A stretch of DNA of 64,000 nt, from IMG/VR virus record IMGVR_UViG_3300042691_027609; one strand, 5' to 3'. This document shows, in pieces, positions 1 through 64,000 of the stretch; within the stretch, counting starts at the first letter, position 1; each line of letters starts with the position of its first letter. This DNA is from a virus. A model generated the notes under the pieces. It saw only the letters and a list, made by a program, of their open reading frames with translations. It did not search any database and was not told the DNA's origin. Made by a program: the position numbers and the translations under genes.

Positions 1-710
1 ACACATTAGAACTTTCAGCTGATTATACAGGTAAACGATATGACTCACTTTTCACTGGAATAGAATTTCAAAATCTATCGGCTAATAGATCTAAAGTAGA
101 CGATGTCGTATCTAAGCTTGATGGCAAATTGATCATAAAAGAATTTCCAATGGGAAAGACGACTCCTCAGACCATAGAAAACCACATACAAAAATGTAAA
201 GATTTGGATTTTGTACCAGATCTTATCATTATAGATTACGTAGATTTGTTATCTTCAAGGAGAAAATCAGTTGATAGAAAAGATGAAATTGACGATGTTT
301 ATACCGCTATCAAAGGTATGGCTAGAGAAATTAAAATTCCAATTTGGACAGTGTCTCAAGTAAATAGAGCTGGAGCCAAAGATGACGTGATCGAAGGAGA
401 CAAAGCCGCTGGATCGTATAATAAAATAATGATCGCAGATTTTGCTATGTCTTTATCGAGAAAGAGAGAAGATAAAATAAAGGGAACAGGTCGTATTCAC
501 ATAATGAAAAACAGATTCGGAGCAGATGGTATGACTTATGGATCATTGGTAAATACCCACAATGGCAAGATTGAGATTAACACCTCTGAAATGTCAGAAG
601 ATCAATTAAATTTTGATACGGGCAGTAACAATACTGGATTCAAAGCATCTCCATTTTCGAGTGTAGAAAAAGATTATTTGAAAACAAAGTTTTTTGAATT
701 AGGTATGTAA
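1..710 (+). CDS. DnaB-like (SF4) replicative helicase, 5'-truncated by the window edge
   Basis: IIIDYVDLL (Walker B), SQVNR and KNRFG motifs; the frame appears to run in from upstream of the window. Confidence 0.9.
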   Translation, partial: TLELSADYTGKRYDSLFTGIEFQNLSANRSKVDDVVSKLDGKLIIKEFPMGKTTPQTIENHIQKCKDLDFVPDLIIIDYVDLLSSRRKSVDRKDEIDDVYTAIKGMAREIKIPIWTVSQVNRAGAKDDVIEGDKAAGSYNKIMIADFAMSLSRKREDKIKGTGRIHIMKNRFGADGMTYGSLVNTHNGKIEINTSEMSEDQLNFDTGSNNTGFKASPFSSVEKDYLKTKFFELGM

Positions 711-755
711 TTTTTCGATAAGTCTCATATTTATTGATATAAAATCATAATCGCC

Positions 756-980
756 ATGAGATTCTTAATCGACATTTTCAAGAATGCCCCTAAAGGAGAC
801 GCTTTTAGAATGTCTGAACCACCTGTAAAATACGCTGACAAAATCAGTCAATTGAACAGCATTGGTTCGGATCAATACCGTAAATTGGATGCTGCTACTT
901 TGAATAAAGTTGCAAAAACCCAAGCCCAATTGGTAGCTTCTACTAGCGGAAACAACGCAGTACCTGGAGTAAAAGCCTAA
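756..980 (+). CDS. Hypothetical protein
   Basis: 74-aa ORF between an ATATTTAT motif (727-734) and a terminator. Confidence 0.65.
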   Translation: MRFLIDIFKNAPKGDAFRMSEPPVKYADKISQLNSIGSDQYRKLDAATLNKVAKTQAQLVASTSGNNAVPGVKA

Positions 981-1018
981 TTCAACTGCATAAACTAATA
1001 CCCGAATTCGGAATAAAG

Positions 1019-1043
1019 AACCGTTCTTAATCGAACGGTTTTT
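1019..1043 (+). terminator. Intrinsic terminator
   Basis: AACCGTTC-ttaatc-GAACGGTT hairpin followed by a T run. Confidence 0.6.
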
Positions 1044-1116
1044 AAGTCTAAAAAAATGAAGCAAAAAAGCTCTGAAAAGAGTTATGTCAACTAGTAACTA
1101 ACAAACAATTTATAAA

Positions 1117-3197
<2,081 letters not shown>

Positions 3198-3225
3198 ATA
3201 GAGTATATTTATTTAAAATAGAAAT

Positions 3226-3432
3226 ATGATTACTACTATCATTTTATCGGTCATCGGTCTCTTACAAATTTTTCAATGGATTGAATTGACAAAATTGAAA
3301 AGAGAGAATAAATTGCAATGGAACCAAATCAGAGATTTGGCATCAAATTTTGCTAAACAAATCACTCTACTTAAACATGAGTTCGAACAAAAAGCCGTCC
3401 AAAAACCAACAAGAACAAGAAGGGTTGGGTGA
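3226..3432 (+). CDS. Membrane-anchored coiled-coil protein
   Basis: N-terminal hydrophobic helix; ATATTTAT at 3205. Confidence 0.6.
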   Translation: MITTIILSVIGLLQIFQWIELTKLKRENKLQWNQIRDLASNFAKQITLLKHEFEQKAVQKPTRTRRVG

Positions 3433-3589
3433 TACTATCGCCTATCTAACTTCGCTTCTGCAATTGGATAAACTAGTCAAAGAAGTTACTTCTGCGATGG
3501 GAATAGAAGATTGCGGTTGCGATAGGCGTAGAGAGAAACTAAATGAAATGTTTCCATACAAAAAAGACGAAGAGAAAAAAGAGCAATAA
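3377..3589 (+). CDS. Phage hypothetical protein (GLGDT...CGC..R...LN type)
   Basis: Motif recalled from small phage proteins; ATG at 3377. Confidence 0.6.
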   Translation: MSSNKKPSKNQQEQEGLGDTIAYLTSLLQLDKLVKEVTSAMGIEDCGCDRRREKLNEMFPYKKDEEKKEQ

Positions 3590-3609
3590 ATCAATTATAT
3601 TAAATAGTT

Positions 3610-5913
3610 ATGAGTAAAAGTTATGTATTAGTAGACAGCTTAGACAAGCTGAAGCAAATGGTGTCTGAGATCAAATCCAACGATCTTATTGCATTCGATA
3701 CCGAAACCAATTCACTTAATCCCAGAAAAGGCAAAATCATAGGATTCAGTATTAGCACCAAACCTGATACTGGTTACTATTTTCCTACGATGTTGTTTCA
3801 AAACAATCAACTACAAGACGCAAAGATAGATGATCATCTTTGCCACGATCTCGCTAAAAAAGCAATCAATTTACTAGTTGGTAAAAAGCTAGTAATGCAT
3901 AATGCGAGCTTTGACTGTAGATTCGTAAAAGCATTTTACGGTATCGATTTGACGCCAAGTCTTTACGTCGATACTGTATTGTTGGTACACACAGTACAAG
4001 AAGAAGGCGCTGGATTCGGATCTGGTAAACCTTTTGGATTGAAAGAGATCGCTAAGTCAATTCAACAACACATCGGTCTTGACGTAGAAAAAGCTGCAAA
4101 CGAAGAGCAAGTACTACTCAAGCAATCCATCAAACAAAACGGTGGTCAAACCACAATGGAGAATTACGAGATATGGAAAGCCGATATAAATATTCTTGCA
4201 GAGTACGCTGCTGCTGATACTGATCTTACACTTCGATTGTATCACCATTTTATTAAGACGCTTCAAGAAGAAGGTCTAGAAAAGTTTTTCTTTGAGGACG
4301 AAGTAATGCCTCTGTATAAAGAAGTAACTATTCCGATGGAAGAAAGAGGTGTTAGGCTTGATATGGATTTGATAAAGCAAGCCAAACAAGAGTTGGAAGT
4401 AGAGATGAAAAAGCTATCTGACGAAGTCATGAAGACTCTAATATCTGATTCTCGAGTACAACAGTGGGTAATATATAAAGCTACAGAAGCATATCCACCA
4501 AATCACAAAGGTACATTTGCTCAGAGACTAATCGCAGAAGCTGATCTGGATGTGCCTAAATCTGAAAAGACAGGCAAATATAGCATAACTCAAGCAAACA
4601 TTACCAGGCTTCCAGAATCAGCACACAAGAAGTTCCTATTGACTGGTGATCAGAATCTTTTAGATGAAGACATAGTTATCAAGCTTTGCATGAAACTCTG
4701 GAAAGAAGACAACGATGGTAAGTTTTTCAATATACAGTCTCGTGATCACTTGGGTGAAATAGCATTCGGCGTACTTGGCATAAAGCCGCTTTCTACTACT
4801 GCGAAAGGCAAACCTCAGTTTGATGACAACTTCATAGAATCTATAATGGATAAATACGATTGGGCTAAAAAGCTACAAATGTATAATCGATTACTCAAAA
4901 TCAGTTCGACTTACGTAGATAGATTCTTGTACGGCCAAGAAGATGGCAGATACTATTTTTCATATAGACAACACGGTACCATTTCAGGTCGATATGGATC
5001 TGATGCTCAACAGTTGCCGCGAGTAAAAGAAGAAGGCGATGACGATCCAATAGTTGTTAAGTACAACAACATGGTTAGAGCATTCTTTATTCACGATGAA
5101 GGTAACCTATTCATAGACTCCGATTATGAATCTCTTGAGCCTCACGTATTTGGTGATGTATCTGGGGACGAAGGTCTAAAAGACATTTTTAGAAACAATT
5201 GGGATTTCTATTCTACTATTGCAATCAAAACAGAGAAGCTAGATCAATATTCGCCTGATAAAAAAGCAGAGAATTATCTGCGTAAACAAAGATCTGATAT
5301 TAGAAACAAAGCGAAAGCTTACGCGCTTGGTATTCCATACGGTATGGGTGCCTATGCTCTTGGTCGTAATATCAACGTGGCAACCAAAGAAGCACAAAAA
5401 CTTGTTGATGGTTATTTAAATGGATTTCCTGAACTCAAGAAGTGGATGCAAAGATCAGAAAACGATGCTCGCACTCTTGGATACGTTAAGACCAAAGTAG
5501 GTCGCATCAGACACTTGCCAAAAGTCAAGAAGATATACGAAGCTCTTGGAGATGCAATGTTAGATTGGAATACCAAACGTCAATTGGAAAAAGAATACGG
5601 CAAAGAAAAGATACTGAATCTGTCTAGAGACTTCATTAACGGTTTAAACAATAGTAAAAACTTTCAGATCCAATCGCTTGCAGCTTCGATAGTGAATCGT
5701 GCAGCATTAGCCATAAATAGAAAGTTCAAAGAAGTTGGCATCAATGGTATTGTATTGGCGCAAGTACACGATCAGTTAATCATGGAAGTTGAAGAGTCTC
5801 GCATAGAAGAAGCTACAAAGATAGTACAAGACGCAATGGAGAATACTACTAAACTTAGTATAGCACTCAAAGCGCCTCCCTCTGTAGCGCACAACTGGCG
5901 CGATGGTCACTAA
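3610..5913 (+). CDS. polA: Family A DNA polymerase with 3'-5' exonuclease
   Basis: Exo motifs FDTET, HNASFD, YAAAD; pol motifs SDYESLE (A), RNKAKAYALGIPYG (B), QVHDQL (C). Confidence 0.95.
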   Translation: MSKSYVLVDSLDKLKQMVSEIKSNDLIAFDTETNSLNPRKGKIIGFSISTKPDTGYYFPTMLFQNNQLQDAKIDDHLCHDLAKKAINLLVGKKLVMHNASFDCRFVKAFYGIDLTPSLYVDTVLLVHTVQEEGAGFGSGKPFGLKEIAKSIQQHIGLDVEKAANEEQVLLKQSIKQNGGQTTMENYEIWKADINILAEYAAADTDLTLRLYHHFIKTLQEEGLEKFFFEDEVMPLYKEVTIPMEERGVRLDMDLIKQAKQELEVEMKKLSDEVMKTLISDSRVQQWVIYKATEAYPPNHKGTFAQRLIAEADLDVPKSEKTGKYSITQANITRLPESAHKKFLLTGDQNLLDEDIVIKLCMKLWKEDNDGKFFNIQSRDHLGEIAFGVLGIKPLSTTAKGKPQFDDNFIESIMDKYDWAKKLQMYNRLLKISSTYVDRFLYGQEDGRYYFSYRQHGTISGRYGSDAQQLPRVKEEGDDDPIVVKYNNMVRAFFIHDEGNLFIDSDYESLEPHVFGDVSGDEGLKDIFRNNWDFYSTIAIKTEKLDQYSPDKKAENYLRKQRSDIRNKAKAYALGIPYGMGAYALGRNINVATKEAQKLVDGYLNGFPELKKWMQRSENDARTLGYVKTKVGRIRHLPKVKKIYEALGDAMLDWNTKRQLEKEYGKEKILNLSRDFINGLNNSKNFQIQSLAASIVNRAALAINRKFKEVGINGIVLAQVHDQLIMEVEESRIEEATKIVQDAMENTTKLSIALKAPPSVAHNWRDGH

Positions 5914-5954
5914 TGAATTAACTAAAATATCATATATTTATTAATAAAAATACC

Positions 5955-6260
5955 GTGAAGCCTTTCGATTACAACAAGTATCTGCAGAATAATTCTCTTC
6001 TAAAAGAAGAAAAAATGGAAGAAGCTCAACTAGATCCAGTAAATCAACAGTTATCAGATTTAGGTCTTAAAGAAGCTAATACTCATTTGGGAAATACGTC
6101 TAATGTTCATCCATGGATCCTCACAGCAATGGAAGAATTAAAAGATGACTTGGATTTTTATTTAGGACCAAAAAATCAATACGCTTTATCGAGAATAGAT
6201 TTTGATTTCATTAAACAAAAAATGAACAATCTAACTAGATTAATTAATAAATACAAGTAA
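5955..6260 (+). CDS. Hypothetical, probable virion/internal protein with shared N-terminal leader
   Basis: MKPFDYNKYLQNNSLLKEE leader shared with 6265 and 9591; GTG start; ATATTTAT upstream. Confidence 0.65.
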   Translation: MKPFDYNKYLQNNSLLKEEKMEEAQLDPVNQQLSDLGLKEANTHLGNTSNVHPWILTAMEELKDDLDFYLGPKNQYALSRIDFDFIKQKMNNLTRLINKYK

Positions 6261-6264
6261 AAAA

Positions 6265-6714
6265 ATGAAATATTTCGATTATAACGAGTACCTAAAGAAC
6301 AATCCTCTTTTGAAAGAAGAGCAACTAAACGAGTTTGATTTAACTCCCTTCTACCAAGGACAACTCATACAACAAGCATTGCAAAGTGCTCCACAAGCAA
6401 TGTCGGAAGCAGACAAGATTCTAACTTACGTTCTTATGGGCATCGGAGTTGGAGCTATAGGAGGAGGATTAGCCGCCTACGCAAAGGACAAATTTGGATC
6501 GCTCAATCCCATACCTATAATCAAACATTGGTGGGCAGATCGCCAAAAACGTAAAGCACTTGAACCTATTATTGCTAAGCTTAAACAAGACCCTGAGGTG
6601 ATGAAGTATGTTAGCAATAAGAACATGAGAGGCATACAAGCCGCTATCAAGAGCAAACTATCTCCAGAAGAACAAAAATACATCGGATCTCTAACAAGAG
6701 ACGCACTATCATAA
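6265..6714 (+). CDS. Hypothetical protein with shared leader and one hydrophobic helix
   Basis: MKYFDYNEYLKNNPLLKEE leader; LTYVLMGIGVGAIGGGLAAY segment. Confidence 0.7.
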   Translation: MKYFDYNEYLKNNPLLKEEQLNEFDLTPFYQGQLIQQALQSAPQAMSEADKILTYVLMGIGVGAIGGGLAAYAKDKFGSLNPIPIIKHWWADRQKRKALEPIIAKLKQDPEVMKYVSNKNMRGIQAAIKSKLSPEEQKYIGSLTRDALS

Positions 6715-6768
6715 CTCAAAAAATAACTGTCCTGCTACCAAAGGACTACCTATCTAGACCATAGGTGC

Positions 6769-6799
6769 AAGCTTGACCCCGTAAGGTTGAGCTTTTTTT
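6769..6799 (+). terminator. Intrinsic terminator preceded by two abutting hairpins
   Basis: AAGCTTGACC-ccgtaa-GGTTGAGCTT followed by a T run. Confidence 0.75.
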
Positions 6800-6944
6800 A
6801 TGTAACCAAAAATATAAAATTCTCCAATTTTTCGTATTTACGTATATTTATAATAAATAAACAAAGGTACTCGATAGGCCTTTGGTTACGAAACAAATCA
6901 ATTATTTAACCCGCTGACTGAAAAGCAGCACAAAACTTAAAAAC

Positions 6945-7355
6945 ATGAGAGATCTATTACGATCTTTCGAGCTTGATCCGTTTGACTTGCTCTGGAAAGA
7001 TTTATTTGTATCAAATTCAAACTTCGCGAATATCTCGCATCGCATCACCCATCCTGTAGACATTTACGAAAACGAAGACGGCATCGCATTTGAAATTGCA
7101 GCTGTCGGTCTTGACAAAAAAGACATTGAAATTTTTGTTGAAGGCGAACAACTTCGTATCAAGTACGAAAAGCCTGAGACAGAAGAACGTCCCGCTATTT
7201 ATAAGGGCATCAAAAGATCGTCCTTCGATATCACATGGAAAATCTCAACCAAATTCGATCTAAACAAGTTAGAGGCCAACTTGGATAAAGGATTGTTGAA
7301 GCTCAACATTCCCATTGCGGCAGGCAAAGCCATTCGCAAGATCGAACTCAAATAA
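6945..7355 (+). CDS. Small heat-shock protein (Hsp20/alpha-crystallin)
   Basis: PVDIYE, GLDKKDIEI, ANLDKGLLKLNIP and terminal IxL motif. Confidence 0.92.
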   Translation: MRDLLRSFELDPFDLLWKDLFVSNSNFANISHRITHPVDIYENEDGIAFEIAAVGLDKKDIEIFVEGEQLRIKYEKPETEERPAIYKGIKRSSFDITWKISTKFDLNKLEANLDKGLLKLNIPIAAGKAIRKIELK

Positions 7356-7381
7356 TTAAAAAGGCCTATCGATACCAAGTT

Positions 7382-7570
7382 ATGACAATCTGTAAAGAGG
7401 TTTTGAACATCAACGGAACTCTGTTCCTCGTAAAAAAAGTACTGAGAGAAGAATACTGCAAAGACGTAGAACTGCTAAAACAGTGGTACTTGGCAGATAT
7501 AGTTTTTAGAAAAGAAACTCTTTTGTATTTTTGTGAACAGATCGTTGATCTAGATTACGAAACAATTTAA
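7382..7570 (+). CDS. Hypothetical protein
   Basis: 62-aa ORF with AAGTTATG start, inside the chaperone cluster. Confidence 0.6.
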   Translation: MTICKEVLNINGTLFLVKKVLREEYCKDVELLKQWYLADIVFRKETLLYFCEQIVDLDYETI

Positions 7571-7584
7571 AAAATAAAAACAAC

Positions 7585-7875
7585 ATGAGCAAACTACAAC
7601 CGATGAACGGAAATGTTATCTTGAAGCCGATCGAATCGCAAGAAGAGACATTTGGTAACATCATCATCCCCGACCTTGGCAAAGAGCGTCCTGAAATGGC
7701 GCAAGTCGTCGCGACCAGTAAAACATACAACTGGCACAACGGCGATCACGTATCGAGCAACCTCGAACCAGGAGAAACAGTACTAATTCCTAAAATGGGC
7801 GCAGTAAGAGTAACCATCGATGGAGAAGACTATTTCATTTGTAAAGAAACAGAAATTTTATCAAAACTTGCATAA
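7585..7875 (+). CDS. groES: Co-chaperonin GroES
   Basis: LQPMNGNVILK, GNIIIPD mobile loop, DGEDY...ETEIL; adjacent to GroEL. Confidence 0.92.
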   Translation: MSKLQPMNGNVILKPIESQEETFGNIIIPDLGKERPEMAQVVATSKTYNWHNGDHVSSNLEPGETVLIPKMGAVRVTIDGEDYFICKETEILSKLA

Positions 7876-7885
7876 AAAGCACAAT

Positions 7886-9511
7886 ATGTCAACAACACAA
7901 AATTTATTCGGTAAAGAATTAAAAGAAAAATTGCAAGCCGGCATTCAAAAATTGAACAGCGCGGTTTCATCTACACTCGGTCCCGGTGGCCGTACAGTCT
8001 TGATTAAAGAACAATCAGGCGAAGTAAAAGTTACAAAAGACGGAGTCTCTGTAGCAAAAGCATTTCATAAGCTAGAAGACGACGTAGAAGATTTAGGAGC
8101 ACAGCTCGTTAAACAAGTAAGTATTAAATCAGCAAACGAAGCCGGTGACGGAACCACGACATCTACAATCTTGGCAACCAAAATGGTTGAAGAAGGTTTA
8201 ACCCTAATTCACCAAGGAGTTAACGCAGTAGCGGTTAAAAAACAAATCGATTCAGCCGTTGATAAAGCCGTAAAGAAAATCAAAGAAATGGCAATTGACG
8301 TATCAACAGAAGATCAGATTCGCCAAGTAGCCACAATCTCAGGCAACAACGATTCAGAAATCGGAGAACTTATCGCTACAGCTATCGATAAAGTAGGTCG
8401 TGAAGGAGTTGTTACTATCGAAGAATCTAAAACTGGAGAAACACAATTAGAAGTCGTAGAAGGTATGCAGTTCGAACGCGGATACAAATCTCCTTACTTT
8501 GTTACCAACAACACAACCATGCAAGCAGTACTTGAGGATCCTTACATTTTGATGTATGATGGTCGTATCTCAACTGCACAAGAGTTGTTGCAAGCTCTGA
8601 CAAAAGCAAACGCAGAAAATAAACCGCTTTTGATTGTAGCAGAAGATATTGGTGATGAAGCATTAGCAACTTTGATCGTAAATAAAATGCGAGGCATTGT
8701 TCAAGTATGTGCTGTTAAAGCTCCTGAGTTTGGAGAAAGAAAAACTTTGATTCTTGAAGATATGGCCATTTTGACAGGCGGTGAAGTACTATCAAAAGAC
8801 AAAGGACACAAGCTCGATAAAATTGCTCCTGCGCAATACGGCGAGTTCCTAGGTAGAGCAAGAATGGTTACGATTAGTAAGGATCAAACAACCATCATTG
8901 ATGGCAAGGGAGAAGAATCAGCAATCGAATTGAGAGCTGCAGAAATCAAAGATCAGATCGAGAAAGCCACTTCTTTCTACGAGAAAGAGAAATTACAAGA
9001 GCGTCTTGGTAAATTGATCGGAGGTGTTGCTATCATCTCTGTAGGTGGTAATTCAGATATCGAAATCAAAGAAAAAGCCGATCGTGTTGAAGACGCACTT
9101 TTCGCTACGAAAGCAGCGCTTGCAGAAGGTATCGTTCCTGGCGGAGGAATCGTACTTTACGATGTACTCGATTGCTCAGAAGATAACAACGATAAAGGAT
9201 TACAAATCGTTAGTATGGCATGCGCAGCGCCTTTCATGAAGATTCTTGAGAACGCAGGAAACGATAAGTGGTACGCAGTTGCTCACGAGATTCACACTTC
9301 TAAATTGAAAAATGCTACCTACGATGCCAAGAATGGCAAAGTGGTTGACGCATTCGAAGCGGGCATCATTGATCCAGCAAAAGTAGTTATCACAGCTCTT
9401 AAAAACGCAGCTTCTGTTGCAGGAACTATTCTAACCACAGAATCAGTCGTGTTTGAGAAATCAGACAAGAAAGCTGATGATGGAGGAATGGGCGGTATGA
9501 TGGGCATGTAA
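7886..9511 (+). CDS. groEL: Chaperonin GroEL
   Basis: [30 protein letters not shown] and GGM tail; likely start MSTTQ at 7886. Confidence 0.97.
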
Positions 9512-9532
9512 TCAAAATTAGTTCTAAATTAG

Positions 9533-9563
9533 AGAGCGCCTTAGGGCGCTTTTCTTTTTTTTT
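9533..9563 (+). terminator. Intrinsic terminator
   Basis: AGAGCGCC-ttag-GGCGCTTT followed by a T run. Confidence 0.8.
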
Positions 9564-9590
9564 ACATATTTATTAATATAAAAAAAATAA

Positions 9591-10088
9591 ATGAAACCAT
9601 TCGATTACAACGCGTATTTAAAAAACAATCTTCTTTTGAAAGAGAGTATTAATGAAGGCGACTTAAAAAGTTTAATAGCACCTCTAACAGCAAAGCTAGA
9701 ATCAATGGGATATGAGGTAGACTACGATTCTTCATTCGGTTTTATGCAAATTGAAGCATTCAAAACCCTTCCAGACGGAAGTATATTGAGAATGACAGTA
9801 GTACCATCAGATGCAGAATTACAGCAGAAAAACTACACCGGAACTTCAGATCAGTTTTCAACTGTGGATGTGGATTTTACTCACTGGACAACTCAAATCA
9901 CAAAGAAGCTCTTTGGTTTGTACAAATCAAAGACTCAAGTAATGAATAGACTTCCTGACGACGAAGGAAACAATATAGATTTAGGAACAGGCGTGTTCGA
10001 TATTCCTGTTGAAGATTCAGTAAATAGAGTCATAGGACTTTTAAAGAAAGCAGAAGCAAAAGTTGGTGGTCAAAATAAAAAGCTTTAA
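9591..10088 (+). CDS. Hypothetical protein with shared N-terminal leader
   Basis: MKPFDYNAYLKNNLLLKES; has its own ATATTTAT motif and terminator. Confidence 0.7.
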   Translation: MKPFDYNAYLKNNLLLKESINEGDLKSLIAPLTAKLESMGYEVDYDSSFGFMQIEAFKTLPDGSILRMTVVPSDAELQQKNYTGTSDQFSTVDVDFTHWTTQITKKLFGLYKSKTQVMNRLPDDEGNNIDLGTGVFDIPVEDSVNRVIGLLKKAEAKVGGQNKKL

Positions 10089-10113
10089 TTAAATAAAAAA
10101 TATAAAACAAGTG

Positions 10114-10138
10114 AAAGCACCTTTTCGGTGCTTTTTTT
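10114..10138 (+). terminator. Intrinsic terminator
   Basis: AAAGCACC/GGTGCTTT hairpin followed by a T run. Confidence 0.8.
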
Positions 10139-10205
10139 ATGTCTCTTAGAAAATATATTTTCTCTATCTAAAATAATTAGATATATTTAATAAAATTACA
10201 AAGTT

Positions 10206-11147
10206 ATGAATAAATTTGCATTAGTTTCTATTATGGGGAACGTAGGAACAACATTCAATTCCCAAGGAGGGGGTTATGGATTGATAGCCACCAAAATGAT
10301 GAGAGATCGATATCCCACCGATCAAATCGATGTTAATCCCGATCCTGCAACTTGGCACGACTACGATCACATCTTCGTTTGCGAAGGAGTCAACTTCGTA
10401 GAGGGCAGCTTTAATGTTCCCGGTGGACCACAACAAGTACATCACGACAAGATGAAAGCAATGGGTGGTTATCAAGGCGGAGTAACATTCATCAATCAAA
10501 AGTTCGACTTCGAAACATTCAACAAACGCATCGACATCAAATACGCAGAGTTTCCACAAGGCGAAGTGCTAGATCTATTTCTTGTTGAAGGTATTGTCAA
10601 AGAGAAATGCGTTATAGGAGATTCACACGCATTGAGCGTTTGGCGTCCTGGATTTGGATTAGATTGGACTGCTGGTCGTACTCTACACGGATTCTTGAAG
10701 AGAAACACTCCGGAGCAACTCAACGAAAAGTACGAAGAGACTGTTCTCTATTTTGGAAATATCGATTTGCGATTCCATCTGATGAGACAAGAAGATCCTG
10801 TTGGCGCTACTGTTGATCTGTTTACCAGATATGTAGAGTTCGCAAAGCAACTCAACAACGTAACACTAGTAGAACTACTTCCAGTAGAACATGAAAGTCG
10901 TAAGATTCCAGGTACGGGCTTATACAAGAAGCAACCATTTTTTGGAACCAGAGAAGAGAGAATGAAATTAAGAGAAGTTGCCAATAAGATCATCAACGAA
11001 TCAGGTCTAAAAGTTATTCAGTGGCCACAAGAGTGGATCGATGAAGACGGTACAAAGATGCTCGATATCCTTGAACAGAAACAATCTGTTCACTTGCGAC
11101 CAAAAAATTATCCATACATAAACGAAATTACGAATGTTTCTAAATAA
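10206..11147 (+). CDS. Two-domain protein: N-terminal domain reminiscent of T4 beta-glucosyltransferase N-domain plus C-terminal SGNH/GDSL-like domain
   Basis: SGNH-like blocks VIGDSH, FGNIDLR, QSVHL; the N-terminal resemblance was judged by eye. Confidence 0.55.
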   Translation: MNKFALVSIMGNVGTTFNSQGGGYGLIATKMMRDRYPTDQIDVNPDPATWHDYDHIFVCEGVNFVEGSFNVPGGPQQVHHDKMKAMGGYQGGVTFINQKFDFETFNKRIDIKYAEFPQGEVLDLFLVEGIVKEKCVIGDSHALSVWRPGFGLDWTAGRTLHGFLKRNTPEQLNEKYEETVLYFGNIDLRFHLMRQEDPVGATVDLFTRYVEFAKQLNNVTLVELLPVEHESRKIPGTGLYKKQPFFGTREERMKLREVANKIINESGLKVIQWPQEWIDEDGTKMLDILEQKQSVHLRPKNYPYINEITNVSK

Positions 11148-12018
11148 AGCAACAGACCAATCCAACTTGGATTTGGCAAATGGCAAAGATCTGCAATACT
11201 ATTTGGATCTCACCAAAGATTACAAACACGATTTCACTTTTACCATCAAAGACATCGATGGATTCAAAGTAGTAGATGACGGAGAATTTGAATTTGGAAG
11301 CAAAGCAAAAATGGCAGATTTCTTTATATCGCAAGTGAAAGAAGACGCATTGGTTTATGTAGCACCGAGAACGGGATACGCTCCATTTTCTCTGTGTTAT
11401 TTGGCAAAGAAGTACAACAAGAAATTGTATCTCGTCATGCCCGCCTCAAAAGAGGCATCGCAGCACCAATTGACCGCTATCGAGTACGGAGCGATTCCGT
11501 TATTTGTTAGGATTCCTGCAATGCCTACCGCAAACATTTGGGCAAAACAATTCGCCGAAAAGGTAGGCGCAAAGTATTTGCCTTTCGGTCTCAAACACGA
11601 AATGGTGGTAGCAGGTGGAGTAAGGATATTCTATGATAATTTTAAAGATATGAATATTCCTGAGATATGGACGGTATTTTCTACAGGGGTGCTGTCCCGG
11701 ACGCTACAGATCGCGCTGCCTGACACAACCTTTAATGCTGTAGCAGTAGCAAGAAACATTCAGCCGGGTGAGCTCGGAAGAGCTCGATTTTACAGTCATG
11801 CAAAGAAGTTTACAGATAACAGCGAAATCGTACCGCCTTTTGATTGTATACGCACTTACGACGCGAAAGGTTGGGAATTTATTAAAAAATTCGGTAAACA
11901 AGGAGATTGGTTTTGGAATGTGGCTCGAAATATGCCAACACCGACAATTAAAGCAAAAGACGTAGATTCTCAAAGGGAGTGGGGAGACAAGAAAGATTTT
12001 GACAGATATTCCAAATAA
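11134..12018 (+). CDS. PLP-dependent enzyme, fold type II (cysteine synthase/ACC deaminase-like)
   Basis: GSKAK Schiff-base Lys context, APRTGYAPFSLCYLAKKY, VFSTGVLSRTL phosphate loop, TYDAKGW..FWN C-terminus. Confidence 0.7.
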   Translation: MFLNKATDQSNLDLANGKDLQYYLDLTKDYKHDFTFTIKDIDGFKVVDDGEFEFGSKAKMADFFISQVKEDALVYVAPRTGYAPFSLCYLAKKYNKKLYLVMPASKEASQHQLTAIEYGAIPLFVRIPAMPTANIWAKQFAEKVGAKYLPFGLKHEMVVAGGVRIFYDNFKDMNIPEIWTVFSTGVLSRTLQIALPDTTFNAVAVARNIQPGELGRARFYSHAKKFTDNSEIVPPFDCIRTYDAKGWEFIKKFGKQGDWFWNVARNMPTPTIKAKDVDSQREWGDKKDFDRYSK

Positions 12019-12035
12019 AAGATTTATATTACATC

Positions 12036-12347
12036 ATGAAAAGTATATTACAACAAGCACACGACATCGTATTCGAAAGAAACGAAGAAAAAGAACGCAT
12101 GTATGGACCATTTGAAGAAGGCATGGAACAAGCAGCAAGAATCGCATCTGAGCTCTCCAGAAAAGAGATTACAGCTTTCGATATGTACAATTGCATGATT
12201 GCGCTAAAGCTATCCAGAGCTTCATGGAATTATAAAGAAGACAATTATCTTGATGCTGTAGCATACATGGCATCTCTAAACCAATACCAAAAAACAAAAC
12301 AACAAGATGTTAATCAAGAAAGTAAAGGACGTAAAAACACCAAGTAG
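12036..12347 (+). CDS. DUF6378-like small helical protein, possible dNTP pyrophosphohydrolase
   Basis: IL..A..IV...R...YG...MIALKLSR.....DNYLDAVAY pattern. Confidence 0.7.
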   Translation: MKSILQQAHDIVFERNEEKERMYGPFEEGMEQAARIASELSRKEITAFDMYNCMIALKLSRASWNYKEDNYLDAVAYMASLNQYQKTKQQDVNQESKGRKNTK

Positions 12348-12738
12348 AGGCACTAGCAAAAGTGCTGGCATAGATTTTTTCACTCCAAATGATATGGAGA
12401 GAATTTCATTAGCTCCCAATGAATCAGCTCTAATTCCATCAGGCATCAAAGCACAAGTACCTCAAGGCCACGCATTTATTGCATTCAACAAATCAGGAGT
12501 AGCTACGAAAAAGGGATTAGTAGTTGGAGCTTGCGTAGTAGACGAAGATTACGAGGGCGAAATTCATATCCACGTTATAAATACATCAAGAGGATTTGTA
12601 GAAATTTTACCCGGCGAAAAACTTACACAATTTATTTTAATACCAGTAAATTATCAAAATGTCCAACAAGTTGAATCATTCCCTGAGCGACACTCTGAAA
12701 GAGGAGCTGGCGGATTTGGAAGCACAGGCATTAGCTAA
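12307..12738 (+). CDS. dut: Trimeric dUTPase
   Basis: SAGIDF, NKSG, VVDEDYEGEI, Q and RGAGGFGSTG motifs. Confidence 0.95.
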   Translation: MLIKKVKDVKTPSRGTSKSAGIDFFTPNDMERISLAPNESALIPSGIKAQVPQGHAFIAFNKSGVATKKGLVVGACVVDEDYEGEIHIHVINTSRGFVEILPGEKLTQFILIPVNYQNVQQVESFPERHSERGAGGFGSTGIS

Positions 12739-13144
12739 AAGAAAAAAACTAGATACAGTTTTTATAAACATCGCTAAAGAAGTGTCTAAACTTTCTCACT
12801 GCAAAAGATCTCAAGTGGGAGCTGTGATAGAATTATCGGGAAATATAGTATCATTTGGTTTTAATGGTACTCCCAAAGGTATGGATAATTGTTGCGAAGA
12901 CCACAATAATACAACTTTTCCATATGTAATCCATGCCGAATCAAACGCGATAATAAAAGCGGCAAAATCAGGCACTTCAATGAAAGGTGGTACATTGTAT
13001 TTAACTCTTTCACCGTGCTTAGATTGCTGTAAACTTATTTTGCAATCGGAAATAAATAGGGTTGTATATTTAGAAGACTACAGAGATGATACTGGAGTTA
13101 AATTTTTAAAAAAATTTATAAAAGTTCAAAAATATGAATACTAG
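12659..13144 (+). CDS. dCMP deaminase (start uncertain, overlaps dut)
   Basis: SHCKRSQVGA, GFNGTP, HAESNAI, SPCLDC zinc-deaminase motifs. Confidence 0.92.
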   Translation: MSNKLNHSLSDTLKEELADLEAQALAKRKKLDTVFINIAKEVSKLSHCKRSQVGAVIELSGNIVSFGFNGTPKGMDNCCEDHNNTTFPYVIHAESNAIIKAAKSGTSMKGGTLYLTLSPCLDCCKLILQSEINRVVYLEDYRDDTGVKFLKKFIKVQKYEY

Positions 13145-13796
13145 TATACACGGTAAAGAATATGCAAATGCTACTTCTGCGTTTGAGAGTCTTTTCACTA
13201 ACATTCTCCATACTGGAGAAGATTACGCATGTACAAAAGCTGCATTCAACGTTTCTTTTGTTTTGCAAAACCCTATCGATAAAGTAGTAACAACCACACA
13301 AAGAAAGTTCAAACAAGACTATGCGGAATACGAGTGGGAATGGTACATTAAAGGCGATAGAGACGCTAAAGAAATATCTGAAAGAGCCAAGATCTGGAAA
13401 CAAATGATGATACCTGGCACTACTGAAGTCAATAGTAATTACGGGTATTTTTGGAATTACAACAACCAATTATTAAGAGTTATTGATGAGTTAAAAACAA
13501 ATAAACAAACACGTAGAGCTATTCTGGTACACTATTTGCTACATGAATTAGACCGATACAAATATGATACTCCATGTAACGATGTACTTAACTTTTATAT
13601 CAAAGACGATAAATTGAATATGACAGTTTTTGCAAGAAGTATAGATCTTGTATACGGTTTCTGTAATGATCAATACACTTTTGCAAAACTCATGGAATAC
13701 GTTTCAGAAAAGACTGGTTATGAAATAGGTCAAATGCATTGGTTCGTAACTAATTTGCATATATATCAAAGACATTTTGATTTAATGAAAAAATAA
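13134..13796 (+). CDS. Thymidylate-synthase-family enzyme of the dCMP (hydroxy)methylase type
   Basis: Catalytic PC; RSIDLVYGFCND has Asp where dUMP-specific ThyA has Asn (RSxDxxLGxPFN); NLHIY. Confidence 0.8.
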   Translation: MNTSIHGKEYANATSAFESLFTNILHTGEDYACTKAAFNVSFVLQNPIDKVVTTTQRKFKQDYAEYEWEWYIKGDRDAKEISERAKIWKQMMIPGTTEVNSNYGYFWNYNNQLLRVIDELKTNKQTRRAILVHYLLHELDRYKYDTPCNDVLNFYIKDDKLNMTVFARSIDLVYGFCNDQYTFAKLMEYVSEKTGYEIGQMHWFVTNLHIYQRHFDLMKK

Positions 13797-13798
13797 TT

Positions 13799-14251
13799 AT
13801 GGAAGTTAAATTAAATAGAAGTTTTTTGGAAGAGCAGTTGAGCAGACTACCGAAAAACAAATATAACTGCTATCAGTGGTGGCGTCGTTATCAAACTAGA
13901 GATGTACTTCCAAAAAAAGCTCCATTATATAATAAAATAGTTAATGGAGATTACGATCCATCAACATATTTGTATCAATCTAAAATGGAATTATATTTAT
14001 TAGAAGATAAACTACAAGGGGTAAAGTATTCCGATGAAGCTCACGACATTAGAAGCCTATTCATGGAAAGACACCGCAGACTTATCCATGACTACGAAAA
14101 AGAAGAGAAGCAAATAATGCAAAATCTTATCGGTGATTTCTCAAAAACTTTTAAGTTAGATAAAAAACAACTTGAAACTTTTATGGAAACGTATGATGGT
14201 ACGCTACTTGAAATGTATAATCATTTTAAACAACAAACCAAAAAAATATAA
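13799..14251 (+). CDS. Hypothetical protein
   Basis: 150-aa ORF closely following the cluster. Confidence 0.7.
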   Translation: MEVKLNRSFLEEQLSRLPKNKYNCYQWWRRYQTRDVLPKKAPLYNKIVNGDYDPSTYLYQSKMELYLLEDKLQGVKYSDEAHDIRSLFMERHRRLIHDYEKEEKQIMQNLIGDFSKTFKLDKKQLETFMETYDGTLLEMYNHFKQQTKKI

Positions 14252-14320
14252 GCAAAGGTTTTGAAACAATTTATTATATTTAACTATAAAACAAAACAAA
14301 ACAAAAAAAGGAAAAAGAAA

Positions 14321-14518
14321 ATGAAAAAGTTCATCGCAATCGCCGCTGTAGCGATTTCTCTTACAGCATGCAATTCTGGTACTACTGAACCATGTACAGA
14401 CTGTGCTACTGATTCTACAAAAGTTGATACAACAGTTGTTGCTGACACTGTAAAAGTTGACACTATCGATAAAGAAAATGTCGATTTGGGTCCCGTGGAT
14501 ACTATTAAGGGCAAGTAA
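14321..14518 (+). CDS. Small lipoprotein
   Basis: MKKFIAIAAVAISLTAC lipobox; D/T/V-rich low-complexity tail. Confidence 0.75.
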   Translation: MKKFIAIAAVAISLTACNSGTTEPCTDCATDSTKVDTTVVADTVKVDTIDKENVDLGPVDTIKGK

Positions 14519-14525
14519 TCATTAT

Positions 14526-14644
14526 ACAGCAGTGGCGGAAGCGATACAAACCGGTTATGATCGCCACGAATTAGACGCGTACCACGTAATGGTGGTAGGG
14601 ATAAGAGTAATCTACCCGTGAAGGTGCAAATCCTTCCTGCTGTA
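14526..14644 (+). ncRNA. Aberrant class II tRNA-like RNA (Leu-like frame)
   Basis: Acceptor ACAGCAG/CTGCTGT+A, T-arm GAAGG-TGCAAAT-CCTTC, long variable arm; greatly enlarged D region and 8-nt anticodon loop. Confidence 0.65.
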
Positions 14645-14662
14645 CTTTTTAAAAAATAAGTT

Positions 14663-15085
14663 ATGAAACAAATTAAACCTATCGCACAAATTCTGGCTTT
14701 ATTAGCTATGTGCTATTTGCTTTGGTCGATTCACTCTATAAAACGGGATGTGAAACAAATCAAAGAAGTTTATATGGATACGGTAAAAGTAACCATGTAT
14801 ACCACAGATCCAAAACAAACAGACTCTTCTCCGTATACAACAGCCAGTGGATTTCGACTCGATAAAAAAAATCCTAAAAAACACCGTATTATTGCCGTAA
14901 GCCGAGACATTAAAGCTAAACTCAAATTTGGAGATCACGTAAAAATTCTTGGCGCTGGTAAATATAGCGGAGTCTACGCTGTTGAAGATGTAATGAATAA
15001 AAGATTTAAAAATAGAATAGATATTCTAATAAATCCAAAAGATAGACCTACGTCTTTTGATAGCATTAGAATAGTGTATCTATGA
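14663..15085 (+). CDS. 3D-domain (MltA-like) cell-wall protein with N-terminal anchor
   Basis: TMY...QTDSSPYTTASG, IAVSRD, VEDVM, RIDIL. Confidence 0.8.
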   Translation: MKQIKPIAQILALLAMCYLLWSIHSIKRDVKQIKEVYMDTVKVTMYTTDPKQTDSSPYTTASGFRLDKKNPKKHRIIAVSRDIKAKLKFGDHVKILGAGKYSGVYAVEDVMNKRFKNRIDILINPKDRPTSFDSIRIVYL

Positions 15086-15094
15086 AGATTACAT

Positions 15095-15168
15095 TGACCC
15101 TTAGCTCAGTTGGTTAGAGCAACAGACTCATAATCTGTGGGTGCACGGTTCGATCCCGTGAGGGTCAA
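15095..15168 (+). tRNA. tRNA with CAT anticodon (elongator Met or Ile2)
   Basis: Cloverleaf with acceptor TGACCCT/AGGGTCA and loop CT-CAT-AA; no encoded CCA. Confidence 0.9.
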
Positions 15169-15186
15169 CAACATAACATCAATATT

Positions 15187-15456
15187 ATGATTATAGCATT
15201 ATCAGTTGCGCTTGTCTTTATGTTTTTTGTTCTACTTGGAGCTCTTGCTCACATTGGAAAGTTACAAAAACAACTCATAGATATAGATAAAGAGCAGCAC
15301 ACTCAGAATACAGATATTATAGATCTCATTAAGTTTAAAGGAGAAGCAACTCAAATGTTGTTACAACATATCGAAATACTACAATACTTGGTAGATAAAG
15401 ACGATTTGTTAGGCAAGAAAAAGATATATTACAAAGGTCCTATGGGAGAAGCGTAG
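15187..15456 (+). CDS. Membrane-anchored coiled-coil protein
   Basis: N-terminal TM helix followed by heptad-like region. Confidence 0.65.
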   Translation: MIIALSVALVFMFFVLLGALAHIGKLQKQLIDIDKEQHTQNTDIIDLIKFKGEATQMLLQHIEILQYLVDKDDLLGKKKIYYKGPMGEA

Positions 15457-15462
15457 AAACTT

Positions 15463-15534
15463 GGTTCCGTAGTTCAATGGATAGAACGGGTGACTTCTAA
15501 TCTCCAAATACAAGTTCGATTCTTGTCGGAACTA
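15463..15534 (+). tRNA. tRNA-Arg(TCT)
   Basis: Acceptor GGTTCCG/CGGAACT, loop CT-TCT-AA, TTCGA T-loop; one T-T mismatch in the anticodon stem. Confidence 0.9.
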
Positions 15535-15547
15535 CAAACGAATTAGC

Positions 15548-15601
15548 GACTGTAGCCGAGGATCCAGCGCTATGGCTTCAGGTCATAGTATCGGTATAGT
15601 C
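15548..15601 (+). ncRNA. Unassigned structured RNA between tRNAs
   Basis: GACTGTAGCCGA/TCGGTATAGTC outer stem and CTATGGC/GTCATAG inner stem. Confidence 0.4.
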
Positions 15602-15627
15602 CTTTGGTGACTAAAAAGACTGGAAAT

Positions 15628-15709
15628 GCCCCGATGGTGGAATTGGTAGACACATAGGTCTTAGGAACCTACGTCGAAAGACATGAGAGTTCGAGTCTCT
15701 CTTGGGGCA
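15628..15709 (+). tRNA. tRNA-Leu(TAG)
   Basis: Acceptor GCCCCGA/TTGGGGC, TAGGT-CTTAGGA-ACCTA, long variable arm. Confidence 0.92.
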
Positions 15710-15715
15710 CAAAGG

Positions 15716-15840
15716 TTGAACGGGGAATGAAGGTAAGACAGATACCTGATGGTGGGCGGGCTATATCTTCGGAGTTGAAACTATCAGAGTAATGCCGTTC
15801 GTAAAAGCAGTTGTCCACGCAACCATCTTCTGCTTTCCTA
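15716..15840 (+). ncRNA. Unassigned GC-rich structured RNA, possible pseudoknot
   Basis: Several complementary segments (see findings); no credible ORF. Confidence 0.45.
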
Positions 15841-15908
15841 TTTTTAAAAATAATAAACACTAAATATTTTTTTCTTACGTGTCTATATATTTATAATAAA
15901 TTAGATAC

Positions 15909-16358
15909 ATGAGAAAAATAAATAGAAATGAATTTATTAAAGTTTGTGAGAGTAGTTTATCTATGGCAGAGGCTAGTGTAAAGTTGGATTTACATTTTAA
16001 CACATTTAAAAGATATGCTGTTAAATTTGGATGCTATAATCCAAATGCGAGTGGTAAAGGGATGAAAAAACGCGGGAAACCAAAAGTAGATTTGAAAAAC
16101 ATACTTTCTGGGAATCACCCAGAATTTCAAACTTTTAAACTAAAAAATAGATTACTCAAAGGCGGTTTAATAGAAAATATTTGTAAAGTGTGTAGTATAT
16201 CCGAATGGAATGGCAAACAACTTAATATGGAGTTAGATCATATTGACGGAGATAGAACGAATCATAAATTTGAAAATTTAAGAATGTTATGTCCTAATTG
16301 TCATGCACAAACTGAAACATACCGTTCAAAAAACCGGAAAAATACTCAGGTGTCGTAA
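15909..16358 (+). CDS. HNH endonuclease (free-standing, homing-type)
   Basis: CKVC...ELDHIDGDRTNHKFENLRMLCPNCH; N-terminal HTH-like segment; stop lies inside the downstream tRNA. Confidence 0.9.
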   Translation: MRKINRNEFIKVCESSLSMAEASVKLDLHFNTFKRYAVKFGCYNPNASGKGMKKRGKPKVDLKNILSGNHPEFQTFKLKNRLLKGGLIENICKVCSISEWNGKQLNMELDHIDGDRTNHKFENLRMLCPNCHAQTETYRSKNRKNTQVS

Positions 16359-16429
16359 CCGGTAGCCGAGAAGGTCTTAAAAACCTTTGAGCTGTAAAGC
16401 TCGTGTGGGTTCAAGTCCCATCCTGAGTA
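16344..16429 (+). tRNA. tRNA-Leu(TAA)
   Basis: Acceptor ACTCAGG/CCTGAGT, AAGGT-CTTAAAA-ACCTT, variable arm GAGCT/AGCTC. Confidence 0.9.
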
Positions 16430-16467
16430 CATAACTGCTGCTCTTTGACATAAAGGAGAAATTAAAC

Positions 16468-16788
16468 ATGACAACACAATTAGCATTTGCTTTTGGCGTG
16501 CTTATGATGATTGCTATCATTATGTTGGTAACGATTGTTGTAGGTATGGTGAAGGTAATCAAATTAGAAAAACAACTCAAAGAGTTCGACAGAGCTGCTT
16601 CGAAGGAGACTGAGTTCCTACATAGGCACATGACTGATGTAGAGCGAGCAATTTATTCGGAAATAAACGAAACAAGAAATAGGTTTGATAGGTATACTGA
16701 AGATTTCAGAAGAGAGTTAATGGCTTACACAGATTCACGAGTAGATAAATCACTTGGAGCAAAAGAAAAACAAATACTTAAATCATAA
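16468..16788 (+). CDS. Membrane-anchored coiled-coil protein enclosed by 19-nt complementary flanks
   Basis: N-terminal TM helix; flanks 16431-16449 and 16798-16816 are complementary. Confidence 0.7.
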   Translation: MTTQLAFAFGVLMMIAIIMLVTIVVGMVKVIKLEKQLKEFDRAASKETEFLHRHMTDVERAIYSEINETRNRFDRYTEDFRRELMAYTDSRVDKSLGAKEKQILKS

Positions 16789-16833
16789 AAAAAAATAGTT
16801 GAAGAGCAGTAGTTATATTTATATAAATAAAAC

Positions 16834-16970
16834 AGAAGAGTCAATCATACAATGAACAATGACGCGCACGGCAACCAGGAAAGTGTGCACGCGGAACTGG
16901 CAATGCAAACGATGTTGATGGAATACCTTCGGCGTGGGTAAGCTTCAAATTCCATTATTGACTCTTTTTT
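16834..16970 (+). other. Small transcript: closed stem enclosing a 29-codon ORF (16852-16941), or an sRNA
   Basis: ATATTTAT at 16815; AGAAGAGTCAAT/ATTGACTCTTTT stem; ORF MNNDAHGNQESVHAELAMQTMLMEYLRRG. Confidence 0.45.
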
Positions 16971-16986
16971 AAGTTCTTTAAAATAT

Positions 16987-17350
16987 GGGGATGACAGGTT
17001 TTGACAGCAGAGCGGTCGGTAGGTAAACATGCAGAGGTATGGTTCTAATCCTCTATAATATCTGGACAAACCAATAAATGACAACGTAGAACTTTCTACT
17101 TGGACCTTCGAAGACGCTATGGCGTTTGTCGGAGCTGATTACGCTGTAGCAGCCTAATCAACCGGGGCCGGTGCACACACGCCTTGCAACAGAAGTGCTT
17201 TAAAGATTTCCTGGTTAGATTAAATCAGGTGGTGGAGCGTTCTAACGCGAGTTAGTTCCCTAATACGGTGCAGCACAAGCAGTACTAAGCATGTGAGACG
17301 TTTTACTTGCAGATCTTTTGTTGGACCCGGCTTCGATGCCGGCATCTCCA
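16987..17350 (+). ncRNA. ssrA: tmRNA
   Basis: GGGGATG/CATCTCC+A acceptor stem with G3:U; GGTTTTGAC D-like loop; CCGGC-TTCGAT-GCCGG T-arm; internal tag ORF 17080-17157 ending YAVAA*. Confidence 0.93.
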
Positions 17351-17356
17351 CAACAT

Positions 17357-17428
17357 TGCGGCGTAGAGCAGAGGTAGCTCACTAGGCTCATAACCTAGGG
17401 GTCATTGGTTCGATTCCAATCGCCGCTA
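17357..17428 (+). tRNA. tRNA-Met(CAT), initiator-like
   Basis: 1:72 mismatch (T:T), GCGGCG/CGCCGC acceptor, CTAGG-CTCATAA-CCTAG. Confidence 0.88.
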
Positions 17429-17470
17429 CTAAAATAGGTTATATATTTTTTCACAAAAACAAACACAAAC

Positions 17471-17995
17471 ATGAAAAAAACAATCATGATGTTAGTGGCT
17501 ATCATGACATTAGCCGCGCTAACAGCAACCGCTCAAAAATCAACAAAGTATTTGATCGGTTCGGTTTCTTACACAAAAACAAAGGGTAGCGATGCTGAAT
17601 ACAGTATCAACCCAAAAGTCGGATATTATCTGACTAACAAGACATCTGCTGGCGTATTCGGAGGCGTTGGAGAATCAGCTGACGGTACAACAACGACTAT
17701 CGGAGCATTCGGCAGGAATGATTTTATTAAATTTGGAAAAAATTGCATCGTATTCGCTGAGGCTTCCTTGGCAAGTACAACTGCTAAAGCCGCAGGTGTA
17801 AAAGTATCTCAATTTGACGCAAATCTAGGCTTGGGAGCAAACTACAACCTTAATGCAAAATGGGCTCTTACAATGAATTTGGCCAACGTGTTTAATTATT
17901 CTAGTTCAGAAGGCACATCAACCACTTCATTTGCATTTGGCGGAGTTAACAATCCATTCGCGACTGCAAATTTTGGAGTATTTTACATGTTCTAA
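17471..17995 (+). CDS. Outer-membrane beta-barrel protein
   Basis: Signal peptide ending ATAQ, amphipathic strands (VGYYL, GLGANYNL), C-terminal GVFYMF BAM-type signal. Confidence 0.82.
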   Translation: MKKTIMMLVAIMTLAALTATAQKSTKYLIGSVSYTKTKGSDAEYSINPKVGYYLTNKTSAGVFGGVGESADGTTTTIGAFGRNDFIKFGKNCIVFAEASLASTTAKAAGVKVSQFDANLGLGANYNLNAKWALTMNLANVFNYSSSEGTSTTSFAFGGVNNPFATANFGVFYMF

Positions 17996-18037
17996 ATTTG
18001 TAAGTACGATTTATTATAGTAGTGATACTAAACATTT

Positions 18038-18068
18038 AAAGGGCGATCTCAACGATCGCCTTTTTTTT
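18038..18068 (+). terminator. Intrinsic terminator
   Basis: GGCGATC-tcaac-GATCGCC followed by T8. Confidence 0.85.
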
Positions 18069-18139
18069 ATATTTATAGTAGAATAAAATGTTGTGTAATT
18101 AAGTTTTCGTTGTAGTACAAACTTAAAATATAACACGAC

Positions 18140-18418
18140 ATGAAAAAATGGTTCACAAACCTGTTTAAAGACGGAAACGATATCAACGAAAAATCCGTTA
18201 TCGGTTTTGCTTCCTTCATAGTAATGACTGGGTTCGCTATCACAGATCTCATTACGGGCTACATGGGCAAGCCTTTACTAATCAACGAATTCATCTTTAA
18301 TTCATTTTTGATAATGACTTTGGGAGCATTTGGCATATCCTCAGTAGATAAATTTATCAACAGTAAATACGAGAATAAGAAAAACGATCCAGAAACAACA
18401 GAAAATCCAGAAATATAA
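18140..18418 (+). CDS. Two-TM membrane protein, holin candidate
   Basis: Two hydrophobic helices; first gene of the lysis block. Confidence 0.6.
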   Translation: MKKWFTNLFKDGNDINEKSVIGFASFIVMTGFAITDLITGYMGKPLLINEFIFNSFLIMTLGAFGISSVDKFINSKYENKKNDPETTENPEI

Positions 18419-18720
18419 TGGCACCAAAAAAATCAGCAGCAGAGGCAGTAGCTGGAGCAGTGAAACCTCCGATCTCGTTTAAAGAGTTTTCCAAAGATCC
18501 TGTAAAAGGATTAATGTTTATTTGTATAATAGCAGTAGGATATTTGTACGTTGACATTAAGATGTCTAACAATGCTATCCAAGAAAAGCAAGATGCTAAG
18601 ATACAACTACTAGAAACCAAAGTAGATCAATTAACAGAAGCACTCAGAAGATCAGATAGCGCATCAAGCGCTTTGGCTTCTAAGATAGCTGTATTACAAC
18701 AATTAGGAAAAATTCAATAA
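18418..18720 (+). CDS. Membrane-anchored coiled-coil protein (lysis block)
   Basis: TM GLMFICIIAVGYLYV followed by coiled coil. Confidence 0.6.
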   Translation: MAPKKSAAEAVAGAVKPPISFKEFSKDPVKGLMFICIIAVGYLYVDIKMSNNAIQEKQDAKIQLLETKVDQLTEALRRSDSASSALASKIAVLQQLGKIQ

Positions 18721-18721
18721 T

Positions 18722-19054
18722 ATGAAATACTTAGTTTTATTGCTATTAATAATAGGTTGCGGAACTAAACAAGACTCTATAACTTTAGAAACCCAAAAAT
18801 TAAATGAAGCAGTTGACTCATTACTTATTAAAAGCCAAAGAAATATTGACTCAGTTTCAGTCCAGCTTACAAAAACTGATAGCGCTGTTGTCGAAAAAGT
18901 AGAAAAAACAGTTCAAAAAATTGAACATTTGGAAATTGAAAATAAACAACTAAAAGAAGAAAATGCGGAACTTAAAACTGAACTTAACAATTCTAAGTCT
19001 TCTGGTAAGCCTTACAAGCTTTTGCCAACAGTACCCAGAAACCAAGGTGATTAA
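18722..19054 (+). CDS. Coiled-coil lipoprotein, spanin candidate
   Basis: MKYLVLLLLIIGC lipobox; overlaps the next gene. Confidence 0.6.
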   Translation: MKYLVLLLLIIGCGTKQDSITLETQKLNEAVDSLLIKSQRNIDSVSVQLTKTDSAVVEKVEKTVQKIEHLEIENKQLKEENAELKTELNNSKSSGKPYKLLPTVPRNQGD

Positions 19055-19391
19055 TGGCAGAGAAGTTGTTATTATGACTGTTGAACAAGCAGACGATATC
19101 AATAAACTATTCGTTGGTTACCAAGATAGCATTAAAGTATTGAATAATAAAATCAACAACTTAGCAAAAGAAGTTAGGTTCGCTTCTAAACAAATAGAAG
19201 CATTAGATGGCACTCTTAACGAAGTAAAAACTGATAATAGCAAAAAAGATCAAGAGATAGTTTATTACAAAGAGCAAATGCGTCGTATTGAAAAACTGGA
19301 ATGGATTGATAAAAGAACTAGAGTAAGAGTTGGAGTTGGTCTCGCAGGCATATTATTAGCATGGACAACATTATTTATATTTTCAAAATAA
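18963..19391 (+). CDS. Secreted coiled-coil protein with C-terminal TM, spanin candidate
   Basis: Signal-like N-terminus, coiled coil, C-terminal GVGLAGILLAWTTLFIF. Confidence 0.55.
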   Translation: MRNLKLNLTILSLLVSLTSFCQQYPETKVINGREVVIMTVEQADDINKLFVGYQDSIKVLNNKINNLAKEVRFASKQIEALDGTLNEVKTDNSKKDQEIVYYKEQMRRIEKLEWIDKRTRVRVGVGLAGILLAWTTLFIFSK

Positions 19392-19394
19392 AAT

Positions 19395-19700
19395 ATGTTT
19401 AGCTATCCCAATTTATGGGTAATTGTAAGTGGTATTGTATTAGGACTTGCTTTTATCACCTCCACAGTATATTACGTTAATAAACTGTTTGTTAGTACCA
19501 CAAAAGACGTCCTTGTTCGTTTTATCATTCTAGTATTCGCTGCTTTAGTTGCTCTATTTATAGTTGATAAGGTCGTTGCGTTTAAGATAAAACTTTTACC
19601 TGACGAACAGAATGCACAGCTGTTTGATTTAATTAAGACTCTAGTACTAATGATATTTAGCTACTATTTTGGAACTCAAAAAAACGATAAAAAAGAATAA
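19395..19700 (+). CDS. Three-TM holin candidate
   Basis: Three hydrophobic helices, YYFG plus charged tail, immediately upstream of the endolysin. Confidence 0.65.
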   Translation: MFSYPNLWVIVSGIVLGLAFITSTVYYVNKLFVSTTKDVLVRFIILVFAALVALFIVDKVVAFKIKLLPDEQNAQLFDLIKTLVLMIFSYYFGTQKNDKKE

Positions 19701-19702
19701 CA

Positions 19703-20302
19703 ATGAATCTACAAAAATTAAAAGGACACGTTCCCGATGCAGTTATAGCTCAATTACCTGACACTATAGCTAAGTTTGAATTGAACACTCCGCTTCGTCT
19801 GGCACACTTTTTAGCGCAAGCTGGTCACGAATCAGGTGGATTTAAAGCAGTGAACGAAAATTTAAATTACGGAGCAAAAGGATTATTAACAATTTTCAAA
19901 AAGTATTTTTCTTCATCAGATAAAGCACTAGCATACGAACGCAAACCAGAGAAGATCGCCAATTTAGTATACGGCGGTAGAATGGGAAACGGCCCTGAAG
20001 CGACAGGTGAAGGATTTAAATTTCGTGGTCGTGGATACATACAATTAACTGGTAAAGATAACTATAGGGCATTTGATGCAATTGTGCCTGAGAATTTGCT
20101 AGAATCACCAGATTTAGTAGCAACTAAATATCCGTTATTATCTGCTGCTTGGTTTTTTCATAAGAACGCACTTCATAAGATTGCTGACAAAGGCGCGACA
20201 GACGCAGTTGTAACTGAGGTTACAAAACGAGTAAATGGAGGAACAATCGGTTTACCAGACAGAATCAAACACTTTAAGGAATATTATTCTCTTCTGACGT
20301 AA
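19703..20302 (+). CDS. Endolysin, glycoside hydrolase family 19
   Basis: RLAHFLAQAGHESGG, ENLNY, FRGRGYIQLTGKDNY, TKRVNGGTIGL. Confidence 0.93.
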   Translation: MNLQKLKGHVPDAVIAQLPDTIAKFELNTPLRLAHFLAQAGHESGGFKAVNENLNYGAKGLLTIFKKYFSSSDKALAYERKPEKIANLVYGGRMGNGPEATGEGFKFRGRGYIQLTGKDNYRAFDAIVPENLLESPDLVATKYPLLSAAWFFHKNALHKIADKGATDAVVTEVTKRVNGGTIGLPDRIKHFKEYYSLLT

Positions 20303-20657
20303 CATCATCAGGAGCAGAATGCGATGAATTATATGGCTCGTACGAATTATAAGAACCGTATGAGCCATTATTATGTTGTGGCGTGTTTTTACTAATTATC
20401 ATCTTCACAACGCCTTCAGAAGTTATAAAACCCAATCCAGATAATATTATATAAAAATCGTATTCTAATACAGTGCCTAAAGAATCTAATAGGTCTTTCT
20501 CAACACGACCTTTTGGCAAGTACATAATTACGTAACACACTAGAAAAAGAATAACAAAAGAGGCCAAAATAAAGTGTAAAGCCACCAACAAAGTTATCAG
20601 TCTCTTAGACGATGTAGGATCATTCGCGCTTAAAATATTTTTCCAAAAACTTTTCAT
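20274..20657 (-). CDS. Membrane protein, holin/antiholin-like; the only clear minus-strand gene
   Basis: SSKRL followed by two TM segments; ATATTTAT on the minus strand at 20665-20672. Confidence 0.7.
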   Translation of the reverse strand: MKSFWKNILSANDPTSSKRLITLLVALHFILASFVILFLVCYVIMYLPKGRVEKDLLDSLGTVLEYDFYIILSGLGFITSEGVVKMIISKNTPQHNNGSYGSYNSYEPYNSSHSAPDDVTSEENNIP

Positions 20658-20727
20658 ACCAAATATAAATATTGACTATAGCGAAGATTATTATGTATAT
20701 TAAATGTATTAACAAATAACACTTTTT

Positions 20728-21051
20728 ATGGCTTGTCACAATGTATACATGAAAAATGAAGATGAATTTTTTGAGAAGATGAAAGCGAGAGATTCTGAAT
20801 TGATACTAAAAATGGTTAAGTGCGTTATAAGCGCGCATAAAAGAAAAAGAGAGAAAATTAATATTTTTGATATAGTATTCAAAGATACAACATCTATGAC
20901 TTTTGCGATGGAAAAATCTGAATATAAAAAATTCCTTGAGAACTGTATGCAAGACATGATAAACATAGAAGAGTATGAAATATGTTCTGAGATAAAAAAA
21001 ATTATCACAAGAAAACCAAGACAATCTAAAAATAAAACTGCTACCGAATAA
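20728..21051 (+). CDS. Hypothetical protein with C-terminal UVR-like helix
   Basis: IEEYEICSEIKKII. Confidence 0.6.
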   Translation: MACHNVYMKNEDEFFEKMKARDSELILKMVKCVISAHKRKREKINIFDIVFKDTTSMTFAMEKSEYKKFLENCMQDMINIEEYEICSEIKKIITRKPRQSKNKTATE

Positions 21052-21101
21052 TAAAGCTATTAACAAAAAAAATTTTTTTATACATTTATAAAAACATAAT
21101 T

Positions 21102-21335
21102 ATGGATCAACAACAAGTAAAACTAAATTTTAGTCTTGATAAGACTACTGGTATTGAATGTGAAAAGTGTGGAAGCCAAACGTTTCAAGAGTCTATGCTA
21201 ATTAGGAAAGCATCAAAATTTCTAACAGGTACAGCTCAAGATGCAATTATTCCTATTCCAACATTCTGTTGCACTCAATGCGGTCACGTTAACGAAGAGT
21301 TTCTACCAGCAGATTTAAAACCAAAAATTCAATAA
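21102..21335 (+). CDS. Zinc-ribbon protein
   Basis: CEKCG...CTQCG. Confidence 0.7.
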   Translation: MDQQQVKLNFSLDKTTGIECEKCGSQTFQESMLIRKASKFLTGTAQDAIIPIPTFCCTQCGHVNEEFLPADLKPKIQ

Positions 21336-21338
21336 TAA

Positions 21339-21602
21339 ATGTACACTAAAGACTGTCGAGTTGTAGATTACAATCCACAAAATTCTAGAACTGTACTTAA
21401 GACTGACACAATAGTAGATTCTATTATTGATAAGTTTATAAACAGAGCTGAGGTAGGTAAAGCAAAATACAAAAAAGATTTAGATAGAAGCGATCTAAGT
21501 TTAGATGAGTGGTTGAATCACGCTATCGAAGAACACATGGATGCTATACTCTATTTACAAAAAATAAAATCAGTTATAGGTGGCACCAAAACAAGACTAT
21601 AA
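21339..21602 (+). CDS. Small MazG-like all-alpha protein
   Basis: R.EVG..KY...L.R......WL.HA.EE.MD..LYL pattern. Confidence 0.6.
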   Translation: MYTKDCRVVDYNPQNSRTVLKTDTIVDSIIDKFINRAEVGKAKYKKDLDRSDLSLDEWLNHAIEEHMDAILYLQKIKSVIGGTKTRL

Positions 21603-22482
21603 TATAGATTGGGCTACTCAAAAAGGAATAAGTTATTCTCAATATTCTTTGTACAACCAGTGTCAATTTCGGTGGTATCTCCAATATGTTAAGAAGATAA
21701 AGATTTTTGAGCCATCTATTCACTTAGTTTTTGGATCGTCTTTTCATGAAGCTTTTCAAGAGTACATAAAAATAATGTACGAGCAATCTGCAAAAGCTGC
21801 TAACGAATTTGATATAGAAACTTTTTTGAAGGAGCGTATGATCGAAAACTATAAGGAGATATACGAAGGAAATAACAACACGCATTTCGCTAAACCTAAC
21901 GATTTTAAAGAATTTATAGATCAAGGAGTTACAATATTAGAATGGATAAAAAAGAGAAGGGGTGACTATTTCAGTTTAAAAAATACCAAATTAGTTGGCA
22001 TAGAAATACCAATCAGAAATGTTATAACTGAGTCCATTCCTAATGTGTTTGTTATAGGATCGATAGATCTAATCATGTACGAAAAAAATACTGATTCTTA
22101 CACCATATATGACATAAAAACTTCAACAAGAGGTTGGAACGAAAACGATAAGCGAGACAAAATAAAGCTCAACCAAATTTTACTGTACAAATACTACTAT
22201 GCACAAAAAATAGGAGTTCCGATAGAAAAGATTGACGTTAAGTTTTTTATAGTTAAGAGAAAACCATTTGAGAACCCAGATTTTCCAGTTTATAGAGTAC
22301 AGGAGTTTAGTCCAGCTAACGGAAAAAAGAAAGTTGAATCTGCAATTGAAGATTTCAAAATGTTTGTTAATAGTTGCTATGATCTATCTGGGAATCTTAT
22401 AGAAAGAGACTATCCTAAAAATCTATCTTCGTGTATGTATTGTCCCTTCAATAACAAATCAGATCTTTGTAATAGACAATAA
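21580..22482 (+). CDS. PD-(D/E)XK nuclease, RecB/Cas4-like
   Basis: SYSQ...C, GSSFHE, GSIDL, YDIKT, Q..LY and C-terminal CxxCx8C. Confidence 0.85.
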   Translation: MAPKQDYNIDWATQKGISYSQYSLYNQCQFRWYLQYVKKIKIFEPSIHLVFGSSFHEAFQEYIKIMYEQSAKAANEFDIETFLKERMIENYKEIYEGNNNTHFAKPNDFKEFIDQGVTILEWIKKRRGDYFSLKNTKLVGIEIPIRNVITESIPNVFVIGSIDLIMYEKNTDSYTIYDIKTSTRGWNENDKRDKIKLNQILLYKYYYAQKIGVPIEKIDVKFFIVKRKPFENPDFPVYRVQEFSPANGKKKVESAIEDFKMFVNSCYDLSGNLIERDYPKNLSSCMYCPFNNKSDLCNRQ

Positions 22483-22538
22483 AAATAAATTTTCTTATTT
22501 ATGTATTTATTATTTATATTTACGTATATTTATTATAA

Positions 22539-22763
22539 ATGATAGACATGAACACATCAAAAAGAGTAATCACATCGGTAAAAATACCTGATAACTTGTA
22601 TGAAGATTTTAAAATCGTTAATGTTAGAACAAAAATGAACTTGCAAGACCTTGTTGAAAGATCAATATTTTTGTATTTGACTGACTCTTCTTATAGACAA
22701 GTAGTACACAATCAATTTAACACTTACTACACTGGTAGTGATATTTTAAACGCAGTAAAATAA
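22539..22763 (+). CDS. Ribbon-helix-helix-like DNA-binding protein
   Basis: TSVKIPDNLYEDFK...LQDLVERSI pattern; heads the glycosylation block. Confidence 0.55.
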   Translation: MIDMNTSKRVITSVKIPDNLYEDFKIVNVRTKMNLQDLVERSIFLYLTDSSYRQVVHNQFNTYYTGSDILNAVK

Positions 22764-22767
22764 AATT

Positions 22768-24210
22768 ATGATAGAAGGTTATATTCCAAAAGATCAAAGA
22801 AAAAAAATATTATTATTATGCGATGATATAAGAATGACATCAGGCATATCAACAATTGCAAGAGAAATAGTAGTCGGTACTTCACACAAATATAATTGGG
22901 TTAATTTAGGTGGTGCTATAAACCATCCTGATCAAGGTAAGAGACTTGATTTGTGTCAAGATACGAATAATATCTTAGGCATCAATGATTCATCTGTATT
23001 CGTATATCCTATATCTGGTTATGGATCACCAGAAGCGGTTAGACAAATGATAAAGATGGAAAAGCCAGATGTTATAATGATGTTTACTGATCCAAGATAT
23101 TGGATTTGGTTATTTCAAATGGAAAACGAAATAAGAAAAAACATACCCATAGTTTATTTAAATATTTGGGATGATTTACCCGCTCCTATATACAACAAAT
23201 CGTATTACGAATCATGCGATACGCTATTAGCAATTTCTAAACAGACTAAAAATATCAATGAATTGGTATTGGGAGATAAGGCTAAAGATAAGATTATAGA
23301 ATATTTACCGCACGGTATAAATGAAAAAATGTTTTATCCAATAAACGAATTCATGACTGATGATTACAAAAGATTACAAGACAAGAGACAAGAGCTGTTT
23401 GGAAACGATATTCCAGAGTATGTAGTTTTTTATAACGCTAGAAACATTCGAAGAAAATCTACCTCAGATTTAATCGCAGCATATTCTCAGTTTTGTGATT
23501 CTATAGGAAAAGAAAAAGCAAAAAAATGTAGATTGTTACTGCACACAGATCCCGCGGACGAAAATGGTACAGACTTGCCAGCAGTTATAAATTTGCTTTG
23601 CGATCCTGAATATCAAAAAGTTACATTTACAAAAGGCAGAACGTCAACATTTGACATCAATTTATATTACAATTTAGCCGATGTTACTTGTTTAATATCA
23701 TCAAACGAAGGATGGGGATTATCTCTAACAGAATCGATGATGTGTGGTAAAATGATCATTGGTAATGTAAGTGGCGGTATGCAAGATCAAATGAGATTTG
23801 AAGATGAGAATGGAAATTGGATTAATTTCAATAAAAACTTTTGTTCAAACCATTTCGGAAAATATAAAAAGTGCGGAGATTGGGTAATCCCGGTTTTTCC
23901 AAGCAACCACAGCATTGTTGGATCAATACCAACTCCGTATATATTTGACGATAGAGCAGACTTCAGAGAAGTTGCAAAAGCTATCCAACAAGTATACGAA
24001 ATGCCTATAGAAGAGAGAAATAAACGAGGAATGAACGGTAGAAAATGGGTTCAGTCAGATGAATCTGGTATGAGCGCAAGAAAAATGTGCGAAAAATTTT
24101 CAACAACCATTGAAAAAACATTGGAAAAATTTGAACCAAGACAAGACTTTGAACTTATTAAAATAGATAAATTGCCAAGAAAAAAATTATTACATCCACT
24201 AACATATTAA
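22768..24210 (+). CDS. Glycosyltransferase, GT-B (GT4-like)
   Basis: SGIS, PHGIN, RNIRRK, SSNEGWGLSLTESM. Confidence 0.88.
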   Translation: MIEGYIPKDQRKKILLLCDDIRMTSGISTIAREIVVGTSHKYNWVNLGGAINHPDQGKRLDLCQDTNNILGINDSSVFVYPISGYGSPEAVRQMIKMEKPDVIMMFTDPRYWIWLFQMENEIRKNIPIVYLNIWDDLPAPIYNKSYYESCDTLLAISKQTKNINELVLGDKAKDKIIEYLPHGINEKMFYPINEFMTDDYKRLQDKRQELFGNDIPEYVVFYNARNIRRKSTSDLIAAYSQFCDSIGKEKAKKCRLLLHTDPADENGTDLPAVINLLCDPEYQKVTFTKGRTSTFDINLYYNLADVTCLISSNEGWGLSLTESMMCGKMIIGNVSGGMQDQMRFEDENGNWINFNKNFCSNHFGKYKKCGDWVIPVFPSNHSIVGSIPTPYIFDDRADFREVAKAIQQVYEMPIEERNKRGMNGRKWVQSDESGMSARKMCEKFSTTIEKTLEKFEPRQDFELIKIDKLPRKKLLHPLTY

Positions 24211-24211
24211 T

Positions 24212-25531
24212 ATGAATAAACAGTATTGCGTTATATCGTGTCCAATTGACACATATTCAGGTTACGGAGCAAGAGCTAGAGATTTCGTTAAAGCTTTATA
24301 TGAACTTAAAAAAGATGAATGGGATATACAAATATTATCTCAACGTTGGGGAAGCACGCCTTGGAATTACATAGAAAATAATAAATCAGATTGGGAATGG
24401 ATTTTACCTCTCATCAATCAAAATAACCAGTTAACACAACAACCCGACATCTGGATTCAGATAACTGTACCTAACGAATTTCAACCTATAGGTAAATACA
24501 ATATCGGAGTTACTGCAGGTATAGAAACTACAATATGCGATGCGACATGGATAGATGGTATAAATAGGATGAATTTAACGTTAGTGTCTTCAACACACGC
24601 TAAAGCAGTATTTGAAAACACAATCTTTGAAGAGAGACATAAAGAGACAAACCAAGTTGTTAGACAAGTAAAATTAGAAAAGCCAATAGAAGTATTATTC
24701 GAAGGCGTTGACACTAGTAAGTTTTATTTTGTAGAAGAATCTAATTTACAGAAGACAAAACTAGTTAATAGTTTATCAGAAATAAAAGAATCATTTTGTT
24801 ATCTGTTTGTTGGTCATTGGTTGCCTGGAGACATCGGAGAAGATAGAAAAAATGTGGGTTTATTGATACATACGTTTTTAGATACATTTAAAGATAAAAA
24901 ATCACAACCAGCATTAATACTAAAAACAGCTGGAGCTGGATCTTGCATAATGGATAGAGATATGATGTTAGAAAAAATTAACTCTATAAGAAATGCGGTT
25001 GACAGTAAAAATTTGCCTAATATATATTTGCTTCATGGCGAAATTAAAGACGAAGAGATGAATAATTTATATAATCATCCAAAAGTTAAAGCCATGGTAA
25101 ATCTTACAAAAGGCGAGGGTTTTGGTCGTCCGTTGTTGGAGTTTACTACATCAAAAAAACCACTAATAGTATCAAATTGGTCTGGTCACACAGATTTTCT
25201 TGATAATGAATTCTCATGCATGGTTAATGGAGAAATCAAACAGATTCATCCATCCGCAGTTGTTCAAAATATCTTAATACCAGAATCAGGTTGGTTCAAT
25301 CCTGATATTAATCAAGTTAAATATTTCCTTAAAGACGTTTTTGAAAATTACGAAAAATACATTGATAAAGCAAAGCGTCAATCATACAAATGCAAAACTC
25401 AATTTTCATTTGATAAAATGAAAGAATTACTGAGCATTATTATCGAACAAGTACCTAAAAAACAGCAATTAAAATTGCCAACGCTTAAAAAAATTGAACT
25501 GCCAAAACTAAAAAAAGAACAATCAATATGA
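24212..25531 (+). CDS. Glycosyltransferase, GT-B (GT4-like)
   Basis: YSGYG, DRKN, TKGEGFGRPLLE. Confidence 0.88.
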   Translation: MNKQYCVISCPIDTYSGYGARARDFVKALYELKKDEWDIQILSQRWGSTPWNYIENNKSDWEWILPLINQNNQLTQQPDIWIQITVPNEFQPIGKYNIGVTAGIETTICDATWIDGINRMNLTLVSSTHAKAVFENTIFEERHKETNQVVRQVKLEKPIEVLFEGVDTSKFYFVEESNLQKTKLVNSLSEIKESFCYLFVGHWLPGDIGEDRKNVGLLIHTFLDTFKDKKSQPALILKTAGAGSCIMDRDMMLEKINSIRNAVDSKNLPNIYLLHGEIKDEEMNNLYNHPKVKAMVNLTKGEGFGRPLLEFTTSKKPLIVSNWSGHTDFLDNEFSCMVNGEIKQIHPSAVVQNILIPESGWFNPDINQVKYFLKDVFENYEKYIDKAKRQSYKCKTQFSFDKMKELLSIIIEQVPKKQQLKLPTLKKIELPKLKKEQSI

Positions 25532-25728
25532 CACCAAATGAATTTGTAATATGGTTTAAAGGATTTGCAGAAGCTGCGAATAATTTTACTTTGACGCCTA
25601 AACAGTGGGATGATGTAAAAGATAAACTAAACGATGTTGTCTTAGATAATCAAATAAGAGGAGGTAGATACTATTTAGATAATACTAATTGGAATGTAAA
25701 TACAACAAATAAAATAACAAATGATTGA
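25528..25728 (+). CDS. Hypothetical protein
   Basis: MTPNEFVIWFKGF; overlapping starts/stops on both sides. Confidence 0.65.
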   Translation: MTPNEFVIWFKGFAEAANNFTLTPKQWDDVKDKLNDVVLDNQIRGGRYYLDNTNWNVNTTNKITND

Positions 25729-26173
25729 TAAACTAATTGATTGCCCGCTATGCAAAGAAAAAGCATCGTGTTATTGCTCTCCGCTAAATGAAAAACATTT
25801 AGCATACTCGTGTTTTGGCTGTGGATATTCAAGCAACGATTTAATGAAAGATAATGAGTTTGATATTGAGCAGTTTGAAGAAACATTACCTGAATTGTAT
25901 AAAGATCTTAAAAAAGTGGATGATAAGGGTCGATATTGGTATCCACAAGCGATAAATATTGTGGGAAAAGGTACTGTATTCGCAAACGGAAAAACAAACA
26001 ATTCTTGGCAATGGTCTGCAATAAAAAGCGTAGCGTTAACAGAAGAAGAGAAGAAACAACCAAAATTTAAAAATCAAACACACAAATCAGATTCTTCAAC
26101 ATTAAAATCATTTGAAAAAGATTTTATAGAAGCTCTAGATTATATAGGATTCTTTTCTGTAGATTTAATGTAA
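25721..26173 (+). CDS. Hypothetical protein with N-terminal Zn ribbon
   Basis: CPLC...CFGCG. Confidence 0.7.
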   Translation: MIDKLIDCPLCKEKASCYCSPLNEKHLAYSCFGCGYSSNDLMKDNEFDIEQFEETLPELYKDLKKVDDKGRYWYPQAINIVGKGTVFANGKTNNSWQWSAIKSVALTEEEKKQPKFKNQTHKSDSSTLKSFEKDFIEALDYIGFFSVDLM

Positions 26174-26186
26174 AAAAATAAAAGCA

Positions 26187-26804
26187 ATGAAAATAAGTTA
26201 CGCTATACCTGTTTGCAACGAGCACGTTGAAATTAAAATGTTATTGACTCTACTTTTACAATACAAAAGAAGCGAAGATGAAATAGTAGTACAATGCGAT
26301 CAACAGAACACTACTAAAGAAGTATATGACGTACTTAATGAATTTGGAAACTTAATTCGGGTGTGTCAATTTCCACTCAAAGGAAACTTTGCTGCATTTA
26401 AAAACAATTTGAAAGCCAACTGTCAAGGAGATTGGATATTTCAAATTGACGCAGATGAAATGCTAAGCGATTGGTTTATAGAAAACCTTCCAACAATACT
26501 CATAGATAATCCAGAAATTCAACTCTTTTGTCTACCGCGAATTAATACTGTGGATGGATTAACTCAAGATCACATACAAAAATGGGGATGGAGAGTTAAC
26601 GAAAATGGTTGGATAAATTTCCCAGATGTTCAAACGCGAATAATTCAAAATTCTCCAAAAATTTGTTGGGTCGGTAAAGTCCACGAAGTTATATACGGAC
26701 ATAGCTCACAAGCAGTTTTACCTTTTTTAGAAGAATATTGTATAATACACAAAAAAGATATTAAAAGACAGGAAATTCAAAACACACTATACTCAATGAT
26801 ATGA
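26187..26804 (+). CDS. Glycosyltransferase family 2
   Basis: ISYAIPVCNE, WIFQIDADE, VHE. Confidence 0.88.
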   Translation: MKISYAIPVCNEHVEIKMLLTLLLQYKRSEDEIVVQCDQQNTTKEVYDVLNEFGNLIRVCQFPLKGNFAAFKNNLKANCQGDWIFQIDADEMLSDWFIENLPTILIDNPEIQLFCLPRINTVDGLTQDHIQKWGWRVNENGWINFPDVQTRIIQNSPKICWVGKVHEVIYGHSSQAVLPFLEEYCIIHKKDIKRQEIQNTLYSMI

Positions 26805-27772
26805 AAATAGCATTAATAACAGGCATAAATGGACAAGATGGATCATATCTCGCTGAATATTTAATTGAGTTAGGTTATGAGGTTCACGGCATTCTTAAAA
26901 GAAATTCAGTAGCTGAAAATCAAACAGCGAGATTAGATAAAATATTTAATAAACTAACTTTGCATTACGCTGATATGACAGATATATCTTCGTTATATAG
27001 AGTGATAAAATTAATAAATCCAAATGAAATATATAATTTAGCTGCTCAATCTCACGTTAGAATATCATTCGATCAACCTATATACACAGTTAATGCAACT
27101 GGAATAAGTGTATTGAATTTATTAGAAGCAGTAAAAGAAATAAATCCTACGATAAAAATATATCAAGCATCTTCATCAGAGATGTTTGGAAATTGTATAG
27201 ACGCAGACGGTTTTCAAAGAGAATCAACACCAATGAACCCAGTTTCTCCATATGGTTGTGCGAAAGTTTTTGCTTACAATATCAGTAGAAATTATCGACA
27301 TTCATATAATTTATATGTATCAAACGGAATACTATTTAATCACGAATCACCTAGAAGAGGAACTAATTTTGTAACAAATAAAGTTTGTAAAGAAGCGGTA
27401 AAAATAAAGTTGGGCATATCTGATCAATTAAAATTAGGTAATTTGGATGCGACTAGAGATTGGGGACACGCTAAGGATTATGTAAAAGCAATGCATCAAA
27501 TTCTACAATTGGACGAACCCAATGACTTTGTATGCGCAACTGGGATCTCCCATTCAGTAAAACAATTATGCGAATACGTATTTTCTAAATTAGAGTTAGA
27601 TTGGAAAAAATATGTGATACAAGATGAGAAATTTTTGAGACCAGAAGAATTAAATGATTTAAAGGGAGACGCTTCTAAATTAATAAAATACACAGGTTGG
27701 GAACCAACATACACTTTCGAATCGATGTTAGATGAAATGATTTTTTACTGGATAAAATATTATAAAAAATGA
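26801..27772 (+). CDS. gmd: GDP-mannose 4,6-dehydratase
   Basis: ITGINGQDGSYLAE, NLAAQSHV, YQASSSEMFG, SPYGCAK, LFNHESPRRG. Confidence 0.97.
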   Translation: MKIALITGINGQDGSYLAEYLIELGYEVHGILKRNSVAENQTARLDKIFNKLTLHYADMTDISSLYRVIKLINPNEIYNLAAQSHVRISFDQPIYTVNATGISVLNLLEAVKEINPTIKIYQASSSEMFGNCIDADGFQRESTPMNPVSPYGCAKVFAYNISRNYRHSYNLYVSNGILFNHESPRRGTNFVTNKVCKEAVKIKLGISDQLKLGNLDATRDWGHAKDYVKAMHQILQLDEPNDFVCATGISHSVKQLCEYVFSKLELDWKKYVIQDEKFLRPEELNDLKGDASKLIKYTGWEPTYTFESMLDEMIFYWIKYYKK

Positions 27773-28674
27773 ATAAAATAGTAATAACCGGTGGAACCGG
27801 TTTAATAGGATCAGCATTTAAAAACGGGAAGAAATTTGGGTCAAAACAATATGACTTAAGATCAAGTATAGAGACAGATCGTATGTTTCAAGAACATAAT
27901 CCGGATATAGTTATTCACGCTGCAGCTAGAGTTGGCGGAGTAGGAGCCAATATACAATATCCAGCAGATTTCTATTATGATAATATAACAATGAATACGA
28001 ATATTATACACTCGTGTTTTCAACATAAAGTCAAAAAACTTGTGTGTTTTTTATCAACCTGCGTTTTTCCTGATAAAATAGATTATCCATTAACAGAAGA
28101 TAAGATACACAGTGGAGAACCTCATTCGACTAACTCTTCATACGCTTATGCAAAAAGAATGGCAGATATACAAATTAAAGCATATAATAAGCAATATTTG
28201 ACAAATTATTTTTCAGTAATTCCATGTAATGTATATGGAATCAACGATAATTTTAATTTAGAAAACGCTCATGTTATTCCTACGCTAATACATAAATGTT
28301 GGCTCGCTAAGCAAAATAATCAACCTTTTGAAGTTTGGGGAAATGGATCAGCACTTAGAGAGTTTGTATTCGCTGAAGATATGGCAGATATAGTAATGAA
28401 ATTAGTGGATGTTTACGAAGGAACAGATCCGATAATAATATCAAATCCTAAAGAGTATTCAATAAAAGATGTTGTAGATCTAATAGTAAAATATATGGAG
28501 TTTGAAGGGGAAGTGAAATGGTTATTGGATAAACCAAACGGTCAACACAGAAAACCATCATCGAATAAAAAATTATTGGAGATAATAGGAGATTATAATT
28601 TTACTACTTTAGAAATAGGTTTAAAAAAGACAATAGATTGGTTTAAATTAAATTACGAAACAATTAGAAAATAA
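27769..28674 (+). CDS. fcl: GDP-L-fucose synthase family epimerase/reductase
   Basis: AARVGGVGAN, STCVFP, YAYAK, PCNVYG, HVIP, WGNGSALREF. Confidence 0.92.
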   Translation: MNKIVITGGTGLIGSAFKNGKKFGSKQYDLRSSIETDRMFQEHNPDIVIHAAARVGGVGANIQYPADFYYDNITMNTNIIHSCFQHKVKKLVCFLSTCVFPDKIDYPLTEDKIHSGEPHSTNSSYAYAKRMADIQIKAYNKQYLTNYFSVIPCNVYGINDNFNLENAHVIPTLIHKCWLAKQNNQPFEVWGNGSALREFVFAEDMADIVMKLVDVYEGTDPIIISNPKEYSIKDVVDLIVKYMEFEGEVKWLLDKPNGQHRKPSSNKKLLEIIGDYNFTTLEIGLKKTIDWFKLNYETIRK

Positions 28675-28690
28675 AAAACAACGGTATAAT

Positions 28691-30034
28691 ATGGAAAATA
28701 AGAAACAGGCTATTTTAGATTTGATATCCGATTACATAAAAGAAAAGAAACAAAACAAAAAATGGAAACCAGGTGTTGATTGGATTCAATATTCAGGTCC
28801 GTATTTTAATGAAAATGAATTTGTAAATGGAGTTGATTCGCTCCTTTCAGAGTGGTTTATTTTAGGAGAAAAGGGCCGTGAATTTGAATTAAAATTTGCT
28901 CCTCTTCTTGGAAAAAAAGACGGGATCATAGTAAACTCAGGAAGTTCAGCAAATTTATTGATGGTTTCTCTACTCAAAACTAAACGCTGGGGGAAAGTTC
29001 CAGAGGGATCTAAATTCATTACTCCCGTTGTTTGTTTTCCTACAACTATAAATCCGCTAATTCAAAATGGATATAAACCAGTATTTGTTGATGTTACACT
29101 TCCTGATTTAAATCTTGATCTTGATCAAGTAGAAAAAATTTTACAAGAAGATGTTAATAAAGAAATTAAAGGATTGATATTTGCTCACGTATTAGGAAAT
29201 CCCCCAGATATGGATAGAGTCATGGATATCGTAAAAAGATATAACTTAATTTATCTCGAAGATACATGCGATGCGCTAGGTTCTACATGGGAAGGAAAAC
29301 CATTAGGATCTTTTGGAGACATTTCTACATGTTCTTTCTTTCCTGCACATCATATGACAATGGGAGAAGGAGGATTTGTTGCAGTTAATTCCCCGAAAAA
29401 AAGGATGGCATTAGCATCGCTAAGAGATTGGGGAAGAGGTTGTTATTGTAATACTGTTAAACCTGGAAATGTGTTATGCGGAACAGCCTGTGGATGTAGA
29501 TTCGATTCTTGGTTTAAGATGCAAAAAGATATTATATTCGATCATAGATATGTGTTTGAGGAGATTGGATATAATTTAAAACCTACTGAGATGCAAGCAG
29601 CAATTGGATTAGCGCAGTTAGATAAATTGGAAGAAATGCATGCAAAAAGAAAACATAATTTTAAAAGATTGTATGATATGTTTAGCGAGTATGAAAAGTA
29701 CTTCTATCTTCCGACAAAACACGAAAAATCTGACCCATCATGGTTCGGATATTTAGTAACTTTAAAAGATGGAACTCCATTTACAAAAGCAGATTTAGTA
29801 GATTATATGGAATCATGTAAAATACAAACAAGATCTTATTTTACAGGTAATGCATTATTTCATCCCGCATATGAAGATTTAGCTCAGGAATACGAAGATC
29901 CAAGAAATCAATTTCCAATTGCGACCAAAACAACTATAGACACATTTTTCCTTGGCGTATATCCAGGAATAACTGACGAACAATTAGATTATATAAAAGT
30001 ATGTTTACAAGATTTTATTAAAAAGTATGAGTAA
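28691..30034 (+). CDS. rfbH: NDP-4-keto-6-deoxyglucose 3-dehydrase (E1, DdhC/RfbH)
   Basis: NSGSSANLL, EDTCDALG, SFFPAHHMTMGEGG (His at the Lys site), RDWGRGCYC...C Fe-S motif. Confidence 0.9.
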   Translation: MENKKQAILDLISDYIKEKKQNKKWKPGVDWIQYSGPYFNENEFVNGVDSLLSEWFILGEKGREFELKFAPLLGKKDGIIVNSGSSANLLMVSLLKTKRWGKVPEGSKFITPVVCFPTTINPLIQNGYKPVFVDVTLPDLNLDLDQVEKILQEDVNKEIKGLIFAHVLGNPPDMDRVMDIVKRYNLIYLEDTCDALGSTWEGKPLGSFGDISTCSFFPAHHMTMGEGGFVAVNSPKKRMALASLRDWGRGCYCNTVKPGNVLCGTACGCRFDSWFKMQKDIIFDHRYVFEEIGYNLKPTEMQAAIGLAQLDKLEEMHAKRKHNFKRLYDMFSEYEKYFYLPTKHEKSDPSWFGYLVTLKDGTPFTKADLVDYMESCKIQTRSYFTGNALFHPAYEDLAQEYEDPRNQFPIATKTTIDTFFLGVYPGITDEQLDYIKVCLQDFIKKYE

Positions 30035-30864
30035 TGGGTTATATAACAATAAAAGCGATTACTGCATCAGCAGACTTAGGATCTCAAGTAATGCAGTATT
30101 GGTCGTTATACGCGGTAGCAAAAGAAAATAATTTACAAATAGTTTTTCCCGAATCAATGAAGAATGTGGGTTGGGGATATAAATTTCAAGAACTCATAGA
30201 TGTAGAATTGATATTAAAACCCGATGAATTTTTTAAAGATTTTATTCCACTTAAAATGGATCAAAAATTAGATGTAGATCCGAAAATGTTTAATTTAGAT
30301 CCTAGTAAAAATTATAACATAGAAGACTTATTTTTTTATTACCATTATTGGTATCCAAAATATGCTATTGATATTGATAATATGCAATGGAATAAAAATA
30401 ACTACCAAAAAGCTTTGGAAATATATGAAACGTTAAAAATTGAAAATAAAGAATTAGTATCAATACATGTACGTAGAGGAGATTATTTGTTACATGATCA
30501 TTTTTGTAAGCTAGATACAAATTATTATGAAAACGCACTTCAGGATTTTATCGAAGACATAGAAAAATATCATTTTATAATATTTTCAAATGATATAGAT
30601 TGGTGTAAAGATAGTCTAATAGAAGGAGAAATGGTCACATTTATGCCACAAGGATCAGATTACGTTGATTTAATTTTAATGAGTATGTGTGATCATAATA
30701 TAATCGCTAATAGTACATACAGTTGGTGTGCAGCATATAAAAATAAAAATGAAAATAAAAAAGTAATATGTCCCACAAACTACGTTAAATCATATAGTCC
30801 AGTATCATTTATAAACGGTAGATATTATTTAAATGCATGGAAAAATATATATAACGAAAACTAA
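30034..30864 (+). CDS. GT11 alpha-1,2-fucosyltransferase-like
   Basis: SIHVRRGDY, FSNDIDWC, IIANSTYSW. Confidence 0.88.
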   Translation: MGYITIKAITASADLGSQVMQYWSLYAVAKENNLQIVFPESMKNVGWGYKFQELIDVELILKPDEFFKDFIPLKMDQKLDVDPKMFNLDPSKNYNIEDLFFYYHYWYPKYAIDIDNMQWNKNNYQKALEIYETLKIENKELVSIHVRRGDYLLHDHFCKLDTNYYENALQDFIEDIEKYHFIIFSNDIDWCKDSLIEGEMVTFMPQGSDYVDLILMSMCDHNIIANSTYSWCAAYKNKNENKKVICPTNYVKSYSPVSFINGRYYLNAWKNIYNEN

Positions 30865-30865
30865 A

Positions 30866-31852
30866 ATGAAAACAGCATTTTTAACTGAGATGGGATTTTT
30901 TGGAAAAATACCAAATGATCATCCAAATATGAGAACAGAGTTTGCGTGGATGAATGCGCTAGACGCTGATCATTATCCTATTTCTGAATACTCGAATATA
31001 GAAGGTTATGATCATGTTTTTTTAATATTCCCAAAAGGAGAAGTTTATTTAAACGCTGTAGGTGGAAAATTAATTGACAAAATAAATCCTGTAAGACAAT
31101 TACTGCAGTCAAATTTTTACCAGATTATAAAAAATAAAAATAAAAAATTACACTTCGTTCAAGAAGGTCCTTACTGGCTATTTAACGATTACGAGATAAT
31201 TGATCAAATAAATTACTATAATCTTATAAGTGAGTGTGATTCAATATTTTGCCATAATCAACAAGATAAAAAATATTACTCAGGAATGTTTCCAGATAAG
31301 CAGGTTAATATTATACCGAGCTTAATGATAGAAACTCTTATACATAGTATAAAACCTAATAAAGAAGATTTGGCGATCATTGGAGGGAATTTTTCAAGGT
31401 GGTACGGAGGATTTGAGAGTTATAATGTTGCTCAAGAATTTAATGTACCCGTATGGGCTCAAGACTCTCACTCAAAAAGAGAACACGAAGATCAACTAGA
31501 AAATATAAATCATTTTCCGAGATTAATGTGGAATCAGTGGATGCAAGAGCTTTCAAAATTTAAATATGCAGTTCATTTAATGCCAACAGTTGCTGCTGGA
31601 ACATTTAGTCTTAATTGTGCATATTTTGGAATCCCATGTATAGGAAACATAAATGTTGATACACAAAGAATATGCCATCCTGAACTTAGTGTTGACGTAT
31701 ATGATATTGAAAATGCAAAAAAATTAGCAAAAAAACTTAAAGAAGATAAATATTTTTACAAAGAATGCAGCGTAACAGCTGAAATTGCATATAATCAACA
31801 TTACCATAAAGATATATGGCTACAGTATATCAATGAAATTATAAATTCATAG
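30866..31852 (+). CDS. Putative GT-B glycosyltransferase
   Basis: HLMPTVAAGTFSLNCAYFGIPCIG donor-binding-like segment; island context; start MKTAF. Confidence 0.6.
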   Translation: MKTAFLTEMGFFGKIPNDHPNMRTEFAWMNALDADHYPISEYSNIEGYDHVFLIFPKGEVYLNAVGGKLIDKINPVRQLLQSNFYQIIKNKNKKLHFVQEGPYWLFNDYEIIDQINYYNLISECDSIFCHNQQDKKYYSGMFPDKQVNIIPSLMIETLIHSIKPNKEDLAIIGGNFSRWYGGFESYNVAQEFNVPVWAQDSHSKREHEDQLENINHFPRLMWNQWMQELSKFKYAVHLMPTVAAGTFSLNCAYFGIPCIGNINVDTQRICHPELSVDVYDIENAKKLAKKLKEDKYFYKECSVTAEIAYNQHYHKDIWLQYINEIINS

Positions 31853-31853
31853 T

Positions 31854-32591
31854 ATGATCAAAGATTCAGAAAAAAGGGTTTTACTACTAACTGGAAGCGA
31901 TAGCAACATGCACCCAGTACTAGATCTAACAATACCATCAAAATTAAGATACGCAAGAAAATATGGTTACGATTTTATGAGTTTAAGCTCGTTTAAAAAA
32001 TATCCAGAGTATAACATTGATAATGATCATATAGGTTTAGGATTTTCTAGAACTTTATATATGTTTAAAATGTTAGAACATTATGATGTTATAATGTGGT
32101 TAGATGCAGATTCAATTATAACAAATGATTCATATTCTATAGATAAATTTTTAACAGAAGATCATACGCTATATTTTTCCTATGATTGGCCTGTTGCTTC
32201 AGATGGAAGTACAAATCACCGTGGATTTAGTGGTGGAAATTTTATATTACAACACACAAAAAATATCAGTGAAGTATTTCAAATGTTTATGTATAAATCT
32301 CAGACATATCTAAAAGATTCTGGAGCCGATCAAGCGTGTTTTAATTGGATATATAACCATACAAATATTAGATCACACATAAAAATACTTGATCACAAGT
32401 ATTTAGGAGCAGTTCCAGAATTTATAAAGACAACTGAGGTTTGGAGAAATGATAAAAATAGAGTTGGACCAAATAGTACATTTAACATCGCATCTCCTTG
32501 GAATGAAGATTGTTTTATTGCGCATTTAACAGGTTGTTCAACCGCTGATAGAATAAACATGTTAAATAATCAACTAAAAAAATATTTGTGA
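31854..32591 (+). CDS. GT-A glycosyltransferase (GT34-like)
   Basis: K..YARKYGY, MWLDADS, DQACF, FIAHLTG. Confidence 0.72.
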   Translation: MIKDSEKRVLLLTGSDSNMHPVLDLTIPSKLRYARKYGYDFMSLSSFKKYPEYNIDNDHIGLGFSRTLYMFKMLEHYDVIMWLDADSIITNDSYSIDKFLTEDHTLYFSYDWPVASDGSTNHRGFSGGNFILQHTKNISEVFQMFMYKSQTYLKDSGADQACFNWIYNHTNIRSHIKILDHKYLGAVPEFIKTTEVWRNDKNRVGPNSTFNIASPWNEDCFIAHLTGCSTADRINMLNNQLKKYL

Positions 32592-34234
32592 TAATGAAAA
32601 AAAATAAATTTAAAATAATAATAGCATCATATAATAATGAACAATGGGTAGAATATAATATTGCAAGCATAATAAATCAAACTTATGATAACTATCATGT
32701 AATATATGTAGATGATTGTTCAACAGATAGAACTAACGAATTAGTAAATTCTATGGTTGGAGACAATGATAAATTTACAATTATAAGAAATGATAAAAGA
32801 GTTGGAAAAGAAGCTATTTACAATTACATAAGATTTTTTGATTCTTTAGAAGATGAAGAGATAGTTGCACTAGCATGCGGAGATGATTGGTTAATAGATG
32901 ATAATGTTTTGGAAAATTTAAATAATTTTTATAATGAAAAAAATCCATGGATGACGTACGGAGAATTTTACGCATTTGATGGATCTGAAAATGTTACAAA
33001 AGCAAATCCTCAAAATACTCCGTATCCTGATTTCGTGCACGAATATAAATTATATAGACGAGATGTTTGGAGAGCGAGTCATATGCTAACCTTAAAAGGT
33101 TTTTTAGCTAAAGCAGTTAATCATCAAGATATAATATCAAAAATAGACAATAAATATTACTATCATGCGCCTGATCTTGCTTTAGTTTATCCGTGCTTAG
33201 AAATGTGTCCAAAAGAAAAAATAGGCGTTGTAGATTTTCCTACATACGTATGGAACAGTAGTCAAACATGTCAAGAGAGAACAAAAGAGAGAGAAAATTC
33301 AGATAATCAAAAATATGAAATAGAAATAAGAAATAAAAAACATTATAAAGAAGGAATTTCAGGAGACAAAATGCCACAAGTAAATGCTATAGGAGGAACT
33401 AGAGAAAACAATAGTATGCCAAAAACATTTTCATATGTGTATAATCAACAAGACGGAGAGTTCGACCTATCGATAATATCTGACATGGATATTATAAGAT
33501 ATGTAAAAGGCGAAATTATAATAAATAGAGGAAAAATAGTAGCAGATGTACATGAACCTCCACACATGTTAAACCAAAGAGCTGTTCATGATATTTTGAT
33601 TCAACACTATAATAAATTTGATGCAATATTAACTTTCGATGAACAATTATTAAAGTTGCCAAACGCTATTTTTAGAAACGGTGGTGGTGAAGTTTTATTA
33701 TCCAAAAATTATCCTAACCAATTTCCAAATTTTATAAATGATAGCATATTTTCTATATATCAAAAAAGCAAATTATTATCGTTTATAACATCAAATAAAA
33801 CATTTACTGATTGGCATAGATTTAGGATTGAGTGTGTAAACCACCTATCTAGATACACTAATAATTTTGATTTGTATGGAGTGGGATATAATGAAATAGA
33901 TCAAAAAATATTAGGACTTAAAGACTATCGCTTTTCTATAGCAATAGAAAATGGAAATCACAGAAATTATTTTACTGAAAAAATATTAGATTGTTTTTTA
34001 ACAGGAACTATACCTGTATATCGTGGTTGTCCAAATATTTCCGATTTTTTTGATATAAATGGGATAATTACATTTGATACGAAAGAAGAATTATTAGAAA
34101 TTGTGACCAACTTAAATGACGACGTATATGAATCAAAATTAGAGAGCGCAAAAAATAATTATGAGTTAGCAATAAAGTGGAGATGGGATAACGATATATA
34201 TTTTGAAAAGTATTTAAAAAATATAATAAAATAA
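32588..34234 (+). CDS. Fused GT2 + GT10 (alpha-1,3/4-fucosyltransferase-like) glycosyltransferase
   Basis: N-terminal YVDDCSTD, GDDWL; C-terminal YRFSIAIEN...YFTEKILDCFLTGTIPVYRG. Confidence 0.85.
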   Translation: MIMKKNKFKIIIASYNNEQWVEYNIASIINQTYDNYHVIYVDDCSTDRTNELVNSMVGDNDKFTIIRNDKRVGKEAIYNYIRFFDSLEDEEIVALACGDDWLIDDNVLENLNNFYNEKNPWMTYGEFYAFDGSENVTKANPQNTPYPDFVHEYKLYRRDVWRASHMLTLKGFLAKAVNHQDIISKIDNKYYYHAPDLALVYPCLEMCPKEKIGVVDFPTYVWNSSQTCQERTKERENSDNQKYEIEIRNKKHYKEGISGDKMPQVNAIGGTRENNSMPKTFSYVYNQQDGEFDLSIISDMDIIRYVKGEIIINRGKIVADVHEPPHMLNQRAVHDILIQHYNKFDAILTFDEQLLKLPNAIFRNGGGEVLLSKNYPNQFPNFINDSIFSIYQKSKLLSFITSNKTFTDWHRFRIECVNHLSRYTNNFDLYGVGYNEIDQKILGLKDYRFSIAIENGNHRNYFTEKILDCFLTGTIPVYRGCPNISDFFDINGIITFDTKEELLEIVTNLNDDVYESKLESAKNNYELAIKWRWDNDIYFEKYLKNIIK

Positions 34235-34236
34235 AT

Positions 34237-34887
34237 ATGACTTTAGGAGCTGCTCTATATGATGCTTTTGGAAAAACATATATTCTTAATTTGAAAAAGA
34301 GTTTAGATAGGAAATCATCTATGGAAAAAAAATGTTCTTTAATTAATTTAAATTATCAATTTTTTGAAGCATTTGATGGAGATAATTTTTTATTTCCTTT
34401 TTATACGAAAGGAGGATATATGAATCACAATCAATTAGGCGAGATAACAACATCTAGGTATTATGCAGCTCAATACGCATTAAACTATATAATTCATAGA
34501 GCAATTAACAATAATGTTAAAAGTTTTATTTTTATGAACGATGATGTTTATTTCGATAACTATCATAGTTTCACTGATCAAAATTTCCTAGATATAAAAA
34601 ACAAATTACCAGATAATTGGGATATTGTGGTCTTAGGTAATATGTTTCACGAAATTTCATATAATGGAGAAGTCGATTATCAGTTAAACACATGTCATAC
34701 AAAAGGGTGTCAAGCACTGGCAATAAATCACACAGTATATCACGATATAATACAACATTCATCACCAATAACTGATTTAGCTGGAGATCACTTGAATGAT
34801 AAATTAAGAAGCATAGGAAAAATAATATATAATATACATCCTGATATATGTCTTCAAGATAGATCTATTATTACAACAATGATTTAA
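34237..34887 (+). CDS. GT25-like glycosyltransferase
   Basis: YILNLKKSLDRK, FFEAFDG, NDD at the EDD position, WDIVVLG. Confidence 0.72.
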   Translation: MTLGAALYDAFGKTYILNLKKSLDRKSSMEKKCSLINLNYQFFEAFDGDNFLFPFYTKGGYMNHNQLGEITTSRYYAAQYALNYIIHRAINNNVKSFIFMNDDVYFDNYHSFTDQNFLDIKNKLPDNWDIVVLGNMFHEISYNGEVDYQLNTCHTKGCQALAINHTVYHDIIQHSSPITDLAGDHLNDKLRSIGKIIYNIHPDICLQDRSIITTMI

Positions 34888-34907
34888 AAATATAAAAATA
34901 AAATATA

Positions 34908-35876
34908 ATGAAAAAAATAGTGTATATAACTGGTTGTTTAGGCTTTATAGGATCATACATAACAAGAAAATGTCTAGAAATGGGATGGTATGTAAAAGGA
35001 GTCGATAAAATGACATACGCATCAAATAAAGATTTATTAAAGGAGTTTAAAAAATATGATAACTTTTCCTTTGTTCATTGCGACATAAATGACCTAACGT
35101 TTTTATATGATTGTGATTATGTTATAAACACAGCAGCAGAAACTCATGTAGGAAATTCAATAATGAGTAGTGAAGAATTTGTACACTCAAATATAAATGG
35201 GGTACATAATATTTTACAACTTATTAAGAATTATAGACAAGAAACAAATAAAACACCAGTATTTCTACATTTTAGTACAGATGAAGTATATGGAGACATA
35301 GAATCAGGCGCGCATACTGAAGATGATCTATTAAAACCTAGTAACCCATATTCAGCAACCAAAGCAGCAGCAGATATGCTTGTATTAGCTTGGGGAAGAA
35401 CCTATAATATCCCGTATATTATCGTTAGACCAACTAACAATTATGGTATTGGTCAATACGTAGAAAAATTGATACCTAAGACATGTAAATATTTACATTT
35501 GAATAGAAAAATTCCATTGCATAATAATGGTACACCTATCAGAAACTGGTTACATGCTCAAGACACTGCTGATGCGATTATAAAAATAATACAAAAAGAA
35601 GTGAAGAACGAGATTTATAATATCTCTGGAGGATTTGAACAAACAAATATAAAAACTATTGAGAAAATAGTGTTAGCATATAATAAAGATTATGTTGTGT
35701 TACACGAAAAAGATTTATTCCCATTTGTAGATTTTTCATGTGATAGAGCAGGACAAGACGTAAGATATTCTTTAGACGATTCTAAATTAAGATCTCTCGG
35801 TTGGGAACCGAAAATAAATTTTGATCAAGAAATAAAAAATATAGTAAATTATTATAAGAATAAATTTATATGGTAA
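34908..35876 (+). CDS. NDP-glucose 4,6-dehydratase (RmlB-like)
   Basis: TGCLGFIG, AAETHV, STDEVYG, PYSATKA, NNYG.GQ..EKLIP. Confidence 0.9.
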   Translation: MKKIVYITGCLGFIGSYITRKCLEMGWYVKGVDKMTYASNKDLLKEFKKYDNFSFVHCDINDLTFLYDCDYVINTAAETHVGNSIMSSEEFVHSNINGVHNILQLIKNYRQETNKTPVFLHFSTDEVYGDIESGAHTEDDLLKPSNPYSATKAAADMLVLAWGRTYNIPYIIVRPTNNYGIGQYVEKLIPKTCKYLHLNRKIPLHNNGTPIRNWLHAQDTADAIIKIIQKEVKNEIYNISGGFEQTNIKTIEKIVLAYNKDYVVLHEKDLFPFVDFSCDRAGQDVRYSLDDSKLRSLGWEPKINFDQEIKNIVNYYKNKFIW

Positions 35877-37642
35877 AAATAAGTGACTTAATAGCAGATT
35901 TTTTAGAGGAGAAGGGCATAACTACTGTTTTTGGAATAATAGGATCTGCTAATGCTCATATATTTGACTCAATAATAAATAAAGGCTACACTAAAATCGT
36001 ATATATGCATCATGAGCAATCTGTAGTATTAGCTGCAGGTGCATATTATAGAGCAAGTGGAAAAATGAGCGCTGCTATTGTTACAGCAGGTGGAGGAGCT
36101 TCAAACGCAATTACAGGGATAGTTAGTAATTGGGCTGATTCTATACCGTGTTTAATATTATCTGGACAAGAATCAACACAATACGTAAAAAATCATAAAG
36201 AGCTTAGAATGCTTGGTACCCAAGGTTTCAATTCTTATGAAGTAATTAAGCCTATATCCAAATATTCCAAATGCGTCTTAAATAAAGAAGACGTAATAGA
36301 ATATTTAGAAGAAGCATACCATGTTGCATTGGAAGGAAGACCTGGTCCAGCATGGTTGGAAATTCCTTTTGACATTCAAGCATCGAATATAGAGAAATCT
36401 GAAATTAAAAATTTCAAAATACCAGAGCCCACTAATTCAGATTCGCATATAGAATCAGTGTTGAATTTGATATTAGAAAGCGCAAGACCAGTAATATTAG
36501 CAGGACACGGCGTTAAATTAGCGAAGTGTAAAAAAGAGTTTAAACAATTAGTATCAAAATTAAAGATACCGGTATTAACATCGTGGTCAGCTATGGATCT
36601 TTTAACAGAAGATCACGAATACAATTTTGGAAGACCTGGATTATATGGTCAGCGAAGAGCAAATTTTGTAATTCAGAATTGTGATTTACTTATAGTTTTA
36701 GGAAGTCGATTGTCTTTACCACTTACTGGATATAACATTAAGAATTTTTCTCCAGAGGCAAAAATTATCATGGTGAATAATGATCAAAGAGAATTAGATA
36801 ATTTTAATCCGCATTTAAAAATTAATGATGATTGCAAAAATTTTATTAGACAATTAAATAATTGCGATATAGATTGTTATAGAAAAGATTGGTATGAAAA
36901 ATGTTTAGATTACAAGCAAAAATTTCCTACAATAGAACAGCATCATATAAAAGATAATAAAGACTACGATAATTCGTATGTTACCATAGATCAAATATCA
37001 GAATACGCAAAAGATGATGCAATTATTGTTTTTGGTCAAGGTACTCCGTTAGCAAGCGGACATCAAGCATTTAGAGTAAAAGGAACTCAAACAGTTTTTT
37101 GTTCTAATGGTCTTGGAGAAATGGGTAACGAAATGCCATCTGCGATAGGCGCGTGCTTCCCAGATCCTAATAGACAAGTTATATGCTTAATAAGCGATGG
37201 AAGTATAATGATGAATCTTCAAGAACTACAAACTATAGTTGGATATAAGACGCCAATAAAATTTATATTATTCAACAATGAAGGATATCTTTTTATAAAA
37301 CATACTCAAAAAATGTTATTTAATGGAAGATATACCGGCGTAAATGAAAATACTGGAGTATCTTTACCAAATTATGAAAAAGTATGTTACGCATTCGGAT
37401 TGAATTACACTAATAGTCGTAAATCTAACCTTAAAGATTTCCTAAATTCAGAAGGTCCCGGAATATATGAAACATATATGAATCCAGAACAAGACCTTTC
37501 GCCAAAGGTAAAAGGCATAGTTTCTGATACTGGTATTTTGGCTCCTCCATTAGAAGAGATGTCGCCTTTGTTATCTCTACAAGAAATAGAGAATAATATG
37601 ATAACAAAAGTAAATAACATTTCCTATCAAATAAAAAGATAA
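35870..37642 (+). CDS. ThDP-dependent carboligase (acetolactate synthase/YerE-like)
   Basis: HHEQS, GRPGPAWLEIPFD, SDGSIMMNLQEL...NNEGY ThDP motif; sugar-cluster context. Confidence 0.88.
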   Translation: MVKISDLIADFLEEKGITTVFGIIGSANAHIFDSIINKGYTKIVYMHHEQSVVLAAGAYYRASGKMSAAIVTAGGGASNAITGIVSNWADSIPCLILSGQESTQYVKNHKELRMLGTQGFNSYEVIKPISKYSKCVLNKEDVIEYLEEAYHVALEGRPGPAWLEIPFDIQASNIEKSEIKNFKIPEPTNSDSHIESVLNLILESARPVILAGHGVKLAKCKKEFKQLVSKLKIPVLTSWSAMDLLTEDHEYNFGRPGLYGQRRANFVIQNCDLLIVLGSRLSLPLTGYNIKNFSPEAKIIMVNNDQRELDNFNPHLKINDDCKNFIRQLNNCDIDCYRKDWYEKCLDYKQKFPTIEQHHIKDNKDYDNSYVTIDQISEYAKDDAIIVFGQGTPLASGHQAFRVKGTQTVFCSNGLGEMGNEMPSAIGACFPDPNRQVICLISDGSIMMNLQELQTIVGYKTPIKFILFNNEGYLFIKHTQKMLFNGRYTGVNENTGVSLPNYEKVCYAFGLNYTNSRKSNLKDFLNSEGPGIYETYMNPEQDLSPKVKGIVSDTGILAPPLEEMSPLLSLQEIENNMITKVNNISYQIKR

Positions 37643-37645
37643 AAA

Positions 37646-38338
37646 ATGAATTTAACGCTTCAATCTATACCGTCTACGATTATAACAGAGATATTTGCCA
37701 GCTCTGATTTAGATGGAATTGTTCTAGATACAGAACATGGATACTACAATAACGAAACGCTAGTATCATGTGTACAAATTACAACTCTTTTAAAAAAGAA
37801 GTGTTTTGTAAGATTTGCTGATTTAAACAAACAGCTAATTAGGATGTGTTTAGATGCTGGAGCTGACGGTATAATATTTTCCACTATTGAAGATCCAATT
37901 ATTGCAAAAGATATGATAGAATATTGTAAATATCCAATTCACGGAGGGAAAAGAGGATCTGCATTAGTTAGAGAGAATAAATGGGGAAGAGAAAAAATGA
38001 GCGATAAGAAACCTATATTAGTCGGGCAAATAGAAACAAAACTAGCCGTTGATAATATAGATGAATTGCTACAGTGCGGTTTCGATAATTTTGTTATTGG
38101 ACCGTATGATTTATCTTCGAGCTTAGGCTGCACAGCTGATTGGACAAATGAACTCTACATTGAGTACACAAATAAAATATATAATAAAATCCCTCTCGAA
38201 AAATTAGGCGCATTCTTGCCATCGGTTAAAGATATAAATATGTTCCACAAATCAGGAAGACAACGTCCTTCAATACTAATTTGGGGACTTGACGCAGATT
38301 TTATAATAAATGGAATAAATAATTTAAATTTAAAATAA
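37646..38338 (+). CDS. HpcH/HpaI class II aldolase
   Basis: LDTEHG, LDAGADG, YP..GKRG, QIET, IGPYDLS.SLG. Confidence 0.88.
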   Translation: MNLTLQSIPSTIITEIFASSDLDGIVLDTEHGYYNNETLVSCVQITTLLKKKCFVRFADLNKQLIRMCLDAGADGIIFSTIEDPIIAKDMIEYCKYPIHGGKRGSALVRENKWGREKMSDKKPILVGQIETKLAVDNIDELLQCGFDNFVIGPYDLSSSLGCTADWTNELYIEYTNKIYNKIPLEKLGAFLPSVKDINMFHKSGRQRPSILIWGLDADFIINGINNLNLK

Positions 38339-38341
38339 AAA

Positions 38342-38881
38342 ATGAAAAAAGCGATAATTCTAACTTGTACTGGATTCAAAGATTATGAAGCAGTATACCC
38401 ATATTATAGATTGCTAGAAGAAAATTTTGAAGTTGATGTAATAGCAGATACCGTCGGAAAAGTAGTAGGTATTTTAGGAGGATCTATTCCAAGCACTATA
38501 CCACTTACTACGCTACTATCAAAAGATATGCGTAGTAAATTTATAGAAAATTATGATATACTAATTTTACCAGGAGGAGTAACATCTTTGGAAAAATTAC
38601 GATTACAACCACAAGCGGTATCGTTTGTAAAAGAGTGGAATGATCAAAATAAAATTATAGGGAGCATCTGCTCAGGAGCTCAGATGTTAATATCAGCCAA
38701 CATAATTAACGGAAGAAGAATATCTGCTTACTATAGTATGGAACAAGATATATGGAATGCTGGGGCTAATTTTATAGATGCTCCTGCAGTAACTGATGGA
38801 AATATTATATCAAGTCCTCATTACAAGTATCTTGGAGATTGGATGAAAGAGATCTTTAGAGTTTATAACGATAAAAAATAA
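38342..38881 (+). CDS. DJ-1/PfpI family protein
   Basis: GFKDYE, LPGG, ICSG nucleophile elbow, VTDGNIISS. Confidence 0.88.
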   Translation: MKKAIILTCTGFKDYEAVYPYYRLLEENFEVDVIADTVGKVVGILGGSIPSTIPLTTLLSKDMRSKFIENYDILILPGGVTSLEKLRLQPQAVSFVKEWNDQNKIIGSICSGAQMLISANIINGRRISAYYSMEQDIWNAGANFIDAPAVTDGNIISSPHYKYLGDWMKEIFRVYNDKK

Positions 38882-38884
38882 AAA

Positions 38885-39565
38885 ATGAGTTACGACATCA
38901 ATATAGTTAAAAAGCCATGGGGATACGAATATTTAGCATATGAAAATGAAAACGTAGGTATGTGGTTTTTAAACATAAATAAGAATCAAAGCACATCTAT
39001 GCATTGTCATCCACTAAAAACCACAGGATTGATTTTATTGGATGGAATAGCAGAACTATCTTTTCTAGGAGATAAAAGAATAATAAACTCATTAGATAAA
39101 GTTATGATAAGACGAGGTCTATTTCATTCAACCAAAGCTTTGTCTGATACAGTATGTCTTCTTGAAATAGAAACGCCGAAAGATAAACACGATCTCGTAA
39201 GACTTAGCGATAAATACGGAAGACAATCTAAACCATATGAAGATCAGACGTTTGAATATCCAAAAAAAGATGATTGCTTATGGATACAAGAGCCTAAATT
39301 AGGAGAAAGCATAACATATAATTTTTCTAATTGTGAACTTTTAGTCGAAACTATTGAGGATATATCTGTCATCAATAATAAAAAAGATAATGATTTGCTT
39401 GTATTTTTGAAAGGTGGATTGATTAGAAATATAGACAATAGAGAACATCTAGTCACAATACCTGGAGATGTAGGTTTTGCTAACATTATTAAAAAAGTAT
39501 CTAATCAATTGGACGGAGTGCAACAAAATACTATAATTTTAACAATCAATAAAAACAATGAATAG
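38885..39565 (+). CDS. Cupin-domain protein (sugar isomerase-like)
   Basis: KKPWGYE, SMHCHPLK, FHS, LEIETP...DLVRLSDKYGR. Confidence 0.75.
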   Translation: MSYDINIVKKPWGYEYLAYENENVGMWFLNINKNQSTSMHCHPLKTTGLILLDGIAELSFLGDKRIINSLDKVMIRRGLFHSTKALSDTVCLLEIETPKDKHDLVRLSDKYGRQSKPYEDQTFEYPKKDDCLWIQEPKLGESITYNFSNCELLVETIEDISVINNKKDNDLLVFLKGGLIRNIDNREHLVTIPGDVGFANIIKKVSNQLDGVQQNTIILTINKNNE

Positions 39566-39941
39566 ATTCCCACCAGGATTTGAACATGACGATAATAATA
39601 TAGCGATTGATTTCGATGGAGTCATTCATAATTTTGATAAAGGATATCATGATGGCACGTGTTACGGAGATCCTATTCCAGGATCTTTAGACGCAATAAA
39701 AGAACTGTCTAAAAAATATAAGATAATCATATTTACAGCGAAAGCTAAACCGAATAGACCGCTAGTTAATGGAAAAAGTGGAACTGAATTGGTATCTGAT
39801 TGGTTAAAAAAATATGATGTGCTTGATTGCATTCACGAAATTACATCAGAAAAACCTAGAGCGATTTTGTATATAGACGACAACGGATATAGATTTGACA
39901 ATTGGAATTCTGCTATGAATTTTATAAAAGATAGAATATGA
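39558..39941 (+). CDS. Small HAD-superfamily phosphatase
   Basis: IDFDGVI, FTA, KP...YIDD. Confidence 0.85.
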   Translation: MNRFPPGFEHDDNNIAIDFDGVIHNFDKGYHDGTCYGDPIPGSLDAIKELSKKYKIIIFTAKAKPNRPLVNGKSGTELVSDWLKKYDVLDCIHEITSEKPRAILYIDDNGYRFDNWNSAMNFIKDRI

Positions 39942-40972
39942 TAAAAGTAGATCACGTTAAATTTAGAGATCAATTATTGAAAGTATTGGAGCGAAACAAT
40001 CTTTCTCATGATATCTCTATAGAAATAGTCGAGTCTCTTATTACAACGTCTTTAAGAGGCGTAGACTCACACGGAATAAATTTATTTCCGCATTATTATC
40101 AAGAGCTAATATCAGGTAGAATAAATAAAAATCCCAATATAACATTCAGCAATAATCTAACGTCAGCATTAGTGATGGATGCTGATAACACATTTGGACA
40201 TTATGCTGGATCATTAGCCGTGGAAAAATGCATAGATATAGCTAAATTTACAGGAATATCAATAGTTGTAGTAAAAAATTCTAACCATTTTGGAGCAGCA
40301 GCGTATTTTACTGAAAAAGCGGCTAAGAAAAATATGTTATCATTTGCGTTTTGCAATACTGAAGCACTAGTGAACGCATTTAACAGTAAAGAAGCATTTT
40401 TGGGAACTAATCCATTCTGTTTTTCTGCGCCTATGCATGAAGAAGAATCATTTTGTTTAGACATGGCAACATCTACCGTTCCTTGGAATAAAATCAAAAA
40501 TTATAGACGAGAAAACAAAAATTTAGAAAATGGATGGGCGTTAAATGATCAAGGGCTAGAAACCTTAAATCCGCATTTAGCGCATAGTTTAACTTCCATG
40601 GGTGGATATAAAGGATTCGGATTGGCAACAGTTATAGAAATCCTATGTTCAGGATTATCTGGAGGACCTATGAGCAAAGACATCGCTCCGTTGTATAATT
40701 TAGATATAATTGACGATAGAAAAATTAGTCACTGTTTTATAGCAATAGATATTGCTAAACTTATAAACATCGACTTGTTCAAATTGTATATGTCAAAATT
40801 ATCTAAACAAATCAGAAGTTTACCTAAAAGTTCAAGTGAAGAAGTGATGATTGCTGGAGACAAAGAAAAAAATGCATATAAAAATAGAATAGTAACTGGT
40901 ATACCTATTGACGAAAATAAATTTCAAGAGTTTTTAAATATATCAAAAGATTTTCAAAATACTATAATATGA
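39938..40972 (+). CDS. Ldh_2 family (type 2 malate/L-lactate) oxidoreductase
   Basis: RGVDSHG, NSNHFG, GTNPF, LDMATS, GGYKGFGL. Confidence 0.9.
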   Translation: MIKVDHVKFRDQLLKVLERNNLSHDISIEIVESLITTSLRGVDSHGINLFPHYYQELISGRINKNPNITFSNNLTSALVMDADNTFGHYAGSLAVEKCIDIAKFTGISIVVVKNSNHFGAAAYFTEKAAKKNMLSFAFCNTEALVNAFNSKEAFLGTNPFCFSAPMHEEESFCLDMATSTVPWNKIKNYRRENKNLENGWALNDQGLETLNPHLAHSLTSMGGYKGFGLATVIEILCSGLSGGPMSKDIAPLYNLDIIDDRKISHCFIAIDIAKLINIDLFKLYMSKLSKQIRSLPKSSSEEVMIAGDKEKNAYKNRIVTGIPIDENKFQEFLNISKDFQNTII

Positions 40973-41880
40973 ATGTAATAGTTACAGGAGGCGGTGGATT
41001 TTTAGGTAGTCACACAGTAAAAAAACTAATAAAAGAAAATCACAACGTTTTAGTTTTTTCTAAAAATTTCGAAAATGTTAAATCATGCTTAAACCAATGT
41101 AAAACTATTAGTGGCTATATAGATGAATTATGTATTCACGAAAAAGAGATTATCAATTTTTCACCAGATGTAGTTATACATTTTGGATGGAGCGGTGGAA
41201 ATAATAATGCAGACATAAATGAATCAAAGCAGTTTTTTGATAATCTTCCGCATAGCATAAAATTTCTAGAACTATTGAGTAGACTAGATAAAAAACCAAA
41301 ATTTATAGGGGTTGGAAGTTTTGCAGAGTACGGAAATGATCCGATGGTCTATTTAGAAAATTATAATGAAAAACCAAAAGATTTTTATGGACTATGTAAA
41401 AAAATGTTTCGTGAATATAGTGAAATGTTTTGTCAACAAAACTCAATAGATTGGACGTGGATAAGACCGTGTTTTATATATGGACCAAATGATGTATCTA
41501 CTAGATTAATTCCAAAAGTAATTAATAAGATGATAAAATCAGAACTTGTTCATCTCGATGATTGTGAAATTATTATAGATTACTTATACATCGATGATTT
41601 TTCTGATTTAGTATACGAATTAATTATCACAAAAAATGTAGGAATCTATAACATTTGCTCAGGAAAAAAATATATTTTAAAAGATGTTATAAACAAAATA
41701 AAAGAATTAACAAATTCAAAATCAAAATTGATTTTTGATAAAACGATGAATAAAAAAGATAGACGAAAAATGATTTGCGGAAGTAACCTAAAAATAAAAT
41801 TATCGACAAATAAGGAGAATTATATAGATTTAGAAGAAGGAATAAAACAAACTATTGATCATATTAAAAACGCAATGTAA
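40969..41880 (+). CDS. NAD-dependent sugar epimerase/reductase (extended SDR)
   Basis: TGGGGFLG, GSFAEYG, YGLCK, IYGP. Confidence 0.88.
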   Translation: MNVIVTGGGGFLGSHTVKKLIKENHNVLVFSKNFENVKSCLNQCKTISGYIDELCIHEKEIINFSPDVVIHFGWSGGNNNADINESKQFFDNLPHSIKFLELLSRLDKKPKFIGVGSFAEYGNDPMVYLENYNEKPKDFYGLCKKMFREYSEMFCQQNSIDWTWIRPCFIYGPNDVSTRLIPKVINKMIKSELVHLDDCEIIIDYLYIDDFSDLVYELIITKNVGIYNICSGKKYILKDVINKIKELTNSKSKLIFDKTMNKKDRRKMICGSNLKIKLSTNKENYIDLEEGIKQTIDHIKNAM

Positions 41881-41882
41881 AA

Positions 41883-42527
41883 ATGAAAGATTTAGTAACT
41901 ATAAAAGATAATAAATGGGTTTGGCCAAAAAGTGATGAAAACAGTTGGAACGGTCAAAATGAGTATCAAGATTTACATTCTCATGTTTTGCCTTACGTAA
42001 AAAATAAAAACGTAATGATACAAGCTGGCGGAAATTGTGGATTCATGTTAAGTAAGTTCGTAGAACATTTTAAAACGGTGTATACATTTGAACCAGATCC
42101 AATAAATTTTTATTGCTTAAACCAAAATGTAACTCAAGAAAATGTTATAAAAATGCAATGTTGTTTGGGCTCAAATAACGAGCCAGTAAAAGTGCAACAG
42201 TTAATTAGACCCGGTAGATTGCATGACACGGGCGGAGTGCATGTTGCAGGATCTGGATATACACCGTCTATAACTATCGATAGTTTAAATTTACCGGAGT
42301 GTAACCTCATTCAATTGGATATTGAGGGTTTTGAATTAAACGCTTTATTAGGAGGCATTAAAACAATACAAAAATTTAAACCGGTACTATGTATAGAATT
42401 CTGTGAAAAGTGGTTGAATAGATACGATAGTAGTTCTGAAAAAATAGAAAATCTTCTTCAAGATCTCGGATATGAGCAAAAAGAAACCTGCGGAGTTGAT
42501 AGGATTTACACTTATAAAAATAACTAA
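41883..42527 (+). CDS. FkbM family methyltransferase
   Basis: QAGGNCG, TFEP, LDIEGFE. Confidence 0.88.
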   Translation: MKDLVTIKDNKWVWPKSDENSWNGQNEYQDLHSHVLPYVKNKNVMIQAGGNCGFMLSKFVEHFKTVYTFEPDPINFYCLNQNVTQENVIKMQCCLGSNNEPVKVQQLIRPGRLHDTGGVHVAGSGYTPSITIDSLNLPECNLIQLDIEGFELNALLGGIKTIQKFKPVLCIEFCEKWLNRYDSSSEKIENLLQDLGYEQKETCGVDRIYTYKNN

Positions 42528-43802
42528 ATGATAACATTTGCAACAAATACTGCAAAAAATACTTTAGAATATACCAAACTTCTTTTAAGATCTTTAAAAG
42601 AGAATTTAGATAATAAAGAGCATGAGATTCTTGTTTTCATAGATTCTGATAATGATGGAACTTTAGAATATTTGAGATCAATTAAATCTGATTTTCACGA
42701 TCTAAAAATAGTTACGCACAAAGTATCTCCCATAATAGGACCAGAAAGAAATTGTAATCTTATTGTAGATTTAGCAAAATACGATATAGTTAGCTATTTA
42801 CAAAGTGATATGGTAATTTCCAAACACTATGATACTCAAATTCTGAATAGTTTAGAAGATAATACTATAATGAGTTCTACTAGAATAGAACCTCCTCTAC
42901 ACTGGCAATCGCAAATGACATTTACTGCTAACTTTGGTTTAGATCCCAATACATTCAAGTTCGATGAATTTATATCATACGCGGAAACGGTTAAGTCAAA
43001 CAAAGAGATAGAATACTTTTTCGCTCCGTATACTTTTCATAAAGATACTTGGAATAAAATGGGAGGATATGATACAGTATTTAGAAGATCAAGATGCGAT
43101 TCTGATTTAGTACAAAGATGTAAACATTTGGGTATAAAACTAAAACAGACGTTTGCATCAAATGTATATCATTTTACGTGTGTATCGTCAAGAGGAAAAA
43201 ATTGGTTTGATCAAACTAATCAAAGGGCTCAAGATAGAGTAAAGCTTCAAAATTTAGCTGATCAAATTGAACTTAGAAGATTTTTTAAAAAGTGGGGAAA
43301 CTTTAATCATGGAGAAAAGCTTTTAAAAAAATACGATTGCGATTTAGTTATAAAAGGAACTAACGAATTGGAAGTATTGAGTAACGCATATAGACTTGAA
43401 CCATATTTTAGTAGAGTTTGGATTGAATATCAAACAGGCATAAATACGTTGATTGACGCCCATTCCAAAGATCATGATCCAGCAAATCAACTTTATGATT
43501 TTACTCAAGAAGATTGGGAGAATTCAAAAAAATTTTATAATCAAATAGACTATTCAAAAATTTACTTATTTGGAAATCCCACAACGTACTCAGTAAAAAT
43601 AGAAATGGATTTAGATAAAAAAGAATTTTCATTTCTCAGTGAAAATACTCTTTTAAATTTAAATCAACTAATAGAACAGACAGAGCCTGGAGATTATGAA
43701 TCTGGAAATTGTATAATATCTGTACGAGAAGCTAAAGACATAACACCACCACTTAAAGTAGAGAATCCGCCTTTCGATATGAGTTTATTAACAATAGAAT
43801 AA
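42528..43802 (+). CDS. GT2-like glycosyltransferase
   Basis: DGT.EYL, QSDM, GGYD, DSD, VYHF. Confidence 0.78.
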   Translation: MITFATNTAKNTLEYTKLLLRSLKENLDNKEHEILVFIDSDNDGTLEYLRSIKSDFHDLKIVTHKVSPIIGPERNCNLIVDLAKYDIVSYLQSDMVISKHYDTQILNSLEDNTIMSSTRIEPPLHWQSQMTFTANFGLDPNTFKFDEFISYAETVKSNKEIEYFFAPYTFHKDTWNKMGGYDTVFRRSRCDSDLVQRCKHLGIKLKQTFASNVYHFTCVSSRGKNWFDQTNQRAQDRVKLQNLADQIELRRFFKKWGNFNHGEKLLKKYDCDLVIKGTNELEVLSNAYRLEPYFSRVWIEYQTGINTLIDAHSKDHDPANQLYDFTQEDWENSKKFYNQIDYSKIYLFGNPTTYSVKIEMDLDKKEFSFLSENTLLNLNQLIEQTEPGDYESGNCIISVREAKDITPPLKVENPPFDMSLLTIE

Positions 43803-43820
43803 TATTTATAAAAAAACAAA

Positions 43821-44123
43821 ATGCAAGCAGCAAGACCAAAAGCATCAGTAAATATAGAAGGCAAAAAACTCGGTCTATTATTTGACATCAGTTCAGCGCA
43901 GACCAAGAAAGGGGTTAAACTTCATTTTGTGCTCGACAAAAAATTCAATGATCCTAGAGAAAAACAAGCGCTTGCGTCAAAAATATCTACTGCGTTACAA
44001 AAAAAGTTTGGAGAGGCAGGTATAGTTATAGATTACGATGAGAGATCACCTTACGAAAATGCAATTACGTATTTGGTACCACTACAATCTATATCTGAGT
44101 TTTTACTGAAAGCATTAAAATAA
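43821..44123 (+). CDS. Hypothetical protein
   Basis: 100-aa ORF after ATATTTAT at 43802. Confidence 0.65.
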   Translation: MQAARPKASVNIEGKKLGLLFDISSAQTKKGVKLHFVLDKKFNDPREKQALASKISTALQKKFGEAGIVIDYDERSPYENAITYLVPLQSISEFLLKALK

Positions 44124-44141
44124 TAAAAAAACTAATCGGTT

Positions 44142-44501
44142 GTGGCTAAAAGAAAGACTATACGAGCAATATTCGAAGACGTTGAGAACTTAACAACTGA
44201 AGAGATACTCAAATCGCAAGCATTAAAGGACCTACTTAAGATACAAGTTCCTGTTTCAATATTAGATGCGCATAAATCAAAGAAGCAATCAGCACCTATA
44301 TTTGAAATAAATTCTACAGATCATTACATCGAAATTTCAAAAAAAGATTGGATACAAGCTTTAGAGACTTGTATAATTTGGTATTTAGAAACCGAAGAAT
44401 ACGAAAAGTGTTCTAAAATCAGGGACATTATAGAAGACTTGCAAAAAAAGCCCGTCAAAAAAATAAACATTAAAACTGAAAATAATGGCGGAGAATTATA
44501 A
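44142..44501 (+). CDS. Hypothetical protein with UVR-like helix, probable paralogue of 20728
   Basis: IFEI...L..C.......EEYEKCSKIRDII. Confidence 0.6.
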   Translation: MAKRKTIRAIFEDVENLTTEEILKSQALKDLLKIQVPVSILDAHKSKKQSAPIFEINSTDHYIEISKKDWIQALETCIIWYLETEEYEKCSKIRDIIEDLQKKPVKKINIKTENNGGEL

Positions 44502-44886
44502 AAACGTACAAGGCGCTATAGACAATCTACTAAATATAAAATGTTTAGTTAGAAGAAAGCGTAAGAACGAATACGATAAAAAGAAAGAGCTATTCATTCA
44601 CGCAGTAAATAATATAGAAACAGCTATTATAAGATCAAACATAGCACTTACAGATTTTGGTTTAGACTACTCTGATTATGACGAAGTATACTTTTCATCT
44701 ATAGATGCGCTTCTACTTTTATCATTCGGTAAAGACGCAGCTGAACTAATAGCATTTTATCTTTGGGACAGAATCAATCCAGACGGATCTGTCAATCCTA
44801 TATACGACGAAAACAACAACGAAATAGTTCTCAAAGACATCAATCAACTTTGGGAATTAGTTTGTAAGTTGAATCCAAAAATATAG
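44485..44886 (+). CDS. Hypothetical protein
   Basis: 133-aa ORF in operon-like arrangement. Confidence 0.65.
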   Translation: MAENYKNVQGAIDNLLNIKCLVRRKRKNEYDKKKELFIHAVNNIETAIIRSNIALTDFGLDYSDYDEVYFSSIDALLLLSFGKDAAELIAFYLWDRINPDGSVNPIYDENNNEIVLKDINQLWELVCKLNPKI

Positions 44887-44888
44887 TT

Positions 44889-45590
44889 ATGGCAAAACCA
44901 TTAAGATACGACGGATATCAATTCACAGAAGAGGACATTCGTAGAGCGATGGCGCACACGCGTAGCAATGCAGAGGCTGCAAGATTTTTACAAGTGTGTG
45001 TAACCACTTATCAGAAGTACGCAAAGATGTACATAGATCAATTGACAGGTAAATCTCTTTGGCATCTACACATGAACATCGCTTCAAAGGGTATACCGAG
45101 AAAATGGAATACTGGAGAATTGAAAGGAGATCTAGATAAGATGCTTACAGAAAAACAATTGAACAATCCCAAAAGACTTGGCATGCTCAAGGCGCTGCTA
45201 ATGAAAGACGGCAGATTAGGTTATTGCTGCGATGCCTGTGGTCATTCAGAACGCAGACTGACAGACATGAAGCAGCCATTAATGCTATCATTTAGAAACG
45301 GCATAAGAACCGATTGGAGATTAGAGAATTTGAAGTGGCTTTGTTATAACTGCGCTTTTATACTCGGACTCGATTATTTTTCCAATCGCATGATCAGAGA
45401 CATGGAATCCCATTCAGATGCCACAGACCAACACAGAGAAGAAATAAAATCTTTTTATCAACTCGATGATTTTTACTTAGACCATTTAGACAAACTCGGA
45501 CTAAACGATAAAGGCGACATCGTAAATAAATCGAGTGAAGACATAATTACAGAGAGAGATGACGCGGAAGATCTTATTGATCGAATCTAG
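44889..45590 (+). CDS. HTH plus degenerate HNH-fold protein
   Basis: SNAEAARFL helix; CDAC...LENLKWLCYNC, with the catalytic His positions replaced. Confidence 0.65.
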   Translation: MAKPLRYDGYQFTEEDIRRAMAHTRSNAEAARFLQVCVTTYQKYAKMYIDQLTGKSLWHLHMNIASKGIPRKWNTGELKGDLDKMLTEKQLNNPKRLGMLKALLMKDGRLGYCCDACGHSERRLTDMKQPLMLSFRNGIRTDWRLENLKWLCYNCAFILGLDYFSNRMIRDMESHSDATDQHREEIKSFYQLDDFYLDHLDKLGLNDKGDIVNKSSEDIITERDDAEDLIDRI

Positions 45591-45693
45591 TCGCAACTCG
45601 TTGGTTTCCCCTGAAATTTTTTTTATCACACGCAAACAAAAGTTCCAATTTGTAAAAATGATTGGTAAATTGTATTTACTAAACCTTAAGAAA

Positions 45694-45882
45694 ATGAATA
45701 CTAATCAAGAAAAAACATTGTTGCTGAAAAAAACTATTGCGGAGTACAATTCCTGGTGCAAACAGTTCAACATTAGTTCCATGTGGGGAAAATCAGGTGT
45801 TAAACGGCAAAGTAGCCCAGACGAATTTAATGCCGATAAATTTAAAAAAATGATAGAATCAAAAACATGGAATCTAGCGTAA
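45694..45882 (+). CDS. Hypothetical protein
   Basis: Likely start MNTNQ at 45694. Confidence 0.5.
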   Translation: MNTNQEKTLLLKKTIAEYNSWCKQFNISSMWGKSGVKRQSSPDEFNADKFKKMIESKTWNLA

Positions 45883-46274
45883 AAAAGAAACCGACTCACC
45901 ACGATGCCAAAAAGATTCTACAGTGGTGTGTGGAAAAATACGGAGAGAGCAAAGTCAATGGTCATATACCGGTTATAGAATACAGAAAACCTGATTACTC
46001 TCAAGAAGATTATAGTGGATATTACGATGAAGACGAAGAACTAATATTCGTGAATAGAGAGTTGGTAACTACCATCAAAGAACTTGTTAAGACTATCATT
46101 CACGAGTACTGCCACTACAGATACCATCTAATGGAAGATTATTACGTACTTGCAAAATACCTAAAAAGATCTGACAATCCAATGGAAAAAGAAGCCGAGA
46201 AAATTGAGAACCGTGATTATAAGAAGTGCGTTAACGAACTTTTTAAATTAGAAAAAAATAAAGTGCAAAAGTAG
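45867..46274 (+). CDS. HExxH zincin-like metalloprotein
   Basis: GYY, TIIHEYCH, PMEKEA. Confidence 0.75.
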   Translation: MESSVKKKPTHHDAKKILQWCVEKYGESKVNGHIPVIEYRKPDYSQEDYSGYYDEDEELIFVNRELVTTIKELVKTIIHEYCHYRYHLMEDYYVLAKYLKRSDNPMEKEAEKIENRDYKKCVNELFKLEKNKVQK

Positions 46275-46304
46275 ATTACATAAAAAAAACCGTATTTATT
46301 GTAT

Positions 46305-46517
46305 ATGCTAACACAAGAAAAACTGGACAGAATTGCGGAAATTGCCATACCTCCAGGAACCCATCCGTACTTACACGTAGATTGTCAAACAGCGTGGATC
46401 AAGAGGGTTAAAGTTTTGATAAAAAGAAAGCATATAAAACCTAATATTAAAAACTTGACTATATTAGCTAAAAATTGGGAATCCCTGTTATTTAACTATT
46501 ATAGTACTCAAAACTAA
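46305..46517 (+). CDS. Hypothetical protein
   Basis: ATG at 46305 after GTATTTAT. Confidence 0.5.
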   Translation: MLTQEKLDRIAEIAIPPGTHPYLHVDCQTAWIKRVKVLIKRKHIKPNIKNLTILAKNWESLLFNYYSTQN

Positions 46518-46527
46518 TCGCAAGAGA

Positions 46528-46848
46528 ATGGTCCCATTGCAAATTTCAATTAAAGAATTAAGCAACGTTGTGTTACAGTACGGAATCTTAGGTATACTAG
46601 CAGTCGTATTAGGGTATTTTGCTTGGCATACATACAAACAAATAGCAAAAAAGAACGACGAAGAATACCAAAGACTGCTCGAGAGAAACGAAAAACTCGA
46701 AACAGAAGTAGAGAAACTGAGAGACGAAATGATGAAACTGATTGTAGAAGAGAGAGATAGAATGGCGACGCTAGTAAAAGCAAACACTGATGCGATTATA
46801 GAATTAAGGAAGACCATTATAGACTATCTCCTTAATCACGCAGAGTAG
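46528..46848 (+). CDS. Single-TM coiled-coil protein (BhlA-like holin architecture)
   Basis: QYGILGILAVVLGYFAW followed by coiled coil. Confidence 0.55.
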   Translation: MVPLQISIKELSNVVLQYGILGILAVVLGYFAWHTYKQIAKKNDEEYQRLLERNEKLETEVEKLRDEMMKLIVEERDRMATLVKANTDAIIELRKTIIDYLLNHAE

Positions 46849-46878
46849 ATTGTTAACAAAAAACCATCTTATGTACGC

Positions 46879-47157
46879 ATGGACAAGAAATCATCATTTC
46901 TCAGTAAGATGGCAGATAAGTTGCTAAAATCCGCAGATCAAGCCGACGCTTGGAAAAAATCCAAAGAAAAATCAGACCGCTTAAAAAAACTTCACGAAGC
47001 TTTGACAGAAAAGTATAAGTTCAACATGTCAAAGGGATACGATAACGATTCAGTGTTGGTTGATATAGATTTTGTAAAAAGAGTGGAAAAGAAGTTAACT
47101 TTGACAGAGATAGAAGATCGCAAACTAAACTCATTGTTTTTTAAATATCGAATTTAG
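46879..47157 (+). CDS. Hypothetical basic protein
   Basis: 92-aa ORF. Confidence 0.55.
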   Translation: MDKKSSFLSKMADKLLKSADQADAWKKSKEKSDRLKKLHEALTEKYKFNMSKGYDNDSVLVDIDFVKRVEKKLTLTEIEDRKLNSLFFKYRI

Positions 47158-47231
47158 TCTTTCTTCAGCATATTTATATTAGATCTATAACGGTCAATAA
47201 TATGGCCAATTAAGAACAAAAAACAAAAAAA

Positions 47232-47411
47232 ATGAACAAAGAACAAATTTTGGGTATCATCCGCCACGCATTAACTTTCGTAGGTGGTATTTTCGTTATC
47301 AAAGGTCTAGCTAATGAAGCTGTGACTGAAGAAACAATCGGTGCGATCATGACAGCAGTCGGTGCTGTTTGGTCCTTCGTTAAAAACGGATCGACTACTA
47401 AAGCATCTTAA
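47232..47411 (+). CDS. Small two-TM holin-like protein (absent from the ORF track)
   Basis: MNKEQILGIIRHALTFVGGIFVIKG...GAVWS; ATATTTAT upstream and hairpin downstream. Confidence 0.75.
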   Translation: MNKEQILGIIRHALTFVGGIFVIKGLANEAVTEETIGAIMTAVGAVWSFVKNGSTTKAS

Positions 47412-47506
47412 TATACCCCCACAATCTATCGTCAATGGGCCTCCTATATGGGGGCCCTTTCTATTGGGAATCAATCAGTTATGGGTATTACGAAAAAATA
47501 TATATA

Positions 47507-47594
47507 TAAAGCGTTGGTTCTCCCTGAAGTATTTTTGAAAATAGTTGCGTAAAAGTTTTTTTGTATCACGGAAAGCAGTACTTTTACACTGTTC
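47507..47594 (+). repeat. Repeated upstream element, copy A (probable early promoter/operator)
   Basis: TAAAGCGTTGGTTCTCCCTGA and TTTTTGAAAATAGTTGC shared with 51275-51363. Confidence 0.8.
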
Positions 47595-47636
47595 GCCCAA
47601 GATAGGGTATCAAATAACAAAAAAACACAATAAGTT

Positions 47637-48419
47637 ATGAAATTGACGTACAAAAACGCTGCTCAAGCAAAACGCGACACAGGACTGTCTTACATTGGAG
47701 CTATCAATTCAAGCGCCAAGATCCTAAAAAACGAAAAATACAACGAGCTTACGTACATTATTTATTTGGCCCCCGCGGACCTGAGCGGGTATGAGGTGTG
47801 TCCGAAGCGTACTGCTGAGTGTACTCACGCATGCCTGTTCGGCAGCGGTCAAGTTATCATGGACAAAACTAATCGCATCGTCGAATCACGTATTAAGAAG
47901 ACACAGATGTTTTTCCAAAATCGCGAGTACTTCATGTCGTGGGTAGTAAAAGAGATCGAGCAAGCTAAAGCAAAAGCCGAAAAGAAGGGCATGAAATTCT
48001 CCGTGCGATTGAATGGTACTTCGGATCTGCAACCAACTTTATTTAAGCACGAAGGCAAAGTGCTTTTCGATATATTTCCAGATGTACAATTCTACGACTA
48101 CACAAAAGTTAACAGACGTTTTGAGCTACTATCTAAATACAAAAACTACGATCTCACGTTCAGTTACTCTGGACACAATTGGTTCGAGTGTAAAGATATT
48201 CTCGATAGCAAATCAGGTCGCGTAGCTGTCGTGTTCGAAAAGAATTTACCAGAGACATACAAAGGATATAAAGTTGTCGACGGTGATGCGTACGATATGC
48301 GATACGTAGACGAACAAGGCGTGATCGTTGGCTTGAAGTTCAAACGTGTAAAGAATAAAGTAGAGAAGACCAACAACGCATTCATCGTAGCGATAGACGA
48401 TATAAATAGAAATAAATAA
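47637..48419 (+). CDS. GP88-like phage protein with Cx6Cx3C motif
   Basis: VCPKRTAECTHACL, RLNGTSD, QFYDYTK, LTFS, GD..D.R..D...IVGL. Confidence 0.7.
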   Translation: MKLTYKNAAQAKRDTGLSYIGAINSSAKILKNEKYNELTYIIYLAPADLSGYEVCPKRTAECTHACLFGSGQVIMDKTNRIVESRIKKTQMFFQNREYFMSWVVKEIEQAKAKAEKKGMKFSVRLNGTSDLQPTLFKHEGKVLFDIFPDVQFYDYTKVNRRFELLSKYKNYDLTFSYSGHNWFECKDILDSKSGRVAVVFEKNLPETYKGYKVVDGDAYDMRYVDEQGVIVGLKFKRVKNKVEKTNNAFIVAIDDINRNK

Positions 48420-48429
48420 AATAAATAAT

Positions 48430-48561
48430 ATGAAATTAGAGTTAAATGATTTGCAATGTTGGGATCACATGTATTATGTTGGACACTTAATAGATTTGGA
48501 TGGTGATGGTTGGGTAAACGAAGAGACGGCAATAGAAATATTAAAAACAATCAATCAATAA
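48430..48561 (+). CDS. 43-aa hypothetical protein (absent from the ORF track)
   Basis: MKLELNDLQCWDHMYYVGHLIDLDGDGWVNEETAIEILKTINQ; A-rich leader. Confidence 0.5.
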   Translation: MKLELNDLQCWDHMYYVGHLIDLDGDGWVNEETAIEILKTINQ

Positions 48562-48566
48562 AAGTT

Positions 48567-48866
48567 ATGACAACAAAACAATTCAACGAATTACAACGTC
48601 AAGCGGACGTAATTGAAGAAGCAGCTAAACAAAAAATTGTTAACGAAGCAATGGATCTGTACATAGAGACAGTGCCTCTTGAAACGACAGACATCGACAC
48701 AGAACCTGAGAAATGGCATCAACTGTATTTACAAGAGTGCAAGCTGTTTGATTTGCTTCGCAAAATGGACTGGGCACAAGGCGAAGAGTACAGACACAGA
48801 GTTAGAATATACAACATCGATCATGGCATTTCGAACAAGAATCCATGGAACAAAGATCAATTTTAA
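48567..48866 (+). CDS. Hypothetical protein
   Basis: AATAAAAGTTATG start at 48567. Confidence 0.65.
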   Translation: MTTKQFNELQRQADVIEEAAKQKIVNEAMDLYIETVPLETTDIDTEPEKWHQLYLQECKLFDLLRKMDWAQGEEYRHRVRIYNIDHGISNKNPWNKDQF

Positions 48867-48889
48867 TTCAATCAAATAAATATAAAACG

Positions 48890-49303
48890 ATGAGCACATT
48901 TACAATTGACTTTTTTGAATTAGCATTTTTGGCTGAGGCATGTATACCGCCACGTCCAATCGCACGAGCTATGTTTTGGCAAGATCTAACTAAGAGATAC
49001 TGGGCACAGATGACAGAAGGTGAACGTGCCCATATATTTGAGTGGCTAAATAGGAATGATTGGTATAAGGAAAGTCTACAGAAAGAAACAGATACAAAGA
49101 TATTCCACGCTCGTTTTGATCCTGATAATCAGTACACAATTAAAACTAAACATAACGATAAGGAAGAAGAACATCGTGCATTTAAACGTCATGGATCAGA
49201 AGAAGATGGTTTCACTAATCGATATTATGTAGGACACGACACTTACATTCCAGAAGAATATATCTTATCAGTAACAAAATTCACACCAAAAAGAGAATAT
49301 TAA
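48890..49303 (+). CDS. Hypothetical protein
   Basis: Likely start MSTFTIDFFE. Confidence 0.65.
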   Translation: MSTFTIDFFELAFLAEACIPPRPIARAMFWQDLTKRYWAQMTEGERAHIFEWLNRNDWYKESLQKETDTKIFHARFDPDNQYTIKTKHNDKEEEHRAFKRHGSEEDGFTNRYYVGHDTYIPEEYILSVTKFTPKREY

Positions 49304-49324
49304 TAAACCAAAAAAATAAAAGTT

Positions 49325-49504
49325 ATGGACACAAACAAAATTGATACTCCAACATTGATAGTAATTGTTATATTGATGATGGGACTTATTAACGGATTGA
49401 TGAGCTGTAAAACAGTTTACCTAAAAGACAGTCAGACAAATAAGTGGTCGTCTCAACCGAAAAAATCTCAAGTAACAGGTTGGAATTATTTAAATATAAA
49501 GTAA
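49325..49504 (+). CDS. Small membrane/lipoprotein (absent from the ORF track)
   Basis: AAAAGTTATG start; hydrophobic stretch ending LMSC. Confidence 0.5.
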   Translation: MDTNKIDTPTLIVIVILMMGLINGLMSCKTVYLKDSQTNKWSSQPKKSQVTGWNYLNIK

Positions 49505-49507
49505 TAT

Positions 49508-50251
49508 ATGAAAACAGTAGTAATAGGTGATATTCACGGACGATCAGTTTGGAAGCTAATTTATGAAATGGAGAAACCAGATAGAGTAATTTTTATCGGT
49601 GACTATTTTGATTCTTACGATATTCCTGGAATAGAACAGATACACAACTTCAAAGAGATCGTTGCGTTCAAAGAGAAAGGCACATGCGAGGTTATCACGC
49701 TAATCGGGAATCATGATCACCACTATTTTCCAGAAGTCGGGAATACAGGAACAAGCGGATTTCAAACTACGCTGGCTCCATCGATAATGCAAGCGATTGA
49801 CGAAAATAGACAGCATCTACAAATGGCGTATCAAATGGACGAGTTTCTATTCACGCACGCTGGTGTAAGCAGTAAATTCATGGATAGCGTATTTGGAAAA
49901 GAAGGTTGGAAGACAGAAACAATCGCAGAAGATCTGAATGAAATGTTCAAGTACAAACCCAAAACGTTTGAGTTTGGAATGGCTATGAGTATGGAAAAAA
50001 TGTCTTACATGGATCCAACAGGAGATAACGAAGAACAGTCTCCTATATGGATTAGACCAAGATCGTTAATGAGAGCCAATCGTGAGACACTACGTACACA
50101 AGTAGTTCAAGTCGTTGGACACACTCAAGTAAGAGAAGTTGATGTTGATGCTCACAGCACGGGTAGTAGATACTGGTTTATTGATTGTTTGGGTACTAGT
50201 GGACAGTACATGATTATAGACAACGGAGAAATTAAATTTAATAAGATATGA
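49508..50251 (+). CDS. Calcineurin-like metallophosphoesterase
   Basis: GDIHG, GDYFD, GNHD, HAG, GHT. Confidence 0.92.
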   Translation: MKTVVIGDIHGRSVWKLIYEMEKPDRVIFIGDYFDSYDIPGIEQIHNFKEIVAFKEKGTCEVITLIGNHDHHYFPEVGNTGTSGFQTTLAPSIMQAIDENRQHLQMAYQMDEFLFTHAGVSSKFMDSVFGKEGWKTETIAEDLNEMFKYKPKTFEFGMAMSMEKMSYMDPTGDNEEQSPIWIRPRSLMRANRETLRTQVVQVVGHTQVREVDVDAHSTGSRYWFIDCLGTSGQYMIIDNGEIKFNKI

Positions 50252-50466
50252 AAAAAGAAATAAAAGATTCAGTATTATTAGACGTATTATTTCTGTTGTT
50301 GCAAATAGTTTTCGTGTTCACAGTCACCATCGGAACCGGATGGTTAATATATCAAGTGTGTAAGATGCTAACGTAACGAAACTAATTGAGCGATTCAAAA
50401 AAAATATGTTGCAAAAAATAAATTTGGCACATGATTTGCATAGTAAGTGATAGAAAACTATCAACT

Positions 50467-50571
50467 ATGAAAAAATTAACATGCATCTTTTTGGGTCACA
50501 AATGGATCACAGCATATTCTTTTCGAGGCTACATAAATTTAAAGTGTAAAAGATGTAACGATCGCTACTAA
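50467..50571 (+). CDS. 34-aa Zn-finger-like peptide (DUF1660-like)
   Basis: MKKLTCIFLGHKW...KCKRC. Confidence 0.55.
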   Translation: MKKLTCIFLGHKWITAYSFRGYINLKCKRCNDRY

Positions 50572-50663
50572 AAAGAAAAAATTTATCATACATAAAAAAT
50601 AAACTTCCCAAAGAGAAAAACTCTCTATATATTTATCTTATAATTAAAAACAAAACAATCGTT

Positions 50664-50942
50664 ATGAAAAAGAACAGCACAAGTTCAAAGAGCTCTAAGA
50701 CGAGCAACAGACCGTCAACCTACACAAAGTTGACTTACATTCAAAAAGTAAGCCGTATTAACCGCAAGCTTCGCACTGGAGACATCTCTAAAATCGCCGA
50801 AGAAACTGGTTATTCTACAACTCACGTATCTGACGTAGTTAGTGGTAAGTACATCAACGACACTATCGTTAATCGTATCTACGATTTGACTCGTAACCGC
50901 GTATCAAACGCTACGAAGTTGTCTAAGATGGAGAATGCCTAA
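50664..50942 (+). CDS. Helix-turn-helix DNA-binding protein
   Basis: ISKIAEETGYSTTHVSDVVSG. Confidence 0.8.
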   Translation: MKKNSTSSKSSKTSNRPSTYTKLTYIQKVSRINRKLRTGDISKIAEETGYSTTHVSDVVSGKYINDTIVNRIYDLTRNRVSNATKLSKMENA

Positions 50943-50985
50943 GAGCTTTCAAACTAACAGCTAGCACCTCGCGGCGCAGCACACA

Positions 50986-51037
50986 GATCGGTCCACGAAC
51001 GATGCTTTTCGAAGCTGTTCACGGCCGATCTTTTTTT
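50986..51037 (+). terminator. Composite terminator hairpin
   Basis: GATCGGTC/GGCCGATC stem, inner GCTT-TTCG-AAGC, T run. Confidence 0.7.
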
Positions 51038-51274
51038 ATGTCCAATCACTTACACATGAAAGAAAACAATAATACATAACTCATTGGTCGTAACAAATAG
51101 TAGCATATAAATGTTACGATGGAGACGTATCCAAAACTCATGGGATGCTGCTGGGCAAAGCATCTTATGTGATCTAATAGTACACATTGGCCCCTACCCC
51201 CCGGGCGTACCGCCACAGGCCCACGGCAACTGATTGTCCACCAATAAGATATATATTCACTGGAAATATATGTG

Positions 51275-51363
51275 TAAAGCGTTGGTTCTCCCTGATATTT
51301 TTTTGAAAATAGTTGCTTAAAAATTTTTTTGTTTAAAAAAGTCGTCGTACATTTACACTATTC
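51275..51363 (+). repeat. Repeated upstream element, copy B
   Basis: Matches 47507-47594. Confidence 0.8.
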
Positions 51364-51402
51364 ACGGCAACAGACAGCCTAATCATTAAAAAAATACATA
51401 AT

Positions 51403-51756
51403 ATGAAAGTTACAACTTACAACGACGCAATCTGGAACACTTCATCTCAAGAGCAAACAGTTTATTTGCCTAAAGCAGCTACAAAGCTTACTGAAAAGGC
51501 CAGCAGCGGTACACGCGTAGAGTACGTTGACTTCTTTGGTAAGAAGCAGACTATCGCTTGTCGTACGAATAAGCAGCTAAAAGAAGCAATGCAGTTTTTA
51601 TCAATGCTGAAACGCGAATCAGCCACGATCAATCAGATCTGCGCCCAGTACAACGTTAAGATGGGTAAATTCCAAAACGTTGGTAAGCTTAAGCAACAGC
51701 TTAAAGAATTAGGACTTACAACTTCAGCTGTTAATCGTTTGGCTGTTATCAATTAA
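51403..51756 (+). CDS. Hypothetical early-type protein
   Basis: First ORF after repeat B. Confidence 0.7.
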   Translation: MKVTTYNDAIWNTSSQEQTVYLPKAATKLTEKASSGTRVEYVDFFGKKQTIACRTNKQLKEAMQFLSMLKRESATINQICAQYNVKMGKFQNVGKLKQQLKELGLTTSAVNRLAVIN

Positions 51757-51800
51757 TATCTCACCACATTAACAAATCTTCAAATATAAAAATAAAAGTT

Positions 51801-52229
51801 ATGAAAAAAGTACAAATTATCAATTCAGAAAAAATTAGTCAGGTAGAATTTATCAGTGATCGTAAAGGGGAATACAGAGCAATCGTAAAAGTGCAAGCTG
51901 GCTTTATGACGGTAGTTGAGGATCTCGGTATACAAAACAATTGGGGTAGACAACAGTGGAATAGAGCAATCGACGTATTTCGTGGCTTCAAAAAAGGCGC
52001 ACTACAAACAATCGAATTTAAAGCTGAAGGATCAAATACGTGGTTGACTGTGTTTGCGAAAGCTGGCAACAAAATTAAATTGATGGACTACCAACTGTTC
52101 AAAGACATGGAAGTTGGCGATATCAATCAAAATTGGTCACGTACGAATCTGTATAGTCAGACTAACTACGCGTTGTGTAAAGCTAAGACTTGGGCTGATA
52201 AAGCATTCGTTGTAAATGCATCTAAATAA
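51801..52229 (+). CDS. Hypothetical early-type protein
   Basis: AATAAAAGTTATG start. Confidence 0.7.
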   Translation: MKKVQIINSEKISQVEFISDRKGEYRAIVKVQAGFMTVVEDLGIQNNWGRQQWNRAIDVFRGFKKGALQTIEFKAEGSNTWLTVFAKAGNKIKLMDYQLFKDMEVGDINQNWSRTNLYSQTNYALCKAKTWADKAFVVNASK

Positions 52230-52251
52230 TCAATCAATAAAAATAAAAGTT

Positions 52252-52488
52252 ATGCAAAAAAACAATCCTTACATTGACATTAATTTTGTAGACAGATCCA
52301 AAGAAGTAGAAGAGCAGTTTGCACCCACTCTTGAAGATATTAAGAACGATCCAGAATTTTATGCTGAACTTGTTAATGATCTTATGTGGCACTGGGTACA
52401 TGGTACGAGAGAGACACCGTTGATGGTGATGGCAAAACAAAATATGTTAATTGGCCTTGGTTCACCTGAAATTGAAATGCCTATATAA
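52252..52488 (+). CDS. Hypothetical early-type protein
   Basis: AATAAAAGTTATG start at 52252. Confidence 0.65.
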   Translation: MQKNNPYIDINFVDRSKEVEEQFAPTLEDIKNDPEFYAELVNDLMWHWVHGTRETPLMVMAKQNMLIGLGSPEIEMPI

Positions 52489-52511
52489 ATTACTAAATAA
52501 AAATAAAAGTT

Positions 52512-52805
52512 ATGAAACAGACAACATTCACATTCACTCAGATCGCAGCAGTCCTGGAAGCTGGTAAGATCCCTTGCATTCTTAAAGAGTACCGTTATGA
52601 GAACGGCGACACTAACTTCTCAGTTGAGTTTGGCTTTAACTGGCCAGAAGAGCTGATGGACAATGTTGATGCCGCTTTCGCTAAAGCAGGCTTCAGTCTT
52701 CCAAGCAATATCGACTTCTGTGGTGACTCTTGTGGTCCTAACATGATCGCTAAGAGATCTATCGCAGGTGGCCAACAATCATATTTTGGTAACAATAAAT
52801 GGTAA
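52512..52805 (+). CDS. Hypothetical early-type protein
   Basis: AATAAAAGTTATG start. Confidence 0.65.
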   Translation: MKQTTFTFTQIAAVLEAGKIPCILKEYRYENGDTNFSVEFGFNWPEELMDNVDAAFAKAGFSLPSNIDFCGDSCGPNMIAKRSIAGGQQSYFGNNKW

Positions 52806-52835
52806 TAAAAATTGTTGAATATTAAAACAAAAAAT

Positions 52836-53039
52836 ATGTACACATACACGCAAAGTGAATTACGAAACATGGAAACTTTAGATCAATCATGGGACGGTGC
52901 AGAACTCAAAGTCGATGACGGAGAAATTAGAGTATGGTTGGTACCACGCGAGAATCGTGGATACGACGGAGACTATCAGATCGAAACACTCGGACCCACA
53001 GGTAAATGGACAACAAAAAATTATTATTTCAATCAATAA
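52836..53039 (+). CDS. Hypothetical protein
   Basis: Likely start MYTYTQ. Confidence 0.6.
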   Translation: MYTYTQSELRNMETLDQSWDGAELKVDDGEIRVWLVPRENRGYDGDYQIETLGPTGKWTTKNYYFNQ

Positions 53040-53051
53040 AAAGTAAAAAAC

Positions 53052-53270
53052 ATGCAAACAGAATTGAAAACATTCAAACGCGTATCTCAATCAAAAGTTA
53101 TTCTTGACGGTATTATTTGGGAAACCAACCAAGACAAATCTATTCGAATTCGTAGTGCTGAAACTGGTTACCTACAACATTCGATAGTTGTCGACGGTAT
53201 TTACTACTATCCAGTTGGAGTCAAAGGTAAAAACCTAGGCACATATGAACTTGAAACTATTTCTGAATAA
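53052..53270 (+). CDS. Hypothetical protein
   Basis: 72-aa ORF with A-rich leader. Confidence 0.6.
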   Translation: MQTELKTFKRVSQSKVILDGIIWETNQDKSIRIRSAETGYLQHSIVVDGIYYYPVGVKGKNLGTYELETISE

Positions 53271-53288
53271 TCAAAAAAAAATAAAATT

Positions 53289-53516
53289 ATGAAAATGTAC
53301 ACAACTTCATTTTACGACGATCACATGGACTTTGAAGATGATGATCTATTCGAATTGCCTACAGACAGCAAGGCGCTAAAAGCTGCAAAAAAAGATATAG
53401 ACAAAGTGATGCCGAAAGAAGACGAAGACGATCAAATTGTCGACGAAGGCGATAACTTCGCTAAAGATTGGATCAACATCACTGACGATGACGAAGAAGA
53501 TTACGAAGACGATTAA
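53289..53516 (+). CDS. Highly acidic small protein
   Basis: Very D/E-rich 75-aa ORF. Confidence 0.65.
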   Translation: MKMYTTSFYDDHMDFEDDDLFELPTDSKALKAAKKDIDKVMPKEDEDDQIVDEGDNFAKDWINITDDDEEDYEDD

Positions 53517-53525
53517 AACACAAGT

Positions 53526-54032
53526 ATGAATCATTATCAAATCACATCATTTGTTAAAGCTCAAAAACAAAAAAACTTAAATATGAAAATGGACTACACT
53601 CATTACGAACAAGACAAACAAACTTCAAAAAATATGAATCAACAAAATTACGATCAAACATTAACAAAACAATTGGCAAGAGAGATGGTTGGCGACGGAC
53701 AAATACCAAATTTGTGGTTCGTTACTTACGGTCCTTATATAGCTGTTCACGATGGAGATATTTCGTACGACTTTGAATTGATCGAAGGATATGATGAAAA
53801 TAAAGACACATATACCTATGGACCTTTTGCAAGTTACAAAGATGCATTAAAGCATTATGATGAAATAGAACTTAGCTTTGATTATGGAATTGGACAAGCA
53901 TTCATCGAAGACAGAGAGTGCGGCACAATTACAGAAAAGTGGTTGCACAAAAGAGTGAGAATAGATTATGTGCAAGACGAATACGACAATTCAAAACGTT
54001 TTTATGAAAAAAATAAACAAACTCAAAACTAA
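53526..54032 (+). CDS. Hypothetical protein (start uncertain)
   Basis: Several in-frame ATGs with A-rich leaders. Confidence 0.6.
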   Translation: MNHYQITSFVKAQKQKNLNMKMDYTHYEQDKQTSKNMNQQNYDQTLTKQLAREMVGDGQIPNLWFVTYGPYIAVHDGDISYDFELIEGYDENKDTYTYGPFASYKDALKHYDEIELSFDYGIGQAFIEDRECGTITEKWLHKRVRIDYVQDEYDNSKRFYEKNKQTQN

Positions 54033-54141
54033 GCGATCAGATATGGTTGCGGCTGGTGCCTATGATGGCAGATTCAGAGAGCGAGTTGTGCGAGACAAAA
54101 AGAAACACACATCAAAAAATTGGGCAAGAAAAAAACAATAA
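54004..54141 (+). CDS. 45-aa basic peptide, weak ArfA resemblance (absent from the ORF track)
   Basis: MKKINKLKTKRSDMVAAGAYDGRFRERVVRDKKKHTSKNWARKKQ. Confidence 0.55.
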   Translation: MKKINKLKTKRSDMVAAGAYDGRFRERVVRDKKKHTSKNWARKKQ

Positions 54142-54158
54142 TAACAAAAAACAAGTTT

Positions 54159-54509
54159 ATGAAAGGTTACAAAATCGATTCTATTAACAGACAAGTCACC
54201 GAAGTTGAATTATCCTCAGACTACAGGGACATTTACAATGTAGTTAATTGCGAAACTTTCGCGTGTCCTTACATCACCGCAGAGAACGATGCACTCTATT
54301 GCGACGACGAAGGGCTTCTCAAACCGGTTGAAGGTTTTTTCCTACTCGAAGGTTATTCGCAACCAATCGCAGGAAATGGTTTAATTTTGGGGACTGACGA
54401 CGAAGGAGATAGTGCTGATGCTCGTGTAGATCTAGAGACACTAAAGTCACGAGTAAAATTCATGACTCATTCACAGGCATATCAACACGCACTTAATAGT
54501 TATCAGTAA
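54159..54509 (+). CDS. DUF3846-like protein
   Basis: LYCDDEGLL...IAGNGLILG.DDEG. Confidence 0.7.
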   Translation: MKGYKIDSINRQVTEVELSSDYRDIYNVVNCETFACPYITAENDALYCDDEGLLKPVEGFFLLEGYSQPIAGNGLILGTDDEGDSADARVDLETLKSRVKFMTHSQAYQHALNSYQ

Positions 54510-54636
54510 TTAAAAATTGAAATATGTTTTGGATCTTTTTGTTTATTTGCGTAATGTTTGCAATAGCGGCAGAATGCATAAAAGCGGTATTTAGAATAAT
54601 ATTAGAAATCATTAAAACAATAAAAAAATAAAAGTT

Positions 54637-55056
54637 ATGGGAACAAGAAGCACTTACAGAATTATCGAAAAACAAAAAGAAGATCAAGAGCAACTAGCAC
54701 TAGTATACGTACAATACGATGGCTATCCCAGTGGACACCCTTCTCGAGTAGCAGAGTGGTTGTCGGGTGCAATGGTTGTAAACGGTTTTAATACGTCCAC
54801 TCCGACTTTGGCTTTTAACGGAGCTGGTTGTTTGGCTGCAAGATTTGTAGGTTATATTAAAGAAGATCGCATCGGGAATGTATATCTCTATCCATTTAAA
54901 TACAGAGCGAATTGCGGAGAAGATTACATGTACGATATTATTGTTGATGAGAGCGAATCAACTATCAAAATGATTGCTTACGACTATAATGACAATAAAA
55001 TGTTCGAAGGAACTCCTCAAGAATTTGCATCAAAATATTCTAAACAAACTGTCTAA
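54637..55056 (+). CDS. Phage protein of the MGTRS...YDGYP type
   Basis: MGTRS, YVQYDGYP, EDYMYDI. Confidence 0.7.
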   Translation: MGTRSTYRIIEKQKEDQEQLALVYVQYDGYPSGHPSRVAEWLSGAMVVNGFNTSTPTLAFNGAGCLAARFVGYIKEDRIGNVYLYPFKYRANCGEDYMYDIIVDESESTIKMIAYDYNDNKMFEGTPQEFASKYSKQTV

Positions 55057-55075
55057 AAAATAAAAACAATAAGTT

Positions 55076-55282
55076 ATGCCTAAATGTAAAATTTGTAGAG
55101 AAGAAATACACCCGCTTCGAGTAAAAATGGGGTACAGTACGACATGCGTAAATCACTCAACAGCAGAGCGATACACTGGAATTGTAGTAGCTGATCACAA
55201 AACAGCCGATTCTATTCAAGTTATCAAAGATCCTGAAGTTGGCCGCAAATTGATGGAACTTAGCAACGTTTATACCAAATAA
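55076..55282 (+). CDS. DksA/TraR-like zinc-finger protein
   Basis: CKICREEIHPLR.......CVNH. Confidence 0.55.
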   Translation: MPKCKICREEIHPLRVKMGYSTTCVNHSTAERYTGIVVADHKTADSIQVIKDPEVGRKLMELSNVYTK

Positions 55283-55298
55283 ACATATTTATTAACTG

Positions 55299-55883
55299 AT
55301 GGCAGAATTAAAAACATACGGTGATCTCAAGAAAGTTATCAAAGCAATCTCAACCAAACAGAAAGGCGAGAAAGTTGGCGGTGTGGCATTAGGCGTAATT
55401 ACTGGTTTGATACCAGGCGCAGAAGCAGCAAAAACAACATTCGACTTCATCAAAGCCGCGATAGGAAAACCAGACACTAAGAAGACGAAAACATGGTTGG
55501 ATAGATTAGATGTTGACGATCAAATGTCTGCCATAGTTGATGATAGTGTTGAGAACGGATTCATGCAAGCTATGGCTAAATCAATCGAATCTCAGTCTGA
55601 TGATAAAGAGCTGGAACCCGATTTTAATATGAATGCCAAAATGGTGGACTATCTAAGAAACAAATACGGCGGTCGTCACATTACCGGTATAAAAGAAAAC
55701 AAAATGAAAAAATATAATTTCGAAGCACTTACACCCGATGAAAAGGAAAAATTAGAAGAATATGTATCGAGTGTAAAAGAGATCAAAAAAGAAATTAAGA
55801 AGCTTCTAGAAAAAGCAAAGAACGGTGAAATGACAGAAACCGGCGGTAACATGTCCTCAGGCCTCAGTTTAAGTATAGACTAA
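55299..55883 (+). CDS. Hypothetical protein, probably late
   Basis: ATATTTAT at 55285; terminator downstream. Confidence 0.7.
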   Translation: MAELKTYGDLKKVIKAISTKQKGEKVGGVALGVITGLIPGAEAAKTTFDFIKAAIGKPDTKKTKTWLDRLDVDDQMSAIVDDSVENGFMQAMAKSIESQSDDKELEPDFNMNAKMVDYLRNKYGGRHITGIKENKMKKYNFEALTPDEKEKLEEYVSSVKEIKKEIKKLLEKAKNGEMTETGGNMSSGLSLSID

Positions 55884-55907
55884 TAATGCACCTACTTCAA
55901 AGATAAT

Positions 55908-55932
55908 GCTCCTCTTTTGAGGAGCTTTTTTT
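55908..55932 (+). terminator. Intrinsic terminator
   Basis: GCTCCTC-tttt-GAGGAGC followed by T7. Confidence 0.85.
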
Positions 55933-55951
55933 ATATTCAAAATATTGAGTT

Positions 55952-56302
55952 ATGATAATAGATAAATTTATTTACGGTGTGATATTCGGAGTGCTCGCTC
56001 AAATCATTACTTTTTTACAGTTGCAAGGACAGATGAAGTACGACCTACTCAAAAACAATATGTGGTTGACTTTATTGATGGGATTGCCAATATCTTTTTT
56101 GTTCATGATGTCTGTAAAGAATTTCGTATTGGCTTACGGAGGCCAGATATGGCCATCGAGACTGATAGGATTCGGCATAGGCGTAATCATATTCACTCTT
56201 ATGAGTGAGATTATGTTTAAAGAACCGATGACGCTTAAGACGATCACTTGTTTGATGTTAGGCCTCGCGATAATACTCATTCAACTTTTTTGGAAAAACT
56301 AA
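55952..56302 (+). CDS. Four-TM small membrane protein (DMT/SMR-like)
   Basis: Four hydrophobic helices; FKEPMTLK..CL.L C-terminal pattern. Confidence 0.65.
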   Translation: MIIDKFIYGVIFGVLAQIITFLQLQGQMKYDLLKNNMWLTLLMGLPISFLFMMSVKNFVLAYGGQIWPSRLIGFGIGVIIFTLMSEIMFKEPMTLKTITCLMLGLAIILIQLFWKN

Positions 56303-56561
56303 TTTTATGGCAATAATTATCGTTATAATAGTGTCAACAGTATTATCTATCGCTCTAGCAAATGGAGTTTCATATATGCACGAAAACTTCCCAGACTATC
56401 GTGGAGAAGATCTATTTGGAGAATAGGGGCCTACCCAACACCATCGATCCCAACTGTCCCGGATATTCAAAATCTGATCTTTTGGGGCCTGCCAATAGGC
56501 TAACATAGGTCACCAAAGTTGGCTTCGCCAATGAGCTCCCAAACGACATAAAATAGTCAGG

Positions 56562-56610
56562 TAACTGATTGGAAATCAATTAGTTATGAAGCATTGGTAA
56601 TCAATAAGTT
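56562..56610. repeat. Tandem palindromic sites of the form TAACTGATTG-N5-CAATTAGTTA
   Basis: Near-perfect inverted repeat 56562-56586 and a second degenerate copy 56589-56610; related sites at 45594, 47461 and 51227. Confidence 0.7.
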
Positions 56611-56643
56611 GTGTATTAACATTTACTCATATTTATTTATGAT

Positions 56644-57450
56644 ATGCAGAAAAAAACAAACAAAACTAAGAACGAATCGACGTTCGCTGTGAGAGGCTAT
56701 CTTAAGCCTGAATCAAGCTTCAAAACAATATCGAATTGGGAATCTGTCGCTAAACAATTTCTAGATCTCCAATCCATGGGATTTGATACGAGAGGCGGAC
56801 AAATAATGGACAATCCAAAATTAGTTAGTTTAGTTAATGAGAATTTCTCATATCAATACTATGTAGAACCAACTCAATTTCCTAAACTTACTCAAAAAAT
56901 GGTTTTGGACTTCATAGAAGATTTTGTAAACTATCGAGTGTGGGAAATGAGACACGATTTTGAAGACCATCTTATAGGCATAGACGAATGTAAGTTTGCG
57001 TATTTCTACTCTCGAGGAAATATAGAACCATACGTATTATTAGACAGAGATTTTACAAAACGAGTTTACGGAAACGATGATATAGAAACTGTGTCGTATC
57101 ATTGGACATCTTTGGACGGATTGAGAAACATAGTTAGTTTAATGAAGGAGAAAAAAGAGATACCACTATCCACGTTTACAGTACAAAGTAAACAATTCTT
57201 CAGACCAGAAAGTAATTATCTAGTGAAAATAAAGGGATCGCTTATAGCAGCTTTTCAATCTGATACCAAATCTTTTTCTACAGATATGGGTAACAAAGCG
57301 GCTAACATGTTTAGGTTCACACTTCCAGATCACGAAGACAATTTATGCAAAGACTGGAAGATCTGCGACAAGAACAAAACTTATTTATGGAATGAAATAA
57401 TAGTCCGACCAAAAAGTATAATCGATTACAAAAAAATAGACAAATACTAA
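56644..57450 (+). CDS. Hypothetical protein, possible ADP-ribosyltransferase fold
   Basis: YHWTS..GL.NI, LSTFT, WNEII in ART-like order. Confidence 0.45.
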   Translation: MQKKTNKTKNESTFAVRGYLKPESSFKTISNWESVAKQFLDLQSMGFDTRGGQIMDNPKLVSLVNENFSYQYYVEPTQFPKLTQKMVLDFIEDFVNYRVWEMRHDFEDHLIGIDECKFAYFYSRGNIEPYVLLDRDFTKRVYGNDDIETVSYHWTSLDGLRNIVSLMKEKKEIPLSTFTVQSKQFFRPESNYLVKIKGSLIAAFQSDTKSFSTDMGNKAANMFRFTLPDHEDNLCKDWKICDKNKTYLWNEIIVRPKSIIDYKKIDKY

Positions 57451-57524
57451 TTATACTCGATTTTATTACTTTCCAGATATCCATTAATTTTCTTAAATTT
57501 ATAAAATAATAAACAATATAAGCT

Positions 57525-57785
57525 ATGAGTTATGTAACAGTTAGTGCCGACGTAGATATCGATGAGGTGATTGATAGTATGAGTACACAAGAAAAACAAG
57601 ATTTGGTAGATGAACTCTACAATGACGGATATGTACCAAAGCAAATGTGTGAAATACACGACGGAAAATTAGTTAGCGTGCCTGAAAGTTTTTATCAAGA
57701 AGCTATAAACAAACTAGCACAGAACTACCACAGACTAAGTATAGAAGAAGAAAAAATAATTATCAATATCGCAAAAAAGTTTTAA
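57525..57785 (+). CDS. Hypothetical protein
   Basis: 86-aa ORF. Confidence 0.6.
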   Translation: MSYVTVSADVDIDEVIDSMSTQEKQDLVDELYNDGYVPKQMCEIHDGKLVSVPESFYQEAINKLAQNYHRLSIEEEKIIINIAKKF

Positions 57786-57786
57786 A

Positions 57787-58038
57787 ATGAAAGTGTTATA
57801 TTTTACAGCAGCTTGGTGCGCACCGTGCAAAGCGTTAAAACCGATAGCGCAAGAAGCATCACTAGAAACAGGAGTGCCCATTCAATTCATAGACATTGAA
57901 CAAAATAGAGATCAGGTTTCTACATACGGAATATCGAGCGTACCTACTCTTATTGGAGTTAATCAAGGCGAAGTCAAATTTAGACACACTGGTATGACGA
58001 ATAAACAAAACTTGAAAAATCTATTTAATACTATTTAG
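57787..58038 (+). CDS. Thioredoxin
   Basis: FTAAWCAPCK, SVPTL. Confidence 0.93.
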   Translation: MKVLYFTAAWCAPCKALKPIAQEASLETGVPIQFIDIEQNRDQVSTYGISSVPTLIGVNQGEVKFRHTGMTNKQNLKNLFNTI

Positions 58039-58039
58039 T

Positions 58040-58375
58040 ATGAATTACGCATCTTACGAGGAATATGTAGACGATATAGTTAGCATGATTCCCCCAGAAG
58101 TAGAGGACGATTTTGCTGCGATATTTAAGAATCATCTTATGGTATTGGCTGAAAATCACTGGACTCAGTATCTTACCGGTGATAGAGAGAATTACCTTCT
58201 CACTGAGGACGAGATTCAACAATCGTGGAAAAGCGCATCGATGGAATTGGTAGAAAGAAGTCTCATGAATCTAATAGACATGGGACTTATAGAAACCGGA
58301 GTGAACAAAAACGGAGAGATAGTATACGGAGCATCTAAGGAAGGATTAGAATACGTAAAAAAATTAGATAAATAA
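58040..58375 (+). CDS. Hypothetical protein with winged-helix-like C-terminus
   Basis: LMNLIDMGLIE...Y..SKEG. Confidence 0.55.
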   Translation: MNYASYEEYVDDIVSMIPPEVEDDFAAIFKNHLMVLAENHWTQYLTGDRENYLLTEDEIQQSWKSASMELVERSLMNLIDMGLIETGVNKNGEIVYGASKEGLEYVKKLDK

Positions 58376-58413
58376 TAAGCGACTTGTCAGATATTTATAT
58401 CTAAAGAAAATAG

Positions 58414-61400
58414 ATGCCTCTTAAATTAAGAACAGATCAAGCGAATGCGCTCACGTATACAGAATTAGACGGAAATTTTACCTATTTAGATGGGAGGATC
58501 GATACTAATGCAACAAACATTAGCACTAATACGACAAATATTAGTACTAATACAACCAACATTACAAATCTACAAGGGAGTAGAGTCACGACTTCAAGTT
58601 ACAACGCATTTACTGGATCAGTACTAACTACATCTAGCTTTAATACTTTTACGTCATCTGTAATTACAACTAGTTCGTACAACGCTTTCACAAGTTCTGT
58701 TGTTACAACAAGTTCATTTAATACTTTTACTTCGAGTGTAGTAACCACGTCTAGTTTCAATACATTTACATCATCTGTAGTTACAACTTCTAGCTTTAAT
58801 GCTTTTACTGCGTCTGTCATAGTAACGGGAAGCATTTCAGGCATGCAATCAATAACAGGATCTTTAACCATAAGTGGATCAAACTTTTCCGTAATAGGTT
58901 TACAAACAAGTTCTGCTACTGTAACCAATGTTCTCATGCTTAACAGTAATGGACAAGTGTTTGTTACGGCATCTTCTGCAATTGGTGGTGGTAGCAGCAA
59001 TACACCAACATCATTCATAGCAACAGGTAGTGTTACCGCTAGTGTGAATGTAGGAACAGCTGATGTATTTACATTAACATCAGGTAGTACGCCTACAACA
59101 TTAATGACTATTAATAGTAGTGGTACTATTACAGCAAGTGGTCAATTACAATTAGATAGCAATAATATAAAATTAGAAAGTGCAAGTGGAAATAGACAGT
59201 TATCTGTAGTAAATAACTTTGCTATATATAATAGGTTAAATACCCACACTGATAATCCATTATCATCACTAGTATTTGGAAGTAATGCTGTATTATATGC
59301 TACAGCTAGTATAGGTTTAAGAGTTTTAGGAAGTACTAATACAATTACAATAACAGGATCAATAGCTAATCCTCCTACATCATCACTAATATTTGAAGCA
59401 GTAAGAAATGATGGTGTTAAAAGAGCAGAAATCAAAACAGCAGACTGGAATGCGGGTTTCAGTGCACCACCTGTTACTTTATATATCTACCCAGGTAAAG
59501 AAACATTTGGGGATAACCAAGCCAACTTAATATTATCACACGATGGAACGAATAGACGTGGTAATGTTGGTATTGGTACAAGTGCACCATCATATTCATT
59601 ACATATAAATGGATCAAGCGCATCAGGTTCATTAAATGTTAACAATACCCTATACGTTAGTGCAAGTCGTGTCGGTATAGGAACTGAATCACCAACTCAT
59701 GCACTACACATAAGCAGATCGGGAGAAACGAATCTACTAGATGTTAACGATTTGTTTCAGGTAAGATCTACGAGAATTGATTTAGACACTCCTTCAACGT
59801 ATGTAAGTGGTACTCTCTTTTTGGGAGGAGATTCCCCTTCAACAATTCCTATGCGTATAACGCAGAGAAGTAGTGTTTCAACATACTATGGATTGTTGAT
59901 TGGAGCAAATAATGGATATAATGGATCAACGACGAATCAACCATTGCCATTTGGAAATGTGATAGGCTTTGGTAATGAATTATACACGACTGGATCATAT
60001 CAAACTGTTATAGGCACCCAAAATATAGTTACTGGTTCGGCAATTTTTGGGATTGGTCACGTATACATTTTAGGAACCAGTAACAAAATATCTGGCAGTA
60101 ATCGCGATGGAGGAGTTGCACAAAATAGACAAATAATCATAGGGGACTCTAACGTATCTGATGCCTATACCAATACACAAATCAGTCAAATAATTATCGG
60201 AAATAGCAACGAAACAAACGGATACAAGTACAGTACGTTAATAGGATCCAACATAAAACCCTACGGAGATAATCAGTTGATCTTCGGACACAACGCGCCG
60301 CCAATCGATCCAGGAATAAAAGAGGTTTGGTTTGGTCGTGGAGTGATGAACGAAAATAATAATGTAAACTCAGGAAACGGAGCAGGATCGTCAGTGTCCA
60401 TAAATGTATCAAGAGCTTATTCGGGCAGCTCAGCTGGAGGTCCCCAGGAATCTCCTGTATCATCGAGCAAAAACGGAGGTAGTTTAACCTTAAATGGAGG
60501 ACAAGGTACCGGAACAGGATCAGCAGGCGATGTGATAATAGGAACAGCAGTGACCGAATCAGCAAACAACACAACGCATCACACGTTGGTAAACAGAGTT
60601 TGGGTTAAAGGTCACACCGGTAACGTTGGAATAGGGGTACAGAATCCGAACGCAAGACTCGAAGTTAGCGGCAGTGCAATTATATCTGGATCTCTGACTG
60701 TTGTAACTGGAAGTACTGAGTTTCAAGTTTTGGAAACTGGTACAAAAATAGGAAATTCCATAGCTGATCGCCACCAAATGACAGGATCTTTGTCAATGTC
60801 CGGCAGCATAATCGGATCAGCGTCAATAGATTTAGCGATTGGAGCAATAAACGGACAGAGCCCGGGTGGAACTTTTAAAGCGCTTGCTACTTCTTATGGT
60901 AGACCATATGCAACGGCGGTTACTGTAGGGAATTTCACTATGACCGCATACGATAACTCTATAGATTTGGGATCAATCAACGCCGGACTCAAATTACAAA
61001 CAAACGCTGAAAGTTTGACAGGTACTACGATACCATATGTGGAAAGCAAGTTTTTATCGTTCGGTAAACCTCCGGGTCCCGCTAACGTATCAAGGTTGGT
61101 GATAGGCGTTAATGACACAGGAGAGTACACCACAGGTGTAACCTATCCGTCTTCGTCGAACAACTATTTTTATATCAACGCTCAATTGGTCACACCAGAT
61201 CCCACAGACAGCACTAAACCCATTCGTAGACCAATATATTACGGAGCAAGAGACCACAGATTTTACACTGGAGAAACATACACGTTTGCGAATACTCCAT
61301 CTGTAATTATATCGACCTCTCCTTCAGCATCTTTACAAGTGAATGGAAGTACCGTATTATCAGGTAGCGTATCGCAAAGTCTAACGCTATCAGGCACTCC

Positions 61401-61479
61401 AAGTAATACATCCACTCCACAAGGTTGGATACCGATGGAATTAAATGGTTCTCGAGTGTATATACCTTATTATACATAA
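58414..61479 (+). CDS. Fibre-like virion protein (tail/head fibre candidate)
   Basis: LTYTELDGNF N-terminus, TNxxNIS heptads, 13-aa repeats, repeated GNVGIG..P and TGS motifs, C-terminal YIPYY. Confidence 0.75.
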   Translation: MPLKLRTDQANALTYTELDGNFTYLDGRIDTNATNISTNTTNISTNTTNITNLQGSRVTTSSYNAFTGSVLTTSSFNTFTSSVITTSSYNAFTSSVVTTSSFNTFTSSVVTTSSFNTFTSSVVTTSSFNAFTASVIVTGSISGMQSITGSLTISGSNFSVIGLQTSSATVTNVLMLNSNGQVFVTASSAIGGGSSNTPTSFIATGSVTASVNVGTADVFTLTSGSTPTTLMTINSSGTITASGQLQLDSNNIKLESASGNRQLSVVNNFAIYNRLNTHTDNPLSSLVFGSNAVLYATASIGLRVLGSTNTITITGSIANPPTSSLIFEAVRNDGVKRAEIKTADWNAGFSAPPVTLYIYPGKETFGDNQANLILSHDGTNRRGNVGIGTSAPSYSLHINGSSASGSLNVNNTLYVSASRVGIGTESPTHALHISRSGETNLLDVNDLFQVRSTRIDLDTPSTYVSGTLFLGGDSPSTIPMRITQRSSVSTYYGLLIGANNGYNGSTTNQPLPFGNVIGFGNELYTTGSYQTVIGTQNIVTGSAIFGIGHVYILGTSNKISGSNRDGGVAQNRQIIIGDSNVSDAYTNTQISQIIIGNSNETNGYKYSTLIGSNIKPYGDNQLIFGHNAPPIDPGIKEVWFGRGVMNENNNVNSGNGAGSSVSINVSRAYSGSSAGGPQESPVSSSKNGGSLTLNGGQGTGTGSAGDVIIGTAVTESANNTTHHTLVNRVWVKGHTGNVGIGVQNPNARLEVSGSAIISGSLTVVTGSTEFQVLETGTKIGNSIADRHQMTGSLSMSGSIIGSASIDLAIGAINGQSPGGTFKALATSYGRPYATAVTVGNFTMTAYDNSIDLGSINAGLKLQTNAESLTGTTIPYVESKFLSFGKPPGPANVSRLVIGVNDTGEYTTGVTYPSSSNNYFYINAQLVTPDPTDSTKPIRRPIYYGARDHRFYTGETYTFANTPSVIISTSPSASLQVNGSTVLSGSVSQSLTLSGTPSNTSTPQGWIPMELNGSRVYIPYYT
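58582..58815 (+). repeat. Six tandem 39-nt (13-aa) repeats, VxTTSS(F/Y)N(T/A)FTSS
   Basis: Protein-level repeat with synonymous codon divergence. Confidence 0.9.
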
Positions 61480-61541
61480 AAAATAAATTGTAATAATACG
61501 CAGATATTAGTTATATTTATCTTAATTAAAACAGGTTATAT

Positions 61542-61802
61542 ATGGCAGACTTCTCAAAACAGTGGTGCGATCTTAATGATCCAGAAATGCCACACGATTT
61601 CGACATCGAAGAAATAGCAGCAACTCTAAAACCAGACTACTACAAATCTTTTATTTGCGAAGGATTTGGTTTTTTGGCGATCGGTAAAGACGTAGATGAT
61701 AATATCATTCTATTTTTTGACCACGAAAATAAACACTCAAAATATAAAGGGTGGGTAGATTATGTAGAATTTATGTCTGAACAAAAGAAAACATCATTAT
61801 GA
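61542..61802 (+). CDS. Hypothetical protein
   Basis: 86-aa ORF overlapping the uvsE start. Confidence 0.65.
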   Translation: MADFSKQWCDLNDPEMPHDFDIEEIAATLKPDYYKSFICEGFGFLAIGKDVDDNIILFFDHENKHSKYKGWVDYVEFMSEQKKTSL

Positions 61803-62737
61803 TAAATAAAATAGGTTACGCTTGCATCAACATGACGTTGGGCAAATCTGCGACCACAAATCGTGGTATGACGCAGAAAACATTACTTTCAAAAGGAACA
61901 GACTATGTGTCAGAATTGGCACTAAAAAACTGTCAAGACATTATAAAAATACTCGAGTGGAATCTTGCTCACGGTATTAAAATGTTTAGACTATCTTCTT
62001 GTTTAATTCCATGGGGAAATGTAGTAGATATAGACGAACTCAAAGACATAGATCAAATTAAGTCTACTCTCAAAGCGGCGGGTGATTTTGCTCACAAGCA
62101 CGATATTAGAATCACTACGCACCCTGGTCCATTTACTGTCATAGCTTCTCCAAACAAAGCGGTAGTAGAGAATGCGTTTAAAGATTTAGAAATGCACTCC
62201 AAAGTATTTGACATGATGGGATTAAGCAAAACACCATACAACAAAATAAACATACACGTTAACACAACATCTGGAGGAAAGCAGGAGTCAATGCAAAGAT
62301 TCTGCGATGCTTTTCAATTGCTAAGCGAATCAGTAAAATCGAGATTGGTTGTAGAGAACGACGATAAGCCAAAACAATATACAGTAGAAGATCTGATATT
62401 TATATACGAACGCATTGGAATACCTATTACTTTCGATTATTTTCACCACTCTCTCAATCCAGGAAACCTGACGGAAGAACAAGCGCTTAAACTAGCAGCC
62501 ACTACATGGCCAAAGGGTATTACTCAAGCTGTACACTATTCGGAAAGTAAAAGACTTCACGAAAACAATGACAAAGAAAACGCCAGAGCGCATTCAGATT
62601 ACATACACAAGTTACCAGAGTCTTACGGACTTGATATAGACGTTATGACAGAATGCAAGATGAAAGAACTAGCCATACTACCGTACATGAAAACAAACAA
62701 TCCAGCATTATCTAAAACCATATTTGCTAACTCTTAA
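61799..62737 (+). CDS. uvsE: UV damage endonuclease
   Basis: IGYACIN, FRLSS, THPG, NIH, VENDD, FDYFHH, AHSDYI, ECKMKE. Confidence 0.95.
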   Translation: MINKIGYACINMTLGKSATTNRGMTQKTLLSKGTDYVSELALKNCQDIIKILEWNLAHGIKMFRLSSCLIPWGNVVDIDELKDIDQIKSTLKAAGDFAHKHDIRITTHPGPFTVIASPNKAVVENAFKDLEMHSKVFDMMGLSKTPYNKINIHVNTTSGGKQESMQRFCDAFQLLSESVKSRLVVENDDKPKQYTVEDLIFIYERIGIPITFDYFHHSLNPGNLTEEQALKLAATTWPKGITQAVHYSESKRLHENNDKENARAHSDYIHKLPESYGLDIDVMTECKMKELAILPYMKTNNPALSKTIFANS

Positions 62738-62750
62738 AAAAACAAGAAAA

Positions 62751-63290
62751 ATGAAAAAAACAATTCTAGTTTCGCTCATGATTGTGTCAACAATCTGGTC
62801 GAAAGCGCAAAACGGAGGATTCAGCGCAGAAAATCCTGCACTAAAAATTGAATGGACAGGTCAATTGGCCAACCAACTAAACGTAATTACAGTTACAAAT
62901 AAAAAAACGTGCGAAGCGGATATAACGCTGATGTACAACGGAAACAGAACAAAAACAGTACCAGCTTTATCACAAGACACTTTCCACGTGATGCTGTATC
63001 AAACATGCTTGATAAAAGCACGAACAAATTTAACATGTCCTTCGCCAAATTACGGACTAGTAGAGCTGGATCTGTGTAGAATACTTCCTGTTACATTTGA
63101 ATACGTGAAAGCTATATCAATGACAAAAAATGAGATAGACGTAGAATTCAAGATTGCAGAAGTAACAGGTTTCGTAGATAGGTTTAATATACAAATTTCG
63201 ACAGATGGAGTAAACTACAAAACAATCCATGTCATACTGCCTACTCAAGCAAGAGCAAATACTATTTATAACGCAAAAATTAAATTATAA
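62751..63290 (+). CDS. Secreted protein with a Bacteroidota T9SS-cargo-like Ig segment
   Basis: Signal peptide ending SKAQ; ILPVTF...FNIQISTDGVNYKTI. Confidence 0.6.
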   Translation: MKKTILVSLMIVSTIWSKAQNGGFSAENPALKIEWTGQLANQLNVITVTNKKTCEADITLMYNGNRTKTVPALSQDTFHVMLYQTCLIKARTNLTCPSPNYGLVELDLCRILPVTFEYVKAISMTKNEIDVEFKIAEVTGFVDRFNIQISTDGVNYKTIHVILPTQARANTIYNAKIKL

Positions 63291-63457
63291 TGAAAACAAT
63301 ATTATCGATATTATTAGCAATCATGTTTGTTTCATGTTCTAAAACAGAAAACATACAATCAAATCAACAAGAAAAAGTTATGCTTCGAATCGAGGCGGTC
63401 GATGTTGATGGCAACAGAGAATATACAGAAACAATAGTCGTAAATCTTAAAAAATAA
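63290..63457 (+). CDS. Small lipoprotein (absent from the ORF track)
   Basis: MKTILSILLAIMFVSCSK lipobox. Confidence 0.6.
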   Translation: MKTILSILLAIMFVSCSKTENIQSNQQEKVMLRIEAVDVDGNREYTETIVVNLKK

Positions 63458-63460
63458 AAC

Positions 63461-63706
63461 ATGAAAACAGAAACGTACGAAGAGTATCTGAAACTCTTTG
63501 AAGAAAACATGAAGGCCTCAATCGAATCAGTAGAAGATCAATCATCAAAAGAAATATTAGCCGATCTAAAACCGATGACAGAGCCCGAATGGAAAGAAGC
63601 TATCGAAAACGGACTATTCGACCTCGATATGGACGAAGAAGCTCTAATGAAATTATACGAAGACATCGTTAAGATGTATCCATACGAAAACAAAGAGGAT
63701 GAATAG
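63461..63706 (+). CDS. Acidic hypothetical protein
   Basis: 81-aa E-rich ORF. Confidence 0.6.
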
Positions 63707-64000
63707 AATAGACACAGAATACCAAGACCTCTTGGCTTACATTCTAGGTAATGGAGTAAATAAGAAAGATAGAACCGGAACGGGTACACTATCAATCTTT
63801 GGGTGGCAGATCAGACACGACATGAAGGAAGGCTTCCCACTCCTAACAACGAAGAAGATGGCTTGGAAGTCAATCGTAACAGAGCTGTTATGGTTTCTAC
63901 GCGGTGATACAAATATCAAATACCTTGTAAATAATGGATGTCATATTTGGGATGGTGATGCGTATAAGAATTACAAACTAAAACATAACTTTCAAATCAA
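63699..64000 (+). CDS. thyA: Canonical thymidylate synthase, 3'-truncated by the window edge (absent from the ORF track)
   Basis: Translated by hand: [12 protein letters not shown]...[12 protein letters not shown]...GFPLLTTKK...[12 protein letters not shown]...IWD. Confidence 0.93.

What the first reader, a model, noticed from the sequence alone, without database searches (positions are those of the whole stretch)
10206..13796. Candidate new cytosine hypermodification pathway: dCMP-type TS paralogue, PLP enzyme and BGT-like/SGNH fusion
Seen: six tightly packed genes (SGNH-containing protein, fold-II PLP enzyme, DUF6378-like, dUTPase, dCMP deaminase, TS-family enzyme). The TS homologue reads RSIDLVYGFCND, and a separate canonical thyA begins at 63699. 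Known: Asn at this position (E. coli ThyA RSCDVFLGLPFN) selects dUMP, while Asp (T4 dCMP hydroxymethylase, recalled as RSNDVVFGFRND) selects dCMP. PLP enzymes act on amino-acid-conjugated bases in phage thymidine hypermodification. Inference: the phage makes 5hm(or 5m)-dCMP and elaborates it with an amino-acid- or acyl-derived group rather than glucose. The hmU kinase and aGPT-Pplase of known pathways are not recognisable in this window, so the conjugation chemistry would differ.
Basis: partly seen in the sequence, partly recalled or inferred. Interest (0 to 1): 0.88.

Follow-up and report, generated by a model that had tools for sequence, protein, structure and literature searches.

The report
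Phage cytosine hypermodification gene module
An uncultured aquatic phage, like hundreds of related viral contigs, carries a conserved gene set that most likely makes 5-hydroxymethylcytosine DNA and then decorates it with a PLP enzyme and a previously undescribed glucosyltransferase-half/esterase-fold hybrid instead of a sugar transferase.

Summary
Six co-oriented, tightly packed genes lie at 10206-13796, and a separate canonical thyA starts at 63699.

- **TS paralogue:** it carries all three residues that mark T4 gp42-type 5-hydroxymethyl-dCMP synthases. It lacks the Asn169 that marks 5-hydroxy-dCMP synthases.
- **294-aa protein:** a fold-type-II PLP enzyme of the PHROG typified by Pseudomonas phage M6 gp52, the proven decarboxylase of amino-acid-conjugated thymine in DNA. 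The predicted PLP lysine is conserved.
- **313-aa protein:** a hybrid. Residues 2-111 are homologous to the N-terminal part of T4 beta-glucosyltransferase. Residues 130-310 have an SGNH fold with Ser/Gly/Asn/His kept.
- **Co-occurrence:** the genes travel together in distant viral contigs on other phage backbones. All 62 linked TS homologues are the cytosine/hydroxymethyl type.
most relatives carry a further about 300-340-aa partner gene ("X"). The window lacks it.
- **Cultured carriers:** Aeromonas phages 31, 44RR and 25 have gp42, and a 2010 review found no glucosyltransferase homologues in them. Phage 31 was checked here.

The chemistry is inferred and no paper describing the module was found. 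Other first-stage readers of this scan flagged the same cluster on other DNA, none with a follow-up shown. Verdict: a real, widespread, probably new variant of phage DNA hypermodification.

The parts
10206..11147 (+). 313-aa hybrid protein ('F313'). The N-terminal part (about residues 2-111) is homologous to the N-terminal part of T4 beta-glucosyltransferase. The C-domain (130-310) has an SGNH/GDSL fold.
   Evidence: AlphaFold2 gave pLDDT 93.6. SGNH matches: Foldseek probability 1.0 and VIA Z 10-12 over residues 131-305. Family-to-family hhalign against BGT gave Prob 97.1, E 5.5e-11, residues 2-111 against BGT 1-117, with N70/G73/G74 shared. Conserved in the family: D139, S140, H141, R189, H191, R232, R252, E290, S294, H296. 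PHROGs 13881 and 17781, both of unknown function.
11134..12018 (+). 294-aa fold-type-II PLP enzyme of the M6 gp52 family (phrog_7093). K57 is the predicted PLP lysine.
   Evidence: phrog_7093 1.3e-23; M6 gp52 hits the same PHROG at 2.2e-159. Foldseek matches threonine deaminase, serine racemase, D-cysteine desulfhydrase and 1j0a with probability 1.0. K57 aligns with M6 gp52 K36, and the C-terminal PFxC..YDxKxW motif is shared. 31% identity to the PALP domain fused to a DNA methylase in Erythrobacter phage R6L gp1.
12036..12347 (+). DUF6378 protein of unknown role; an invariable companion of the module.
   Evidence: PF19905 1.2e-13. Present in 28 of 28 related loci with enough flank. No match to solved structures.
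12307..12738 (+). Trimeric-type dUTPase. In many relatives this slot holds a MazG-like pyrophosphatase instead.
   Evidence: PF00692 1.2e-22. MazG occupies the slot in L004, L005 and L006. MazG or dUTPase is present in 28 of 28 loci.
12659..13144 (+). dCMP deaminase.
   Evidence: PF00383 1.1e-22 and phrog_174 2.4e-51.
13134..13796 (+). Thymidylate-synthase paralogue with the signature of a dCMP hydroxymethylase (5hm-dCMP synthase).
   Evidence: The best solved relative is T4 dCMP hydroxymethylase, 1.8e-18. Signature residues are YDTPC (Asp three residues before the catalytic Cys), RSID (Asp169 kept) and FCND (Asn177 replaced by Asp). It falls below every NCBIfam thymidylate-synthase cut-off.
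13799..14251 (+). 150-aa protein of unknown function directly after the TS paralogue. It is conserved at the same place in a close relative, so it may be associated with the module.
   Evidence: phmmer against the L004 164-aa protein, about 1e-36. Only a weak PHROG hit.
63699..63998 (+). Start of a separate canonical thyA, cut off by the window end.
   Evidence: PF00303 2.4e-32 over profile positions 2-86.

Best explanation
This is a conserved phage module for replacing and then elaborating cytosine in virion DNA.

**Pre-replicative part (well supported).** The TS paralogue converts dCMP to 5-hydroxymethyl-dCMP, as T4 gp42 does. The dUTPase (MazG in relatives), the dCMP deaminase and the separate ThyA manage the dCMP, dUMP and dTMP pools, as in T-even phages. 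The role of DUF6378 is unknown.

**Post-replicative part (inferred).**
- The 313-aa hybrid would use its BGT-derived N-terminal part to bind DNA and present 5hmC.
- Its SGNH domain (Ser140/His296) would transfer or remodel an acyl- or amino-acid-type group on the 5-hydroxymethyl oxygen. This takes the place held by a glucosyltransferase in T4, or by aGPT-Pplase in thymidine pathways.
- The M6 gp52-like PLP enzyme would then process the appended primary-amine group, most likely by decarboxylation.

In most relatives a further partner protein X takes part. In this window it is missing and may be encoded elsewhere in the genome.
For: **The TS paralogue is cytosine-specific and of the hydroxymethylase type.**
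- Its residue signature is D/D/D, like T4 gp42. RB69 gp48 is E/N/D, M6 is D/D/N and E. coli ThyA is L/D/N. The rules are taken from PMC13326640.

**The PLP enzyme is related to a proven DNA-base enzyme.**
- It hits phrog_7093 at 1.3e-23, and the proven decarboxylase M6 gp52 is the archetype of that PHROG (PMC8989533).
- K57 aligns with K36 of M6 gp52.
- The same PLP clade is fused to a ParB/DNA-methylase protein in Erythrobacter phage R6L.

**The 313-aa protein is a hybrid.**
- The N-terminal part is homologous to BGT, Prob 97.1.
- The C-domain has an SGNH fold, Z 10-12, with S140, G157, N185 and H296 conserved.

**The hybrid family is tied to DNA-modification domains.**
- It is fused to a true HMUDK_hel domain in P0381 (43 bits, cut-off 25). 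That gene lies two genes upstream of a D/D/D TS.
- In Aeromonas phage 31 it forms the N-terminus of the 795-aa ORF233c.

**The genes co-occur on unrelated backbones.**
- Loci L012, L015 and L017 share 33-37% identity in the hybrid and carry other replication genes (RecA and an SNF2 helicase in L012, a DnaE-type polymerase in L017). They keep the hybrid, the PALP gene and a TS gene; the TS of L012 was aligned, those of L015 and L017 gave D/D/D.
- In 28 IMG/VR loci with enough flank: TS 28, DUF6378 28, MazG or dUTPase 28, PALP 24.
- 62 of 62 linked TS homologues are D/D/D.

**Cultured phages fit.**
- According to a 2010 review, Aeromonas phages 44RR, 31 and 25 have gp42 and gp56 homologues but no glucosyltransferase homologues (PMC2993671). 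They carry the hybrid family. I confirmed a D/D/D gp42 in phage 31.
Against: - No chemistry has been measured, so the appended group is unknown.
- The PLP protein gets no Pfam PALP hit of its own. A direct hhalign to the single M6 gp52 sequence is not significant.
- The SGNH domain lacks the usual Asp of the DxxH block (Q293 sits there; E290 is the nearest conserved acid) and gets no Pfam GDSL hit.
- BGT's catalytic Asp100 is not conserved, and only about 110 N-terminal residues align.
- Partner X, present in 22 of 28 relatives, is absent from the window, so the pathway here may be incomplete or different.
- No dNMP kinase for 5hm-dCMP was identified in the window.
- Co-occurrence in the closest relatives partly reflects shared ancestry.
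- A large glycosyltransferase island (22768-43802) could supply a glycosyl route instead.
Confidence: 0.6

Rival explanations
1. The TS paralogue makes 5hmC, but the 5hmC is then glycosylated by glycosyltransferases encoded elsewhere, for example in the 21-kb glycan island of this window. On this reading the SGNH hybrid only O-acetylates or de-acetylates the DNA-bound sugar, or an NDP-sugar. The PLP enzyme would serve amino-sugar or precursor synthesis.
For: - The window encodes at least eight glycosyltransferase-domain proteins, plus GDP-mannose dehydratase, epimerases and a DegT aminotransferase.
- Many SGNH enzymes are carbohydrate O-acetyl esterases or transferases; these are the top fold matches.
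- Phage glycosyltransferases are known to put diverse glycans on 5hmC (bioRxiv 10.1101/2023.12.21.572611).
Against: - In L012, L015 and L017 no gene within the 7-8 kb flanks carries a glycosyltransferase Pfam family.
- The island is about 9 kb away and has a different GC content (28-32%), which suggests separate acquisition.
- The PLP enzyme is of the gp52 type, not a sugar aminotransferase.
- The 2010 review found no glucosyltransferase homologues in the Aeromonas carriers.
Confidence: 0.15
2. The hybrid and the PLP enzyme do not touch DNA. They would act on free nucleotides, amino acids or host metabolites as auxiliary metabolism, and sit next to nucleotide-pool genes only because early genes cluster together.
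For: - Fold-type-II PLP enzymes and SGNH hydrolases are mostly small-molecule enzymes.
- The neighbours are nucleotide-pool enzymes.
Against: - The N-terminal part is homologous to a DNA glucosyltransferase.
- The PLP clade is fused to a DNA methylase and belongs to the PHROG of a DNA-acting decarboxylase.
- A family member is fused to the helical domain of a DNA kinase.
- The link to D/D/D TS homologues is strict, 28 of 28 loci.
Confidence: 0.15
3. The TS paralogue is not a hydroxymethylase. It would make 5-methyl-dCMP or 5-hydroxy-dCMP, or it would work on dUMP, so the downstream chemistry starts from another base.
For: - Residue rules are correlative.
- TS homologues have surprised the field before: RB69 gp48 turned out to be a flavin-dependent hydroxylase.
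- Tenacibaculum phage PTm1 pairs a homologue of the hybrid with a TS-like protein of E/N/D signature.
Against: - All three diagnostic positions match T4 gp42, and Asp169 is kept; it is Asn in all tested 5ho-dCMP synthases.
- Asp177 argues against dUMP.
- Asp at the Leu143 position argues against methyl transfer.
- The best PDB hit is T4 dCH.
Confidence: 0.1

Closest known systems
T-even phage 5hmC pathway (T4 gp42 dCMP hydroxymethylase, gp56, cd, td, then alpha/beta-glucosyltransferases)
   Same: - A TS paralogue with Cys146, Asp177, Asp at position 143 and Asp169.
- It is accompanied by a dCMP deaminase, a dUTP/dCTP-type pyrophosphatase and a separate ThyA.
- The first about 110 residues of the 313-aa protein are homologous to the N-terminal part of T4 BGT.
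   Different: - The BGT C-terminal UDP-glucose domain and the catalytic Asp100 are absent.
- An SGNH-fold domain takes their place.
- A PLP enzyme is added.
- The polymerase of close relatives is family A rather than T4-type family B.
Thymidine hypermodification pathways (M6, ViI, PaMx11: dUMP hydroxymethylase, 5-HMUDK, aGPT-Pplase/AADT, PLP decarboxylase; PMC8989533)
   Same: - A PLP enzyme of the same PHROG as M6 gp52, with the lysine conserved.
- A TS-family hydroxymethylase sits next to post-replicative enzymes.
- Gene content varies combinatorially between lineages.
- Some family members are fused to the HMUDK helical domain.
   Different: - The base is cytosine (Asp177), not uracil.
- No aGPT-Pplase was found.
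- No P-loop 5-HMUDK was found in the window.
- The transferase slot is held by the BGT-N/SGNH hybrid, and in most relatives by an additional uncharacterised partner X.
5-hydroxycytosine arabinosylation pathway (RB69 gp48, DLP3 gp80; PMC13326640)
   Same: A TS homologue acting on dCMP supplies a hydroxyl handle for post-replicative group transfer.
   Different: - Those synthases carry Asn at position 169; the window enzyme keeps Asp.
- Their elaboration is by arabinosyltransferases.
SGNH O-acyl esterases and transferases (e.g. OatA/PatB peptidoglycan O-acetyltransferases, sialate O-acetylesterase)
   Same: The fold, and the conserved Ser (GDSH), Gly, Asn (GNID) and His in the usual places along the fold.
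   Different: - No Asp three residues before the His.
- Extra invariant Arg and His residues (R189, H191, R232, R252).
- It is fused to a DNA-glucosyltransferase-derived domain.
- The substrate is unknown.

Membership tests
T4 gp42-type dCMP hydroxymethylase (5hm-dCMP synthase) | Thymidylate-synthase fold with the catalytic Cys (E. coli C146) | tested here: met
   PF00303 9.8e-27. The Cys aligns with E. coli C146 and T4 C148.
T4 gp42-type dCMP hydroxymethylase (5hm-dCMP synthase) | Asp in place of Asn177 (dCMP rather than dUMP) | tested here: met
   FCND aligns with T4 FRND and E. coli PFN.
T4 gp42-type dCMP hydroxymethylase (5hm-dCMP synthase) | Acidic residue in place of Leu143 (a hydroxymethyl rather than a methyl product) | tested here: met
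   DTPC against T4 DFMC and E. coli LAPC. The rule is from PMC13326640.
T4 gp42-type dCMP hydroxymethylase (5hm-dCMP synthase) | Formation of 5hm-dCMP from dCMP and methylene-tetrahydrofolate | not testable with these tools
   This needs an enzyme assay.
5-hydroxy-dCMP synthase (RB69 gp48 type) | Asn in place of Asp169 | tested here: not met
   The window has RSID (Asp); RB69 has RSQN.
M6 gp52 / ViI gp226-type PLP-dependent decarboxylase of DNA-borne amino-acid conjugates | Sequence membership in the family typified by M6 gp52 | tested here: met
   phrog_7093 1.3e-23 for the window protein and 2.2e-159 for M6 gp52. A direct single-sequence hhalign was not significant.
M6 gp52 / ViI gp226-type PLP-dependent decarboxylase of DNA-borne amino-acid conjugates | Fold-type-II PLP fold with the Schiff-base lysine | tested here: met
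   Foldseek probability 1.0 to threonine deaminase, serine racemase and 1j0a. The invariant K57 aligns with M6 K36.
M6 gp52 / ViI gp226-type PLP-dependent decarboxylase of DNA-borne amino-acid conjugates | Decarboxylation of a base-linked amino acid in DNA | not testable with these tools
   This needs biochemistry.
SGNH/GDSL hydrolase superfamily | SGNH alpha/beta/alpha fold | tested here: met
   VIA Z 10-12, rmsd about 3 A, 146-161 residues aligned over 131-305. Foldseek probability 1.0.
SGNH/GDSL hydrolase superfamily | Block I Ser, block II Gly, block III Asn, block V His | tested here: met
   S140 and H296 are invariant; G157 and N185 are at least 90% conserved in 40 sequences. Their positions follow the predicted strands as in SGNH enzymes.
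SGNH/GDSL hydrolase superfamily | Asp of the DxxH block (third triad member) | tested here: not met
   The consensus is ME.RQSVH, with Gln three residues before His296. E290 is the nearest invariant acid.
T4 beta-glucosyltransferase (PF09198, GT-B) | N-terminal part of the enzyme | tested here: met
   hhalign A2 against A8: Prob 97.1, E 5.5e-11, residues 2-111 against 1-117. Asn70, Gly73 and Gly74 are shared. Against T4 BGT alone: Prob 89.3.
T4 beta-glucosyltransferase (PF09198, GT-B) | Catalytic Asp100 and the C-terminal UDP-glucose-binding domain (R191, R195, R269) | tested here: not met
   The alignment ends at BGT residue 117 with a gap at T99-D100. The C-half has an SGNH fold. The protein is therefore not a glucosyltransferase.
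Thymidine-type hypermodification cluster (5-HMUDK + aGPT-Pplase) | 5-hmdU DNA kinase encoded with the cluster | tested here: not met
   Nothing in the window: phmmer with M6 gp54 and HMMs of both partner types gave a best E of 0.5. A true HMUDK_hel domain is fused to a distant family member, P0381. The rest of this genome could not be searched.
Thymidine-type hypermodification cluster (5-HMUDK + aGPT-Pplase) | aGPT-Pplase / amino-acid:DNA transferase | tested here: inconclusive
   phmmer with M6 gp51 found nothing in the window. No such Pfam family is listed for neighbours in L011, L012, L015 or L017. No profile search with the Pfam aGPT-Pplase models was run.

The most novel reading that the evidence does not exclude
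The 313-aa family is a new class of DNA-modifying enzyme. It would use a glucosyltransferase-derived DNA-binding module to deliver 5-hydroxymethylcytosine (and perhaps 5-hydroxycytosine) to an SGNH acyl- or aminoacyl-transfer site. Together with a gp52-like PLP enzyme it would make the first amino-acid-derived hypermodified cytosine, present in a large and abundant group of aquatic phages and in cultured Aeromonas T4-like phages.
Probability: 0.4. Interest if true: 0.9.

Novelty: new variant of a known kind. Interest (0 to 1): 0.8.

Why it matters
Known phage cytosine hypermodifications are glycosylations of 5hmC or 5hoC. Amino-acid- and polyamine-derived modifications are known only on thymine.

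- **New chemistry.** A conserved non-glycosyl route on cytosine would add a new base chemistry and a new enzyme architecture (a BGT N-terminal part joined to an SGNH domain).
- **An old puzzle.** It would explain how phages that have gp42 but no recognised glucosyltransferase, such as Aeromonas 44RR, 31 and 25, finish their DNA. PMC2993671 left that question open in 2010.
- **Practical consequences.** It bears on restriction and CRISPR evasion, on sequencing bias in aquatic viromes, and on enzymes for labelling 5hmC.
- **Scale.** The family is large: 804 clusters at 90% identity, 379 clusters at 50% identity and at least 584 IMG/VR stretches.
- **Testability.** Cultured carriers exist, so the idea can be tested directly.

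Tried and rejected
- **Whole genome.** It is not held, and metagenome records behind the loci cannot be searched. A dNMP kinase or partner X elsewhere in this phage could therefore not be looked for.
- **Nucleotide search.** megablast of the cluster against cultured phages found no match.
- **Solved structures by sequence.** Searches with the 313-aa protein, the 294-aa protein, DUF6378 and the fused forms gave nothing usable.
- **NCBIfam.** No hits for the two key proteins.
- **ESM Atlas.** Nothing for the N-domain.
- **BFVD.** Only uncharacterised family members and SGNH tail proteins; BGT is not among the 50 listed rows.
- **PLP family against one sequence.** hhalign against the single M6 gp52 sequence was not significant. 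The link rests on the PHROG HMM and on the alignment of motifs.
- **Partner X.** The idea that X is a 5-HMUDK-like kinase rests only on language-model similarity. Pfam and hhalign to P0381 and P0327 do not support it. No Walker A motif is present in the fused forms. I leave X unassigned.
- **Loose tblastn.** The PLP protein searched at E up to 5 found no ViI or M6 hit.
- **5ho-dCMP synthase.** Considered for the TS paralogue and rejected because Asp169 is kept.
- **Literature.** Searches for SGNH with hmC, for an hmC kinase, for phosphomethylcytosine, and for PLP with hmC found nothing relevant.

Full report
**1. What is there**

The region 10206-13796 holds six co-oriented ORFs of 313, 294, 103, 143, 161 and 220 aa. 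Their junctions overlap or nearly abut. A terminator-like hairpin at 10113-10135 lies just upstream.

Pfam and PHROGs name four of the six outright:
- DUF6378, 1.2e-13
- dUTPase, 1.2e-22
- dCMP deaminase, 1.1e-22
- a thymidylate-synthase (TS) family protein, 9.8e-27

A second, canonical thyA begins at 63699.

Relatives place the window in large uncultured viral contigs. The contig that carries the identical 313-aa protein is 166,869 bp. Close relatives show the same order of family-A DNA polymerase, HSP20, GroES and GroEL before the cluster.

**2. The TS paralogue**

Its best solved relative is T4 dCMP hydroxymethylase, at 1.8e-18. It falls far below every NCBIfam thymidylate-synthase cut-off.

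A 2026 paper (PMC13326640) gives residue rules in E. coli numbering:
- Asn177 replaced by Asp selects dCMP.
- An acidic residue at Leu143 goes with a hydroxymethyl rather than a methyl product.
- Asp169 replaced by Asn marks the flavin-dependent 5-hydroxy-dCMP synthases such as RB69 gp48.

I aligned the window protein with reference enzymes. The table gives the residues at positions 143, 169 and 177.

| Protein | Residues |
|---|---|
| Window TS paralogue | D / D / D |
| T4 gp42 | D / D / D |
| RB69 gp48 | E / N / D |
| M6 dUMP hydroxymethylase | D / D / N |
| E. coli ThyA | L / D / N |

The sequence evidence therefore points to a 5hm-dCMP synthase. It is not a dUMP enzyme, a methylase or a hydroxylase. 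This is a prediction from residues, not an assay.

**3. The PLP enzyme**

The 294-aa protein has no Pfam hit of its own but matches phrog_7093 at 1.3e-23. Pseudomonas phage M6 gp52 matches the same PHROG end to end at 2.2e-159. That protein was shown experimentally to be the PLP-dependent decarboxylase of C-alpha-glycinyl-thymine in DNA (PMC8989533).

- An AlphaFold2 model (pLDDT 75.5) matches threonine deaminases, serine racemases, D-cysteine desulfhydrase and 1j0a with probability 1.0. The M6/ViI paper used the same 1j0a template for ViI gp226.
- The invariant K57 aligns with K36 of M6 gp52, the residue that paper proposes as the Schiff-base lysine. A C-terminal PFxC..YDxKxW motif is also shared.
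- The nearest homologues in cultured phages (31% identity) are domains inside ParB/DNA-methyltransferase fusion proteins of Erythrobacter phages. There Pfam PALP scores above its threshold.

These links argue that this PLP clade works on DNA. A direct hhalign of the family to the single M6 sequence was not significant, so the link rests on the PHROG profile and the aligned motifs.

**4. The 313-aa hybrid**

A deep, diverse alignment (40 sequences, 28-74% identity) gave a confident model, pLDDT 93.6.

*C-terminal domain.* Residues 130-310 have an SGNH/GDSL fold. Foldseek gives probability 1.0. VIA gives Z 10-12 with 146-161 residues aligned at about 3 A to sialate and xylan esterases, and lower-ranked matches to the OatA and PatB O-acetyltransferases. 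The family keeps the following:
- GDSH, with D139, S140 and H141 invariant
- a Gly after the next strand (G157)
- GNID (N185)
- a C-terminal SVH (H296)

These are the four residues that give the SGNH family its name. The usual Asp three residues before the His is missing. Four further Arg and His residues are invariant (R189, H191, R232, R252).

*N-terminal part.* It gave no fold-search result because the SGNH half filled the hit lists. A profile-profile comparison with a family alignment of T4 beta-glucosyltransferase (BGT) gives Prob 97.1 and E 5.5e-11 over residues 2-111 against BGT 1-117. The invariant Asn70, Gly73 and Gly74 are shared. Against T4 BGT alone the probability is 89.3. BGT's catalytic Asp100 and its UDP-glucose domain are not present.

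The protein keeps the N-terminal part of a 5hmC-DNA glucosyltransferase and has swapped the other half for an acyl-transfer fold. From general knowledge of GT-B enzymes (not tested here), the N-terminal domain is the one that binds the acceptor, which for BGT is DNA.

**5. Is the association more than neighbourhood?**

Close relatives keep the same gene order, with MazG in place of dUTPase. Those loci are too similar to count as independent evidence.

Distant members of the 313-aa family (33-37% identity) sit on other backbones:
- **L012** carries RecA and an SNF2 helicase. Its order is DUF6378, hybrid (fused form), PALP (51% identical to the window's), TS, dimeric-dUTPase-like.
- **L015:** DUF6378, hybrid, a 303-aa gene, PALP, MazG, TS.
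- **L017** carries a DnaE-type polymerase. Its order is TS, hybrid, a 335-aa gene, PALP, dUTPase.
- **L011** encodes a 981-aa protein that joins a methyltransferase, a bona fide 5-hmdU-DNA-kinase helical domain (43 bits against a cut-off of 25) and the hybrid. It lies two genes from a D/D/D TS.

In 80 IMG/VR loci found with the family profile, I searched the flanks with HMMs built from the sequences above. Among the 28 loci with at least 6 kb downstream:

| Gene family | Loci with it (of 28) |
|---|---|
| TS homologue | 28 |
| DUF6378 | 28 |
| MazG or dUTPase | 28 |
| PALP | 24 |
| dCMP deaminase | 24 |
| Partner X | 22 |

Every one of the 62 module-linked TS homologues is D/D/D. The six extra TS copies are canonical L/D/N ThyA.

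**6.

Most relatives carry a 300-340-aa gene, here called X. It lies between the hybrid and the PLP gene, or is fused to the hybrid's C-terminus in the 560-790-aa forms.

- The window lacks X: the hybrid overlaps the PLP gene directly, and an X-profile search of all window ORFs gives nothing better than E 0.55.
- In a complete 174-kb relative whose locus also lacks X, an X-like gene sits elsewhere in the genome. X may therefore lie outside this window.
- A protein-language-model search places X near clusters in which 10-36% of members carry the HMUDK helical domain. Pfam and hhalign do not confirm this, and no Walker A motif is present. I leave X unassigned.
- One sub-lineage (L032, L035, L037, L039) lacks PALP within the fetched flanks. 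There the TS match lies in an ORF of about 600 aa, and in L039's record an X match lies in a 602-aa ORF. This suggests a TS-X fusion, which I did not confirm.

Gene content thus varies combinatorially between lineages, as it does in thymidine hypermodification clusters.

**7. Cultured phages**

By tblastn the hybrid family occurs in 43 phage records. Thirty-eight are Aeromonas T4-like phages, two are Stenotrophomonas phage IME13 records and three are Tenacibaculum phages.

- A 2010 review lists Aeromonas phages 44RR, 31 and 25 among those with homologues of genes 42 and 56 but none of the glucosyltransferase genes. How such phages finish their DNA was left open (PMC2993671).
- I confirmed a D/D/D gp42 next to the polymerase gene in phage 31.
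- There the hybrid is the N-terminus of the 795-aa ORF233c, which has a weak HMUDK_hel hit. It sits beside a phage-encoded sodium:solute symporter.
- Tenacibaculum phage PTm1 has a full-length homologue and a TS-like protein of E/N/D signature, the 5ho-dCMP type. The family may therefore serve more than one hydroxylated cytosine.

**8. Mechanism, with its status**

*Supported by sequence.* dCMP is hydroxymethylated by the TS paralogue. The pool enzymes and a separate ThyA mirror the T-even logic.

*Inferred.*
- 5hmC is incorporated into DNA.
- The hybrid binds the DNA through its BGT-like part.
- Its Ser140/His296 site transfers or remodels an acyl- or amino-acid-type group on the 5-hydroxymethyl oxygen.
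- The gp52-like PLP enzyme acts on the resulting primary amine, most likely by decarboxylation.

*Unknown.* The donor, the linkage, the role of X and of DUF6378, and whether a phospho-intermediate is used.

I put 0.6 on the overall reading, about 0.85 on the hydroxymethylase assignment alone, and 0.4 on the specific new-transferase reading.

**9. Rivals**

- **Glycosylation.** The 21-kb glycan island at 22768-43802 carries many glycosyltransferases and GDP-sugar enzymes. The SGNH hybrid could then be a sugar O-acetyl enzyme. Against this, L012, L015 and L017 show no glycosyltransferase Pfam family within their flanks, and the island has a distinct GC content.
- **Small-molecule metabolism only.** The DNA-enzyme homologies and fusions argue against this.
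- **A different TS product.** All three diagnostic residues argue against this.

**10. Novelty**

I found no paper that links an SGNH or PLP enzyme to 5hmC, or that describes this family. The literature tool does not cover subscription journals, so this is not proof of absence.

Other first-stage readers of this scan flagged the same cluster, or the same domain swap, in other genomes. Those notes show no follow-up and do not count as independent evidence.

I class the finding as a new variant of a known kind. Phage DNA hypermodification is known, but this version works on cytosine without a glycosyltransferase and includes a new enzyme architecture.

Noticed in passing
window 22768-43802 (+): A 21-kb island of low GC content (28-32%) encodes glycan biosynthesis genes. 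It holds GT1/GT4 (two), GT2, GT11 fucosyltransferase, GT34, a GT2+GT10 fusion and GT25. It also holds GDP-mannose 4,6-dehydratase, three epimerases, a DegT aminotransferase, a TPP enzyme, an HpcH aldolase, DJ-1 and Ldh_2. The target could be virion proteins, the host surface or DNA; it is unknown.
   Followed up: partly
window 16987-17351 and 15095-17429: The phage encodes a tmRNA (tag peptide ending in AVAA) and five tRNAs: Met twice, Arg-TCT, Leu-TAG and Leu-TAA.
   Followed up: no
L002 (Erythrobacter phage vB_EliS_R6L gp1, 807 aa read): A single protein joins a ParB-like domain, an N6/N4 DNA methyltransferase, a gp52-type PLP domain and a phrog_12517 domain. It lies near a PAPS-reductase-like gene. 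This may be a different PLP-based DNA modification system.
   Followed up: partly
L003 4363-5886 (Aeromonas phage 31): A phage-encoded sodium:solute symporter (PF00474, 7e-53) lies directly upstream of the 795-aa hybrid-containing ORF233c. It may import the donor for the modification.
   Followed up: no
L102 1444-2121 and L099 6551-7570 (Tenacibaculum phage PTm1): PTm1 has a homologue of the hybrid (ORF-050). It also has a TS-like protein with Glu three residues before the Cys, Asn169 and Asp177, which is the signature of 5-hydroxy-dCMP synthases. Its canonical TS match is split within a 527-aa ORF.
   Followed up: partly
L032 12979-14793; G004 (record of L039) 34672-35358: In one sub-lineage the TS match lies in an ORF of about 600 aa, and in L039's record a partner-X match lies in a 602-aa ORF. 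No PLP gene is found within the fetched flanks of these loci. This suggests a TS-X fusion, not confirmed.
   Followed up: partly
window 3610-5913, by synteny with L004 2936-5242: The replicative polymerase of close relatives is family A (DNA_pol_A), not the family-B enzyme of T4.
   Followed up: no
L001 5147-5908 and 7980-8660 (Bacteroides phage BF486P2): The closest cultured-phage relative of the TS paralogue (45% identity, D/D/D signature) lies in a 53-kb Bacteroides phage that has a second, divergent TS-like gene nearby. In all phage records, tblastn found the hybrid only in Aeromonas, Stenotrophomonas and Tenacibaculum phages, and the PLP enzyme only in Erythrobacter and Microcystis phages.
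   Followed up: partly

What the first reader, a model, noticed from the sequence alone, without database searches (positions are those of the whole stretch)
10206..11147. Apparent fusion of a T4 beta-glucosyltransferase-like N-domain to an SGNH domain
Seen: N-terminal KFALVSIMGNV...WHDYDHIFVCEGVNFVEGSFNVPGG...MKAMGGYQGGVTFI, followed by IGDSH, GNID and SVH blocks. From memory, T4 BGT begins MKIAIINMGNNV...VNDYDRLIVVNSSINFFGG...KFMAKYKSKIYY, matching in order and roughly in spacing. Inference: the acceptor-side (hmC-binding) half of a GT-B DNA glucosyltransferase has been joined to an SGNH acyl-enzyme domain in place of the UDP-sugar domain, giving a possible DNA or nucleotide O-acyl/aminoacyl transferase. 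The alignment is by eye only.
Basis: inference. Interest (0 to 1): 0.75.

Follow-up and report, generated by a model that had tools for sequence, protein, structure and literature searches.

The report
Phage BGT-like/SGNH cytosine-modification enzyme
A phage gene joins the DNA-handling half of T4's DNA glucosyltransferase to an esterase/acyltransferase-type (SGNH) catalytic domain and almost always travels with the enzyme that makes 5-hydroxymethylcytosine, so it probably puts an as yet undescribed chemical group on the phage's cytosines.

Summary
ORF 10206..11147 (+, 313 aa) has two confidently modelled domains (pLDDT 96). Residues 1-130 are homologous to the N-terminal domain of T4 beta-glucosyltransferase: hhalign 97.5%, E 6.6e-12; best structural hit of 48,161 PDB chains, Z 8.0; controls 0.2-0.5%. 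Residues 131-306 have an SGNH fold (Z 10-12) with invariant GDSH, GNID and His296.

BGT's sugar-donor domain and catalytic Asp100 are absent. The usual SGNH Asp before the His is replaced, and Glu290 is invariant.

The gene opens a cassette with a homologue of M6 gp52 (a PLP decarboxylase of DNA-attached amino acids), DUF6378, dUTPase, dCMP deaminase and a gp42-type dCMP hydroxymethylase. That linkage recurs in 80 viral loci, in 19 mis-binned MAG contigs and in T4-like Aeromonas phages.

Relatives are fused to an unknown family "X", which is itself fused to the hydroxymethylase elsewhere, or to a 5-hmdU-DNA-kinase helical domain. Active-site residues are identical across two cassette types.

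Best reading: a shared post-replicative group-transfer step, probably O-acylation, on 5hmC in DNA. The donor and product are unknown and the chemistry is untested. No paper in the searched library describes it. First-stage readers of this scan flagged the same architecture in other genomes.

The parts
10113..10135 (+). Intrinsic terminator closing the upstream gene. It marks the 5' boundary of the cassette.
   Evidence: 9-bp stem, 5-nt loop and a T-run.
10206..11147 (+). Target gene: the two-domain BGT-N-like/SGNH protein, 313 aa.
   Evidence: ORF. AF2 model pLDDT 96.4, pTM 0.92. More than 800 homologues at 90% clustering and 379 representatives at 50%.
10206..10595 (+). N-domain (residues 1-130), homologous to the N-terminal (acceptor/DNA-side) domain of T4 beta-glucosyltransferase.
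   Evidence: hhalign 97.5%, E 6.6e-12. VIA Z 8.0, top hit of 48,161 chains. Controls negative.
10413..10427 (+). N70-V-P-G73-G74 loop, the N-x-x-G-G motif shared with the BGT family (I-N70-F-F-G73-G74).
   Evidence: N70 96%, G73 95% and G74 92% in the family. N70, G73 and G74 are invariant in the BGT family. The two are aligned to each other.
10596..11123 (+). SGNH-fold catalytic domain (residues 131-306).
   Evidence: VIA Z 10-12 and Foldseek probability 1.0 against GDSL/SGNH esterases and acyltransferases.
10617..10628 (+). SGNH block I, G138-D139-S140-H141. Ser140 is the predicted nucleophile.
   Evidence: 96/100/100/100% conserved, located at the end of a strand before a helix.
10755..10766 (+). 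SGNH block III, G184-N185-I186-D187, followed by the family-specific R189-x-H191-x-x-R194.
   Evidence: 96/93/99/99% conserved; R189 99%, H191 100%, R194 95%.
11073..11093 (+). Block V region, E290...S294-V295-H296. His296 is the predicted general base and Glu290 the possible acid.
   Evidence: E290 and H296 are 100% conserved. The position three residues before the His is Q/R/K, not Asp.
11134..12018 (+). Fold-type II PLP enzyme, a homologue of M6 gp52 (decarboxylase of DNA-attached amino acids). Its start overlaps the target's 3' end by 14 nt.
   Evidence: PHROG 7093, E 1.3e-23. hhalign against M6 gp52 94.8%, E 5.3e-8, 221 columns. K57 aligns with the CysK Schiff-base Lys. The homologous domain in the Erythrobacter phage passes Pfam PALP at 40.6 bits. 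Present in 68 of 80 related loci.
12036..12347 (+). DUF6378 protein of unknown role, the most constant neighbour of the target.
   Evidence: PF19905, E 1.2e-13. Present in 74 of 80 related loci and directly upstream of the target in divergent loci.
12307..12738 (+). dUTPase.
   Evidence: PF00692, E 1.2e-22.
12659..13144 (+). dCMP deaminase.
   Evidence: PF00383, E 1.1e-22.
13134..13796 (+). gp42-type dCMP hydroxymethylase (5-hm-dCMP synthase).
   Evidence: Best PDB relative is T4 dCMP hydroxymethylase 1b49, E 1.8e-18. It has Cys148, Asp145 (=L143D), Asp171 (=D169 retained) and Asp179 (=N177D), by the diagnostics in PMC13326640. 60 of 60 linked homologues have D/D at the 169 and 177 positions.
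13799..14251 (+). orf150, unknown. It follows the hydroxymethylase in close relatives and closes the cassette.
   Evidence: Present in 32 of 80 loci and always directly after the TS homologue. No family assignment.

Best explanation
The protein is a dedicated enzyme of a phage 5-hydroxymethylcytosine (5hmC) hypermodification pathway.

Shown: it has a BGT-type N-domain plus an SGNH-fold C-domain with invariant Ser140 and His296. It is tightly linked to a gp42-type dCMP hydroxymethylase across very different phages.

Inferred: the phage makes 5-hm-dCMP and builds 5hmC into its DNA. After replication the N-domain, inherited from the acceptor/DNA side of a GT-B DNA glucosyltransferase, presents the 5-hydroxymethyl group of a cytosine to the SGNH site. 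That site sits where BGT holds UDP-glucose. Ser140, activated by His296 and possibly Glu290, takes an acyl group from a still unknown anionic donor; the invariant R189, H191, R194, R232 and R252 suggest a phosphate- or carboxylate-bearing molecule. The acyl group then passes to the 5-CH2OH to give a 5-acyloxymethyl-cytosine.

The active-site residues are identical in cassettes with quite different accessory genes (X plus a PLP decarboxylase, or an HMUDK-helical protein plus an inositol-phosphate-synthase-like enzyme). This is therefore most likely the common first step. The ester is either the product that the neighbouring gp52-like PLP enzyme tailors, or an activated leaving group, which would make this enzyme the cytosine-pathway counterpart of the 5-hmdU DNA kinase.
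For: Architecture: with negative controls.

Catalytic motifs: GDSH, GNID and H296 are invariant or nearly so. They are identical in type A and type B cassettes at 26-38% overall identity.

Link to 5hmC: the adjacent TS homologue carries the N177D, L143D and D169 diagnostics. The same signature is found in 60 of 60 linked homologues, in MAG-bin loci and in Aeromonas phage 31.

Pathway membership: PLP co-occurs in 68, DUF6378 in 74 and TS in 62 of 80 loci. The target is fused to X. X is fused to the hydroxymethylase. The target is fused or adjacent to PF18723 HMUDK_hel proteins.

DNA as the substrate: homology to BGT's N-domain. The neighbouring PLP enzyme is homologous to M6 gp52, which acts on DNA (PMC8989533). 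A homologue of that PLP enzyme is fused to a DNA methylase.

A swappable module: it is absent from the syntenic site of the nearest cultured phage.

SGNH acyltransferases are among the structural matches: PatB, OatA, OafB and 8zbc, Z 7.7-9.6.

Precedent for group transfer to 5hmC in a similar cassette: 5hmC carbamoyltransferase, PMC8670742.
Against: No activity, donor or product is known. SGNH hydrolases match at least as well as the acyltransferases. The canonical triad Asp (DxxH) is absent, and the block II Gly is only 84% conserved and replaced in divergent members.

BGT's catalytic Asp100 and Glu22 have no conserved counterparts, so only the scaffold of the acceptor site is demonstrably retained.

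I could not inspect model coordinates, so the Ser-His geometry and the orientation of the SGNH site toward the N-domain loop are unverified.

The window lacks X and HEL. If acylation only activates the base, the next enzyme is missing from the 64 kb visible. The X-hydroxymethylase fusion could mean nucleotide-level chemistry. The protein's pI (5.9; N-domain 5.0) gives no sign of strong DNA affinity.
Confidence: 0.5

Rival explanations
1. It makes the same O-acyl ester on 5hmC, but purely as an activating step, as a functional analogue of 5-hmdU DNA kinase. X or the HMUDK-helical protein then displaces the carboxylate with the real substituent: an amino acid later decarboxylated by the PLP enzyme, or a cyclitol/sugar made by the MIPS-like enzyme. 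This is a sub-variant of the best explanation and is listed separately because it predicts a different final base.
For: The target is the constant element while the partners vary, and its active site is identical in both cassette types. No P-loop kinase or aGPT-Pplase/AADT was found in any cassette, and there is no Walker A motif in the fusions or HEL proteins. The target-X and target-HEL fusions suggest consecutive steps. In thymidine pathways an activating step precedes amino-acid transfer and PLP decarboxylation.
Against: The window and its closest relatives have the target and PLP but no X or HEL within reach. Acetate-type leaving groups have no precedent in DNA hypermodification. X has no detectable similarity to AADT, to the kinase or to HEL.
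Confidence: 0.2
2. The SGNH domain is a hydrolase, not a transferase. It would remove an acyl or protecting group from a DNA-bound intermediate or from a donor molecule in the 5hmC pathway, as a maturation or editing step.
For: Most SGNH proteins are esterases, and the top structural matches are carbohydrate and sialate esterases and lipases, Z 10-12.
Against: In the window no other enzyme is available to attach anything to 5hmC before a hydrolase would act. A BGT-type acceptor domain fits a transferase better. The strict universality of the gene across cassette types suits a core step rather than a trimming step.
Confidence: 0.12
3. It acts on free nucleotides (5-hm-dCMP or 5-hm-dCTP) before incorporation rather than on DNA.
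For: X is fused to the nucleotide-level hydroxymethylase in some phages and to the target in others. The cassette is otherwise nucleotide metabolism: dUTPase, dCMP deaminase and the TS homologue. The characterised 5hmC carbamoyltransferase also accepts 5hmdCTP. The N-domain is acidic.
Against: The N-domain's only detectable relative is a DNA-acting enzyme's N-domain. The partner PLP enzyme's characterised homologue works on DNA. There are fusions to a domain of DNA kinases. A DNA polymerase would have to accept a bulky 5-acyloxymethyl-dCTP.
Confidence: 0.12
4. It is unrelated to DNA modification. The N-domain would be a generic flavodoxin/Rossmann-like module and the protein an ordinary polysaccharide or lipid esterase used on the host envelope.
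For: Z 8.0 is only borderline for a small alpha/beta domain, and flavodoxins follow at Z about 6. The window carries a large glycan cluster. SGNH esterases are common in phages.
Against: The profile-profile match is specific to BGT, with clean controls. The conserved N-x-x-G-G loop is shared. There is near-obligate linkage to a dCMP hydroxymethylase in unrelated phage backbones. There is no signal peptide and no linkage to lysis or tail genes. The related immuto phage keeps the glycan genes but lacks this cassette.
Confidence: 0.04

Closest known systems
T4 beta-glucosyltransferase (BGT; Pfam PF09198, PDB 1c3j/1qkj/1j39)
   Same: The N-terminal Rossmann-like domain is homologous (hhalign 97.5%; VIA Z 8.0). 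The two share the first strand, the (W/N)-DYD motif and the invariant N-x-x-G-G loop. Both are phage enzymes encoded with a dCMP hydroxymethylase. The probable acceptor, 5hmC in DNA, is the same.
   Different: The whole UDP-glucose-binding C-domain is replaced by an SGNH domain. The catalytic base Asp100 and Glu22 are not conserved. The N-domain is trimmed (about 130 against about 165 residues). The protein does not reach Pfam's threshold. It cannot be a glycosyltransferase.
SGNH/GDSL O-acyltransferases and esterases (for example PatB 7tjb, OatA 6vjp, OafB 6se1, MsAcT-like 8zbc, sialate esterase 7pzg)
   Same: Same fold (Z 9-12). Block I GDS(H), block III GxND and the block V His lie in canonical order and in the expected secondary-structure context. 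A Ser-based acyl-enzyme mechanism is the natural expectation.
   Different: No Asp three residues before the catalytic His; an invariant Glu290 lies six residues before it instead. There is a family-specific invariant Arg/His cluster (R189, H191, R194, R232, R252). It is fused to a DNA-enzyme domain. It has a cytoplasmic phage replication context rather than a cell-envelope one. No SGNH enzyme is known to act on a nucleobase.
Thymidine hypermodification pathways (5-hmdU DNA kinase, amino acid:DNA transferase, PLP decarboxylase M6 gp52 / ViI gp226; PMC8989533)
   Same: Same logic: a hydroxymethylpyrimidine is made by a TS homologue, modified after replication at the 5-CH2OH, and tailored by a homologous fold-type II PLP enzyme (hhalign 94.8% against gp52). 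There are fusions to the HMUDK helical domain.
   Different: The base is cytosine, not uracil (Asp179). No P-loop kinase and no aGPT-Pplase/AADT is present. The BGT-N/SGNH protein, and often family X, stand in their place.
5hmC carbamoyltransferase cassette (MetaGPA, PMC8670742)
   Same: An environmental phage cassette with a dCMP-type TS homologue, a dCMP deaminase, a small nucleotide-handling protein and one enzyme that transfers a group onto the 5hmC hydroxyl.
   Different: The transferase there is a TobZ-like carbamoyltransferase that uses carbamoyl phosphate and ATP. Here it is an unrelated BGT-N/SGNH chimera with unknown donor.

Membership tests
T4 beta-glucosyltransferase family (PF09198, GT-B DNA glucosyltransferase) | N-terminal acceptor-side Rossmann-like domain homologous to BGT residues about 1-165 | tested here: met
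   hhalign 97.5%, E 6.6e-12 over BGT 1-115. VIA Z 8.0, rmsd 3.1 A, 108 aa, top of 48,161 chains. Controls 0.2-0.5%.
T4 beta-glucosyltransferase family (PF09198, GT-B DNA glucosyltransferase) | C-terminal UDP-glucose-binding Rossmann domain (BGT invariant G188, R191, Y261, R269, E272) | tested here: not met
   The profile alignment stops at BGT residue 115. Residues 131-306 are an SGNH fold instead. BGT C-domain invariants are listed.
T4 beta-glucosyltransferase family (PF09198, GT-B DNA glucosyltransferase) | Catalytic base Asp100 (T99-D100 invariant in the BGT family) | tested here: not met
   T99-D100 falls in a gap of the query in the profile alignment. The nearest positions are 97 (D 32%, N 26%, G 16%) and 101 (D 60%).
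T4 beta-glucosyltransferase family (PF09198, GT-B DNA glucosyltransferase) | Scores above Pfam's gathering threshold for PF09198 | tested here: not met
   The window protein gives no PF09198 hit at E<=1. Only 6 of 100 relatives hit weakly, best E 0.0024.
SGNH/GDSL hydrolase superfamily | Three-layer alpha/beta/alpha SGNH fold | tested here: met
   VIA Z 10-12 with 145-162 aligned residues against many SGNH structures; Foldseek probability 1.0.
SGNH/GDSL hydrolase superfamily | Block I GDS with a nucleophilic Ser | tested here: met
   G138-D139-S140-H141 is 96/100/100/100% conserved, at the end of a strand before a helix.
SGNH/GDSL hydrolase superfamily | Block II Gly (oxyanion hole) | tested here: inconclusive
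   G157 is 84% conserved in A1 but is F, K or H in divergent members. T159 is invariant next to it. No residue-level structural alignment was available.
SGNH/GDSL hydrolase superfamily | Block III GxND Asn | tested here: met
   G184-N185-I186-D187 is 96/93/99/99% conserved.
SGNH/GDSL hydrolase superfamily | Block V DxxH (His plus an Asp three residues upstream) | tested here: not met
   H296 is 100% conserved, but position 293 is Q/R/K. E290 (100%) is the only nearby invariant acid. So it is a Ser-His dyad or a non-canonical Ser-His-Glu.
SGNH/GDSL hydrolase superfamily | Catalytic geometry: Ser140 within H-bond distance of His296 | not testable with these tools
   Model coordinates are not exposed. 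Only summary statistics and alignment ranges are returned.
Phage 5-hydroxymethylpyrimidine hypermodification cassettes | Genetic linkage to a TS-family hydroxymethylase of defined base specificity | tested here: met
   D145, D171 and D179 in the window. 60 of 60 linked homologues are D/D at the 169 and 177 positions. The same holds in MAG loci and in Aeromonas phage 31.
Phage 5-hydroxymethylpyrimidine hypermodification cassettes | Presence of a known post-replicative tailoring enzyme | tested here: met
   The downstream PLP enzyme is homologous to M6 gp52: 94.8%, E 5.3e-8, 221 columns. Its function is taken from PMC8989533.
Phage 5-hydroxymethylpyrimidine hypermodification cassettes | P-loop 5-hydroxymethylpyrimidine DNA kinase and aGPT-Pplase/AADT transferase | tested here: not met
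   None appeared in the Pfam or PHROG scans of the cassette or of the partner genes. There is no Walker A motif in the fusions or HEL proteins. X against M6 gp51 and gp54 gives <1%.
Phage 5-hydroxymethylpyrimidine hypermodification cassettes | Modified base actually present in virion DNA | not testable with these tools
   This needs LC-MS of nucleosides from a phage that carries the gene.

The most novel reading that the evidence does not exclude
This would be the first SGNH-family enzyme that modifies a nucleobase in DNA. It is a natural chimera in which a glucosyltransferase's 5hmC-presenting domain feeds an acyl-enzyme active site. The product would be ester-linked 5-acyloxymethylcytosine, either as a new class of DNA hypermodification in its own right or as a kinase-independent way of activating 5hmC for further substitution by amino acids or cyclitols. 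The system is widespread in aquatic phages and in T4-like Aeromonas phages.
Probability: 0.4. Interest if true: 0.88.

Novelty: new variant of a known kind. Interest (0 to 1): 0.75.

Why it matters
Phage DNA hypermodifications shape the arms race with restriction, CRISPR and glycosylase defences, and they supply enzymes used in epigenomics; T4 BGT is the standard 5hmC-labelling reagent. All known group transfers to 5hmC are glycosylations or a carbamoylation.

An SGNH-based transferase that reuses BGT's acceptor domain would add a new chemistry, ester formation on DNA. It would also give a clear example of domain swapping that creates a new DNA-modifying activity, and a possible new 5hmC-specific labelling tool.

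The family is large: more than 800 clusters at 90% identity and 379 at 50%. It is virus-restricted. It also occurs in cultured Aeromonas phages (31, 44RR2.8t, 25, phiAS4), so the prediction can be tested directly by nucleoside mass spectrometry. The analysis also exposes two unknown partner families (X and stand-alone HMUDK_hel proteins) and a cytosine branch of the gp52-type PLP decarboxylases.

Tried and rejected
- Single-sequence Pfam and PDB sequence searches of the target found nothing useful. An HMMER profile of the family against PDB sequences found neither BGT nor SGNH. Only hhalign and fold searches detect the two domains.
- The whole-model fold search was filled by SGNH hits and left the N-domain untested, so that domain was folded and searched alone.
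- X family: no Pfam hit. A PDB profile search gave only a chance hit. There is no match in cultured phages. None of 120 relatives carries a precomputed Pfam domain. hhalign against P0261, P0207, M6 gp51 (AADT), M6 gp54 (kinase) and a 4-member HEL alignment all gave <=1%. The only link between X and PF18723 is the atlas embedding result, and I treat it as an unconfirmed lead.
- An unfiltered HMM search for X and HEL over all six frames of the window found nothing.
- I rejected the idea that the TS homologue is an ordinary thymidylate synthase or a 5-hydroxy-dCMP synthase, using the N177D, L143D and D169 diagnostics.
- pI as a proxy for DNA binding was uninformative.
- phiAS4 neighbour ORFs are not a split form of the Aeromonas C-terminal extension.
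- The ~229-aa gene between the target and PLP in some loci starts with a lipoprotein-like signal sequence and is probably an unrelated insertion.
Full report
WHAT IS THERE. A strong intrinsic terminator at 10113-10135 closes the upstream gene. From 10206 to 14251 seven co-directional, overlapping or abutting genes form a cassette. They are the target, a PLP enzyme (its start overlaps the target's end by 14 nt), a DUF6378 protein, a dUTPase, a dCMP deaminase, a thymidylate-synthase homologue and orf150. The window is part of a large phage genome with DnaB, class II RNR, PolA, Hsp20, GroES/GroEL and a 20-kb glycan cluster. Its nearest cultured relatives are the 160-kb Flavobacterium "immuto" myoviruses, at 54% identity in PolA.

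THE TWO DOMAINS. The target has no Pfam family, and its two PHROG matches cover only the C-terminal half and are of unknown function. It belongs to a large family of about 310-aa proteins: 804 hits among 90% clusters and 379 representatives at 50%. An AlphaFold2 model built on 100 diverse relatives is very confident (pLDDT 96.4, pTM 0.92).

Residues 131-306 are an SGNH-hydrolase fold. VIA gives Z 10-12 over 145-162 residues against many GDSL/SGNH esterases and acyltransferases, and Foldseek gives probability 1.0.

Residues 1-130 were folded alone (pLDDT 93.3). Their best match among 48,161 representative PDB chains is T4 beta-glucosyltransferase residues 1-167: Z 8.0, rmsd 3.1 A, 108 residues, with the runner-up a flavodoxin at Z 6.4. 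Foldseek gives BGT entries probability 0.96-1.00.

Z 8 is borderline for a small alpha/beta domain, so I tested the relationship by sequence profiles using the real T4 protein. The family profile against T4 BGT gives 90.4%, E 1.4e-6. Against a 33-member BGT family profile it gives 97.5%, E 6.6e-12, over 101 columns. Controls are clean: a reversed BGT alignment gives 0.2% and the window's two generic GT-B glycosyltransferases give 0.3-0.5%. Six of 100 relatives also hit Pfam PF09198 on their own.

WHAT WAS KEPT AND WHAT WAS LOST. The BGT family's invariant N70, G73 and G74 align with the target family's N70 (96%), G73 (95%) and G74 (92%). BGT's catalytic Asp100 falls in an alignment gap and has no conserved counterpart. 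Glu22 aligns with W/Y24. The entire UDP-glucose domain is replaced.

In the SGNH half, about 40 positions are at least 75% conserved. Block I is G138-D139-S140-H141 (96/100/100/100%), block III is G184-N185-I186-D187 (96/93/99/99%) and the block V His296 is 100% conserved. The canonical Asp three residues before that His is Q/R/K, and Glu290 (100%) is the only candidate acid. Block II Gly157 is only 84% conserved. A family-specific set of invariant basic residues (R189, H191, R194, R232, R252) suggests an anionic substrate or the DNA backbone; that is inference. I could not measure active-site geometry because model coordinates are not exposed.

CONTEXT POINTS TO 5hmC. The TS homologue's best solved relative is T4 dCMP hydroxymethylase (1b49, E 1.8e-18). 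PMC13326640 gives three diagnostic positions in E. coli ThyA numbering: N177D means a cytosine substrate, L143D/E means hydroxymethylation rather than methylation, and D169N marks 5-hydroxy-dCMP synthases. The window enzyme has Asp179, Asp145 and Asp171, which is identical in pattern to T4 gp42. It is therefore a 5-hm-dCMP synthase type.

In 80 related IMG/VR loci the target co-occurs with the PLP gene in 68, DUF6378 in 74 and the TS homologue in 62, even though many contigs are truncated. All 60 scorable TS homologues are D/D at positions 169 and 177, and 58 have Asp at 143.

A scan of one genome for each of 185,579 prokaryote species found only 19 loci. All are in metagenome bins of scattered phyla, and they carry phage genes (UvsX, clamp loader, DnaB) and the same hydroxymethylase signature. 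The family is in effect virus-restricted, and the atlas search agrees.

Distant homologues (about 30% identity) occur in T4-like Aeromonas phages. Aeromonas phage 31 also encodes a gp42-type hydroxymethylase beside a canonical td. The nearest cultured relative of the window's phage has a syntenic backbone but lacks the whole cassette and carries deazaguanine genes instead. The cassette therefore behaves as a swappable DNA-modification module.

PARTNERS. The downstream gene is a fold-type II PLP enzyme. Its family profile hits only cysteine synthases, weakly, with K57 aligned to the Schiff-base lysine. A homologous domain in Erythrobacter phage R6L passes Pfam PALP and is fused to an N6/N4 DNA methylase. 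The family also aligns almost end to end with M6 gp52 (94.8%, E 5.3e-8, 221 columns, with a shared C-terminal PF.C..YD.K.W...FWN motif). M6 gp52 and ViI gp226 are experimentally shown PLP decarboxylases of amino acids already attached to DNA bases (PMC8989533).

Most loci carry a further gene, "X" (300-350 aa, no Pfam or PDB relative). X lies between the target and PLP. It is fused to the C-terminus of the hydroxymethylase in some phages and to the C-terminus of the target in others. These fusions tie all three genes to one pathway.

A second cassette type lacks X and PLP. It has instead a PF18723 HMUDK_hel protein (45 bits), which is stand-alone upstream of the target or fused to it as in the Aeromonas phages and P0261. 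It also has a myo-inositol-1-phosphate-synthase-like enzyme and a C5-cytosine-methylase-like gene. X and HEL are not detectably related by hhalign, although an embedding search places X near PF18723 clusters. Neither has a Walker A motif. The window itself has neither X nor HEL in its 64 kb.

MECHANISM. The target's N-domain motif and all SGNH active-site residues are identical in both cassette types, down to 26-38% overall identity. It therefore most likely performs one and the same step with the same co-substrate, while the accessory enzymes diversify the product.

The best-supported reading follows. After 5hmC is built into DNA, the BGT-derived domain presents the 5-hydroxymethyl group to the SGNH site. 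Ser140 and His296 (with Glu290?) transfer an acyl group onto it. The ester is either tailored further by the gp52-like PLP enzyme or serves as a leaving group. In the second case the enzyme would play the part that the P-loop kinase plays in thymidine pathways, and no such kinase is present here.

What is shown: the architecture, the conserved motifs, the genetic linkage and the fusions. What is inferred: DNA as the substrate, acyl transfer rather than hydrolysis, and the donor. Rivals are a hydrolytic maturation role, action on free 5-hm-dC nucleotides, and, now unlikely, an unrelated envelope esterase.

NOVELTY. The family has no Pfam model, its PHROGs are labelled unknown, and all cultured-phage homologues are annotated hypothetical. 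Full-text searches found no paper that links SGNH/GDSL enzymes with 5hmC or with DNA hypermodification. The kind of system, a hydroxymethylpyrimidine hypermodification cassette, is known. The enzyme architecture and the implied chemistry are not. First-stage readers of this scan had flagged the same architecture and cassette in other genomes; those notes were untested and did not change my reading.

LIMITS. No biochemical data exist. Model coordinates could not be inspected. 

Noticed in passing
window 22768-43802: A ~20-kb low-GC (28-32%) block of glycan genes: several GT1, GT2, GT10, GT11 and GT34-like glycosyltransferases, two GDP-mannose-4,6-dehydratase-type enzymes, an epimerase/reductase and a DegT aminotransferase. 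The first two GT genes are syntenic with the Flavobacterium immuto phage, which lacks the 5hmC cassette, so the block is probably not dependent on 5hmC. Its target (virion, host surface or DNA) is unknown.
   Followed up: partly
window 6945-9511: Phage-encoded Hsp20, GroES and GroEL lie directly upstream of the cassette. GroEL precedes the target in most close relatives.
   Followed up: no
L019:10985-12793 (also L020, L023, L024, L025): A ~600-aa fusion of a gp42-type dCMP hydroxymethylase with the unknown family X. These loci have the target but no PLP gene.
   Followed up: partly
L098:1593-2882 and L057:2386-3561; also ~430-aa ORFs in L094, L099, L101, L102 and L106: A myo-inositol-1-phosphate-synthase-like gene recurs in the HEL-type (type B) cassettes and sits next to the target in L057. 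This hints that a cyclitol- or sugar-phosphate-derived group may be attached in those phages.
   Followed up: partly
L001:4363-5886 (Aeromonas phage 31 ORF234c); L092:829-2388 (phage AS4): A phage-encoded sodium:solute symporter (PF00474, E 7e-53) lies immediately upstream of the target-HEL fusion gene in T4-like Aeromonas phages. It might import the donor or its precursor.
   Followed up: no
L089:3810-6230 (Erythrobacter phage vB_EliS_R6L gp1): An ~810-aa protein fuses an N6/N4 DNA methylase to a PALP-domain homologue of the window's PLP enzyme. A PAPS-reductase-like gene is nearby. This may be another uncharacterised DNA modification system.
   Followed up: partly
L098:5316-6542, L100:7059-8255 and equivalents: A C5-cytosine DNA-methylase-like gene (~400 aa) lies directly downstream of the target in many MAG-bin loci whose phage already encodes a dCMP hydroxymethylase. 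Its role beside 5hmC synthesis is unexplained.
   Followed up: no
L002:5551-6570 (Tenacibaculum phage PTm1 ORF-050): A divergent 339-aa homologue sits between ribonucleotide-reductase genes. Sequence similarity covers only the SGNH half, but its N-domain resembles the target's structurally (BFVD probability 0.84). PTm1 also has a third, weak TS homologue interrupted by a TAA codon.
   Followed up: partly
L010:2883-3572, L026:9983-10666 and about 20 further loci: A ~229-aa predicted lipoprotein (signal peptide followed by Cys) is inserted between the target (or X) and the PLP gene. It is probably a moron unrelated to the pathway.
   Followed up: no
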